Source: Flaccisagitta enflata
Lineage: Eukaryota
Length of the DNA: 64,000 nucleotides
Direction: 5' to 3'
Assembly (NCBI GenBank): GCA_965153355.1
Contig: OZ231126.1
Coordinates: forward strand, 6,758,001-6,822,000
Positions within the stretch are counted from its first letter, which is position 1. Every line of letters starts with the position of its first letter. Under the pieces are notes generated by a model. It did no database searches and was not told the origin of the DNA. It saw only the letters and a program-made list of their open reading frames with translations. A program made the position numbers and the translations under genes. This document shows, piece after piece, positions 1-64,000 of the stretch.

Positions 1-763
1 CTACTTCATTCATCTCATACTCATTTGGTCACCTCATTCATTCCTATCTCATTTATCCCTTCCTTCATAATTCAGCTATTTCAAGATGCAACCCTTATAG
101 TCCATTGATCCCTCATTGTATCCACCACTTTCTTTATTTATCTCTCAGTTTATCATCCTCTTATTCATCCATCCTAACTTGGATTCATTTCTCACTTCAT
201 TCCTCCCTCAGTTCATTCATTTCTCACTTCATTCCTCCCTCAGTTCACTCATTCCTCACTTCACTCATCCCTCAGTTCATTCATCCCTCCATTGACTTAT
301 CGGTTAGCAGTGTCTTGCTGCATCCATCATCCTTCACCGTTCGTTCAAACCTCGGCAGTCACTCAACTCTTATTGATTGCCCCGATATTCCATTTGTGAA
401 TGAATGATTGAAGGAATTCATTCTTGGCAACAATTGAATTACAACACTTTGAATATTGTAAATGTCGCGTCAAAGGAAAGTCTGTAAAATCCCGATACTT
501 TTTTTCCAACAGAGTCCCCAATCGTGAGAATTTCCTCAGCTCTTCTCTCCTTTCTATCCTTTCTACCCTTTCTATCCTTTCTACCCTTTCTATCCTTTCT
601 AACCTTTGTGCCATTTCTAATTCTATCCTTTATATCCTCTCCCATCATGCATCACGTTGACTCAACGAGAGCCATATTGTAACAGGTCGCCCAAGGGCAA
701 TATGTGGTCAGCGATACCCGTTGCCCTGCTTTGCATGGTTATAAATTAGAATGAGAGGAAGCA

Positions 764-1109
764 GGGCAGCGGCCCCGAAGGGGACAAAGTCTTGTAAAAC
801 ACAGGGGGACTTTTGTTTGTCTGTTCCTTTGTCCGTTTGTTCGTCCATTCGTCCGTCCGTCTGCGGGGGAAATTTAAGGCCTGGGAGGATAGGTTTCAGG
901 CCTGAGAAGGCAGATTTCAGGCCTGAGAGGGCAGATTCAAGGCCTGAGAGGGCAGATTTCAATCCTGAGAGGGCAGATTTCAGGCCTGAGAGTGCAGATT
1001 TCAGGCCTGAGAGGGCCTGGGGGGACTAGCGCACAAACGGACGAACGAACGGACGAACAACAGTCCCCCTGTGTTCTACAGGACTTTGTCCCCTTCGGGG
1101 CCGCTTCCC
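764..1109. mobile_element. Non-autonomous element with ~46-bp inverted repeats and internal 21-bp tandem array (HINE/MITE-like)
   Basis: gggcagcggccccgaaggggacaaagtc...cacagggggac (764-810) is inverted at 1063-1109; internal (ttcaggcctgagagggcagat)n and gtcc-type microsatellite. A related degenerate element lies at ~4211-4640. Confidence 0.7.
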
Positions 1110-1395
1110 AAAAACGCTCCCTCAGGTTACCATTTTTAATTGGTTGATTAATGGAAAATTCCCGTTTCCTTCTTTGCTACGGAATGAAAAGAAAATAAAA
1201 CTTGATGTAAAGCAAATATCTTCATTAACCATTCAATCATTTTCTTCTTACTCCATTCCCCGGTTCTTTTAATCATCAGTTTTCTTTTCCAACTCTACAC
1301 ATTTCTCTCTTTCTCATTAAAGTTGTTTTTGAAGTTTTATGTCACTTTCGTTTGCCCTCTACGTGCACGTCCACCGAGCAGTGAGACAGTTTCAC

Positions 1396-1443
<48 letters not shown>

Positions 1444-1647
1444 CTCCTGTCTTGCTGCTGATTGCAATTCTAACTGTTAACGTTTTTACCCCCTAGCTAG
1501 CCCATCATATCCTCTTTTGATAAACCATCCACATCTCCCATTTTCCTCTCCCTTTTGTCTTCTTTTATGTCTTTTTGTGTCCTTTTCTCTCTCCTTCCCC
1601 TTTTCTTCTTCCAGTTTTTATTCCTTTCCTCTCTCTGTCTGTCTGTT

Positions 1648-1853
<206 letters not shown>

Positions 1854-2176
1854 ATTTTTGGGTTATCCTTTTGTTTTCTTTTACGATCTCAACTTCGCGC
1901 TTTGTCAGTTCTCCACCAGAGCGTTTTAACATTTTCCGCTTCTGCTTGGTCCAACTTCACGTTCACCAAAAATTTCCTCATGCTCTTTTTTTTTTTCTCT
2001 CGTCTTTTTTTTCACGGAAATTAGAGCATAGAAAAATTGACGGTAATGTTGTATAAGAAGTATCGTGCCTGTAGTTCCCGTAATTCCCGCCAGAGCAATT
2101 TTCCGATCGGCGACTAGATATTAAACTCCAAAACACCCCTAGCTCTAGCTCTAGCCCTAGCCCTAACTCTAACATA

Positions 2177-2987
2177 ACTTTGGTAAGGAGTTTTCTTTTC
2201 GGTTAGAGTCAGAGGGAATGTTATTCAAATTCTGTTTTATGGAAAACTAGGAGTGATGCGCGTAGTAACTAGTCAGTGAGGGCTCACAAGGCCCTCTTCC
2301 ATTTATTTTAGTTTTGGTATAGTGAGGGATGTTGTTCCACCTATCATACTACTCAGTACCTTGGATTGGAATGTCCGGCGGTCGCAGTAAGCTTGACCTC
2401 GATTCTATCCTCTAAGGGTATGGTTTCTTAACAATTTAACCCTCGGGTGATTTGTTGAATTTTGGTAACAAAGGTAACAAACATTAGCCCTTAACTACTT
2501 TGGTAAGGAGTTTTCTTTTGGATTAGAGTGAGAGGGATCGTTATTGAAATTCTGTTTTATGGAAAACTAGGAGTGATGCGCGTAGTAACTAGTCAGTGAG
2601 GGCTCACAAGGCCCTCTTCCATTTATTTTAGTTTTGGTATAGTGAGGGATGTTGTTCCACCTATCATACTACTCAGTACCTTGGATTGGAATGTCCGGCG
2701 GTCGCAGTAAGCTTGACCTCGATTCTATCCTCTAAGGGTATGGTTTCTTAACAATTTAACCTCGGGTGATTTGTTGAATTTTGGTAACAAAGGTAACAAA
2801 CATTAGCCCTTAACTACTTTGGTAAGGAGTTTTCTTTTCGGTTAGAGTCAGAGGGAATGTTATTCAAATTCTGTTTTATGGAAAACTAGGAGTGATGCGC
2901 GTAGTAACTAGTCAGTGAGGGCTCACAAGGCCCTCTTCCATTTATTTTAGTTTTGGTATAGTGAGGGATGTTGTTCCACCTATCATA
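2177..2987. repeat. Tandem repeat, ~320-bp unit, 2.5 copies, near identical
   Basis: Units start at 2177, 2497 and 2816 (actttggtaaggagttttc...); flanked by degenerate (CCCTAA)-like runs at 2136-2173 and 3001-3044. Confidence 0.9.
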
Positions 2988-3487
2988 ATCCCCATTTCTA
3001 TCCCTAACCCTATCCCTAACACTAACCCTACCCCTAACCCTAACACGGTACCCGCTTTCAAATGGTTGACCGCTAAAACATAAGATTTATCTACGATACA
3101 TCATCTACTACAAGACCAACTTGACCTAACCCATGAACAAACTATCTGTCTTTGTCTTTGTTTTGGTACTCCGAAATAAAAAAGGCTAAAATGATCTTTA
3201 ACTCATATTCCATTCACAAAATGAAAAGCCAAAAGTTGATATCATTAATTCATTGTTTTTTATTATCAATCATCAGGATTATAATTTGAGAACGGGCAAC
3301 TCGATATGAAAGACAAAATCCTGGTCTGTCTGTCGGTACACTCCGTTATGATGGGTGATTTTTTTCTTCATACCTTGCCCCTGCCCAGTTTACTCCCCCT
3401 GCCTAGTATCCTACCCCTGTAAAGTATCCTGCCCTACCTAGTATCCTGCCCCCACGCGTGACTCAAGTCTTTGTCCCTGCTTCTAGT

Positions 3488-4792
3488 TTATTCAATAACA
3501 ATGTCAGCGCATCCGTAGAATTGTTCTTGATCTCCGCATCCAGTGCAACATTTTCCTCCACCGCATCCCCAACTGTTGCCTGCGTTGTATTTCCATTGCA
3601 TGACGCAGTGAGAACATTTCAGACCAGCGGGAAGCTTCACTTTGGTGCTCCATTCACCTTTACGCCAAGTAGTCACCTGTCATTGATTTCGAGGGAATGA
3701 ATGAAGCCGTAAAAACCAGTAAATAAAAAATAATCAAAGGATAGATAACATCAGAAAAATCAGCCTTATTCATATTCATATTGATATTTGGTATTGATAT
3801 TTGGTAATGATATTGATATTGATATTTGGTCTTGTTTAAAAAGATAATTGAACCGAGATCTTGTTCCATTTTTTTATGAACTTGGTCCCTGGGGTTTTGT
3901 TTCTTCCCTGCAAAGGGATCGGACAATCATCTGTAATCTTAACCTATCTTTGGCATCACTACCATCTGTAGGGTGCAAAGGAACAAAGCAAACATCTGTA
4001 ATTTCACCCTGAGTTTTGTTCCACTTCCATCTGCGAGTTGCAAAGGAATAAAGCAGTCATTTGTTGCGCGTTTTTTGGGATTGTTGGTCGGGCAAATGCT
4101 CCATTGCATCCATCCTTTATGGTTGGTAGTCAAAATCGATTTCACCTAAATTCAAATGGTCGCAAAAGCGTTAAATGGTCAGTGGTGCCCTGCTTTAGTA
4201 AATTGAAAGAGGGAGCAGGGTAGCAGCCCCAAATGAGGAATTTTCTCCTCCTCCTCCTAGTATTTGGGATTTGGGCCTCAGGGCTGGGATTTAGGCCTGA
4301 AGGCTGAGATTTAAGTCTAAGGGCATTTGGGCTGTGATTTGGGCCATGAGGTTATGATTTGGGTCTCGAGGCTGAGATTTGAGTCTCAAGGCTGGGACTT
4401 AGGTCTCGAGGTTAAAATTTGAGCCTGAAGGCTGAGATTAAAGCTTTGAGGTTGGGATTTGGGCCTTGAAACTCGGATTTTGGCCTTGAGGTTAGGATTT
4501 GAACTTTTAGGCTGGAATTTGAGCCTCCAGGCTAGGATTGGAGGGTGAACACACAGAGATGGAAAAGGAGGAGGTGGAGGAGGAGAAAATTCCCCATATG
4601 TTTGCAAGCATAGGTCATTGACCCCCTTGAGGCCGCTTACTAAATAAGATATTTTTCATGACATTGCTATTTCATAAAGAAACAACATCTGTCTGTCTAT
4701 CTTTCTTTCTATCTATCTGTCTCCCGGTCTCGTGGTCTGTCGGTCTCTCAGGCTTTCGGCCGGTCGGGGACTCAGTCTGTCTGTCTATCTGT

Positions 4793-4887
<95 letters not shown>

Positions 4888-6895
4888 CTTCTTTTCCGTT
4901 CCCACGCTCACTCATAGTCTTGAGGGCAGCATCGATACAATCGATAATGCACTCGATCAAAAAGATTGATCTCCACTCACCCAAAGACGCTTTCACCCCA
5001 TTCTCCATAATTCCTCGTCAATGGTCAATCGTAATCCTAGCTCGCGACTTTCCACGTCATATCAACGGACTTGATCGCTACCAATCACATCACCTCCGCC
5101 AGAATTGCTTTATAAATGTTCATTTCCTCTAGACTCAAAGAACTTTCTGTCGAAAAAGATTCTTATCAATTTCACTTCCATCCAATAAAAATTTTCAAGA
5201 CCTATTATACACTTATAGAGACAAAGCTTTGTGGAAATATGGCCAGGATGGAAAGTGGCAAAATAGAATTCAAATGTAAAGAGGAAAGTACTTCTAATGA
5301 AACGATGTCATCATCGGCCGCAATTTCCCAACTTTTGAATGGCGAAAAAAAGAAATTCGAATGTCAACTATGTTCTGCGTTGTTCACTCAAAAGTGTTCT
5401 TTAAAGAGACACATGTTGGTTCACTCGGTTGAACGTGAAAAGCCTATGAAATGTCAATTATGTTTAGCGTCGTTCAATCGAAACGTCGATTTAAAGACAC
5501 ACATGTTGGTTCATTCGGTTGAATGTGAAAAGCCTATGAAATGTCAAATATGTTTAGCCTCGTTCAATCAGAAAGCCCATTTGCAGTCGCATATGATGGT
5601 CCACACGGGTGAAAAGCCATATAAATGTGAAGAGTGTCCATCAGCTTTTTCTACAGATCGAAAATTGAAATTGCACATGCGAACTCATTCTGGAGAAAAG
5701 CCTTATCAATGCCACATTTGTCCTGCAGCATTTGCCGATGCGAATTATTTGCCAATTCATTTACGAATTCATGCGGGAGAAAAGCCCTTCAAATTTGATC
5801 TCTGTCCCTATGCTTGTGCGGACAAAAGAAAGCTAAAAAGTCACACCGATGTCCATTCTCGCGACAAATCTTTCCGCTGCGAACACTGTCAATCAACTTT
5901 CACTCGTCCAGGATCATTAAAGACACATTTGCGGATCCATAATTCGGAGAAATCATTTAAATGCGAATTATGCCCTTCTGCGTTCTACCAAAATGGCAAT
6001 CTTAAATCACACGTGAAAAGAGTTCACATGAAAGTCAAACCATTTCAGTGTAAATTGTGCCCTTACGCTTCGTCAGATAAAAATGCCTTGACGCAACATA
6101 ACCGGACACACACCGGCGAAAAGCCCTTCAAATGCGACAAATGCCCCTATAAGTGCTCCCAAAAGGGGATGTTAACGATTCATTTGCGAACCCACACTGG
6201 CGAACGGCCTTACAAGTGCGATACTTGTCCATTTGCATCGAAAAGCAACGCTGCACTAAGAAGTCATAAGAAAACTCATACGGAAGACAAACCTTTTATC
6301 TGTGACGATTGCCCATCAAAGTTTTCTCGGAAATCTCATTTGAAAGAACACGTAACGAGGAGACACACTGAAGAGAAACCTTTTCAGTGTGACATCTGTT
6401 CGTATCAAGCTAAATCAAGCTATGATGTTGCGAAGCACATGCGAGTCCATACCAAAAACACGGAAAAGCCGTTTCCATGCCAACGATGCCCATCCAAATT
6501 TGCCTCTAAACTTTACTTGCAAGCGCATTTGAAAATTCACGATGGACATAAAAAATTCCAGTGTTCAGAGTGTTCATCTGCGTTTCGCGAAAAAAGAAAT
6601 TATGAGGTTCACCTAAGAATTCATACTGGTGAAAGGCCATTTCAATGTGATCTATGCATATTCGCTGCCAAGACTAAAACCGACTTGAAATCACACCTGA
6701 GAACGCATAGCGGAGAAAAACCATTTCAATGCGATGAATGTCCATATCGATGCTCTCAACAAGGTGCTTTAAAACAGCACAAGAGAATCCATAGCAACAC
6801 TTGTTCGTGAAGAACTCAATGAGGATCATACTGGCTATCTCTTTTCAATATATACACCATGAAGAGAGGCTATTCTAATGTTCATGATGGTCAGT

Positions 6896-6966
<71 letters not shown>

Positions 6967-8025
6967 CTCTTACACACCTCGATGGTTTGTCCAGCCTTGT
7001 ACTTCTTGACCACGACTCCTGTTCCCCACTTGCCCCCAGCTTCATGGGGACGAGGATGTGGGTGATCCCAAGCATCTCCACAAACTCCGCATTTCATCCC
7101 CAACTTCTTCTGATGAATGAATCCGCCGCAGTAACATTGGTTGTCGTTGTAGTCGGCAGGAATGCCTTTCACACCCCATCTGATAATTCCATTTAATTAC
7201 AATTTGACATCTATTACGTGTATCCAATGAATTTTTTTTCTTTTACTTTATCCGCTTTTGAAGTTGACCTTTACAGTCTATGGACAAAACGAGGAGAGTA
7301 GATTTTGCTGATCACCGTTATGATGCTTAAGCGTAGTTGATTTTAAAATGAAGGTTTGTAATTACCTCATAGAAATTTACTAAAGACTGACAGAATTAAC
7401 GGAAGAACAAGTACTACCTGTAGTAATCATTCAAAATATAGGTTTGTAATTACCTTGAAAAAAATTATTTAGGACTGCAAGAAACTAACGGAAGAATAAT
7501 TACTACCTGTAGTAATCGTGCTTGCAATAGTTTCTTTCAGTCCTCAGTCATTTTCTATGAGGTAATTACAAGCCTACATTTTGAACGATTACTACAAGTA
7601 GTAATTGTTCTTCTGTTGATTTTTTCAGTCCTTAGCATCATACCGGTGATCAGCAAAATCTACTCTCCTCGTTTTGTCCATAGACTGTTTAAGTGCTGCT
7701 TTCTAAGGTTCAGTCAGATGTTAATTCTCAAATACAAACCTTCAAGTAGAAGTCCTCCCATGAGATTTAGATTGTTATCAGTATTGATCCTGACCTCTAA
7801 GTAAAAGCTCTTCCTTAATATTAAGATATTTATCTGTGTTTGATACTGACTTCCAAGCAGAAGCTCTTTCATAACTTTCATACAGATATCTGTGTTTGAT
7901 ACTGACCTCCAAGCAGAAGCTCTTCCATAAGGTTCAGACAGATATCCGTGTCCTTCTGCGCCTGGACTCAAATGGATGACGCATAAAACTGCGACTAAAA
8001 CGAGACCCAAAATTGATGAGTGCAT
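3488..8025 (-). CDS. Secreted copper-dependent lytic polysaccharide monooxygenase, AA15-like, 215 aa; exons 8025-7907, 7179-6978, 4145-4008, 3676-3488
   Basis: 25-aa signal peptide ending AEG, then mature N-terminal His (HGYLSEPYGRASAWR); YNDNQCYCGG, CGVCGD, HEAGG, second His in TTNHKG, CSHCVMQWKYNAGN and QEQFYGCAD motifs; all three introns GT-AG with matching phases (2,0,0). Confidence 0.92.
5239..6810 (+). CDS. Intronless C2H2 zinc-finger protein, 17 tandem fingers (finger 6 degenerate, C->F), nested antisense in LPMO intron 2
   Basis: Open frame 5116-6810 with repeated CxxC-x12-Hxxx(x)H and TGEKP-type linkers; start ATG uncertain (5116 or 5239); no KRAB/ZAD/BTB domain visible. Confidence 0.92.
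   Translation: MARMESGKIEFKCKEESTSNETMSSSAAISQLLNGEKKKFECQLCSALFTQKCSLKRHMLVHSVEREKPMKCQLCLASFNRNVDLKTHMLVHSVECEKPMKCQICLASFNQKAHLQSHMMVHTGEKPYKCEECPSAFSTDRKLKLHMRTHSGEKPYQCHICPAAFADANYLPIHLRIHAGEKPFKFDLCPYACADKRKLKSHTDVHSRDKSFRCEHCQSTFTRPGSLKTHLRIHNSEKSFKCELCPSAFYQNGNLKSHVKRVHMKVKPFQCKLCPYASSDKNALTQHNRTHTGEKPFKCDKCPYKCSQKGMLTIHLRTHTGERPYKCDTCPFASKSNAALRSHKKTHTEDKPFICDDCPSKFSRKSHLKEHVTRRHTEEKPFQCDICSYQAKSSYDVAKHMRVHTKNTEKPFPCQRCPSKFASKLYLQAHLKIHDGHKKFQCSECSSAFREKRNYEVHLRIHTGERPFQCDLCIFAAKTKTDLKSHLRTHSGEKPFQCDECPYRCSQQGALKQHKRIHSNTCS
7274..7687. mobile_element. MITE with long terminal inverted repeats (CAGT...ACTG, Tc1/mariner-like) in LPMO intron 1
   Basis: cagtctatggacaaaacgaggagagtagattttgctgatcaccg is mirrored at ~7643-7687; preceded by TA; additional internal inverted segments. 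Confidence 0.8.
7737..7930 (-). repeat. Degenerate tandem copies (~56-bp period) of LPMO exon-1 3' end plus splice donor
   Basis: tgatactgacctccaagcagaagctcttccataa (7897-7930) recurs at ~7841 and ~7782, and more weakly at ~7737. Confidence 0.75.
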
Positions 8026-9140
8026 TTTTGCAATTTTTCAGAAATTTTCTTCTTTTTTTTCTAAATCAAAACGAGTGTGTTGAATTTCTCATTTGGTTTA
8101 TAAGAGAACTGATAAGATTGATTGATTTAATGCGCAGCCTTCCGCCAAAAGGTTCAAGATGCGTCAAGGTTGCATGATATGATAATTATATTATAAGAAA
8201 ATTGTTTGATTGACCGAAATGGTTCTTCCTTGTAGCCCCCTTGTGACTCAGCCCTCTGGCTTAAATTTGGCTATGAATTAGCCTGAGGACAGCCCAATAT
8301 ACCCAACGCGTGGTCACGAGAGTAATTCCTAAATTTGCCACATCTTTCATTTGTATTGTACACTCATGTATGCTTTAGCGATATTTTTTTCCAACATAAA
8401 TTGGCCTAAACAGATCGCAACAATCTTCTTCTACATCCATTACAGTAATCACTGATCCTTCCTTTTCTCTCTCCTCACTTTCTCATTATGTGTCGGTCTG
8501 TCTGTCTGTCTGTCTGTCTTTCTTGCTGTTACTTTGTCTTTCTGACTGTCTGTCTGACTATCGGGTAATGAAAAGGCGACTACTGTAACGTGAGATATGA
8601 AACCAGTGTCAAGCAATGAAAATCTGAAATCGTGCAAAATGACACGCAAAATATCAAAGAATGATTCAATTGTTAAGTCGAAAGGCATAATAAGTTCCAA
8701 ACGCTCGAGATAAGCGATTGATGAGTTACTATAAAGGTTTTTGGTGGCTGACAGGCATATCAATCACTTTTTATCGAAATTGGTCGGTTTGTCTGTCAAC
8801 TCCACATTTTGTCTTTTTTTATCTTTCGTATCTGAGTGTTTTATGACGCGTTTTTTTATTCTAAAAGTGTCGTCTTTATATCTAACTACTAGATAGTATC
8901 TATAAGTTGATTGGATGTCAACTGAATGGAAAAAGAAAATATTCTAATGAGACAGATAAAGAAAAATATACAATTAGATGTGATTGTTATTTCTAATGAT
9001 CAAATAAAACAAATTCACGGAAGAGAACGAAAAGCGGAAATCAATATCGTAACTTACATAAAGAAAAAAGAGACATTTACCCGATAATAAGCGACAGATC
9101 CAAATGACGAAAAACAGAAATGAACAAGAACACGCTGTTG

Positions 9141-9755
9141 CACTGCTGTCTCACATAAGGTTTGAGACAAGAATGATATTACTATGCGGTTTTTTGCATT
9201 TTTGCAGAGTTTATGAGTATACAAACCGAGAACTATCAAGAAGAAAATCTTTCCCAAGGCGCTTTTTGAAAATCTGAAAAATTAAAGATTTTTAGCTTCA
9301 TTTTGCATAGAATATTTTTCAGGTTGGTTTGACTTATTTTTTAACAGCATAATGTTAATCCTGATAAAATTCCCTTTCATTCGATAGGTCGCACTATATA
9401 GTTTTCAGAAAAAATAAAATTTTCATTTTCAAAGCCACCGTTACAAAATTACAATGGTGGCATAAAATTTGTATATTTCATTACTTATCAAAACCATACA
9501 GTGCGACCTATCAAGTGAAAGGGAATTTTATCAGGATTAACATCGTGCTGTCAAAAAATAGGTCAAACCAACCTAAAAAATTATCTATGCAACATAATGC
9601 TGAAAATCTTGAAGTTTTCATATTTTTCAAAAGGCGCCTTGGGGAAGATTTTCTACTTGATGGTTCTTGGTTTATATACTCATGAACTATGCAAAAATGC
9701 AAAAAAACGCATAGTAATATCATTCTTGTCCCAAACCTTATTTGAGACACCAGTG
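9141..9755. mobile_element. Foldback MITE, CACTG...CAGTG termini, ~250-bp arms, 4-bp TSD GTTG (Chapaev/CMC-like)
   Basis: cactgctgtctcacataaggtttgagacaagaatgatattactatgcg is inverted at ~9707-9755; GTTG directly on both flanks. Confidence 0.8.
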
Positions 9756-10209
9756 GTTGATAATACGGGTGGACAACAAAAGGCAGCCAAAATGGCTTTA
9801 TTCGTCTGGTCCTATTTGATTGAGTTCTTTTTTTTTGTTGTTGTTATTGTATTTCTTTCGACATCTATACCGTATGTTTAAGCCTTATTGTATTTAGCAA
9901 ATCAAGAAACGCTATGATCGACTGTGGTATAATGAAATGAATCACTAAGGTAATGAGAATTATTATGCTCATCACAGAAAATCGATAATCATGAACAATT
10001 TCCATTATTCATTTATTCAAGCAAGTAGTGTGAAATGAAACATACCTACCTACCTTGATGACTACGATTTGATTCTTATCTTTATGTTTACAAATGAACA
10101 GGAACAAAAAGAATTAAGATCCTACATATATAAGCTAATGGATATTGAGTTCACCCAAGCAACGATTGTTGCAAAATCTCCCCAATAACGAGATCCACGT
10201 ATCCGAGTA

Positions 10210-10266
<57 letters not shown>

Positions 10267-11696
10267 GGCGGTCTCTCCATTCTTTGCGCCCTTTATTGGA
10301 TAACGACGTCAGCGCATCCGTAGAATTGCTCTTGATCACCGCATCCGGTGCAGCATTTGCCGTCTTTGCCGCAGTCCCAAGTGTTGCCTGCGTTGTATTT
10401 CCATTGCATGACACGGTGAGAGCATTTCAGGCCAGCCGGAAGTCTGACCTTTGTACGCCATTCCCCTTTACGCCAACTGTCCACCTGAGGGCAAAGGAAA
10501 AAAGAAAAAAAGAAGAAAAGAAAAGGGAGAGAGAGAAAATAAAAGAAACAAGGGAGAGAAAGAAGGAAAGGGATTAAGGGGCAAAAGGGAAGGAAGAGAG
10601 TGTCCACCTAAGGGCAAAAGCAAAAAGACGTGAAATGGTTCAAAAGAACAAGAGAGAGAAGGAAAGAAAAAAAGAAAAGGGAAGGAAGAAAGTGTCTACC
10701 TTGGAGCAAAAGAAAGAAAAACGAAAAACAAGTGACACGGGGTCACAATATCGTTGCGGACGGGTGGACAGGGGCAGCCAACCCCCATCCACACCCCAAG
10801 TCCCCCACTCTCATACACAAAATGCATCTAAAACACGCGTTTTTGCGCTTTTCGACTCGTGTTCACGGACGGACCGATGGACCGACGGACGGACAGACAA
10901 AGCCTCTTATAGTGTTGCGTGTCTGTCTTTTAAAAAGAGAGAAAGGGGTTATGAGAGGAAAGAGGGTGAAGAAGCAGGAACCCAACTGAGGAATGAAGAA
11001 AGACCAAGGAAAGAAGGGGAAAGAAAAGGAAGAAGGAAGGCGGAGGGAAGGAAGGAAGGAAGGAAGGAAGGAAGGAAGGAAGGAAGGAAGGAAGGAAGGA
11101 AGGAAGGAAGGAAGCAAGGACATGAGAGGTAGAAAAGATAAGAAAGAAGAAAGATTAAGAGATAGAAAAGAAATAAGGCAAGGAAGGAGAAGATAAGGGG
11201 ATAAGAAGCGGGAAGGAAAGGAAGAAATAAACTGAGGACAAAACACATACATACAGACGTAGATTAAAGGTGAGAGATCTTTAGACAAAGAAATCAAGGA
11301 AAAAAAAACAGGAAAAAAAAAAGCGAAAAGCGGGAAGGAAAGGACAAAACACATACATACAGACGTAGATTAAAGGTGAGAAATCTTTAAACAAAGAAAT
11401 CAAGGAAAGAAAAACAGGAAAAAAAAACAGGAAAAAAAAACAGGAAAAAAAAAAGCGAAAAGGTTTTGACTTTTGGTTTGATTTTGACCCCAAAAAACCT
11501 TGAATTTTGTTCCGCTTCAATCAGCCAATTGCAGAGGAATGAAGCAATCGTGAGTCGCCCGTTTTTTGGGATCATTCGTGGGACAAATGCTCCATTGCAT
11601 CCAACCTTTGTGGTTCGTAGTCAAAATCGATTTGACCTGGTTGTGGAAGGAAAAAAAAGGAAAGGTTGTGAGGAGGGGGGGGGGGAGAGTCGGGAG

Positions 11697-12975
<1,279 letters not shown>

Positions 12976-13123
12976 GTCGGGAGGGAGGTGTAAGTGTAAC
13001 TCTATGGGAGACTAGTAGATGCTAGAGTGGTCGGAATTTTGATTTTTTTTCCCAAACATTAAATTCAATTATTACTCATCAATCAAGGAATCAATCAAGG
13101 AATCAATCAAGGAATTCAGGATG

Positions 13124-13273
13124 TTCCTTGCAATTGGGGGACCTGTGCTCCTTAAGGGAAACCACGTAGGCAAATAACATTGAAACAAACGATATCAAAA
13201 TATCACATCCAATATTCCCTAGCATTTTGCCTACATGGTTTACTTGAAGAGCAGAGGTCCCTGATTGCAAGAA
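13124..13273. repeat. Short imperfect palindrome / MITE remnant
   Basis: ttccttgcaattgggggacctgtgctcc...accacgtaggcaaa is mirrored by tttgcctacatggt...gagcagaggtccctgattgcaagaaa. Confidence 0.6.
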
Positions 13274-14272
13274 ATGTTTTTAGTCGCGTGCACGCGACTC
13301 CATGACTCGCTCTGTCCGTCAATTGGTCCGTCCATTACGCTTAGCTTTTTTTCGCTATTTTTTGTCATTTTACTTAGTTTTAGTCATTTTAAGTTATTTC
13401 AAGACAATTTACATTTAGTCTTTTAGTCATTTTGTCTTATGGTCTTAACAACTGCACGCGACAATAAGGTGTTGGCCTTGTTATACATGAAACTAGCTTG
13501 TGTATAATGTTTTGAAACAAAGTCACTCAGATAGATGCGTCCTCAATGTCAAAGTGACCAAAACAAAGTGAGAACTGACGCGATGCGTTTCAGATTCATC
13601 GCTGAAATTACTGGTTATTCCTTTCAGTTGGTAAAAACAAACAAGCAAGTAAAAACAAACAAACAAACAAACAAACAAGCAAACAAACAAACAAGCAGCT
13701 ATCGATGCGGTCTCTGTTGGCCCAAAAATCTTCATCATTAGAGAGGCCTTATGAACCAAAAAAACCTTGCAGCAACAGAATATACCGAAACACGAACAGA
13801 CCCCCCCTAATGAGATGGGAAGACGCGTTCAAAAATCGTTCTTAGCATGGACATGGAAAAAGCACCCCTTGGTCTTGTTTTGTACGACATCTTTAGCACT
13901 GCGACGATAATCAATAGTCTGATTACTTTGATACGATATTGCATCATGCAACACATGAATGAGGTAAAGTCACCCCTAACGATGCTTCTGACAAACAAAC
14001 AAACAAACAAAAACAAAGAAACAAACAAACAAACAAACAAAAAAACAAACAAACAAACAAACAAAAACAAAAAAACAAACAAAAACAAACTAACAAACAA
14101 ACAAACAAACAAACAAACAAACAAACAAACAAAGATTCAAACAAAGAAATAAACAATTGACCGACAGAGCAACCAACCAACCAACCAACCAAGCAACCAA
14201 CCAAGTGTTAAAACAACGTGTCAACAAAAGGCACCAGAGCAATCACCGAGGTATCACGCAATTTTCCAAGGA

Positions 14273-14450
14273 AACATTTGGTTGTGTTAAATGCTCAATT
14301 GTGTTGACATTTGATTGTGTTAAATGCTCAATCGTGTTGACATTTGATTGTGTTAAATGCTCATTTGTGTTGACATTTGATTGTGTTAAATGCTCCATTG
14401 TGTTGACATTTGATTGTGTTAGATGCTCAATTGTGTTGACATTTGATTGT
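14273..14450. repeat. 33-bp minisatellite, ~5.4 copies
   Basis: Repeated acatttgattgtgttaaatgctcaattgtgttg. Confidence 0.85.
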
Positions 14451-14538
14451 GCAGATTTGCCGGCAAATTTTGGGGAATGGAAAACTTTTATTCCTCGATA
14501 ACGAAGGTCGAGAGGGTCAACGTCAGCAGGTGCGCTAA

Positions 14539-14807
14539 GGGCGTGTTTCTAGTGAGCGCTAAAAACGCGTTTGTAAACGTGAGACGCGAAAACAGTGTGA
14601 ACACATATTCAAGAATTTCAACTGTCCCACGAGGGAGTGAGCGAAGTGAGTGAGCGAGCCCGTGAACGGAGCGAGTGAGCGAAGCGCGCGAAGCAAAGCG
14701 GAGCGCTGCGGAGCGAGTGAGCGGAGTGAGCGGTGCGAGCGAACAAACGTAGCGAGCGACCGAGTGGCCCTTTTAAAACGCGATCGTCTTTGACTAGAAA
14801 CGCCCCC
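14539..14807. mobile_element. PIF/Harbinger (Tourist-like) MITE, TAA TSD
   Basis: taa|gggcgtgtttctagt ... actagaaacgccccc|taa; a related degenerate copy at ~54550-55618 is interrupted by another inverted-repeat element (~54629-55386). Confidence 0.75.
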
Positions 14808-17052
14808 TAACTGGTGCGCCTTGCATCTGCCAAAACGACAATGACGACGAAGACGACGGCGAAAAATGACAACACCAGCAACCACAATGGCAATGACCAC
14901 AAAAAAACAACACCAACGACAACAAGAACAACAGGAAGAACAAAAAAACAAAAAAAACAAAAACAAAAACAAAAACAAAAACAAAAACAAAAACAAAAAC
15001 AAAAACAAAAACAAAAACAAAAACAAAAACAAAAACTACAACGGCTAGGAATTTGGCGTCATTTCAGCAGAACAAGGTCTGGATGGTCTGTCACTTTTTA
15101 CGTCTAAGATACGATACCATTGTAGCATTTTATAAGTATTGACCTTCATGGCTTTGGCTCACCTGAATGGTTTGTTCTAACTTGGCACAGTTTGTTCCAT
15201 CAGTTTCTTGTCCTGACTGGAAGCTACGTCCCATTAGTATATTTTGTCTCACCTCAATGATTTGTCCTGCTTTGTATGTCTTGGCCACGATTCCTTTTCC
15301 CCATTTGCCACTTGCTTAATGTGCTCATGGCTCAGGTCTGTCCAATTAGTTTCTTGTCTTAACTTAATGATTTTTTCCTTTGGTATGTCTTGTCTTACCT
15401 CCATGGTTTGTCCTGCTTTGTATATTTTGAGCACAATTCCTTTGCCCTATTTGCTCCCAGCTTCATGTGCTCTAGGCACTGGTTTGTCCCAAGCATCTCC
15501 ACAAACACCGCAATTTATCCCCAACTTCTTTTGATGCATGAATCCGCCGCAAAAACATTCGTCGTAAATTAGGAGAATTTCAAACTAAATTGAAGCATTT
15601 CTTATGTACGCAGATCGCTAAGATCAGGGAAGATAATTGGTAAGCTGCACTGTTTACGACACTTGGCCTTATATAGACTTCTCTCATATTACTGACTTTA
15701 GTGGCTTACTTGACCTTAGATCTGCTGGAGAATATAAGAATAAGAAAAAAGGTTTATTTCTCTATGGATAGATGTTGCACTGCTTGACCATACTGACTCT
15801 CTTGGCTTTGTTAGATTACTCGCTCACTCGCTTTCTCGCTTATTCGCTCACTCGCTCGCTCGCCCTCTTTACATGAGCATTAATGTGCTTACCTCCATCC
15901 CGAGGTCCGTCCATAAGGCTCTGACAAATACCCGTGGCCCTCGGCGCCGCCAAAAAGGCCCAAAACCGCGCAAAAAATCGCGCCTGTAATGAAACTCAAA
16001 CGCATTTTTAAACCCTTTTTTTGTTTGCCTTTTTTCTTTTCTTTTTTCGTGTTATTTCTGGAAAAGCAAATCTATCTTGAACGTAATAGCTTTTCTTTCT
16101 CAATCAATAAAGGAAACGACAGGCTAAAAGTGTTTGCACCTTTTTTTCAAACATTGATACTTTATCCGATCCTCAATTAAAGCAGTATATGTTTTGATAT
16201 CCCGCTTTACACTCCGCTTTGTCGGTCCGTCTGTAGGTTGGTCTGTCCATCCATCCATCCGTCACACTTTTACTTTTTTGACATTTTCGAACTTTTTGGC
16301 CTCACTGCCCCTGCCCATCTCCACACGACTAGGACATCTGTGTATCCAGCCTTGTTGAATAGCCTCGCTATCAATTTCAGGATGTACCAATAAAGATAAA
16401 AAAATAAAAAATTTAAAAACTCAGCTCCAAAACTATCGATCGCACACAATTCTGCTTGGCGTCATCTGAAAGAGGAGAATTAGCTCTTTCTAAGCTGTTG
16501 ATTTTATTCATACGCTCATTTGGCCCGAAAAAAGCATCAACTTCCTCAAACTCTCAATGAGAAAAAAGGAAAATGCAATACCGCCATAAGTCTCAAAAAG
16601 CCGAAGGTATTCTTCGACTTTTTTTCCAAATTAGAACAGGTTGTCTGTCTGACTGGTATTTTTCTTCTCAGCGATTCCACCAAACCATTGCTCAGTATTG
16701 ATGTATCTTTTTGACTGCTCAAAAACTGGGCTGTTCCCACTGCATCGTGTGAACCAATTGTGGAAACTATAGCGTATCTGAAAAAGAATACACTGACATT
16801 CGTGGTACATTATCACTGATAATTTATCAGATGAAAAATACTCGACTCGCCCTATTCAAACTTTTGTAAGATATCAGCGTTTTCACAACGAAAACGGAGA
16901 GTGGCATGTGGGTTGGCAGTGGAAGGGGCAGGGGCAAGGATAGGAAAGGCTAGTAGGACATCAGGGCGGGCAGGGGCGGTTATCGTCTTAACGACAACCA
17001 GACAAACGAGCCTACCAACCGACAGCCGACTTTGGATAAAAAGAAGGAGAGA

Positions 17053-17244
<192 letters not shown>

Positions 17245-17336
17245 GAGTGGAAACTAAGCTTCCAGAAGGCGGAGTTTTGATTGGGTGCAATACTAGTTGC
17301 GCCATCTGTGCATTTCACACGCGAACTAAAAACCAA

Positions 17337-17682
17337 CGGGCAACAAGTAAAGGAACAAGACCGGATACACTATAGCCCCATTGCATAAGGGAGAGAAGGG
17401 GGAATATTGGGGAGGGCAACAAGTAAAGGAATAAGACCGGATTTACAGCAACCCCATTGCATAAAGGAGGGGGGGAGAAATGGTTGGGAGGGTTATTTGG
17501 ACAATTGGGCAACAAGTAAAGGAACAAGACTGGATACACGACAACCCCATTGCATAAGGGAGAGAAGGGGGAATGTTGGGGAGGAAAACAAGTAAAGGAA
17601 CAAGACCGGATGCACAGCAACCCCATTGCATAAAGGAGGGGAGGGGAAATGATGGGGAGGGCTATTTAGACAATTGGGCAAG
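17337..17682. repeat. Tandem degenerate ~75-100-bp units related to the HINE 3' end
   Basis: Four copies of gggcaacaagtaaaggaacaagaccggatacac...ccccattgcataa. Confidence 0.7.
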
Positions 17683-17905
17683 GGCATTAACGGTTAAATC
17701 GCCCATATATGCAAAAAAGCGGATGTGCGACCCATGGACTTACCAACAGACCAACATAAATGATAAAATGGTCGCTTGTACACAATCTTGTGTAATCAGA
17801 TTTCCTCTTTTTTTAAGATGAAACATTTCTTATTGAATCTAATATTGATGCTTGACAGGAATGAACAAATTCATTAAAATGGAATAGAAACGACACCTGA
17901 AACAA

Positions 17906-17994
<89 letters not shown>

Positions 17995-18428
17995 CATGGT
18001 TTAAATTCCATACTTCGATAAAGCCGTATTTTTACTTCTTCGATACTGTTGACTTAAATACACAACATCGCTTCTTTAAGCTAGTATCTTCAGCAATTCT
18101 ACAACTGTAGCAATTTCTCCGCGGCTACATTTTAAAAAGTTATCATCAAGCTAGATAAATTCCATCACCTGCAATAATCCTAAATTTGTAACAAATGTAT
18201 ATCAATTCATTTGATTGCAAAAGGTTTTTTTTGGATTGAAAATGAAACGATAAATACACATAGAAAATGATAAAAAAGTTCATGCTCAGGTCCTTGGTTA
18301 TCTGTTTTTGATTATGCGCTCTAATAAAGAAAATGTCAAAATAGCAACATATTTCAAGAAATGCAGTAGAATAATTGTGAATAAAATTTGGCGACATCGG
18401 TTAAGACAGTAAACATTCAAGATAAAGG

Positions 18429-19218
18429 TGAGATCGTTTAGCGTCTAGTTTCTTAGCAAGCTCCTGAAGCGTTATCGCAAGAACTGACTCCACTGCGTAG
18501 CTGCGCTAAAGATTTGGATCGCACACCCGCTTAGGACGAATTGTTGAGATGAGCGGTCAAGTTGTCCGCGAAATCAGTCTATTCGTGGAATCCTAACGGA
18601 CAGAGAAAAAGGAAAAAGGTTAAGACAAGCTCTGTACATCAATGAAGGATACTTCTGTATGGCGCCAAAAATGATAAAAGGTCAAGGACTTACACGGATG
18701 TTGTCGAACGGTTTCCAATCTAGGCGCAGGGCAGGGAAGTCGGGGAAAAAGCATCAAAAATCGAGTCTTTAACTGAGATCGTGTAATCGAATGTCAGAAA
18801 GAAAGTCAGGGAAGCTACTTTTACTTAACCTGGAAATAGCAAAAGAATGAGTCAAAACATCACGAGATTTGAAATTATTTGGCAGCAATGAAACACTAAT
18901 AAATAGATTCGTCACGTCGTGGGAATTCGATAGAGGGGTCGAAGTCTTTCCTCCTCTAAGCGGTTGAGAAGATATAGTTCATCAATTCTCAACCGGAAGT
19001 CAGCGCTTCCGGCGCGCACGCGCGTTCCTCCCCTTCCTCCGTCGATCGAAGATCTCTCTCCTTCTTCCTCGATTTCCTCCACTCTGCAGTCGAGCAGACG
19101 CCATCTTGGATTTTCGATGGCGAGAGAGCCCCTCCTATTCTCCGGATCCGCGGAGTCGAATGCGTCCGATCGAGCGCTTCTTGACCTGGAGATGGTGGGG
19201 AATGTGGAGATTCTCACA
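18429..19218 (-). repeat. 3' LTR (790 bp)
   Basis: Direct repeat of 30139-30926; by eye 2 substitutions and 2 single-base homopolymer indels. Confidence 0.97.
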
Positions 19219-19230
19219 GTCCCCCCATTT
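19219..19230 (-). promoter_or_regulatory. Polypurine tract (AAATGGGGGGAC) abutting the 3' LTR
   Basis: Reverse complement of gtccccccattt immediately inside the LTR boundary. Confidence 0.85.
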
Positions 19231-20060
19231 GAAATATTTGCCAAAAAAATTTCAAATCTCGTATCTAACTAGTTTCTTGTCAGGGAATACCGTTCATTCT
19301 AAAAATTTACAAGCTATGACAACATCCGGGGCTCATCTCAAAAACAAAAATTTTTAAATATTACAAAGACACTATTATAAATATCGTGGATCTCGCGCGG
19401 AAAAGACGATTCAGAAAATGGGTTCTAGGAGCGGAAACACCTACCACCGTCGATCGTCCGGGCTATCGCTACGGTCTGGTCATGAATCGCTCCTCTCGCT
19501 CCATTCTGCATCCAGTCTTCATGCTAAACAAGAAAAAGAGGTAACGATACTAGATCCACGGGAATGATGGACTGAAATAAATAATTAGACTATACGCTAA
19601 GTGGTCTATACTAGTGTATAAACTATACTATACTACGTACCAACGCCCAGTTAGGATTGTCCATCACTCCAGCACGCACGTCTCTGAAATGTAAGCGGGG
19701 GGGGGGTTCCCCCACACCCGGAATGGGTATGGAGAAACGGATCAGGAGAGTTAGAACTGATTCTCATTCCACAAATCATACGCTTAATATTCTAATTTGG
19801 TACAATTGTTCATGAGCAATTCAAGACCCCCCCTACCCCTCGACACTTACGCGGGAGAGTCGCAGGGGGGTCCCCGGTGGGACCCCCTCCCCCGACCGCC
19901 CTCTAGAGAAGCGAGGACGGCCGGCCTGTCCGTCACCGGAAGCATCTCGAGTCGCCGTTGGATGATCAACCGCTAGTCTTCCGCGACGACGTAAAACGTC
20001 GGTATGATACGCGCGATTGAAGTGGGAAGACGATGGCCGGGATCATGGCGACGAGACCCT

Positions 20061-21740
20061 CTACTTCCGGCCTTTACCCCTGCCGCCCTTTCCTCCACGA
20101 TAGGATGGCGCGTCGTCTTTCCTACTGTGGCGTGGAGGGGGGTTTCTGCCGGAAGGTGGCGCATGGTCGCTCGACGGCGCGGAATGGCGTTGAGTGCCGG
20201 AAGTCGACGGCATTTGTCCGTCGGACTGAGCGAACTCAGCGCGGATGCGGTCGGCTTCCTTCTTCGCGTCGGACAGCAGCTGGGCCATCTGAGCGACCTT
20301 TGCGTCGTGCTCACCGACAACCTTCATCCTAAAGTTGTATTGTTCGATGAGCTTCCTCGCCGATCTGGCTCTATCCACGGCGTGATCGGCAGCGTAGATC
20401 GCGCGATCCATCGGAGATGAGTTGGGATAGAAGGCCGCCGGAAGAATGTCTACAACCTTTTGAATATCCTTTGACCGAGGATGATTTGGCAACTTGATGG
20501 CGACGGCCAACATCGCCTCGGTCAGAAGGTCTTCCGGCGATCGGGGAGGGCGATGTGAAGGAGAAGAAGCGGATGCCGTCGACGTTGACGACCTGTTGGA
20601 CGTCGACGCATCTCTAGGCTTCCTTTTTGGACGACGATTCTTCTTCTTTTTGTTGGCGTTTTGCTCCTCTCGTCGCTGTTGGTCGTCGTTGACGGGAGGA
20701 GGAGGAGGTGGAGGCAGATTTGCGGCTGCCCCTGCGAGCACACCCCCTTGATTGTTCGTTGTCGTCGTCGTTTGAGTTGGGACACGGATTGGTGAAATGT
20801 CACGTGACCGCTGGCGTTGAGGAGGAGGAGGCCGGGGAGCGGGATCATGTGGTAATCTCGCGGGACCATCCATCACCGTCGATGATAACGATGCGGATGC
20901 ATCCGGCGGTCCACCCCTGCTCACCCGACGTCTCTTCTCTCTCACTTCGATTTGTAGATTGTTGGCGCCAGCGTTGGCTCGTCGATCGTCTCTCGGATGA
21001 TGTTGTGGAGGATCCTGCGTCGCGGGCGTCTGACGCTGATCGCTGCCACTTCCGGTCGAACGAATAGCCTCTGCGATCCGACGAGCGGCTCCTTCACGTC
21101 GTCTTTTCCTCTGATTTGAGGCTTTTCCACGGGAAATATCTCTCAAAGTCCCATTTCCCATGTCCGCCGTTGCTCCAATAGATCTGATGTTGATGATCTT
21201 GCACAATTGGAGCGTCTCGCGTGTTTCAACCGTCGCAATCTCTCCGTCCTCTTCAACTAATTCGTCTCTGACTCTTTGCGTCGGAACATATGCTCTTCGC
21301 TCGGCTTGTGGATGAAGAGCATCTCTCTCCGCGCGTAAGCGACGCTGCGTGTCGTGGTATATCGCAGTGTGCTTCCGCTCGATGAGGGCGTCGACTTGGG
21401 CGTTGTAGATCTTCACCAATTCGACCGCTTGTTCCTGCGAGATGGAGGACAGATCACTGATGTACGGCGGGATCACCAGCGTCGCGTCAGGTGATGCTTG
21501 AAACGGCGCCGGCGCGGTCGAGTCTGCGGCCGGCGTTACTTGTAACGTCGGCGACTCCACGACCGCCTGCGACGTCTGCGGCGGCGGCGGCAGAATTGGG
21601 GGAGCAAGGGAAGGAGCAGTAAGTACCCCTTGGGGGCCTGTAGGTCGGGTCGAGCAACCTCCCCGGGAAGTCCCTCTCCCCTTCCGTCATGTTCGTTAGT
21701 GTCCATCTTATCGCCCTCACTGTCATCCTGAGTCTCGTAG

Positions 21741-21782
<42 letters not shown>

Positions 21783-22391
21783 AAGTCTAAATTGTCAGGG
21801 TCATTTAAGTCCTGTCGCTCCACTTCCTCTGCTCCGCGTGGCGAGGGCGTCCGTGGTGGAGTCCGCGTCGGCTCCCCCATGAGCGCCTCCACTCCCGAAA
21901 CTGCCGTATCGAAGCTTCGTTAGCAGCTTGTTGTCGTTTCGCCTTTCTTGCCGCCCGGGCATCGTCGTCGGCACGCCTTCTGACGCGCGCTTGTCGGCAA
22001 AGGCGTTGGCATCGAACGCGTTGAGGGCCCGAGCAGGAAGAGGGTCCGTAACGGTCCACGCGCCGGAAGACGAGTCGTTGAAGAGATGGCTGACCCCGTC
22101 GATGACGTCATCAGCTCCTCCAGCGACGGACTGTTGCAATCCGCGAAGCCTGCGTTGTTCTCTAAGGGACGCTGCCCTGGCCTCCTGCTCCTGTCTCCTC
22201 CTCTTCTTCTCCGGGTCTTTCTTCTCTTCCTCCACTTTCTTCTTCTCCTCTTCTACTCTCGCCCGCTCCTCTTCCATCCTCCTCGTCTCCTCCTCATGGC
22301 TCCTCACCAAATCGGCCTGGGCTCGCGCCATGCGCTGCCTCCTCGCTTCGCGAATCTCGTCCGGCGTGCCTTGGTTATTCTGCTGCGACAT
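20061..22391 (-). CDS. Accessory ORF3 of the retrotransposon, ~778 aa if three 1-nt deletions are corrected; charged coiled-coil, poly-Asp, Pro-rich and basic/RGG segments; function unknown
   Basis: ORF pieces 22391-21801, 22059-21805, 21892-21536 and 21560-20061 join through successive one-base shifts near 21991, 21899 and 21634; ATG in ATCCATCATGT context preceded by a TTGCAG acceptor at 22404-22403. Confidence 0.7.
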
Positions 22392-22935
22392 GATGGATCT
22401 TTCTGCAACAGTTATGCGACGATACCGACAAGGGGAAGCTTTTTAGCGTAAGATAGTGTAAACGCCTGTTTTTGGAGAAAATTCAGATTTCGAGATGTAA
22501 TAAGACGGAAAGAGGAAGACATATCCATTAACATTGAGGAAGATTAAATGGTATACGCAGACAAAGAAGCAAGACTCTTCGATCAGCGCCTCAAATGACC
22601 TCCATACTCAACAGTCAATGATATGGATAAAACGGAAAAGAAAATGACGAACAAATGCCTTTATATGGTCAATACAAGATTGAAATGGCATGGCAAATTT
22701 AGATTGTCAGTCAATCATGCAGACACTCTCAACTGACTGGGGCACCATGTACCTCTCTCTCTCCTGTCTTTACACACAAAGACATATCAGACAGACCGAC
22801 TGAGAAAAAGTAAACAAGACCAAAAAAATAATCATGAGAAAAAAAATCCTCATTTTCTGCATAGTCTTTACAAATAGAAACACTTGTGCTTCTCTCCGGT
22901 CTACTTTCTCTCTCTCTCTTCACACTTATCCGTTT

Positions 22936-25900
22936 TTAATCTGAATCCAACTCCAATCGGACGATCTTCGGCCGATCTTGAGAACAATCTTGCCGTCGGG
23001 GCGTCGGATCTGTGCTTTCGGACATGACCACCAGATCCTTCCACTTCGACGACGCGTCCCAAAGACCACTGATGCCGATGAAGCGTCTCGTCAACGATGA
23101 TGACCAATGCATCTTTTTTGATGTTAACTTCCGACTTTGTCCATTTGCTCCTTGCGTGCAGCAACTGAAGGTATTCTGCGCGCCATACCTTCCAGAAGGC
23201 GTCAACGCGGGCCTGTGCGTTTCTCCATCGGCATCTCGTTCCCACGGCGTCGTTTCCGGTCTCTGGAGGAAGAATCGCTGCCAGCGAGTGTGAGAACGTC
23301 GACGGATGCAAGATGTTGACCGGCCTCAGCGCTGATGTATCGCTAGGATCGTCGCTCAAAGGCGTGAGAGGTCGACGGTTGAGAATTCCCTCCACCTCAA
23401 TCACCGCCGTTTGGAAGACGTCGTAATGGAGCACGTGACCGGAAGTAATGGACGCCAAATGTTTTTTGAAAAGGGATACGACCCTTTCCCATACGCCGCC
23501 GTAATGAGGAGTCCCCGGAGGAATGAAGTCCCATTGGAGTCCATGCTGCTGCAGAGCCACTGTCGACGACGCGTTCCACGACTGCATCTCCTCCTTCATG
23601 ACGCGATTCGCCCCAACTAGGTTGGTACCGCAGTCTGATATGAAGCGACGCACCGTTTGCCGTCTCGCCGCGAATCTAATGATGGCGTTGATCATTGCCT
23701 CTGTGTCCATTTTGAACAACACCTCCACATGCACCGCCCTTGAAACCATGCAGGTAAACACCACTGCCCAGACTTTATGATCCGCTCTTCCATTCAGTTT
23801 CACCAGGAAGTGACCCATGCAGTCGAGTCCCACCTCCTCGAAGGGGGCCGTTGGAATAAGCCGACGTTGAGGAAGAGGCGCCATCTGCTGCTTCATAGGA
23901 TCTTTAAAGTTCCTTTGGCACGTAACACAATGGTGGATGACTGTCTTCACCGCCTGGAGACCACGAAGAATCCACACAAAGCGTCGCAGTTGGCACAAGA
24001 CGTGTTTTGGGCCTGCATGAAGATCCTGATGATGAACATGGCGAATCAGAGAAGCGACGTTTGGATCCTTCGAAGGGAGAATCATCGGGTATTTTTCGTC
24101 ATGGCCGATATCTGCATTCACGAGTCTGCTCCCGACACGCATCGTTCCTTTCTCGTCGACAACCGGATTGTGATGGCGTAGGGTTTTACAGATCACCTTG
24201 GCGCCGGCGTCGTTGATCAGCGGCGTCGTTTTTCCCACCGCCTTCAACTTGGTTATCTCTCCATGGAAATGTTTGAACTGGATCGCGTTGATCAAGCGGC
24301 GTTGTGCGTCGTACAATTCAGCCATAGATACAGAGTATGGATTTGGCAGCGTCGTTGTCGCTGTTCTAGTTTTTGCCTTCACCTTCTGTCTCCACCGCTG
24401 CGTGCACTTCACAACCACGGCGATCAAACGCAATTTCGCCACCCACTCCTGGCGACGGGCGGCGACTGCATAGGCGAACATTTCCTTTTCCTTCTCTCCT
24501 TCCTTCTCCTCCACCGTTTCTGTCGCGACGGCGTTGATCGACGCTTCCGGCGCCGTCGCGATGTTCATCACCGGCCACTCAGATTTGGGAAGGTAGAGAA
24601 ACTTCGGACCGAAATGGAAAATGTCCCATTTTTCCTTGTCGCCGGCGTCAATACCCCGCGAACAATAGTCCGCGGGGTTACTCTCCGAATCAACCCACCT
24701 CCATTGAGAATCACTTGAGCCGCTGTGGATTTTTGAAAGTCGGTTTGCGAAGAAGCTCGGACGTTTAGACTTATGGTCGAAGATCATCTTCAGCACCGCC
24801 TCTGAATCTGACCAGAGCGTCACCATGTCCTCAGTCACCTTTGGAATGGTCCTCTTGATGAACAATTTGAGTTTCACCGCTTTCTCTGCCGCTGTCATTT
24901 CTAACCTCGGCACTGAATTATGATGCGACGCTTTTGACGCATCAAGAGGGACGACGTGAGCCTTGGCGCACAAAATGGTGACGCGGATTGTTCCATCTTC
25001 ATCTTCCACCAACCAATAGCCCACTACTCCAAAACCAGGGATGGCGGCGTCGCAGAAGATGTGAACCTCTCGTCGAACGGCCTTCACAATGCCCCATTCA
25101 ATGTGGCGCGGAATTTCGATCTGGATCAGCAATGGAGTCGCAGAGTACCATTTGGCGAAGCGTTTGATTAACGCCTCCTCCATCGTCGAATCCCATCCCT
25201 TCTCGGAAGCTCTCGTCAACTGAAGACACCTCCTCCCTTCAAGGGCGCGGGGGGCAGTGAAGCCCAATGGATCATAGTTGTCGGCTTGCATGGAGACCAA
25301 TTCGCGAGGAGTTGTTGCCACCCTCTTGCATGCTTCTGGATCGCATCTGAAGATGAAGCAGTCCGTCGACGGCAACCATTGGACTCCCAAGACCTTCGTC
25401 GGCTCCTCGAGTTTGGCGCTCAAGTCGACTGCGACATTCGGATCCTCGTCCATCACCTCCACCGCGTTCGATTTCCACTTCGTTAACGTAAATCCGCCGC
25501 TTTTCATGGCTGCGATGAGATCCTGCTTCAGCTGCAGTGCCTCGTCGACTGAATCCGCACCACCAGAGCCATCATCGACGTAGAAGGCATGCCTCAACAT
25601 TTCGTAGACGTTTTCCGGGAAGTCGGGCTTGATCTTCTCTGCGTGATGGCGTAAAACATAGCTGGTAACGAGACTCGATGACACAGATCCAAAAATGTGC
25701 GCCAAGAAGAGCATCACGACCGCCTCTCTCATGCTTTTGTCGGTGAACCACATATATCTGAACGTGTCCGCATCCTCAGGATGGACGCGGACGTTATGAA
25801 AGAACGCCTTTATATCAGTCATCAGACCGATTTTATAAAGGCGAAATTTCATAAGAACTTCAGTCAAGACGTTCATGATATTCGGACCTCCAATCAGTAG

Positions 25901-26950
25901 TTCATTGAGGCAAATGCCGCCAGTCTCCGCGCGTCCATCGTGACAAATCCGCGTTTTATTTCTTTCCTCCACCACATGGATGGGTAAGTACCAGCGGGGC
26001 GATGAGATGCTTGCGTCGTCGTTCGCCGGATCAATCTCAATCGCCACGCCCGTATCTACAAATTTGTCCATTTCTTTGAAGACGCGATCGCGGAGGTCAT
26101 GATTATTTGAGAGTTTGTATCGGAGACTTTTGGTCCTCTTAATCGTCATCGCGCGTGCGTTGACAGACTTGATAATCTCGATGATCTTCTCCTTGTCATA
26201 GCGCCATGGAAGTCCCACGACGTATTTTTGGAGTTTTTCGTCGAAGTATATCGTCTCCATCACCCGCTTCACCGCGCGGCGATTCTCTTCAGACTGGCCC
26301 ATTTCTTCCTCCGACACAATGGCGAAGTCGTGATAGAACATGCGGTCGAGAGATTTGCTCAATGCGACGTTATCCACGTGGATCGCGTTAATAACAGCGG
26401 TATCATCTGATCTCCGTCCACTCTTCCCTGCTACAGTCCATCCAAAACCGCATCTGAAGGCTGTCAAAGATCCTGAGGGACCTCTTCTTGCCTCCACAGG
26501 CATCGTCGCGTCGTAATGGGCGGCGCCGATGATCATTTGGACAGGACCATTTGCTTTTGGAAATGGAAGATCGCGAAGATGAGATTGATTTGTGAAGTCG
26601 CGTTGGCATGGAGCAATATCCGCTTCACCCGTCAATAACTCTCCCGTTAGTGCGTTGCTGATGTGGACGTTGTATTCCTCGTCAATCGATGAAAGGATGA
26701 AGGACGCCAAAACTTTCTCCTCCACCACTTCACAATTGACCGTATGCACGCGCATCAGCATCTTTTCCGTTGGTAAGTCTAGTTTTTTAACGATTTGAAG
26801 CGATAAAACGTCACGATCCGCACCGCTGTCAATCATCCCCAACACTACGGTGGAACGGCCCGTCGATGCGTTGGTGATTTTTACAGGAACAATCGGACGC
26901 GTGACATCATCCTCCGCGACCACCGTCCTCATCGCGGAGGTGGCAGCGAG
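22936..26950 (-). CDS. pol: Bel/Pao Pol: aspartic protease, reverse transcriptase, RNase H, integrase
   Basis: MIDSGAD (PR); DIKAFF, FRYMW, YVDD (RT); IFCDA, VPRLEM, WSDS, NPADYCSRG (Pao RNase H); H-x4-H...CVTC, LDCMG, SDCGTN, GGVWER (IN). The conserved tail VRKAQIRRPDGKIVLKDRPKIVRLELDSD is restored by adding one A at ~23017 and one at ~22978. Confidence 0.95.
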
Positions 26951-29900
26951 TCACGCCTCCATCACCCTTCCTTCATCAGATGCAGAATCATCCGTCGACG
27001 AGCTGCTTGGGGGTGCTGGAGGAACGGTTTTGGCGGCGGCGGCGGCCGCGGCTAATGCGGCGGCATTCGGCGTCTTGAACGTGATTCCTTCTCCATTCCC
27101 TTTTTGCTTCCATTGGCGGTCGTGCAGCAAAGTCGCGTGTCTCTTGTTGCAAGATGAGCATGTTGGCTTGTCTTTGCAGTCGCGCGCCGAATGGTTTGGG
27201 CAGAAACAATGAAAACATAGACGTTTCTCCGCCAACTTCTTCACTCGATCCTCTGCTGATGGGATGGCTTCCAAAACGTTGCATGAATGAGAATTGTGGC
27301 GACCTCCACAAATGTTGCAGATATCGTTGGGTTGCTGCTTCGGAGGTGAGTTGACGAGCTGTTCCTTAAACGTCGCCGGACCAACTGCCGTCGCTGCAAC
27401 CTTCGTCGGTTTCGGCGCCATGCGTGTTGGTTCTTTGAGGTTGTTGTACGACACCCAATGCTTCACCTCCTCGATGAGTTCTTGGAAGCCGTAAGCCGTA
27501 CCATGGCGAGCTTGTTCACGCGCGCTTGCTTTCCAATAGTCCGTCGAGATGTGTGGCACCCTCGCGTTGATGATGCGGCGAATGTGGACGTCACGATCAC
27601 ACTCTCCAGGTACATTCAGCAATTCTGCGACGTTTTCTAGTTTGTACAACGTGCCAATCAACGATTGATGGGCTCTCATATCGTTTTCTGGGACCTTTCC
27701 TTTCCTGCAGATGCTGTCGACGGCCGATTGGAATGGGTTGGCGCTCGTGTTGAACATCTCGTCCAGGCGTCTCCACAAGGTGCTGTAGACACGGCGCATA
27801 TTGTGCGCCTTGATGATGAGTTGTTGACCGTCGATAATTTCCTTCGCTGGATTCGCGAAGACGTTGGCCAATTCAGTCACTTTGTCGATTTCGTCTAGCT
27901 CGATGTTGGAGGCGGCATTTTCGAATTTAGACTTGGCGATGATGTAGTCGATCGGCTCGAGGTATCCATACGCTTCTCTTGGGCGTGCTGCGCGCATTTC
28001 TCTCAATCCCACGTCCTTTGCTCTGACGCGGGCGTCGTAGGCGATCGGGTTGTCGATGAAAGAAGCGGCGTTCATCCTCTCGGCGAAGGATTGCGAATGC
28101 GCGAGGCCATTTCGCGCGGAGTCACTTCCGGTTTGACGTTTTTGATACATAGGAGGCGACGGCGTTGGGGGTGGCGTCTTCCTTGACTTCCGTCTGTCGA
28201 CGCGTTCGAACCCCTCGTCATCGAAGACGTCGTCGACCAGGGGGCGCTGACTCCCGCGTGCATTCCGGGACGCTTGTGGAGCTGGAAGATCACCCGCGAT
28301 CTGGCGGACGATAACCGGCGAGCTTGGTGATGGCGGCGTCGATTTGCGCGGTGGAACACGTGTCTGCAAAACGACGCTGTCCTCCAGGTTGAGGTCGCTG
28401 ATCAATTGTTGGACCCTCGCCATTGCGTCCGCGTGATCCATCGCGTTCTTTTCCTGCTCCGCTGCATCTTGTCGCGTGCGCAGTTGCTCGTGGAGAGGAT
28501 GTTCACGTGCAGCTGGGGGTGGCGTTTTGGAAGGTGGTTGTCTCTGCTGGCTTTTCTTTTGTGCCTCTCTCCTCTTCCTCTCCTCCTCCTCTTTCCTTTT
28601 CTTCTCTTCTTCCTTTTTCTTTTCTTCGCGTCTTTTCTTCTCCTCCATCCTCTTTCTTTCTTCCGCGTCTCTTTTTGCCACCGCCTTCCTTCTCTCCTCC
28701 TCTGCTTTCCTCTCTGCTTCCTTCCTTTTCTTTTCTTCTCTCTCTTCTTTCTCTCTTTTCTCCTGTGCGATCTTGTTTTTCAAGTTCGTCCTCCTTTTCT
28801 CCTCCTGCTCCTTTCTCGTCTCCTCTGCCTTCTTTCTCACTTCTTCAGCGTGGATACGTTGTCTTTTCTCCTCCTCCTCTTTCTCTTTCTTCCTCCTCTC
28901 CTCCTCCTCCCTTCTTTTCCTCTCGTCGATTCCGGCCGTGACCGCGTCTGTCCGGGCAGTAACGGCTGCGTCCAATGCGATGTTTGCCGTCAACTGCCGG
29001 GCGTTCTCTTCGCGTTGTTGAGATACCGACTGCGAGCTGAGACGGAATCGCGTATTTGCGCGTGCTTCTCTCGCCACCGAGCGTCGGACTTGGTTGACGT
29101 CGTTGACAAGACGTTGGACGACGTGCACCATCGCGTCGCTTTGAGCGTTTTTGTCGCCGTCGGCAATCGATTGCTGTAACATGTTGAGAAGATCTTGTGT
29201 GGGAGGGGCGCCGCCAACGGCGCCTGGAGGAAGGTCGGCGTCGTCGTTCGGCCATGACGTTTCCATCGCGTCGTCGGGGTCATCGTCTCCATCGTCTCTA
29301 GTCGACAAGAAGCGCGACCTCGCCGGCGTCACCGGCGTCGGAGGTTCAAAGTTTATGCGTATCTGCTCGGCGTCTTCTATCGCGCCCGGCGTATGGGGCG
29401 GCGCGTTGTGGCGTTGATCCGCTGCATTGAGATTCGCTGCTTCCGTACCGACGGGCAAATCGTCCTCTCCCGCGTCTCCATCGTCGCCGGTCGTGTTCGG
29501 CGTCGATTTGCGTCGTCGCGAAAGGGACTGGACGAAATGCGTCGACGACCCCATCGTCATCTCGAGAGCGCGTTTTGCTCCAGTCTCCGGTGACTCGTCG
29601 TGGATGTCATGGTAGGTCGGCAGAAATAGATGCGACGCGAAAGTGTTTTTGTCGTGGAAGCATGTTTGGTCCCACAGTTTTCGTACCTCCGTCAATGAGC
29701 TTTCGGCCGTCGATAACAGTGACGCCGCTTTGTCGGGGTTATTGGTCGACTCTGCGTGTGAGTAAGTCTTTGTCTGATTCACAAGTCGCCACGCCGCTAA
29801 CCACACCTCCTTTCGAAGGCAGTCCATGTCTTGGTAAAAGTCCAATATATCGTCGTCGTCGAGGGTATCGGCTTGCTTCAACGCCGACATGTAGGCGTTG

Positions 29901-30094
29901 CGCGTGTTGCGTAGCGCCTTTCGTAACCCGCGAAGCGTCGTAGCCACGGGGTCCATTGCGCCCGCGTAGACGGATGAGTCGGAAACGACGGACACGCAGT
30001 CGGCTGGTCGAAAGGTTTTTCTGCGTTGATTTGGCAGCGAAGGTGGCGGCATTGACATCGCGTCGGCGTTGGCGTTGTTGTTGGCGGTCGACAT
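26951..30094 (-). CDS. gag: Bel/Pao Gag, 1047 aa, long charged coiled coil and three C-terminal zinc knuckles
   Basis: CNICGGRHNSHSC, CFHCFCPNHSARDC, CSSCNKRHATLLH (typical Bel/Pao triple knuckle); uninterrupted ORF starting 45 nt inside the 5' LTR boundary. Confidence 0.93.
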   Translation of the reverse strand: MSTANNNANADAMSMPPPSLPNQRRKTFRPADCVSVVSDSSVYAGAMDPVATTLRGLRKALRNTRNAYMSALKQADTLDDDDILDFYQDMDCLRKEVWLAAWRLVNQTKTYSHAESTNNPDKAASLLSTAESSLTEVRKLWDQTCFHDKNTFASHLFLPTYHDIHDESPETGAKRALEMTMGSSTHFVQSLSRRRKSTPNTTGDDGDAGEDDLPVGTEAANLNAADQRHNAPPHTPGAIEDAEQIRINFEPPTPVTPARSRFLSTRDDGDDDPDDAMETSWPNDDADLPPGAVGGAPPTQDLLNMLQQSIADGDKNAQSDAMVHVVQRLVNDVNQVRRSVAREARANTRFRLSSQSVSQQREENARQLTANIALDAAVTARTDAVTAGIDERKRREEEERRKKEKEEEEKRQRIHAEEVRKKAEETRKEQEEKRRTNLKNKIAQEKREKEEREEKKRKEAERKAEEERRKAVAKRDAEERKRMEEKKRREEKKKEEEKKRKEEEERKRREAQKKSQQRQPPSKTPPPAAREHPLHEQLRTRQDAAEQEKNAMDHADAMARVQQLISDLNLEDSVVLQTRVPPRKSTPPSPSSPVIVRQIAGDLPAPQASRNARGSQRPLVDDVFDDEGFERVDRRKSRKTPPPTPSPPMYQKRQTGSDSARNGLAHSQSFAERMNAASFIDNPIAYDARVRAKDVGLREMRAARPREAYGYLEPIDYIIAKSKFENAASNIELDEIDKVTELANVFANPAKEIIDGQQLIIKAHNMRRVYSTLWRRLDEMFNTSANPFQSAVDSICRKGKVPENDMRAHQSLIGTLYKLENVAELLNVPGECDRDVHIRRIINARVPHISTDYWKASAREQARHGTAYGFQELIEEVKHWVSYNNLKEPTRMAPKPTKVAATAVGPATFKEQLVNSPPKQQPNDICNICGGRHNSHSCNVLEAIPSAEDRVKKLAEKRLCFHCFCPNHSARDCKDKPTCSSCNKRHATLLHDRQWKQKGNGEGITFKTPNAAALAAAAAAAKTVPPAPPSSSSTDDSASDEGRVMEA

Positions 30095-30126
30095 CGTTGA
30101 CGTTGCGTGGATCGTTGATGGTTTTT

Positions 30127-30138
30127 GATTCCACGAAT
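30127..30138 (-). promoter_or_regulatory. Primer-binding-site position: ATTCGTGGAATC, complementary to LTR-internal 30302-30291 rather than to an obvious tRNA 3' end
   Basis: gattccacgaat (30127-30138) is the exact reverse complement of attcgtggaatc (30291-30302; also 18581-18592). Confidence 0.7.
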
Positions 30139-30926
30139 TGAGATCGTTTAGCGTCTAGTTTCTTAGCAAGCTCCTGAAGCGTTATCGCAAGAACTGACTC
30201 CACTGCGTAGCTGCGCTAAAGATTTGGATCGCACACCCGCTTAGGACGAATTGTTGAGATGAGCGGTCAAGTTGTCCGCGAAATCAGTCTATTCGTGGAA
30301 TCCTAACGGACAGAGAAAAAGGAAAAAGGTTAAGACAAGCTCTGTACATCAATGAAGGATACTTCTGTATGGCGCCAAAATGATAAAAGGTCAAGGACTT
30401 ACACGGATGTTGTCGAACGGTTTCCAATCTAGGCGCAGGGCAGGGAAGTCGGGGAAAAAGCATCAAAAATCGAGTCTTTAACTGAGATCGTGTAATCGAT
30501 TGTCAGAAAGAAAGTCAGGGAAGCTACTTTTACTTAACCTGGAAATAGCAAAGAATGAGTCAAAACATCACGAGATTTGAAATTATTTGGCAGCAATGAA
30601 ACACTAATAAATAGATTCGTCACGTCGTGGGAATTCGATAGAGGGGTCGAAGTCTTTCCTCCTCTAAGCGGTTGAGAAGATATAGTTCATCAATTCTCAA
30701 CCGGAAGTCAGCGCTTCCGGCGCGCGCGCGCGTTCCTCCCCTTCCTCCGTCGATCGAAGATCTCTCTCCTTCTTCCTCGATTTCCTCCACTCTGCAGTCG
30801 AGCAGACGCCATCTTGGATTTTCGATGGCGAGAGAGCCCCTCCTATTCTCCGGATCCGCGGAGTCGAATGCGTCCGATCGAGCGCTTCTTGACCTGGAGA
30901 TGGTGGGGAATGTGGAGATTCTCACA
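30139..30926 (-). repeat. 5' LTR (788 bp) containing a putative 100-nt intron (30402-30303)
   Basis: Direct repeat of 18429-19218; minus strand GTAAGT ... CTTAAC, pyrimidine tract, TTAG. Confidence 0.95.
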
Positions 30927-31394
30927 AAAGGTCATGAGAAAATAGAAGACATTGAGAACGAGATCTATCTTTTATAACATGGAAATGTAAAAAAATGGAT
31001 TTGAAAGCCAGTTATATAAATAGATAGCAATCTTTTCCAATTATTTTTCTTTAAACTAAGCTACGTGTTATTCATTTTTCAACATTTTAATCTTTTTTTT
31101 TTTTTTTGTCATTTTTCTTCTTCAATACTTAAAAACAAATCACTGAAATTACGTCCAAGTTTCCTTTAAAGTCACCTACTAAAAGTAGGTTACTATCCAA
31201 CTCTCTAGGCCACTATGTACTTGGTCCCTTGATCGTTCCATCTGATCGTTTATCCGTCCGTCCGTCGGTTATACTCATGTTTTTGGGTCAACCATACGCG
31301 GATATAGTTACATATTACCATGGCTCATAAAACTAAAGATTTCAATCACGAATTGTTCATCATTCGTTCATCATTCGTTCATTTAGTGAATTGT

Positions 31395-31892
31395 TCATCC
31401 AAAGTTTTTATTGACGTCTCTAATGAATCCATAATGGCGTTCTTTGAGCTCCTTTTGACGTTGTTCGCTATTGGCGTAGGTTTCCTTATAATCGATGCAA
31501 GCTTGATAATAATTGGCCCCCGAAGTTGGAGATACGATATTGCCGGAGTTGCAGCACACGCTAAAAACAGAAGAAAAAGAACAAAAAGAAAAGAATGTGT
31601 AATGAATGGACCGACAGACCGACCAACAGACAGACCGATAGACAGAAGATTTAAAGGTCACGTAGGTTATGTACTCACGTGCACACAACTGAAAACTGTT
31701 CTCATATGTATGTATGTTCCTACAGCATCTTCTTAGTGATCAAAACTGATCATACCTTGTGTGAATGTTGTAAGTGACGTTTCTGCAGCAAGCATTTTGC
31801 GTAAGAGTTATTGGATGTATGATTGTTTCGCAGCACATTTCTCTCGATGGAGACATTAACTGCTTGCCGCAACAATGCCTGAGAGAGAGCAA

Positions 31893-31935
<43 letters not shown>

Positions 31936-32810
31936 GGAGACGGAGAGAGAGTCAGAAATATGGAGCTACAGACACCGAGAGGAAACAAAAGTGACACGGA
32001 ACAGGTGTCGCGTAAAGCGATGCTGGTCTTTCATCTTAGTCATTGCGTTCAAAACATATGAACAATATCTTCACCCTTCAGTGGCCTTTGACAAAAGATA
32101 AAAAGGGCAAAATATTTAATTACCAATAAAGGCGGCTATCGCCCACAGGAAGAAAGTCGTAAACCTTCTCTTTTCAGTCTCATTTTTTTCTTATTCTCAT
32201 TCATGGCAATGGAAACTGGCAAAAAATATCTCAATTACAAGCTTGAAATTTCAGTTTTTGCCAAGAAATTGTTGTTTTAAAGTGGATATTGCACAATTGT
32301 TAATAAGGCAAATCATAGGCAATGCGTCTTATTCGTCAAAAATGGGGAAAGAATCTGGGCAGGGTCGGAAAGGCAAGAAAAAGGACAGGAAAAAGAGGGA
32401 AAATCAAAAAGAAAAAAAAAGTCGAAAAGGCAAGATTACCCCGACACACCTTTAAATAAACTACCTTTGTTAAAGAATTCTTTTAATTGAGACGCTATCC
32501 AACTTTCTAATGATTTGGGAATCTTTTTTAGTGTCAAATCTAAGTTTACATTGTTTGACATAAATTTTTTTTTCAGTCAGCTGGTGTTTTTATGGCTCTT
32601 CCATGTAATCCTATGGATTTTAAGCTCTAAACTGATTCAAGAATTATACATCAGCTTGCCTGAAACCGTTTTTTGAAATAAATTGTGCATTGGGGTATCT
32701 TGGCTTTTCTGAGTACTCCAGCCTGCGCAAGCCTGCGCGAAATTCATGGTTCAATGCTTAGTCTGCGATTGTTGCGTCTCACAATCAAACAATGATAAAT
32801 CAAATTCAAA

Positions 32811-32854
<44 letters not shown>

Positions 32855-33843
32855 AAGACAAAAAGGGAGAATCAAAGAAAGAAAGAAAGAAACAAGCAAA
32901 CATACAAAAACAAAACAAATAAACAAACAAACAAACAAACAAACAAACAAACAAACAAACAAACAAACAAACAAACAAACAAACAAACAAAGAGACTGAC
33001 AGACAAAAAGACAGACAGACAAACGGAAAGACTGACTAAGACAGAGGAGTAAAACGCAATTTGGAAAAAAATCCTTAACGGCGGGGGACATTAAAACAAC
33101 CAATTTTGTTCTTTTTTTGGTAAGGTCACGCCACAACGAATAGGTATAATTCTTTAGAATCTAATATTGCAAAAAATTTTCAGAGAGATCTTTTATTAAT
33201 TTTTTTTTTCTAAATCATACAAAAAATATTCCCTCATGCTTTCTGTTTACAGCGTTCCAAAGTTGCCCAAAAAGTCTATTTCTATTTAACTTACTCATTT
33301 GTTGCCAGGAGAGAGATGATATTTCTTGTAGTAGTAATACTATCAAAGTAGTTAATGTTTTTTTGGTATTGTATCTTAAATCTCTAATTTCTTTTATTTC
33401 AAAGTCTTTTTAAGTAGGGTTAGGGGTTGGGTTAGGGTTACCGTTGGGCAGGGCTTGGTAAAATTTTTTCTGACTATAAGCTGGATTTTATTACCGGTCC
33501 TTACCTACAAAATTTGCATATGATTTCCGAAATATAAGATCTCTCAAGTATTGAAAGCTTCTTAAAAACTGCAATGTTCATAAAGGAAACATTCAATTGG
33601 TAGTTAAACAGTGTACGCTCCTCTCTTTTTGATTGACTTTTTTTTTCATTTTTCCTTTTCCCTCTTCTCCCTGCTTTCAAGCAATGCTTGCGTGCACTCT
33701 GCCATACCTTGCTGAGTTGGGATAGTTCTCGGATTAGGGTTTGCCGTAGGACAACAGCCCAAATCTGCGTGAATTAAACTTTGCCCATGCGGAGGATTTG
33801 TAAAAAAACAAATGCACAGCAGAGACTTTTCAGAAATCGCCAT
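31395..33843 (-). CDS. Short galaxin-like Cys-Cys repeat protein; exons 33843-33708(?), 32215-32124(?, frameshifted), 31878-31756, 31560-31395
   Basis: Last two exons splice in phase 2 to give HCCGKQLMSPSREMCCETIIHPITLTQNACCRNVTYNIHTSVCCNSG (CC pairs every ~13-15 aa). Upstream exons are tentative and need a frameshift near 32170; they carry an RLKR furin-type site. Confidence 0.6.
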
Positions 33844-33938
33844 TACAGAGTAAAAAGGTAATATGATTTTCTTATTTCAAAAGTGCCAAAGGCACTAATT
33901 AAGAGAAAATACAGTATTTTGGTTTTCGCTGTGGCGTG

Positions 33939-34011
<73 letters not shown>

Positions 34012-34181
34012 CTCTCTCTCTCTTGCTCTCTCTCCCATGATAATTCTGGATTTTTTTTCACATTTTTCCCTTAACCCATGTTTAAACTCCCTTTTCAAAA
34101 CACATTTATTACTTTCAAATCACAATTCTTTGCCACTAGTACCAATCTATTCCGATCCAGCTTTTGTGAGCATGTGGGAAC

Positions 34182-34285
<104 letters not shown>

Positions 34286-34381
34286 CTAAAGTCAAGCCGG
34301 CTTAGTGAAAGCGTTAAAATTCCATTATTCCCCTTCTTTACCCATTCTACTTTGGCCTTCAAAGTAAGTGAAAAAACCTCT

Positions 34382-34461
<80 letters not shown>

Positions 34462-35488
34462 CTCTCATGCTTTTCCACTGCTACATAACCACTTCTTTGT
34501 ATTTACCTCTGTCTATCTCTCTGCTTGTGTCTTTATTAAATAGTTACAATTCTCATCCTCCTAAAATGTGTTTTCATGTAAACCTTTTTATAAATTTACT
34601 AAGTGAGAGGGAGAGGAAGGAACCACGGAGAAATACAGTTGATCTTCTATATATTATGAAAAATGAGAGAACATTTTTAGAGGAAATGGGAGGATATGGC
34701 AAAGAAAAAAAAAAGATGTAAAGATAGAAAAAGAATAAAAGAAATGGTTCTCCGGTTGGAAGTGTTTAACTGCGGCAAAACAGAAAAGGATAGAAGAAAA
34801 GCAAAAACCAAAAAGAGGAGAAGGGGAAAAGGAGGCGGGGGGGGGGGTGTAAGGAAGGATAATTGGTTTGGATAAGAGAGATAAGAAGAAGGAAAGAAAG
34901 AATGAATGAATGAATGAATGAATGAACTAATGATGTGAATAAATGAATGAATGAATGAATGAATAAAAGAATGAATGAATGAATGATGAAAGAAAGAAAG
35001 AAAGAAAGAAGGGAAGAAAACGAAAAAAAAGATAAAGAAAAGAAAAGAAAGAGAGACGACAAAATAAGAAGTAAGAGGCAGCCACACTCAAAACCCACAC
35101 TCAAAATACCCACCCACAAAATCCCGCAGCCACACACCAATCCCACACTCACAGCCCGCAGCCACAACCAAAACCCACTCTCATAAATCCCACCCACAAA
35201 ATCCCGCAGCCACACACAAATTTCCACACGCAAAATCCAAGGGCAAAAAACTCCTCAAGAAAAGCCTAAAACCAATACACCGACAGAAAACAGAGGAAAA
35301 AAATGTAAACAAACTTGGGTAAAAAACAAACAAACAGGCAAATCGATAATCAGCTGCGAAGGGAAACATTCAAACGCTTAAACATCGAGTGAAGTAGACA
35401 CAACTAGACAGAAGATACACAAACACGCGCGCGCTCAAGCACGCACTTGGACGTCTGCATACTTTCCCCCTCCAGCACATGCGTGAAG

Positions 35489-35629
<141 letters not shown>

Positions 35630-35647
35630 AAAAACAGATTTCCGTGC

Positions 35648-43890
<8,243 letters not shown>

Positions 43891-44011
43891 GTGGAAAAGA
43901 AGGAAACAGCTGAGCTCGTAGGTGAGAAAATAATGGCTCTGAGATGACAGGGAAATTGACTCGTGAGACGCCATGTGGAACTGAGTGTGGAGAAATGGGA
44001 AAGAGAGAGAC

Positions 44012-44170
<159 letters not shown>

Positions 44171-44173
44171 CAG

Positions 44174-44334
<161 letters not shown>

Positions 44335-44615
44335 TAGAGGGAAACAAAGAGAGACAGAGAGAATATGTTAAAATAGATCAAACCTGTAATCAAAGTGACA
44401 GTGAGTACGACAGATCAGAATACGTAAATAGATCAAGTGTGGCCACTATTTCAGAACGCACTCTAAAAGCACTCGATTATGGACACTACCAGTCATGACG
44501 CCACTGATACTCAGTGATAGTGTGGTCAGTCAACCAACTGCTTTTCAACACCTCCCCCGTTTCTTTAACCCATGTCCATACTGGCATCGCCAACCCTTCC
44601 TCCACTGCAACCACC

Positions 44616-44941
44616 TTTACGTCTGCCAGGGTGCCTAGAAAGTCATGATTGAACTTCGCCTGGCAAAAATCTTTTTCCTTTGCAAAAACGCTTTCAAAAC
44701 GAGCCATTGCACAACTCGCAATTATCATCTTTAATGTGAGGGTAAAGTTTGCATTGAGTTATCATTGGAACTTTTTTTCTAAATTATGCAGATTCCGCCT
44801 CCCGTATACACATCAGTTCAAACTAACCCTCACGATAGTTTCTGAATGATTTGAATGTCGCACAATGGCTCATATGAAAGTATTTTCTTGCAAAGGAAAA
44901 ACATTTTTTCCAGCTTTTCTAGGCACCCTGGAGAACGTAAA
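44616..44941. mobile_element. Small inverted-repeat element (MITE)
   Basis: tttacgtctgccagggtgcctagaaa / tttctaggcaccctggagaacgtaaa. Confidence 0.6.
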
Positions 44942-46449
44942 CATCCATCCCCTTTCTGTCCTCTCTTTCTACTCGTAAGGCTGAGCTGTGAGGAATATCT
45001 TCTTTATTGATATTGCGTATTGTGGTTTCTTGTGGAAGTATGGAAGATTAAATAAAGGGAAAAATAAGCTCGTGTCAACAATCGATAGTGAAAGAGAGAA
45101 TTCTAAGAAAAGCCGGATCTAGCCAACTTTATTCTTCTTTCCTTGGGTCCACTCTACTGTGAATAATTGGATGCGTCGTGTAGACTTGAATAAATAGCCA
45201 ATAAGCAGTTATACAATTGAAGCACAAACGGTTTCATAACGGTATCATATCATAGTTTCTGAAACTTCAGGACTTTTGTCATCATTATCACCTTGTCAGC
45301 ATGACTGCTTCATCAACTCATCCCCTGTCAATATCTTCTGATGATGACCCACCTCTACTCTATGGAATATGCAGTTTAGGTCTACCCCAACAGTCCAACA
45401 TCCTATCTTAAACTCCTTAAGTTCCTTACCACCGCTCAGGCAACCAATGCCCCAATAACTAAACACCGCAAACACCAGCGGTCCACCACCCTCACCCCAC
45501 CCACCATAGGCTCAACATCCTCACCACCCATACCACCCGAGCCATCAATGGCCCACCAGCCTCAACACCTCAGCCACTAGTGGCCCACCACATACTACAC
45601 CCTCTCGGCTTACCACCAATGGCCCACCACCCTCAACACCCCAGCCACCCCTGCCATAAGTGCCAGTTGCTCACTACCCTCACCATCTCAGCCACTAGTG
45701 GCCCAGCACCCTCAAAACCCCATTCATCAGTGGCCAAATAGTATTCTTTTCTTTACTTCTTTCACTTTCTTTTTCTTTCTTTTTTTTTCCGTTACATCAT
45801 TTCTCAACCAGCCAGAGAAAAAAAAACTTGAAGGGATGGATTCATATTTATTCTTTCGGCTTCTTGCGCGTTTGTCAATATCCTTCTATTTCGCCCTTTC
45901 CCCCCCCTCTTTTCTCCCCAGTGAGGAGTCCCCACCCCCATCTCTTACTCCGTCTCCTTGTCTGCTCCTCATGCTCTTCTGCTTACTCTTCCACATCTTT
46001 TTCTTATTTTTTAGTCGCGTGCACGCGACTCTACAACCCGCTTTGTCGGTCCGTCCGTCGGTCCGTCCGTCCGTCCGTCCATCCATCTGTCCGTCCGTCT
46101 GTCCGTCCGTCCGTCCGTCCGTCACACTTAACTTTTTTGTACTATAACGTCAACTCTTAGGTCATTTTAAGTCATTTTAAGTCATTTATAGTTATTCTAA
46201 GTCATTTTGAGTCAGTCTAAGTCATTTTAAGTCATTTTAAGTTATTTTAAGTTATTTCTAGTTTTTTGTTTTTTTAGTCATTTTAAGTCAATTTTGGTCA
46301 TTTTATGTCATTCTAAGTCATTGAAAGTCATTCTAAGTCATTCTAAGTCACTCTTTGTCTGTAAGTCTCGCACGCGACTTATAGGTGTTGGCCTTGTTCT
46401 ATCTCATCTTTATTTGCAGAGGCTATTGCTTGGGTGAGATCCATCATGG

Positions 46450-46619
<170 letters not shown>

Positions 46620-46627
46620 CCAACACA

Positions 46628-46726
<99 letters not shown>

Positions 46727-47036
46727 CCAAGACACGCGCACACATTTGTTTCCATTCTGGAAATGGGCTGTCATCTTTTAGCTCTTCCAAGTTTTATCAA
46801 ATTTCATTGGATGAGACGATTCTTGTTTCTTCCGGCGCAGTTTTGGCTCCTGCCTGGCTTGGTTTGGCTCATGTTTGGCTCATGTTTGGCTCATGTTTGG
46901 TGAAACCAGTCATCATTTATCTAGTTTGCCACGGCAAAGCCAAAACTTTATTTTTATTTAAATCCAATACACATTTTCTCCATGAATCCCCAAATATCTA
47001 TCTTCGCCTATCTTCGTCTGTCTCTCTCTCTCTCGC

Positions 47037-48200
<1,164 letters not shown>

Positions 48201-48543
48201 GCAGCGCAGTATACATAGTATTGCATTGAAATCCCCGTCTACTTTTCCTACACTTAACTTCCCTCGGCCCCTATCTCAAGACGCCAGTCCCCCTTTGGCC
48301 CCTTACTTTCTCACGTTCTCCAAGACTCTAACGTTGTCCTTCTTTCTCATCCTTCGATGCTCGAGAAAAAAAAGAATTGAACACGTCGTAAGAAAAAGTT
48401 GTACACACATAAGTTTTTATTCAGAGAAAGATAAATGGGCAAACAAAAAAGCTCTTTTTTTTTTTCTTTTTTTTTCTTTTTTTTTGTGGAATAAATACTT
48501 TTTCCGCACAAAAATAGATTTCCCCATTCGGTTATGTAACACA

Positions 48544-48646
<103 letters not shown>

Positions 48647-49302
48647 ACACACACACACACACACATTACGTGTAGTCCATAAAGATCTCAAAATTTCGCT
48701 ATAACAGTGATAAAATCTGTCACAAACAATAATGAAACTTCTGTCATAAAATATTGAAAAATAAAAAAAAACAGTACAACAACGAGGTTACTGGCGTGCG
48801 TTAAAACAAATCAGTCTTTACATACAAGAATTGTAAGAGTACAAATGTTTTCGTGGGAGTTTTTTTTCTCCTCAAGATCTGGACAGGACGGATAAAAGTC
48901 AAATTGTATTGAGATAAAGCATTTTTAACGCTTCATAATTACGTCCATAATTAAGATAAAAATTATAATTGACATTAGATTCTAAGTCACTTGGAATATC
49001 GATCCAAACCGGATGATGGGCAGAAAAGATCGCAGGGCGGTTGGGCAGGGGTGGTAAGACGAAAGTCGGTTCGGGAGGGGTAGGGATACCAAAATCAGCT
49101 CAAGACTGATGGGGCCCATCGGCTCTCAAAAAAACTACGTCGCTGAAAGGTGGAGCCTTGGAGGACCAACCTGAGAGAACATCAGGCAGACCCATCAGTT
49201 ACATTGCCCACAAAAACCATAAAACCACAAGAACCTTTGCAGCCGCTGCACTGCGCCGCTGCTGCTACCCCAGCCACGCTTAACCCAGTGACGTCCCACA
49301 CA

Positions 49303-49820
49303 AGCTCTCGTTTTCCCTTCCTTGGCCTTCGACGCAGCTGCCGTGGGGATGCATATACGTGCACGGACATACATTGCATTGCATACAATGCATTCCACAC
49401 TTTTTCCGGTGTTCTGTAACATTATAAAAGCTCGTTTTCCCTTCCTTGGCCTTCGACGCAGCTGCCGTGGGGATGCATATACGTGCACGGACATACATTG
49501 CATTGCATACAATGCATTCCACACTTTTTCCGGTGTTCTGTAACATTATAAAAGCTCGTTTTCCCTTCCTTGGCCTTCGACGCAGCTGCCGTGGGGACAC
49601 ATGTACGTGCACGGACATACATTGCATTGCATACAATGCATTCCACACTTTTTCCGGTGTTCTGTAACATTATAAAAGCTCGTTTTCCCTTCCTTGGCCT
49701 TCGACGCAGCTGCCGTGGGGATGCATGTACGTGCACGGACATACATTGCATTGCATAAAATTCGTTCCACACTTTTTCCGGTGTTCTCTAACATTACAAA
49801 AGCTCGATTCCCCTTCCTTC
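49303..49820. repeat. 124-bp tandem repeat, ~4.2 copies, just 3' of the membrane-protein stop codon
   Basis: aaagctcgttttcccttccttggccttcgacgcagctgcc recurs at 124-bp spacing. Confidence 0.9.
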
Positions 49821-49868
49821 TCCGCCGCTGCAGTCGCCGCAGCGACACAGAACTCAGACCAAAGGTTC

Positions 49869-52445
<2,577 letters not shown>

Positions 52446-52779
52446 GTCATCGCATTCTCTAGACGTCGAAGTTCTCAGTCAGTTGTTGCAATCAGCAGCA
52501 ATTTGGCATCCGTTGAAACATCCGTCACAGCATCAGTTACAGCAAATTGTTTTGAAGCAGCAATTGACACACATCCGGTGAAAAAAGTTCAGTGTATGAA
52601 GTTTGAGTGCAGTTTTTGAACCTTGTTGGGACCATAAGTTAAAATGTATTTTTTTTTTCTCGCGCTGTTGAATGAAATAGTGCAACTTAAGATTGTGCTT
52701 TGATAGCGTAAAAAATGACTCGACGATTTACTGTAGTCTGGAGTGAATGCGGTAACGAACGTGGGAGAAGTTGAGGAGA

Positions 52780-53412
52780 CATTGGAGATTGGAGACGATG
52801 GAGGAGTTTGATGAAAAACGGAAAAACGGATGATATAGAATTGCAGGCGGAAAAGCAAAACGACAGAAAAGCGGAAGCGTCAAAGGTAAAGCGGGGAAGT
52901 GAATGCGGAGAAGCGAAAGCGTCAAAGTGAAAGCGGAGAAGCGGAAGCAGAAATTTGTATGAGGAAGAGCGGAAGCGGGTAAGTCAAAGCGGAAATGGAA
53001 GTGGGAACAGGACTGGGACATTGAGCGGACGATGGAGAAGATGGGAAAGCAGAAAAACGGATGAGATAAATTGGAAGAGCGAAAATGCAAAGCAACAGAA
53101 AAGCGGGAGCGGCAAAGGGGAAGTTACAAAGTGAAAGCGGGAAAGTGAAAGCAGAAAAGAGGAAGTGGAAAAGTGAAAGCGGAAACGCAGAAGTGCGGAA
53201 ACGCGGAAGCGGAAACGGATAAAAGATGGAGAAAGTCGGAAAAATTGAAAAGCGGAAACCGAAAGTGGAAAAAATCGGAAGTAAAAGAGAAAGAAAGAAA
53301 GATTTCAGCGGCGCGGAAAAATGAAGCGGAAGAGCGAAGCAGAAAAGCGAAGCGGAAAAGCGAAGCGGAAAAGCGAAGCGGAAATCCGAAGGACAAAACG
53401 GAAAAGGAAAAG
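52780..53412. repeat. Degenerate (AAAGCGG)-rich minisatellite
   Basis: Repeated gaaaagcggaa / aagtgaaagcgg motifs. Confidence 0.7.
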
Positions 53413-53458
53413 TGGAACCCAAGATTTCTTACCATTCTAATTTTTCAAAAAGCGGAAA

Positions 53459-53574
<116 letters not shown>

Positions 53575-54170
53575 GGCAGACAGACAGAAAGACAGAGAGA
53601 CAGAGAAACAGAGACAGAGACAGAGAGAGACAGGGAGAGGTAGACAGAGACAGAGAGAGAGAATAGACGGACCGTGTCAAAGACACTCAGTTTCACAGGT
53701 AGTGAGGAGCAAAATCAGAAGCTGAATGCTAATGAGAGAAAATGAAGATCCGCACAAAAGCAAAATATCATTGATTGTACTGAAAATTTTTAGATGAATC
53801 GTTTTGTTGTGCTAAGAAGATTTTATACCATAGAAGTATTTTGTAGACAGTAAACTAATCTAAAGTATACTTATTGCAAAATTGACCACTTCTGCTGCCC
53901 ATAATTCTATTAATTCAGAAAAAGAAACCGCCCACGGGCTGGATACCCGGCCGCTTGCGGGTGGGCAGGGTCATTATTACAGCAGGCCCAAAATGTTTTG
54001 TCAGCTGATGGCCTACAAAATATTGCATTTACGCGCAGCTAAAAAACAAAGAAAATATATTCACGATGATGAAAGATTGAAAGTCCTGACGCAGAGAAGA
54101 CGTCCAACAAGCGAATGTCGCGCATCCAACAAGCGTCACCGTATTGTGGAGGAATTCCTGACTCCTAAGG

Positions 54171-54383
<213 letters not shown>

Positions 54384-56433
54384 AACTTTTTGTCTCTTTT
54401 TCCGCTGCTTCGCTTCGGTCGTCTTAGTCACGTGATAATCAAGAAAGGGTCACGTGATAGTCAGAGCGTGTTTCCACTGATGCAAAGAATCGCGAATAAT
54501 CCTGTTGATTGCGTTTATAGTGTAAACAAAGGTGTTCAACGTGGTCCAAGGGCGTGTTTTTAGTGATCACAATCCAGATAATTCTTAATTTTCGGCATAA
54601 ACATATATGGCAGTTTCTCCTTTAAACCGGGCCGGCCAAAATCAAGCGCCTGATTGAGTTAACATTGAAAAAAATAACATAATTCAATGATAGTTGCATC
54701 TATCAGCTTGAAATTTTGGTTGCAGGCTCAGAATTTGATACTCTTTCAAGTCATGATGAAAAAATCACTTAAAGTCTTGAACTGTGTTCAATTATATAAA
54801 TTTTTGTGAAAAACAGTGTGACATAGTGTGACAAGGTGTTAACTCAAAAGGACACTTTCTTAAAAAATCAATATCTCCGGCTAGAAATGACATAAAGTTC
54901 TGAAATTTGGCATGTAACCTGGGTTATGTCTTTACTTAACAGGGGGAGAAAAAAACATCATACTTAGAAATATGTTTTTTTATGTATTGTATATTACTAT
55001 ATCAAGATGAGATATTTAATCATTTTTAACAAATCAGCTATGAATGAAATGTTTGCATAGTAAATGTCCATCAGTGACCATCAAATTTTTAATGCTTCTT
55101 TAGGGATAGCAATGGTACAAAAATGACTTATTGTTGGAAAGGCTTGACAATTTTTTGATGTTTTTATCATAGTAGATATGAATTGTGACACAAGTGTGAC
55201 AGGGAAAATAGGCTGTTTTGGCTCTACTTTTGGCCACCTAACCTATCAAAATCATGAGTCTGAAGGATGTATGTTGAGCACTTTGTCCCAAGGGATATCT
55301 AAGAACAGCTTTCATCATTGACAGAATGATTGGTGGAAGAAAACGGAGTTTTTTTTTGCCGCCAAATCATGTTTTTCAGCCGGCCCACTTTATAGGAGAA
55401 ATTGCCATATATTTATTTCATTCAACTCACAAGAGTAGGGGAGAGAGAGAGTATGCCTGTGAAATGAGCAAGTGAATGAAGCAAGCATTAAAAAATGGAG
55501 CGCTGTGCTATAATCTGTAAAGTGAGTGAGCAGAGTGAGCGGTACGAGCGGACGAACGTAACGAGCAACCAAGTGGCTCATTTAAAAACGCGACTGTCCT
55601 TGCATGGAAACCTGCCCCAAGTCACGTGATAGTCAAAGCCCGAGTCTTAGTCAGCTTCCCGACCGCGAGGCGCGTGGCTCAGCGCCCGATTGCCACGTGC
55701 AGGACGTCATTTTAGGTTTGAGGTAAACCACCATATATGGCATCGAGACAGAACAGCGGGGAGAGGGAGAAAGAAAGGGAAAGGGAAAGGGATAGGCGGA
55801 GGACTAAGTAACAGACATATAGTCAAAGCACTTATAACTTTATCTTTCAATGCCCACTATCTCTCTCCCCCCCCAAGAAAAAAACACCAAAAAAGAAAAC
55901 AGGAAAAAAACAAAATTCAATCCACCTTTATAGTTAAACATTTTTTTCCTCAACTCCTATTCCTTATTTTCTACGATATATAAAAACAGTTCCCTTCTTT
56001 TTCCAGTTCATATCTCTCACGCCTCTTGTCTTGCTTCCCTTTCCCATCTTCTGTTTCTTCAATAACTTCGTCTTCATCACCACCCCCCCCCCTCCCGTTA
56101 CCCTCCTCCTTTTCCTCTTTTCCCTCTCTCACTTTCCTTTCCTTCTTAGAGTAAAGTTCTCGATTTTTCTCTGGCAAATTTTTGCCATTCCATCACTCGA
56201 TTCCATCTCGATCCTTCTTTCTCCTCTTTCTCACATTTTCCTCTTCCTCCTACAATTAGTTTACCAGTTTATCTTCCTCCTCCATCTCCCGTTTCTTCTC
56301 TCCTCCTCCTTCTCCCCCCCCCCCCTGCCTGCTTGCTCATGATCTGATTGGCTTCGGCCTTGATAAGAGTGAAAGGAATCACCATGAGTTGGCATTGCAA
56401 TGACTGCCACCATGATTCTGAGAATGACGACGT

Positions 56434-56527
<94 letters not shown>

Positions 56528-57089
56528 AAAGGCATCCCGACCCCACAGGTTTCGGGGGTTGCGTTTCATTGGATTCATGTTATGTGAAAACGATGTAAAG
56601 ATGCAGTAATTGTCGGGAAAACAACTTGGTATGAGACATCATGAACTCCCTACTTTATATTGAAATAGTGAAAACACTCATAGTTGCTATGCTATTCTAT
56701 ACTTATAACACTATAGCCTTTAGTCGCTATACTATACTATGGCATCTTTACTAAAGCATCTTTGTGAATATTGGCGTAATGTATGAAGTTCAATGCAAAT
56801 CTATTCTTATTTCAAGAGATCACAGGTCAAATCATTTAAATTAGAATGACTATTTTAGAAAGATTAAATTCTATAAATCACTCTGTTAAGATAAAATAAT
56901 AGCATTATATCATAAGAGGGGGAAAAATACAACAACATTGAAATAACTCATCAGTTATGTGAAATGCTCTCCCTTGCGTCCGATTCCACAGATTTTCTTC
57001 CCGTGAGTCAAACTCATCCTTCAAGAGCAAAGAAAACGTCAACAGAATGCAATTTGACTATGGGGCAGTCAGGCAGAGAGAGAGAGAGA

Positions 57090-57447
<358 letters not shown>

Positions 57448-57466
57448 GTGAAAGGAAGAGAAAGAG

Positions 57467-57542
<76 letters not shown>

Positions 57543-57587
57543 AGAGAAAGAGAAGAGAGAGAGGGAGACAAAGAGAGAGAGAGACAA

Positions 57588-57704
<117 letters not shown>

Positions 57705-58836
57705 TGCTTTAGCACCATGAGTCATGGCAGGCATTGATACGGCTCGATGCCATTCGTTGGTTGGGGGGGGGGGGAAGGAACGCAACAAAGTAAACAGGCT
57801 GATGGTAGTGAAAGGGAGGAAGGGTTATGTAACAGGTATACAATTGCAGGACAGGGATGCAGTAAAATCAAATGAGATTGTGGGAGTGGGAGACAGTGTT
57901 ATGTTACAATTCACAGCGCAGGGAAGTATGGGATTGTATAAGGCTGTTAGGATCGAGGGGGTGGAAGCGTTACGTAACAGGTTGACCATTGCAAGACAGT
58001 GAAGCAACAAAGATGTATGGGGACTTAGGCTGGTGGGGTGAGGAGGGGGGTTACGTATAAGGTCAGGCTCATCTTGAACCGAGAATATATTATATACGAA
58101 AGATTTACGAATAAAGAGAGGAGAGAGTATTATTGTGTTAATTAACCCATAGCAGATTACTCTTGTTTTTATGTGCATCCAAGCTCAAAATCAGGAGGTT
58201 TTTACGTCTCTTTGTCCATCGACCGGGCACGATAAACTTTCTATACCTTCTCACTTTTCAGTTTACTGGGTGTCGTTATTTTTAGTCGCGTGCTACGCGA
58301 CTCAATAAGCCACTTTTCGGTCCGTCCGTCGGTCCGTCCGTCGGTTCGTCCATCACAAAGTCGTTTTAAAGGCTTTTTATCGCGTTTTAAACGTCTCTAA
58401 GTAGTGGAGAAGAAGCTTGGAGTAGTAAGTAGCTGTTTCGAATGTCTTTAAAAAAAAATGTTTGTCTGTCTGTCTACCTGACTTTTTTCGAAAGTGCCGA
58501 CGCACGCGACTTAGGTCTAGTGACCTTGTCTCTGGATACTGAAACAGAAATTAGCGAAAAACGGTTTTGGCTAAAAAGCGCTTAAACCTTGTAACTATTG
58601 CCACAATGCCACATGGTGTAGACGTGATTTTCTAACCCTCCAAAAAAACTTACCTGTCGTTAAAATAGAATACGGCACTAAACATTAGAAAACAAACCAA
58701 ACGCAAGGTCGTCAACCCAAATGCCCCATAACTGACAGAGTCACTTGTAATTGCACGAGATTTCAAAGCAAACTTATTGCAGTTGTCTCACCATTGAAAT
58801 TGGCTGATCAAACCTGAAATCAAATATCCATCCCAG

Positions 58837-59062
<226 letters not shown>

Positions 59063-59313
59063 CAGAGAGAGAGACAGAGAGAGAGACAGAGAGACAGAGA
59101 GACTGAAACTTCCGTTACAAATGATCAAGTTGATGAGAATGAGACGAGCTGAAACAAAGGGCAAGATTGAGAGAGTCAAAGATTTCAAGGATGCCAAAAA
59201 TGAGAAATATGACGAAGACAAAATGACAAAGACAAAGACAAAGACAAACAAAAGAGAAAGAAAGAAAGCAAGCAAGCAAGCAAGCAAGCAAGCAAACAAG
59301 CAAGCAAGCAAGC

Positions 59314-59381
<68 letters not shown>

Positions 59382-59412
59382 ATGAATGAATGAATGAATG
59401 AATGAATGCAAT

Positions 59413-59471
<59 letters not shown>

Positions 59472-59653
59472 GCAAGAAAGAAGGAAAGAAAGAAAGAAAG
59501 AAAGAAAGAAAGAGAGAAAGATAGAAAGATAGAAAGAAACAAAGAAACAAAGAATGAATGCATGAATGAATGAATGAATGAATGAATGAATAAATGAATA
59601 AATGAATGAATGAATGAATGAATGAATGAATGACTGAATGAATGAAAGAAATT

Positions 59654-59729
<76 letters not shown>

Positions 59730-59804
59730 ATGAAAGGAAGAAAGAAAGACAATGACAAAGACAGGTTGAAAAAGAAGTAAAAAGAAAGAAAAAAGAAATA
59801 AGGA

Positions 59805-59876
<72 letters not shown>

Positions 59877-59877
59877 A

Positions 59878-59908
<31 letters not shown>

Positions 59909-59933
59909 AAGAAAGAGATGAAGAAAGAAAGAG

Positions 59934-60004
<71 letters not shown>

Positions 60005-60395
60005 AAAGCAAACTAACAATTAAAAAAAAAAGACAAAAGAAAAAAAAACAAAAGGAATGCATAAAAAAAGGAGGAAAGAAAGAAAGAAGGAAGGAAAGAA
60101 AGAAAGAAAGAAGGGAAGAAAGAAAGAAGGGAAGAAAGAAAGAAGAAAAGAAAGAGATAACGGAAGAGAGGAAAGGAAGAGAAGCATAAAATAGGAGCAA
60201 ATGGGGAGATGTTGTAGGATGGAAGATATTTTCTCATAGAAATCTGAGATTTCCATCTCTGATTTTACGAGGTACTCGAAAGGCGGTTTTGGTTCTCGAC
60301 CGCCCGGAGACAAAACCGCCTGTGAGTGGTCTATGAGGGATGTGCATGCATATGTACATGTAAAGCAAACATGCAAGACCGCCTGTGAGTGGTCT

Positions 60396-60798
60396 ACACT
60401 TTTTTTTTTTATAAGAGACTTTTTTATAAGAGACATGAGGCTGAGATTCACTGAAAATTTAAGAGCAAAATAAGAAACAGCTCAGGCTGACTTTTGCCTC
60501 AGATAACTTTTAGCGTGCACGTGACTCTACACCCCGCTTTGTCCGTCCGTTGGTTGGTCGATCAGTTGGTCAGTCGGTTGGTCCCCATTTTACTTTTTTT
60601 TATCAATTTCATTTTTTTAAGTCATTTAAGTCTTTTTAGGTTAAACAAAGTCATTCTAAGTCATTCTGTTACTAACAGATTCTGTTAGTCTCGCACGCGA
60701 CTTTTAGGTGTTGGCCTTGTTTTTCCTTTTCTTACAAGTGAGAGTAGTAAAAGTAGTAATAGTAGCAGCAAAAGTAGTGGTAGTATCAGTAGTAGTAA

Positions 60799-60877
<79 letters not shown>

Positions 60878-60967
60878 TGTAGTAGTAAAAGTAGAAGTAG
60901 TAGCAGTAGCAGTAATATTAGTTATATGTTAGTTGTAGAGTAGTACTAGCAGTGGTTGAGGTAGTAA

Positions 60968-61023
<56 letters not shown>

Positions 61024-61219
61024 CCAGAAGCAATAAAAAAGTATTAATAATAGTAACATCAGTAGTAGTGATATTCATATCATTGATAGTATTAGTAGTA
61101 ATGGATCAAGTCAGGGAAAAATAAGAACAAATTAAGAGAATTCGAGGCTGAAAATGACTTGGAATTTAAGAACACTCAGGCTGACTTGAAAAAAGGTTGT
61201 CTCTTATAAAAAAAAAGTG
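60396..61219. mobile_element. TA-targeting TIR element (CACTTTT...AAAAGTG) carrying a nested HINE and (GTA)n, inserted into a ~60-bp tandem repeat
   Basis: ta|cactttttttttttataagagac ... gtctcttataaaaaaaaagtg|ta; removing it restores gagtggtctatgagggatgtgcatgc as seen at ~60324-60350. Confidence 0.8.
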
Positions 61220-61493
61220 TATGAGGGATGTGCATGCGTATGTACATGTAGAGCAAACATGCTCTTTGTGATCTAAATTTGGGTATTTCTTTCTCAAGAA
61301 ATATGCGTAAGGTGGTCATTCTAGTTCAGCCGCGTCCACACTTTATATTGGCATGCGTATGCTGTGTATTTGAGCATGCGGACCTTAAAGTGCATGTGCG
61401 TGTACGTAGAGTGTACATATGCGTGTACTCTGTACATGCACGTGCATCTGCAACGATTGGCCGTTTTGAGATGGTGAAGATTTCGAATGAGAA

Positions 61494-62320
<827 letters not shown>

Positions 62321-62452
62321 AATCTTCCCTCTTGATCTCCTAAATGGATCTGTTTGTATGATTTATGGATTGAGATATCCTCAGTCTTGAGGAATTTGGT
62401 AGGAAACTGTTTTGGCCATTGTTCAAAGACCATTACTCTAAACCTTATCGAA

Positions 62453-62772
<320 letters not shown>

Positions 62773-62778
62773 AAAACA

Positions 62779-63082
<304 letters not shown>

Positions 63083-63814
63083 AAAGAGAGAGAGACTAAA
63101 AACAGAGATAAAATGAAATTTGGGTTGTTTTTCAATTAAGAGAAGAAGTTTAGCCGGAAGAAACGAAGAAGGAATGTTAATAGAGTTACAGAGAGTACAA
63201 GTAAAGCGGAGTCACAATGTCGTTGCGGACGAGTGGGCAGGGGCATCCAACCTCCCATCGCATTGCACACCCCCTACCCCACAAACTCAAAAGGCATTTC
63301 AAACTCATGTATGTATCTCTACTTTTTGAGACCTGCTCAGTACTCACGGACAAACGGACGGGCGGATGGATGGACAGACAACGCGTGTTGTACAGTTGCG
63401 TGTCTGCAACAAAAAACAAGGCCGGAAACACAGCAATCTTAGTTAGGCAGGAGCAATGGAGCAAAAACCGATATTATAAAATTCAATAAAGTGACTGACC
63501 GACCGACAAACCAACGGACCAAGCAAAGATTTACTCATAGAAACGCGTGCACGCGACTGAAAAGAGAAAAAGTTTGTTGGATTTTGAGAGGCAAACAAAT
63601 AAAGGATCCCACAAGAGTATTGTGAAGGCTGACAGTATAACATGGCACGAAGCAATGGGAGGAAGGAAAGAAAGTAAGAACGAAAGCATGAAAAAAGAGA
63701 GAAAGAAAGAAAGAAAGAAAGAAAAAAAGAAAGAAAGAGAGAAAGAAAGAAAGGAAAAAGAAAGAAAGAAATAGAGAAAGAAAGAAAGGAGAAAGAAAGA
63801 AAGAAAGAAAGAAA

Positions 63815-63880
<66 letters not shown>

Positions 63881-63912
63881 ATGAAAGAAAGAAAGAAAGA
63901 AAGAAAGAATGA

Positions 63913-63952
<40 letters not shown>

Positions 63953-64000
63953 AAAAAGATCAAGAAAATAGCAGAGAAATTAGAAGGGAAGGAAGGAGGG

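Follow-up and report, generated by a model that had tools for sequence, protein, structure and literature searches.

A conserved non-envelope third open reading frame in a Bel/Pao retrotransposon of Flaccisagitta enflata and its possible role as a nuclear regulator

Introduction

What kind of gene does a Bel/Pao LTR retrotransposon carry between pol and its 3' LTR if that gene is not an envelope gene? This question is raised by a 64,000-nt stretch of the genome of Flaccisagitta enflata (assembly GCA_965153355.1, contig OZ231126.1, positions 6,758,001 to 6,822,000, here called the window; all positions below are those of the window), in which a first-pass annotation noted an extra open reading frame, ORF3. 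Extra genes in LTR retrotransposons bear on how regulatory complexity is gained towards retrovirus-like life cycles. The extra ORFs of the Bel/Pao elements Cer7/13 and Tas are env-like. Indeed, every extra Bel/Pao ORF found in the literature that we searched was described as envelope-like (PMC13524379, in its available part), and, among animal elements, CERV of Cer1 was the one non-env ORF3 found there, within the accessible text of the sources, whose function had been dissected.

Results

The element and the position of ORF3

The minus strand of the window holds a young 12.5-kb Bel/Pao LTR retrotransposon composed of the following parts:

30139..30926, minus strand: 5' LTR with TG...CA ends; target site duplication (TSD) CCTTT at 30931-30927
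26951..30094, minus strand: gag-like ORF, ATG at 30094, ~1047 codons, TGA at 26953-26951
22901..26950, minus strand: pol, 1349 codons, of Bel/Pao type by its Pfam domains
22392..22900, minus strand: spacer between pol and ORF3, AT-rich (GC 0.385)
22403..22408, minus strand: TTGCAG, splice-acceptor-like, with a putative exon start at 22402
20061..22391, minus strand: the whole of ORF3, broken in the window copy, ATG at 22391 and stop at 20063-20061
19219..20060, minus strand: spacer between ORF3 and the 3' LTR, 842 nt, non-coding
19226-19219, minus strand: polypurine tract GGGGGGAC, abutting the 3' LTR
18429..19218, minus strand: 3' LTR; TSD CCTTT at 18428-18424

The hallmarks of an LTR retrotransposon are all present, i.e., direct LTRs with TG...CA ends, a 5-bp TSD and a polypurine tract ahead of the 3' LTR, and the two LTRs are 99.5% alike, with two mismatches and two one-base gaps (both in T runs) over 790 aligned columns. 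The middle part of the gag-like ORF is long and rich in E, K and R, three Cys-His knuckles lie close to its C-terminus, and a Pfam search assigned it to no family. Its TGA is followed by CTC, and pol carries on in the same frame. Pol has Peptidase_A17 (5.2e-28, 98.5 bits, cut-off 22.3), DUF5641 (1.2e-18, 67.6 bits, cut-off 23.1) and Integrase_H2C2 (above its own cut-off), with RVT_1 and rve scoring slightly under theirs; by this set of domains the element is a Bel/Pao element. The 49 relatives of pol that were found are mostly ~1300 aa long.

ORF3 lies on the gag-pol strand in the env position, after pol and ahead of the 3' LTR, as the first-pass annotation had placed it, and inside the LTR pair with its TSD. 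Its description there as GC-rich and coding-like also holds, since its GC content is like that of gag-pol and unlike that of the flanks (the element has a GC of 0.48-0.58 per kb, the flanks 0.35-0.45). The frame is longer than chance allows, as none of 2000 shuffles of its last 526 codons stayed open. In a word search of sequencing runs, part of 19219-24000 was contained in 20 of the 24 rows listed, which come from 9 studies and represent organism A as well as marine metagenomes. Five RNA runs share 0.10-0.22 of the sampled words with this interval, a figure that reflects word sharing alone and says nothing about expression or habitat.

ORF3 is a single gene with relatives

The overlapping pieces of ORF3 had been joined on first reading into one protein of ~778 aa, and intact relatives, which read straight through for 761-815 aa, confirm that they belong to one gene. 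The uninterrupted relatives of 761, 768 and 815 aa are 94, 85 and 62% identical, respectively, to the 541-aa piece of the window; in total seven relatives had an E-value of at most 0.001, and overall identity ranges from 54 to 94%. Such a long uninterrupted ORF, preserved over this range of identity, shows that ORF3 is a real, maintained gene. Three relatives (P0004, P0006, and P0020) start at a methionine homologous to that at 22391, i.e., the position of the start codon is conserved. Over the final 540 residues conservation is even, at 0.67-0.88 in each block of 20 residues, including segments that are modelled as disordered. ORF3 is also multi-copy, with three clusters of 82, 5, and 6 member sequences. 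Judged from these sequence comparisons, ORF3 seems to be a genuine accessory gene of one Bel/Pao lineage, maintained by selection. Its genomic context beside a Bel/Pao pol was taken from this window alone, and the relatives were compared as proteins. Searches of contigs yielded no relatives among 399 pattern matches (metagenome contigs, ORF3 alignment), 17 pattern matches (metagenome contigs, pol) and 40 pattern matches (viral contigs, ORF3).

The window copy is broken

All frame-changing differences between the window copy and its relatives fall in one short zone:

21640..21985, minus strand: zone with all frame-changing differences, on which P0003, P0004, and P0013 agree

Three one-base shifts had been proposed to connect the pieces of ORF3. 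This number proved too low: a frameshift-aware alignment of the window DNA with P0003, P0004, and P0013, the nearest three relatives whose sequence extends across the zone, gave at least five frame-changing length differences, near 21979, 21915, 21864-21876, 21848, and 21642. The more distant P0006 and P0020 showed many more, noisier events in the same alignment and were left out of the count. Around the difference near 21979 the window has a net loss of ten bases compared with the relatives, the extra pair near 21870-21848 is supported by a short motif, TTDA, that is present in the window only in the other frame, and the zone also contains several in-frame length differences. At least two of the breaks had been placed in short homopolymers at first reading; their contexts are mixed, with a G5 run, a C3 run and CG-rich sequence that is not homopolymeric. 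Relative to the ATG, the frame of the homologous reading is kept from 22391 to ~21985 and once more from ~21641 to 20064, and the net shift over all breaks returns to the starting frame. Read without correction, the window copy runs into a stop at 21803-21801 after 196 codons, and it would yield only an N-terminal product of 196 aa, unless the breaks are assembly errors. An intron spanning the zone was considered and rejected, because the relatives have this zone as coding sequence.

We consider the chances evenly balanced that the breaks are errors of assembly or polishing and that the copy is truly intact. The length differences in this 340-nt zone exceed what the low level of substitution leads one to expect, with long identical stretches beside many differences of 1-2 nt, and neither the remaining ~2 kb of ORF3 nor the 7.2 kb of gag-pol has any. 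The position of both LTR gaps in T runs, the G5 and C3 runs adjoining some of the breaks and the restoration of the original frame are also in line with such errors. However, real slippage beside a (GAC)n microsatellite could cluster breaks just as well, and the poly-Asp run encoded by (GAC)n is located within the zone, at 21781-21735. Furthermore, four relatives (P0015, P0016, P0017, and P0019) end in sequence that is abruptly unlike the family and, therefore, broken ORF3 copies do exist. If the breaks are real, ORF3 would have been unneeded in cis for the insertion of this copy, in which gag and pol are open.

Features of the ORF3 protein

The E/R/K-rich N-terminus, the poly-Asp run, the Pro-rich stretch, NKKKKNRRPKRK and the C-terminal RGGKGGRGKGRK reported for ORF3 were all found again. 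The models and the alignment of relatives outline three segments:

21021..21479, minus strand: helical block 1 with the arginine-rich stretch NQRKRRR...ARR (helices 310-350, 382-397, and 408-435 in the model of P0004)
20217..20546, minus strand: C-terminal helical domain of three short helices and one of 62 residues (model pLDDT 77.6)
20064..20108, minus strand: conserved Gly-Arg/Lys C-terminal tail

The AlphaFold2 model of P0004, in which the protein is mostly disordered with a few long helices, is of low confidence on the whole, with a mean pLDDT of 51.5 and 481 of 768 residues below 50. The invariant NQRKRRR..ARR stretch falls within a helix that is predicted with modest confidence. Both NQRKRRR and SPIR, the latter being the one invariant S-P-x-R site of ORF3, occur once each in nine of the 11 members scanned; the two members that lack them are C-terminal fragments that do not extend as far as the site. 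There is also an invariant K/R cluster that resembles a nuclear localisation signal, and in seven of the 11 members a pattern LT..ML..AI with the class 1a spacing of export signals, which lies inside a predicted folded helix. The Gly-Arg/Lys tail is unchanged in six of the 11 members and nearly so in two more. A two-copy model of the C-terminal domain scored 0.00 without controls, which speaks neither for nor against self-association.

The lack of a TM-like segment, a signal peptide and a Cys-rich ectodomain, noted at first reading, was substantiated: in five proteins (the window pieces and three full-length relatives) the highest Kyte-Doolittle mean over 19 residues is 0.33-0.93, and ORF3 proteins have 0-3 Cys each. 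With no hydrophobic segment and so few cysteines, the product of ORF3 is not an envelope glycoprotein.

ORF3 is an orphan

A Pfam search of ORF3 returned no family; a hit of DUF7900 on the N-terminal helix (17.3 bits, cut-off 27) was dismissed as compositional. The best E-value of a sequence-profile search against the PDB was 0.11, and the Gly-Arg/Lys tail had no match among PDB sequences at E ≤ 10, a search of little power with so short a query. In Foldseek searches with AlphaFold2 models, none of the ORF3 models had a match at E ≤ 0.001 in the PDB or BFVD (the full-length model being of low confidence). In the VIA wide structure search the best Z for the C-terminal domain was 6.1, tied with generic helices, and its structural matches were generic long helices only. 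The ESM Atlas gave no usable match for the whole protein or for this domain. Among 1,835,955,588 representative proteins there were only ten matches to ORF3, all of them close kin of at least 56% identity and none of them named. An origin of the ORF3 N-terminus from gag was rejected, because the blastn and tblastn matches between the two were compositional, in E/K-rich parts, and composition-adjusted BLASTP gave a best E-value of only 4.1. ORF3 is, therefore, an orphan, with no relative beyond its own small family among the 1.84 billion representatives. None of the outcomes that the first-pass annotation had named against its own reading appeared: the ORF is continuous in the relatives, it matches no known env, and the representatives contain no host-gene source for it.

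The spacers on either side of ORF3

In the spacer between pol and ORF3, 11 upstream ATGs each open a short frame, 3-40 codons long; the final 130 nt before the ORF3 ATG are free of them. These short frames speak against ORF3 being translated from the full-length RNA. The same spacer has a TATAAA at 22665, and its RNA folding is ordinary (z -1.4). The TTGCAG noticed earlier was indeed located 11 nt ahead of the ATG, measured from the putative exon start. In any 30 nt, TTGCAG is expected by chance at ~1% and any YYNYAG at 14%, and on its own this motif is weak evidence for a spliced ORF3 mRNA. The RNA of the 842-nt spacer at the 3' side belongs to no Rfam family. It has a minimum free energy of -292.3 kcal/mol, compared with -258.0 +/- 5.3 kcal/mol for shuffled sequences (z -6.4), and none of 20 shuffles was equally stable. 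This spacer, predicted to be unusually structured, is a possible RNA target of ORF3.

Discussion

Proposed role of ORF3 and alternative explanations

We propose, with a probability of roughly one half, that ORF3 is a genuine non-env accessory gene of a Bel/Pao element and encodes a nuclear, RNA-binding regulator that acts in trans and is made from a subgenomic mRNA. The protein is a charged and, by prediction, mostly disordered scaffold that combines an E/R/K helix at its N-terminus, an acidic poly-Asp tract, a linker rich in proline and two modules of helices. Short invariant motifs are set into this scaffold, namely an arginine-rich helix, a single S-P-x-R site, an NLS-like K/R cluster, a hydrophobic pattern that fits an NES and a Gly-Arg/Lys tail. 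Its mRNA would arise either by splicing, with the acceptor-like site at 22402 as the target, or from a start inside the spacer between pol and ORF3. The protein would then enter the nucleus and bind nucleic acid, most likely the RNA of the element itself. Working in trans, it would regulate the element after transcription or serve as an adaptor for export and packaging, much as CERV of Cer1 and the Rev/Rex proteins do. Composition and conserved motifs are what suggests the nucleic-acid binding, condensate formation, anti-silencing or chaperone activity considered at first reading, and the short basic motifs could fit binding to DNA, chromatin or protein equally well. A more specific version of our proposal is speculative and rather doubtful. 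It holds that Bel/Pao elements of a marine animal lineage became 'complex' independently, with ORF3 as a shuttling regulator like Rev and CERV, which would bind structured 3' RNA through the arginine-rich helix and the Gly-Arg/Lys tail, be switched by phosphorylation at S-P-x-R and license unspliced genomic RNA for export or packaging. The same tail, together with the acidic tract, might also give such a shuttling protein a hold on chromatin.

Chromatin could instead be the main destination of ORF3. Together with the acidic tract and the basic clusters, the Gly-Lys/Arg tail, which we take to be similar in composition to the N-terminal tail of histone H4, might tether pre-integration complexes or the ORF3 protein itself to chromatin or engage proteins that bind or modify histones, thereby steering integration or blocking heterochromatin on new copies. 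The poly-Asp tract and the basic motifs are conserved, the tail is preserved (in six of the 11 members exactly and in two more nearly), and the NLS-like cluster is present. However, neither Pfam, the PDB profile, Foldseek nor the VIA wide search revealed a chromatin-reader, histone-chaperone or integrase-binding domain, nor did the tail, in its low-powered search at E ≤ 10, match a PDB sequence, and we regard a factor directed at chromatin as unlikely. It seems quite improbable that ORF3 is a suppressor of small-RNA or other silencing, which would sequester RNA or silencing proteins in assemblies of its disordered, charged regions. A largely disordered, charged protein with RNA-binding-like motifs, encoded by a lineage-restricted orphan, would suit a gene in conflict with its host, but its rather even and high conservation (54-94% identity) is unlike that of an arms-race gene, and Pfam, the PDB profile and BFVD gave no similarity to a known suppressor.

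Could ORF3 be a captured fragment of a host gene, or an unrelated gene that happens to lie there, carried passively and without a role for the element? A single genomic context was inspected, that of the window, where the frame of ORF3 is broken and those of gag and pol are open. Against this stand the restriction of its matches to ten close kin (≥ 56% identical) among the 1.84 billion representatives, its multiple copies (82, 5, and 6 sequences in the three clusters), a frame that remains open for 761-815 codons in relatives with as little as 54% identity, a GC content that follows gag-pol and not the flanks, and the conserved position of its start codon; passive carriage is thus very unlikely. 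A highly derived envelope or membrane-fusion protein could be expected from the env-like nature of other Bel/Pao extra ORFs (PMC13524379, as far as accessible). However, ORF3 has no signal peptide or TM-like stretch and hardly any cysteines (0-3), matched no fusogen by family (Pfam) or fold (Foldseek against PDB and BFVD), and is predicted to be disordered over most of its chain, so that this explanation is close to refuted.

A nuclear regulator encoded by ORF3 would be a second well-conserved non-env ORF3, with no detected similarity to CERV and in another superfamily, and would raise the question whether adaptors for RNA export or chromatin arise repeatedly in retroelements. With motifs that are invariant inside predicted disorder, ORF3 also offers a tractable case of function driven by short motifs.

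Comparison with known systems

Additional ORFs (aORFs) of plant LTR retrotransposons belong, according to the available text of PMC7264820, to Ty1/copia and Ty3/gypsy elements in plant hosts, and no sequence relation to ORF3 was detected. Bdelloid rotifers have LTR retrotransposons with non-env ORF3s of the GDSL, DEDDy, CC, and TM types that are typically separate, spliced transcription units (PMC5408684, available part). As in our element, the third ORF after pol is family-specific and not necessarily env, and a coiled-coil (CC) type exists, but by the same partial source the bdelloid elements are Ty3/gypsy-like and their best-characterised types are enzymes; neither Pfam nor the search of protein representatives indicated homology. 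The env-like ORF3s of other Bel/Pao elements, for example the F-like one of Roo and the gB-like, chuvirus-like one of mosquitoes (PMC13524379, in the part available), have superfamily and element position in common with ORF3. In that account they are fusogen-related membrane glycoproteins, whereas ORF3 has none of the env features that were scanned for.

The Rev/Rex proteins of complex retroviruses, of ~100-190 aa, multimerise, use an arginine-rich helix for RNA binding and import, carry an export signal and have a structured target within the viral RNA. The logic proposed for ORF3 is similar, as it has a candidate arginine-rich helix, an NES-like pattern and a 3' spacer predicted to be structured, although there is no homology and the functional elements of ORF3 are candidates at the level of motifs.

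CERV of the C. elegans Ty3/gypsy element Cer1 is, in the accessible part of PMC10309623, a non-env, lineage-restricted nuclear protein of 517 aa that is needed for the export of genomic RNA. The same source describes a spliced mRNA with TTTCAG or TTGCAG as acceptors and N-terminal exons derived from gag, an essential proline-directed phospho-site, a candidate NLS, a helical zipper-like module, two globular domains and flexible linkers, and no homologues outside a narrow group of hosts (PMC10309623). ORF3 differs in its Bel/Pao setting, its length of 761-815 aa, its predominant predicted disorder, its own conserved ATG and the absence of similarity to its own gag, and no sequence or fold similarity between the two was detected, the matches of ORF3 among the 1.84 billion representatives being its close kin. 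However, as far as the accessible account of CERV goes, ORF3 shares with it the position in the element, the non-env character and the restriction to one lineage. ORF3 also has one invariant S-P-x-R site, to be set beside the phospho-site reported for CERV, and an acceptor-like TTGCAG (22408-22403). ORF3 may well be a nuclear regulator that binds RNA or chromatin, with no detected sequence similarity to CERV and nearest to it in function.

The element and its surroundings

ORF3, which occupies the env position of a 12.5-kb minus-strand LTR retrotransposon, is a genuine accessory gene of a Bel/Pao lineage; it is conserved, is an orphan and does not encode an envelope protein. The element is organized as follows.

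30926-30139 (-): 5' LTR, paired with the 3' LTR
30094-26954 (-): gag-like frame, ATG at 30094, three Cys-His knuckles and a long E/K/R-rich middle
26951-26953 (-): TGA terminating the gag-like frame, followed by CTC
26950-22904 (-): pol, 1349 codons
509 nt between pol and the ORF3 ATG (-): AT-rich spacer
22391-20061 (-): ORF3, ATG at 22391, stop at 20063-20061
19219-20060 (-): 842-nt spacer separating ORF3 from the 3' LTR
19218-18429 (-): 3' LTR, paired with the 5' LTR

The LTR alignment spans 790 columns and shows 2 mismatches and 2 one-base gaps, both gaps falling within T runs. Each LTR starts with TG and ends with CA, CCTTT is present outside both element ends, and GGGGGGAC lies directly ahead of the 3' LTR. 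GC content per kb is 0.48-0.58 in the element vs. 0.35-0.45 in its flanks. We assign the element to Bel/Pao because Pfam recognizes Peptidase_A17, RVT_1, Integrase_H2C2, rve and DUF5641 in pol; no Rfam family matched the element. The gag-like protein, which matched no Pfam family, is unusually long (ca. 1047 aa), with an E/K/R-rich repeat region of ca. 200 residues and a long N-terminal extension preceding the capsid-like part and the three knuckles. Gag and pol share one frame, separated by the single TGA. The majority of the 49 pol relatives in the databases are separate proteins of ca. 1300 aa; this suggests that the TGA is a conserved feature, in which case pol would be made via stop-codon read-through rather than frameshifting.

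Elsewhere in the window, a 564-codon open frame (5116-6810, +) encodes a C2H2 zinc-finger array (zf-H2C2_2, 1.4e-103, 13 stretches) and probably represents a host gene or exon. A second, 1101-codon open frame (41072-44377, -) has no Pfam family and at its upstream end runs into an (AG)n array (44002-44362). Simple repeats abound in the window (36 rows at a score of at least 200; e.g., 47037-48200 and 39026-40158), including a 386-copy trinucleotide (CAT) array, a 42-nt unit repeated 27 times, and numerous di- and tetranucleotide arrays.

Conservation of ORF3

The final 526 codons of ORF3 are open, a length reached by none of 2000 shuffles (longest 319). A word-indexed search with the 541-aa piece of the window copy yielded seven proteins at E <= 0.001 (8000 candidates scored), among them P0003 (761 aa, 94% identity to this piece), P0004 (768 aa, 85%) and P0006 (815 aa, 62%). 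P0004 as query returned five matches, all already known members, and an exhaustive search of 1,835,955,588 representatives gave 10 matches, all close kin (56-92% identity). The proposal in the first-pass annotation that the pieces form one continuous gene is borne out, as the full-length relatives run uninterrupted across the zone where the window copy changes frame; the methionine homologous to 22391 is the start of P0004, P0006 and the fragment P0020. Along the last 540 residues conservation is even, at 0.67-0.88 in each 20-residue block, and it extends into stretches modelled as disordered. Base composition alone would give 768 open codons with a probability of about 4e-12. Judged at the sequence level, unbroken frames of 761-815 codons at identities down to 54% are not compatible with neutral decay. 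The ends of the fragments P0015, P0016, P0017 and P0019 diverge abruptly from the rest of the family, as would be expected if it also has decayed copies.

Frame breaks in the window copy

From about 21985 to 21640 the homologous reading moves through each of the three frames (tblastn, three-frame read), and the uncorrected window copy reaches a stop after 196 codons. Frameshift-aware alignment of P0003, P0004 and P0013 to the window DNA defined five frame-changing differences on which all three agree:

near 21979 (-): the surrounding stretch has a net ten bases fewer than the relatives
near 21915 (-): frame-changing difference
near 21864-21876 (-): frame-changing difference
near 21848 (-): frame-changing difference
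near 21642 (-): frame-changing difference

The "three one-base shifts" proposed to join the pieces are thus an undercount; the three-shift path is likewise open, yet some 20 nt of it lie in a non-homologous frame. In-frame length differences also occur, and alignments of the more distant P0006 and P0020 were noisier and contained far more events. Every length difference is confined to 340 nt adjoining the (GAC)n run; none occurs in the remaining ca. 2 kb of ORF3 or in the 7.2 kb of gag-pol, and substitutions within the zone are few. This pattern is no less consistent with an assembly error confined to the zone than with genuine slippage, the odds being about even, and the window copy is either broken or mis-assembled within this zone.

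Properties of the ORF3 protein

All features previously listed for ORF3 were found, including TTGCAG at 22408-22403, the E/R/K-rich N-terminus, the poly-Asp run, the Pro-rich stretch, NKKKKNRRPKRK and the RGGKGGRGKGRK tail. Its non-envelope character is likewise upheld by the absence of a hydrophobic segment (best 19-residue hydropathy mean < 1.0), the low number of cysteines (0-3) and the lack of a match to known proteins: no Pfam family exceeded the cut-off for the window pieces or for seven family members, a PDB sequence profile search gave a best E of only 0.11, and the ESM Atlas gave no usable match. BLASTP against the element's own gag gave a best E of 4.1, and no host-gene source was visible among the databases searched.

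The AlphaFold2 model of P0004 (14-row alignment) has a mean pLDDT of 51.5, and 481 of its 768 residues score below 50; its confident parts are predicted helices (10-68, about 120-140, 310-350 and 611-712). The C-terminal domain of the window sequence, folded alone, reached a pLDDT of 77.6, with three short helices and one of 62 residues. Foldseek found no PDB or BFVD match at E <= 0.001, and a wide VIA search returned nothing beyond tied matches to generic long helices (best Z 6.1). Short motifs recur among the 11 members scanned:

NQRKRRR then ARR, in a predicted helix: 9/11, the other two being C-terminal fragments
SPIR, the sole [ST]-P-x-[KR] site per member: 9/11, absent from the same two fragments
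K/R cluster around NRRP: most members
LT..ML..AI, inside a predicted folded helix: 7/11; matches the export-signal spacing given in PMC10309623
Gly-Arg/Lys tail: unchanged in 6/11, nearly unchanged in two more

Expression and comparison with known third ORFs

The pol-ORF3 spacer contains 11 ATGs, each opening a frame of 3-40 codons; translation of ORF3 from full-length RNA therefore seems unlikely, and a subgenomic mRNA would be needed. The final 130 nt upstream of 22391 are free of ATGs. A putative splice to 22402 would skip all upstream ATGs; four would remain if transcription began some 30 nt downstream of the TATAAA at 22665. TTGCAG alone is weak evidence for splicing (chance about 1% per 30 nt; 14% for any YYNYAG). 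The frame is open from 22402 to the ORF3 ATG, and ORF3 could possibly be fused to upstream exons, by analogy with CERV, the non-env third-gene protein of the C. elegans Ty3/gypsy element Cer1. The non-coding 842-nt spacer contains G/C-rich hairpins. Its predicted fold has a z of -6.4 (0/20 shuffles as stable), and it may be a cis-acting RNA element or RNA partner of ORF3; folding of the pol-ORF3 spacer is unremarkable (z -1.4). From motifs, architecture and one precedent, we infer that the ORF3 protein would be made from a subgenomic mRNA, act in the nucleus, bind nucleic acid and regulate the RNA of its own element.

A literature search, largely outside subscription journals, found no paper on a Bel/Pao element with a non-env ORF3. 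The extra ORFs of Bel/Pao elements are given as env-like in PMC13524379 (F-like in Roo; chuvirus-like, gB-like in mosquitoes). In rotifers, Ty3/gypsy-like elements have a variety of non-env ORF3s, a coiled-coil type among them, and these third ORFs are usually spliced units (PMC5408684). CERV, as portrayed in PMC10309623, is encoded at the env position, lineage-restricted, nuclear, the product of a spliced mRNA and controlled by a proline-directed phospho-site, and export of the genomic RNA requires it. By analogy, CERV is the closest functional counterpart of ORF3; the likeness proposed is one of function, with no evidence of homology.

Follow-up and report, generated by a model that had tools for sequence, protein, structure and literature searches.

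To our knowledge, priming of reverse transcription by an element's own RNA (self-priming) has been proven only for Tf1-type elements of the Ty3/gypsy superfamily. Bel/Pao elements constitute the third superfamily of LTR retrotransposons and are found only in animals. In Tf1, the RNA's initial 11 bases pair with the primer site, and cleavage by RNase H falls between bases 11 and 12 (PMC7175516). For Tf2, alternative transcription starts determine whether the RNA includes the self-primer (PMC5341516). Under an in-silico rule, a self-primer is recognised when 10 bp or more within the 5' LTR are complementary to a region that starts 0-5 bp after the LTR. The paper that states it predicts self-priming in plants for gypsy elements of the Tcn1 clade and copia elements of the TAR lineage (PMC6317226).

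In the ICTV profile, members of the Belpaoviridae are described as primed by tRNA-Arg or tRNA-Gly at a site of 18 nt, and their gag and pol as continuous or overlapping (PMC8742986). The preliminary description of the present locus also states that Bel/Pao elements are generally described as primed by tRNAs. That description knew of no report of self-priming among these elements, and we likewise found none in the main texts of open-access papers. The main Bel/Pao survey mentions primer sites 0 times.

The element considered here is located in a 64-kb window, by which we mean the whole stretch of DNA that was analysed (64,000 nucleotides from Flaccisagitta enflata). As in Tf1 and Tf2 of S. pombe, Tj1 of S. 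japonicus and the Tf1/sushi group, the bases that follow its 5' LTR are complementary to the interior of the LTR. The Tf1/sushi elements belong to Ty3/gypsy, whereas the window element is a Bel/Pao element that lacks a chromodomain and resides in an animal host. It also differs from the Tf1 group in that an intron-like unit abuts the candidate primer, and in that self-priming, with the 12-mer as the 5' end of the RNA, is here a prediction from sequence. Membership in the Tf1/sushi group by descent was considered and is ruled out because Pfam places pol in Bel/Pao; the likeness may be one of working only.

The plant Tcn1-clade gypsy and TAR copia elements provide the same kind of sequence evidence and their self-priming is likewise only predicted, but they are members of the other two LTR superfamilies (PMC6317226). 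Canonical Bel/Pao elements (genus Semotivirus) share with the window element the pol families, the TG..CA ends, the 5-bp duplication and the polypurine tract. They are described as carrying the 18-nt tRNA site and a continuous or overlapping gag and pol (PMC8742986), whereas the corresponding site of the window element matches its own LTR and its gag and pol are split by an in-frame TGA. GalEa-like copia elements similarly have a near-palindrome at the position of the primer site. A complementary inverted repeat in U5 is reported never to have been found by the authors who described them (PMC5445492), whereas the window element has such a complement.

Structure and coding capacity of the element

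As delimited by alignment of its two LTRs, the retrotransposon is complete and lies on the minus strand (Table 1). Between the two LTRs there are 2 substitutions and 2 one-base indels, and the structural hallmarks of Bel/Pao elements are present, including TG..CA LTR ends, a 5-bp target duplication and a polypurine tract. Pfam identifies RVT_1, Peptidase_A17 (5.1e-28), Integrase_H2C2, rve and DUF5641 (1.2e-18) in pol, and all close database relatives of pol carry PF05380. Because pol carries Bel/Pao families and its relatives carry PF05380, we assign the element to Bel/Pao (Belpaoviridae), which is the identity that the preliminary description had given it. The element is apparently a recent insertion and apparently intact.

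A single frame beginning with the ATG at 30094 encompasses gag, an in-frame TGA and pol, and a third ORF is located downstream. The gag product has no Pfam match. It is unusually long, and its Lys/Glu/Arg-rich low-complexity insert covers approximately residues 430-560 (window 28400-28900). A UGA-CUA context promotes readthrough of the stop codon, and the gag/TGA/pol layout suggests that pol is made by programmed stop-codon readthrough. At the gag-pol junction, the TGA is followed by CTC in the window element (26951-26953) and by CTA in the related metagenome loci L001 (4965-4967) and L002 (1988-1990), and thus by CTN in 3 of 3 elements of the clade. Close relatives of pol in the protein database are pol-only proteins of about 1300 aa. 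A third ORF follows pol in L001 as well (9031-10560); in both elements this ORF is proline-/arginine-rich and has no Pfam family, and comparison of the two products revealed no likeness (E 1.4).

Elsewhere in the window, an ORF on the plus strand (5116-6810) encodes 564 aa made up of about 13 zinc fingers of the C2H2 type, as would be expected in an animal host. Long arrays flank the neighbourhood of the element, with an 8-nt period and in one case a 42-nt period (16927-17352, 36649-37100, 43883-44300 and 38959-40203).

Table 1. Coordinates of the features of the window element and of the intron-like unit of the sister locus L001.
Feature	Position	Strand	Description	Basis
5' LTR	30139..30926	-	788 nt, TGTGAG...ATCTCA	LTR alignment; repeat families
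3' LTR	18429..19218	-	790 nt	LTR alignment; repeat families
Target-site duplication CCTTT	30927..30931 (upstream copy), 18424..18428 (downstream copy)	-		Flanks in LTR alignment
Polypurine tract GGGGGGAC	19219..19226	-	Flush upstream of 3' LTR	LTR alignment
Candidate primer-binding site ATTCGTGGAATC	30127..30138	-	First 12 bases past the 5' LTR, which ends ...GATCTCA at 30139	
Candidate self-primer GATTCCACGAAT	30291..30302	-	Within 5' LTR; 3' LTR copy at 18581..18592	
GGACA	30273..30277	-	+28..+32 if A30304 is +1; in the window element, not in L001	
Intron-like unit	30303..30402	-	100 nt; GTAAGT 30402..30397, pyrimidine tract 30329..30305, TAG ending at 30303	
Intron-like unit, 3' LTR copy	18593..18693	-		
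Intron-like unit in L001	1651-1751		GTGAGT 101 nt upstream of the AG before the arm	
Upstream signals	30529..30588	-	AAATAATT 30588..30581, TCATTC 30558..30553, AGTAAA 30534..30529	
gag	26951..30094	-	1047 aa, two CCHC zinc knuckles, long Lys/Glu-rich insert; ends in in-frame TGA 26953..26951	ORFs
pol	22901..26950	-	1348 aa, same frame as gag	ORFs; Pfam
Third ORF	20061..21686	-	541 aa, no Pfam family	ORFs

Pairing of the post-LTR bases with the LTR

The preliminary description had reported that the 12 bases past the 5' LTR are perfectly complementary to a segment inside that LTR, and this is confirmed on the minus strand, where 30138..30127 pair with 30302..30291 at 12 of 12 positions. Its other observations on the geometry also hold. 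The LTR is not directly followed by a TGG, the first of which begins 5 nt in, and the LTR arm said to lie about 150 nt upstream of the LTR end is separated from the other arm by 152 nt. The register is right for self-priming in that the pairing starts at the first base after the LTR. The 12 bp at offset 0 are also in keeping with the in-silico rule for self-primers (PMC6317226).

When the LTR was shuffled and the arm was anchored on the first post-LTR base, a pairing of 12 bp arose in 0 of 3000 trials and one of at least 9 bp in 5 of 3000. With offsets of 0-5 permitted, 12 bp were obtained in 0 of 1000 shuffles. The chance of about 5e-5 that had been estimated earlier agrees with the absence of a 12-bp match among the 3000 anchored shuffles. 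Moreover, the 64-kb window contains no match to the complement, exact or with one mismatch, besides the two LTR copies.

In a search for inverted repeats, the pairing reaches 15 nt (93%), by way of one A-A mismatch followed by 2 bp that reach into the LTR end. The 12-bp stem closes the minimum-free-energy fold of 30302..30110 as well as that of 30360..30060. The post-LTR 12-mer is itself near-palindromic (ATTC-GTG-GAAT).

A sister element with a different pair of arms

A protein search with pol returned 37 relatives, including one that is 97% identical and a series of metagenome proteins at 36-55% identity. The nearest named relatives are insect and shrimp proteins (24-31% identity). A scan of metagenome contigs with a 20-sequence pol alignment yielded 51 loci, and scans of viral contigs with the pol protein and with this alignment found no relative. 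L001 is the only locus of the closer group that reaches upstream of gag. It has 43% pol identity to the window element and the same gag-TGA-pol-ORF3 layout. Its LTR is represented by a single collapsed copy, the end of which was placed from the CA and the pairing and not from a second LTR.

In L001, the sequence ...TTTTACA is followed by ATTTAATCC (1889-1897), which is complementary to GGATTAAAT (1751-1759) located 129 nt upstream; the loop of the window element measures 152 nt. A blind enumeration of the 2011 nt before gag identified this stem as the sole CA-anchored stem of at least 9 bp with a loop of 60-400 nt, and 25 of 300 shuffles of the region produced any such stem. The minimum-free-energy fold of L001 is closed by the 9-bp stem. 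At 9 bp, the pairing is shorter than the 10 bp of the in-silico rule (PMC6317226) and shorter than the 11 of Tf1.

The 5' arm of both elements begins at the single [CT]AGGATT of the region, downstream of a pyrimidine tract. These arms read GATT-CCACG-AAT in the window element and GATT-A-AAT in L001, and the other arm has changed to match. A blastn comparison of the L001 LTR with the other loci revealed no DNA similarity, and global and local alignments of the window-element LTR with the L001 LTR score at chance level (as high a score was reached by 40 of 300 shuffles). Since the two LTRs have no detectable nucleotide similarity, both arms have changed together. Sister families had been singled out as the place where the complementarity might be lost, and in the one family with a readable 5' region (1/1; L001, 9 bp) it is kept with different letters.

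Other candidate primer sites in L001 were dropped. There is no CA in front of TGGGCTTCATTT at 1537, and TTCGTGG at 2063 is without an upstream complement. The candidate TGGTGCCGG at 2314 is part of gag, as an alignment by eye matches the N-terminus of the L001 gag to that of the window element. The putative LTR of L001 also contains nested perfect inverted pairs of 16 nt (1149-1164/1636-1651) and 12 nt (1231-1242/1537-1548). The 3' arm of the 16-nt pair ends at GTGAGT, and neither pair has a counterpart in the LTR of the window element.

tRNA-type primer sites in distant relatives

There are 11 loci among the 51 in which a TGGTGCC-type site is found shortly after ...ACA(T)n (L006-L011, L014, L017, L020, L025 and L041). 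All are distant Bel/Pao elements (24-33% identity) from similar samples. Nine of them read TGGTGCCG[GT]GACCAGGA, which runs into the gag ATG. The presence of one site after unrelated LTRs in distant loci is the behaviour of a site for a host tRNA. For L008 and L010, in which the LTR starts are defined, no complement longer than 5 nt to the bases anchored after the LTR is present in the LTR.

The site of the window element differs from the TGGTGCC-type site of these 11 loci. When read from the nearest TGG onward, the sites of the window element and L001 have only TGGA in common, and therefore no shared tRNA explains both. No tRNA genes were found in the 64-kb window or in the 17 of the 51 loci that were scanned, and no Rfam family matches 29900-31000.

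The intron-like unit and predicted transcript signals

Both in the window element and in L001, the end of an intron-like unit coincides with the start of the candidate primer. GT[AG]AGT and AGGATT each occur once in the LTR of the window element. Across both strands of the 64-kb window there are 6 units composed of a donor, a tract and an acceptor, of which 2 are those of the element's LTRs and 4 are others. Most copies of the family carry CAG at the end of the unit, as 60885.8 of the depth of 69166 in X1 belongs to the variant at 30305. The pyrimidine tract and the YAG that follows may be read as a 3' splice site, and the unit looks like a real intron. Such a unit is unlikely to have arisen by chance in two families, and therefore at least some RNA probably starts upstream of 30402. 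Removal of the unit would give a pairing of 13 bp instead of 12 in the window element and of 11 bp instead of 9 in L001. The evidence from public data comes from four runs, all in the form of assembled contigs, which do not show where an RNA starts or ends or how it is spliced. A spliced 30302/30403 joint is absent from the 10 joints listed, and the loose ends listed include none at 30302 that resembles a spliced leader; little or no weight attaches to these two absences. Contig X19, which alone among the RNA-library contigs crosses the unit, retains it.

Other signals cluster around the arm. A TCAGG precedes it in most copies of the family and also in L001, and we take this motif to resemble an arthropod initiator with A30304 as +1, in which case GGACA would presumably fit a downstream promoter element. 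The hexamers located just after the arm (AATAGA in the window element, ATTAAA and GATAAA in L001) are presumably polyA-like. This arrangement allows an architecture with a long U3 and a short R that would start at the arm, wherein R and U5 together would measure 166 nt in the window element and 139 nt in L001.

A second group of signals is located about 250 nt upstream of the arm, where we take AAATAATT to be TATA-like, TCATTC to be initiator-like and AGTAAA to be polyA-like. L001 carries TATATA and AATAAA (1170-1225) at a spacing similar to that in the window element. If R were set by these upstream signals, the 12-mer would lie in U5 and a Tf1-like strong-stop cDNA would be left without a target for its jump. 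Between 30302 and 30139 there is no AATAAA or ATTAAA, and between 30291 and 30139 there is no promoter-like signal. An RNA start at the arm and an upstream start followed by splicing may be compatible, as the choice of starts in Tf2 provides a precedent for two starts.

Proposed mechanism and alternative explanations

The most likely explanation is that, in a manner similar to Tf1, the element needs no tRNA to initiate minus-strand DNA synthesis, and we assign this reading a probability of about 0.5. The RNA's own LTR bases 30302..30291 would fold back onto the 12 bases past the LTR, and the RNA would be cut after U30291, presumably by the RNase H of the element. The 3' end of the resulting primer would be extended through the last 152 nt of the LTR, and the short cDNA would then jump to the 3' copy of that LTR region. 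A short primer is needed, and therefore the RNA start is expected at or near 30302. It would probably be located at the 12-mer or 1-2 nt before it, within the TCA(+1)GG at 30306..30302. The stretch 3' of the cut is needed at both RNA ends, and therefore the polyA site, too, would have to be located downstream of 30291.

Self-priming would explain the register of the pairing, the differing sites of the sister elements that each match their own LTR, and the tRNA-type sites shared by the distant loci. A purely structural stem would explain the pairing only. The proposal of self-priming in Bel/Pao, which had been put forward on the basis of the pairing, receives partial support from the register, from the in-silico rule, from the distant loci with tRNA-type sites and, above all, from the geometry of L001. 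It is weakened by the intron-like unit, which argues for some upstream starts.

Perhaps the arms instead form a conserved RNA stem of U5 and the post-LTR region that serves another role, for example in packaging or dimerisation, in the control of gag translation or in presenting the site of initiation. The RNA would then start at about 30556 and carry a 100-nt leader intron, and a different RNA would act as primer. Around the primer sites of retroviruses there are stems of this kind, known as U5-leader and U5-IR. This arrangement is favoured by the intron-like unit, the end of which falls right at the arm in the two families, by the TATA-like, initiator-like and polyA-like signals upstream in both families and by the longer pairing of the spliced forms. 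However, a structural stem needs no exact end at the first post-LTR base in two families. A primer would still be needed at this position, but the sites of the two families share no primer-like sequence and each matches its own LTR. There is also no spliced form among the joints listed, and X19 is unspliced. We regard this explanation as possible but unlikely.

Priming by an ordinary host tRNA or tRNA fragment, for example at TGGAATCAAAAACC five bases past the LTR, would make the LTR complement incidental. If the TGG site represented a tRNA 3' end, the rules for tRNAs would presumably require an acceptor strand UUUUGAU and an A at the conserved C61. An acceptor strand this rich in A and U, together with a missing C61, does not look like that of a cytosolic tRNA. 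In addition, the site is unlike that of the 11 distant loci and shares only TGGA with L001, the Rfam search of 29900-31000 gave no match, and both the 12/12 pairing (p < 1/3000) and its repeat in L001 would be left unexplained. Although a TGG is present within 5 nt of the LTR end and the ICTV profile has the Belpaoviridae as tRNA-primed (PMC8742986), we consider the involvement of a tRNA improbable. A role in 5'-3' cyclisation, wherein pairing with the 5' leader would join the RNA ends and aid the first strand transfer, is very improbable. Sequences for 5'-3' cyclisation are present in yeast Ty1, long-range perfect pairs occur in this lineage (the nested 16-nt and 12-nt pairs of L001), and an RNA start downstream of 30291 would leave the arm at the 3' end only. 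However, the lack of a promoter-like signal between 30291 and 30139 argues against such a start, the element would be left without a primer, and the exact register at the LTR border would be unexplained.

If the self-priming reading is correct, a self-priming Bel/Pao clade would represent repeated evolution of an escape from host tRNAs, and it would explain animal elements that are left without a primer site by tRNA-based searches. An intron-like unit that abuts the primer may also link RNA processing to replication competence. A more comprehensive scenario, which is doubtful, would hold that the whole marine Bel/Pao clade gave up tRNA priming, as a third independent origin that would extend self-priming to all three LTR superfamilies. 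The 5' edge of the primer would be set by the conserved 100-nt intron-like unit, the choice of start or splicing of the LTR would decide between template and messenger, and pol would be made by UGA-CUN readthrough.

Conservation and abundance of the family

Sequences of this family are found in the runs of one organism and in marine metagenomes, with a very high summed depth. Natural material for a test should therefore exist, given this abundance in the host and in marine metagenomes. Among 40 of the 105 variant rows there are no variants inside either 12-mer, and variant positions are found right beside the arms (30120, 30144, 30305 and 30307). RNA-library contig X19 (30089-30538) is 6% divergent and covers both arms, and at least 27 of its 28 differences lie outside them. 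Similarly, metagenome contig X2 (30021-30304) covers both arms and has at least 5 of its 6 differences outside them. By simple arithmetic, 24 invariant arm bases at 6% divergence are not significant (about 0.2). The pattern within the family is one of conservation, without compensatory change, among the variants listed.

The family is extremely abundant in the DNA run of the organism and there are many length variants of the LTR (window 30400-30900), the joints of which cluster at 30489, 30560 and 30875. The contigs from public runs also include a low-depth joint 30145/30299 and a 100-nt skip 30217/30318, and one subfamily diverges upstream of about 30540.
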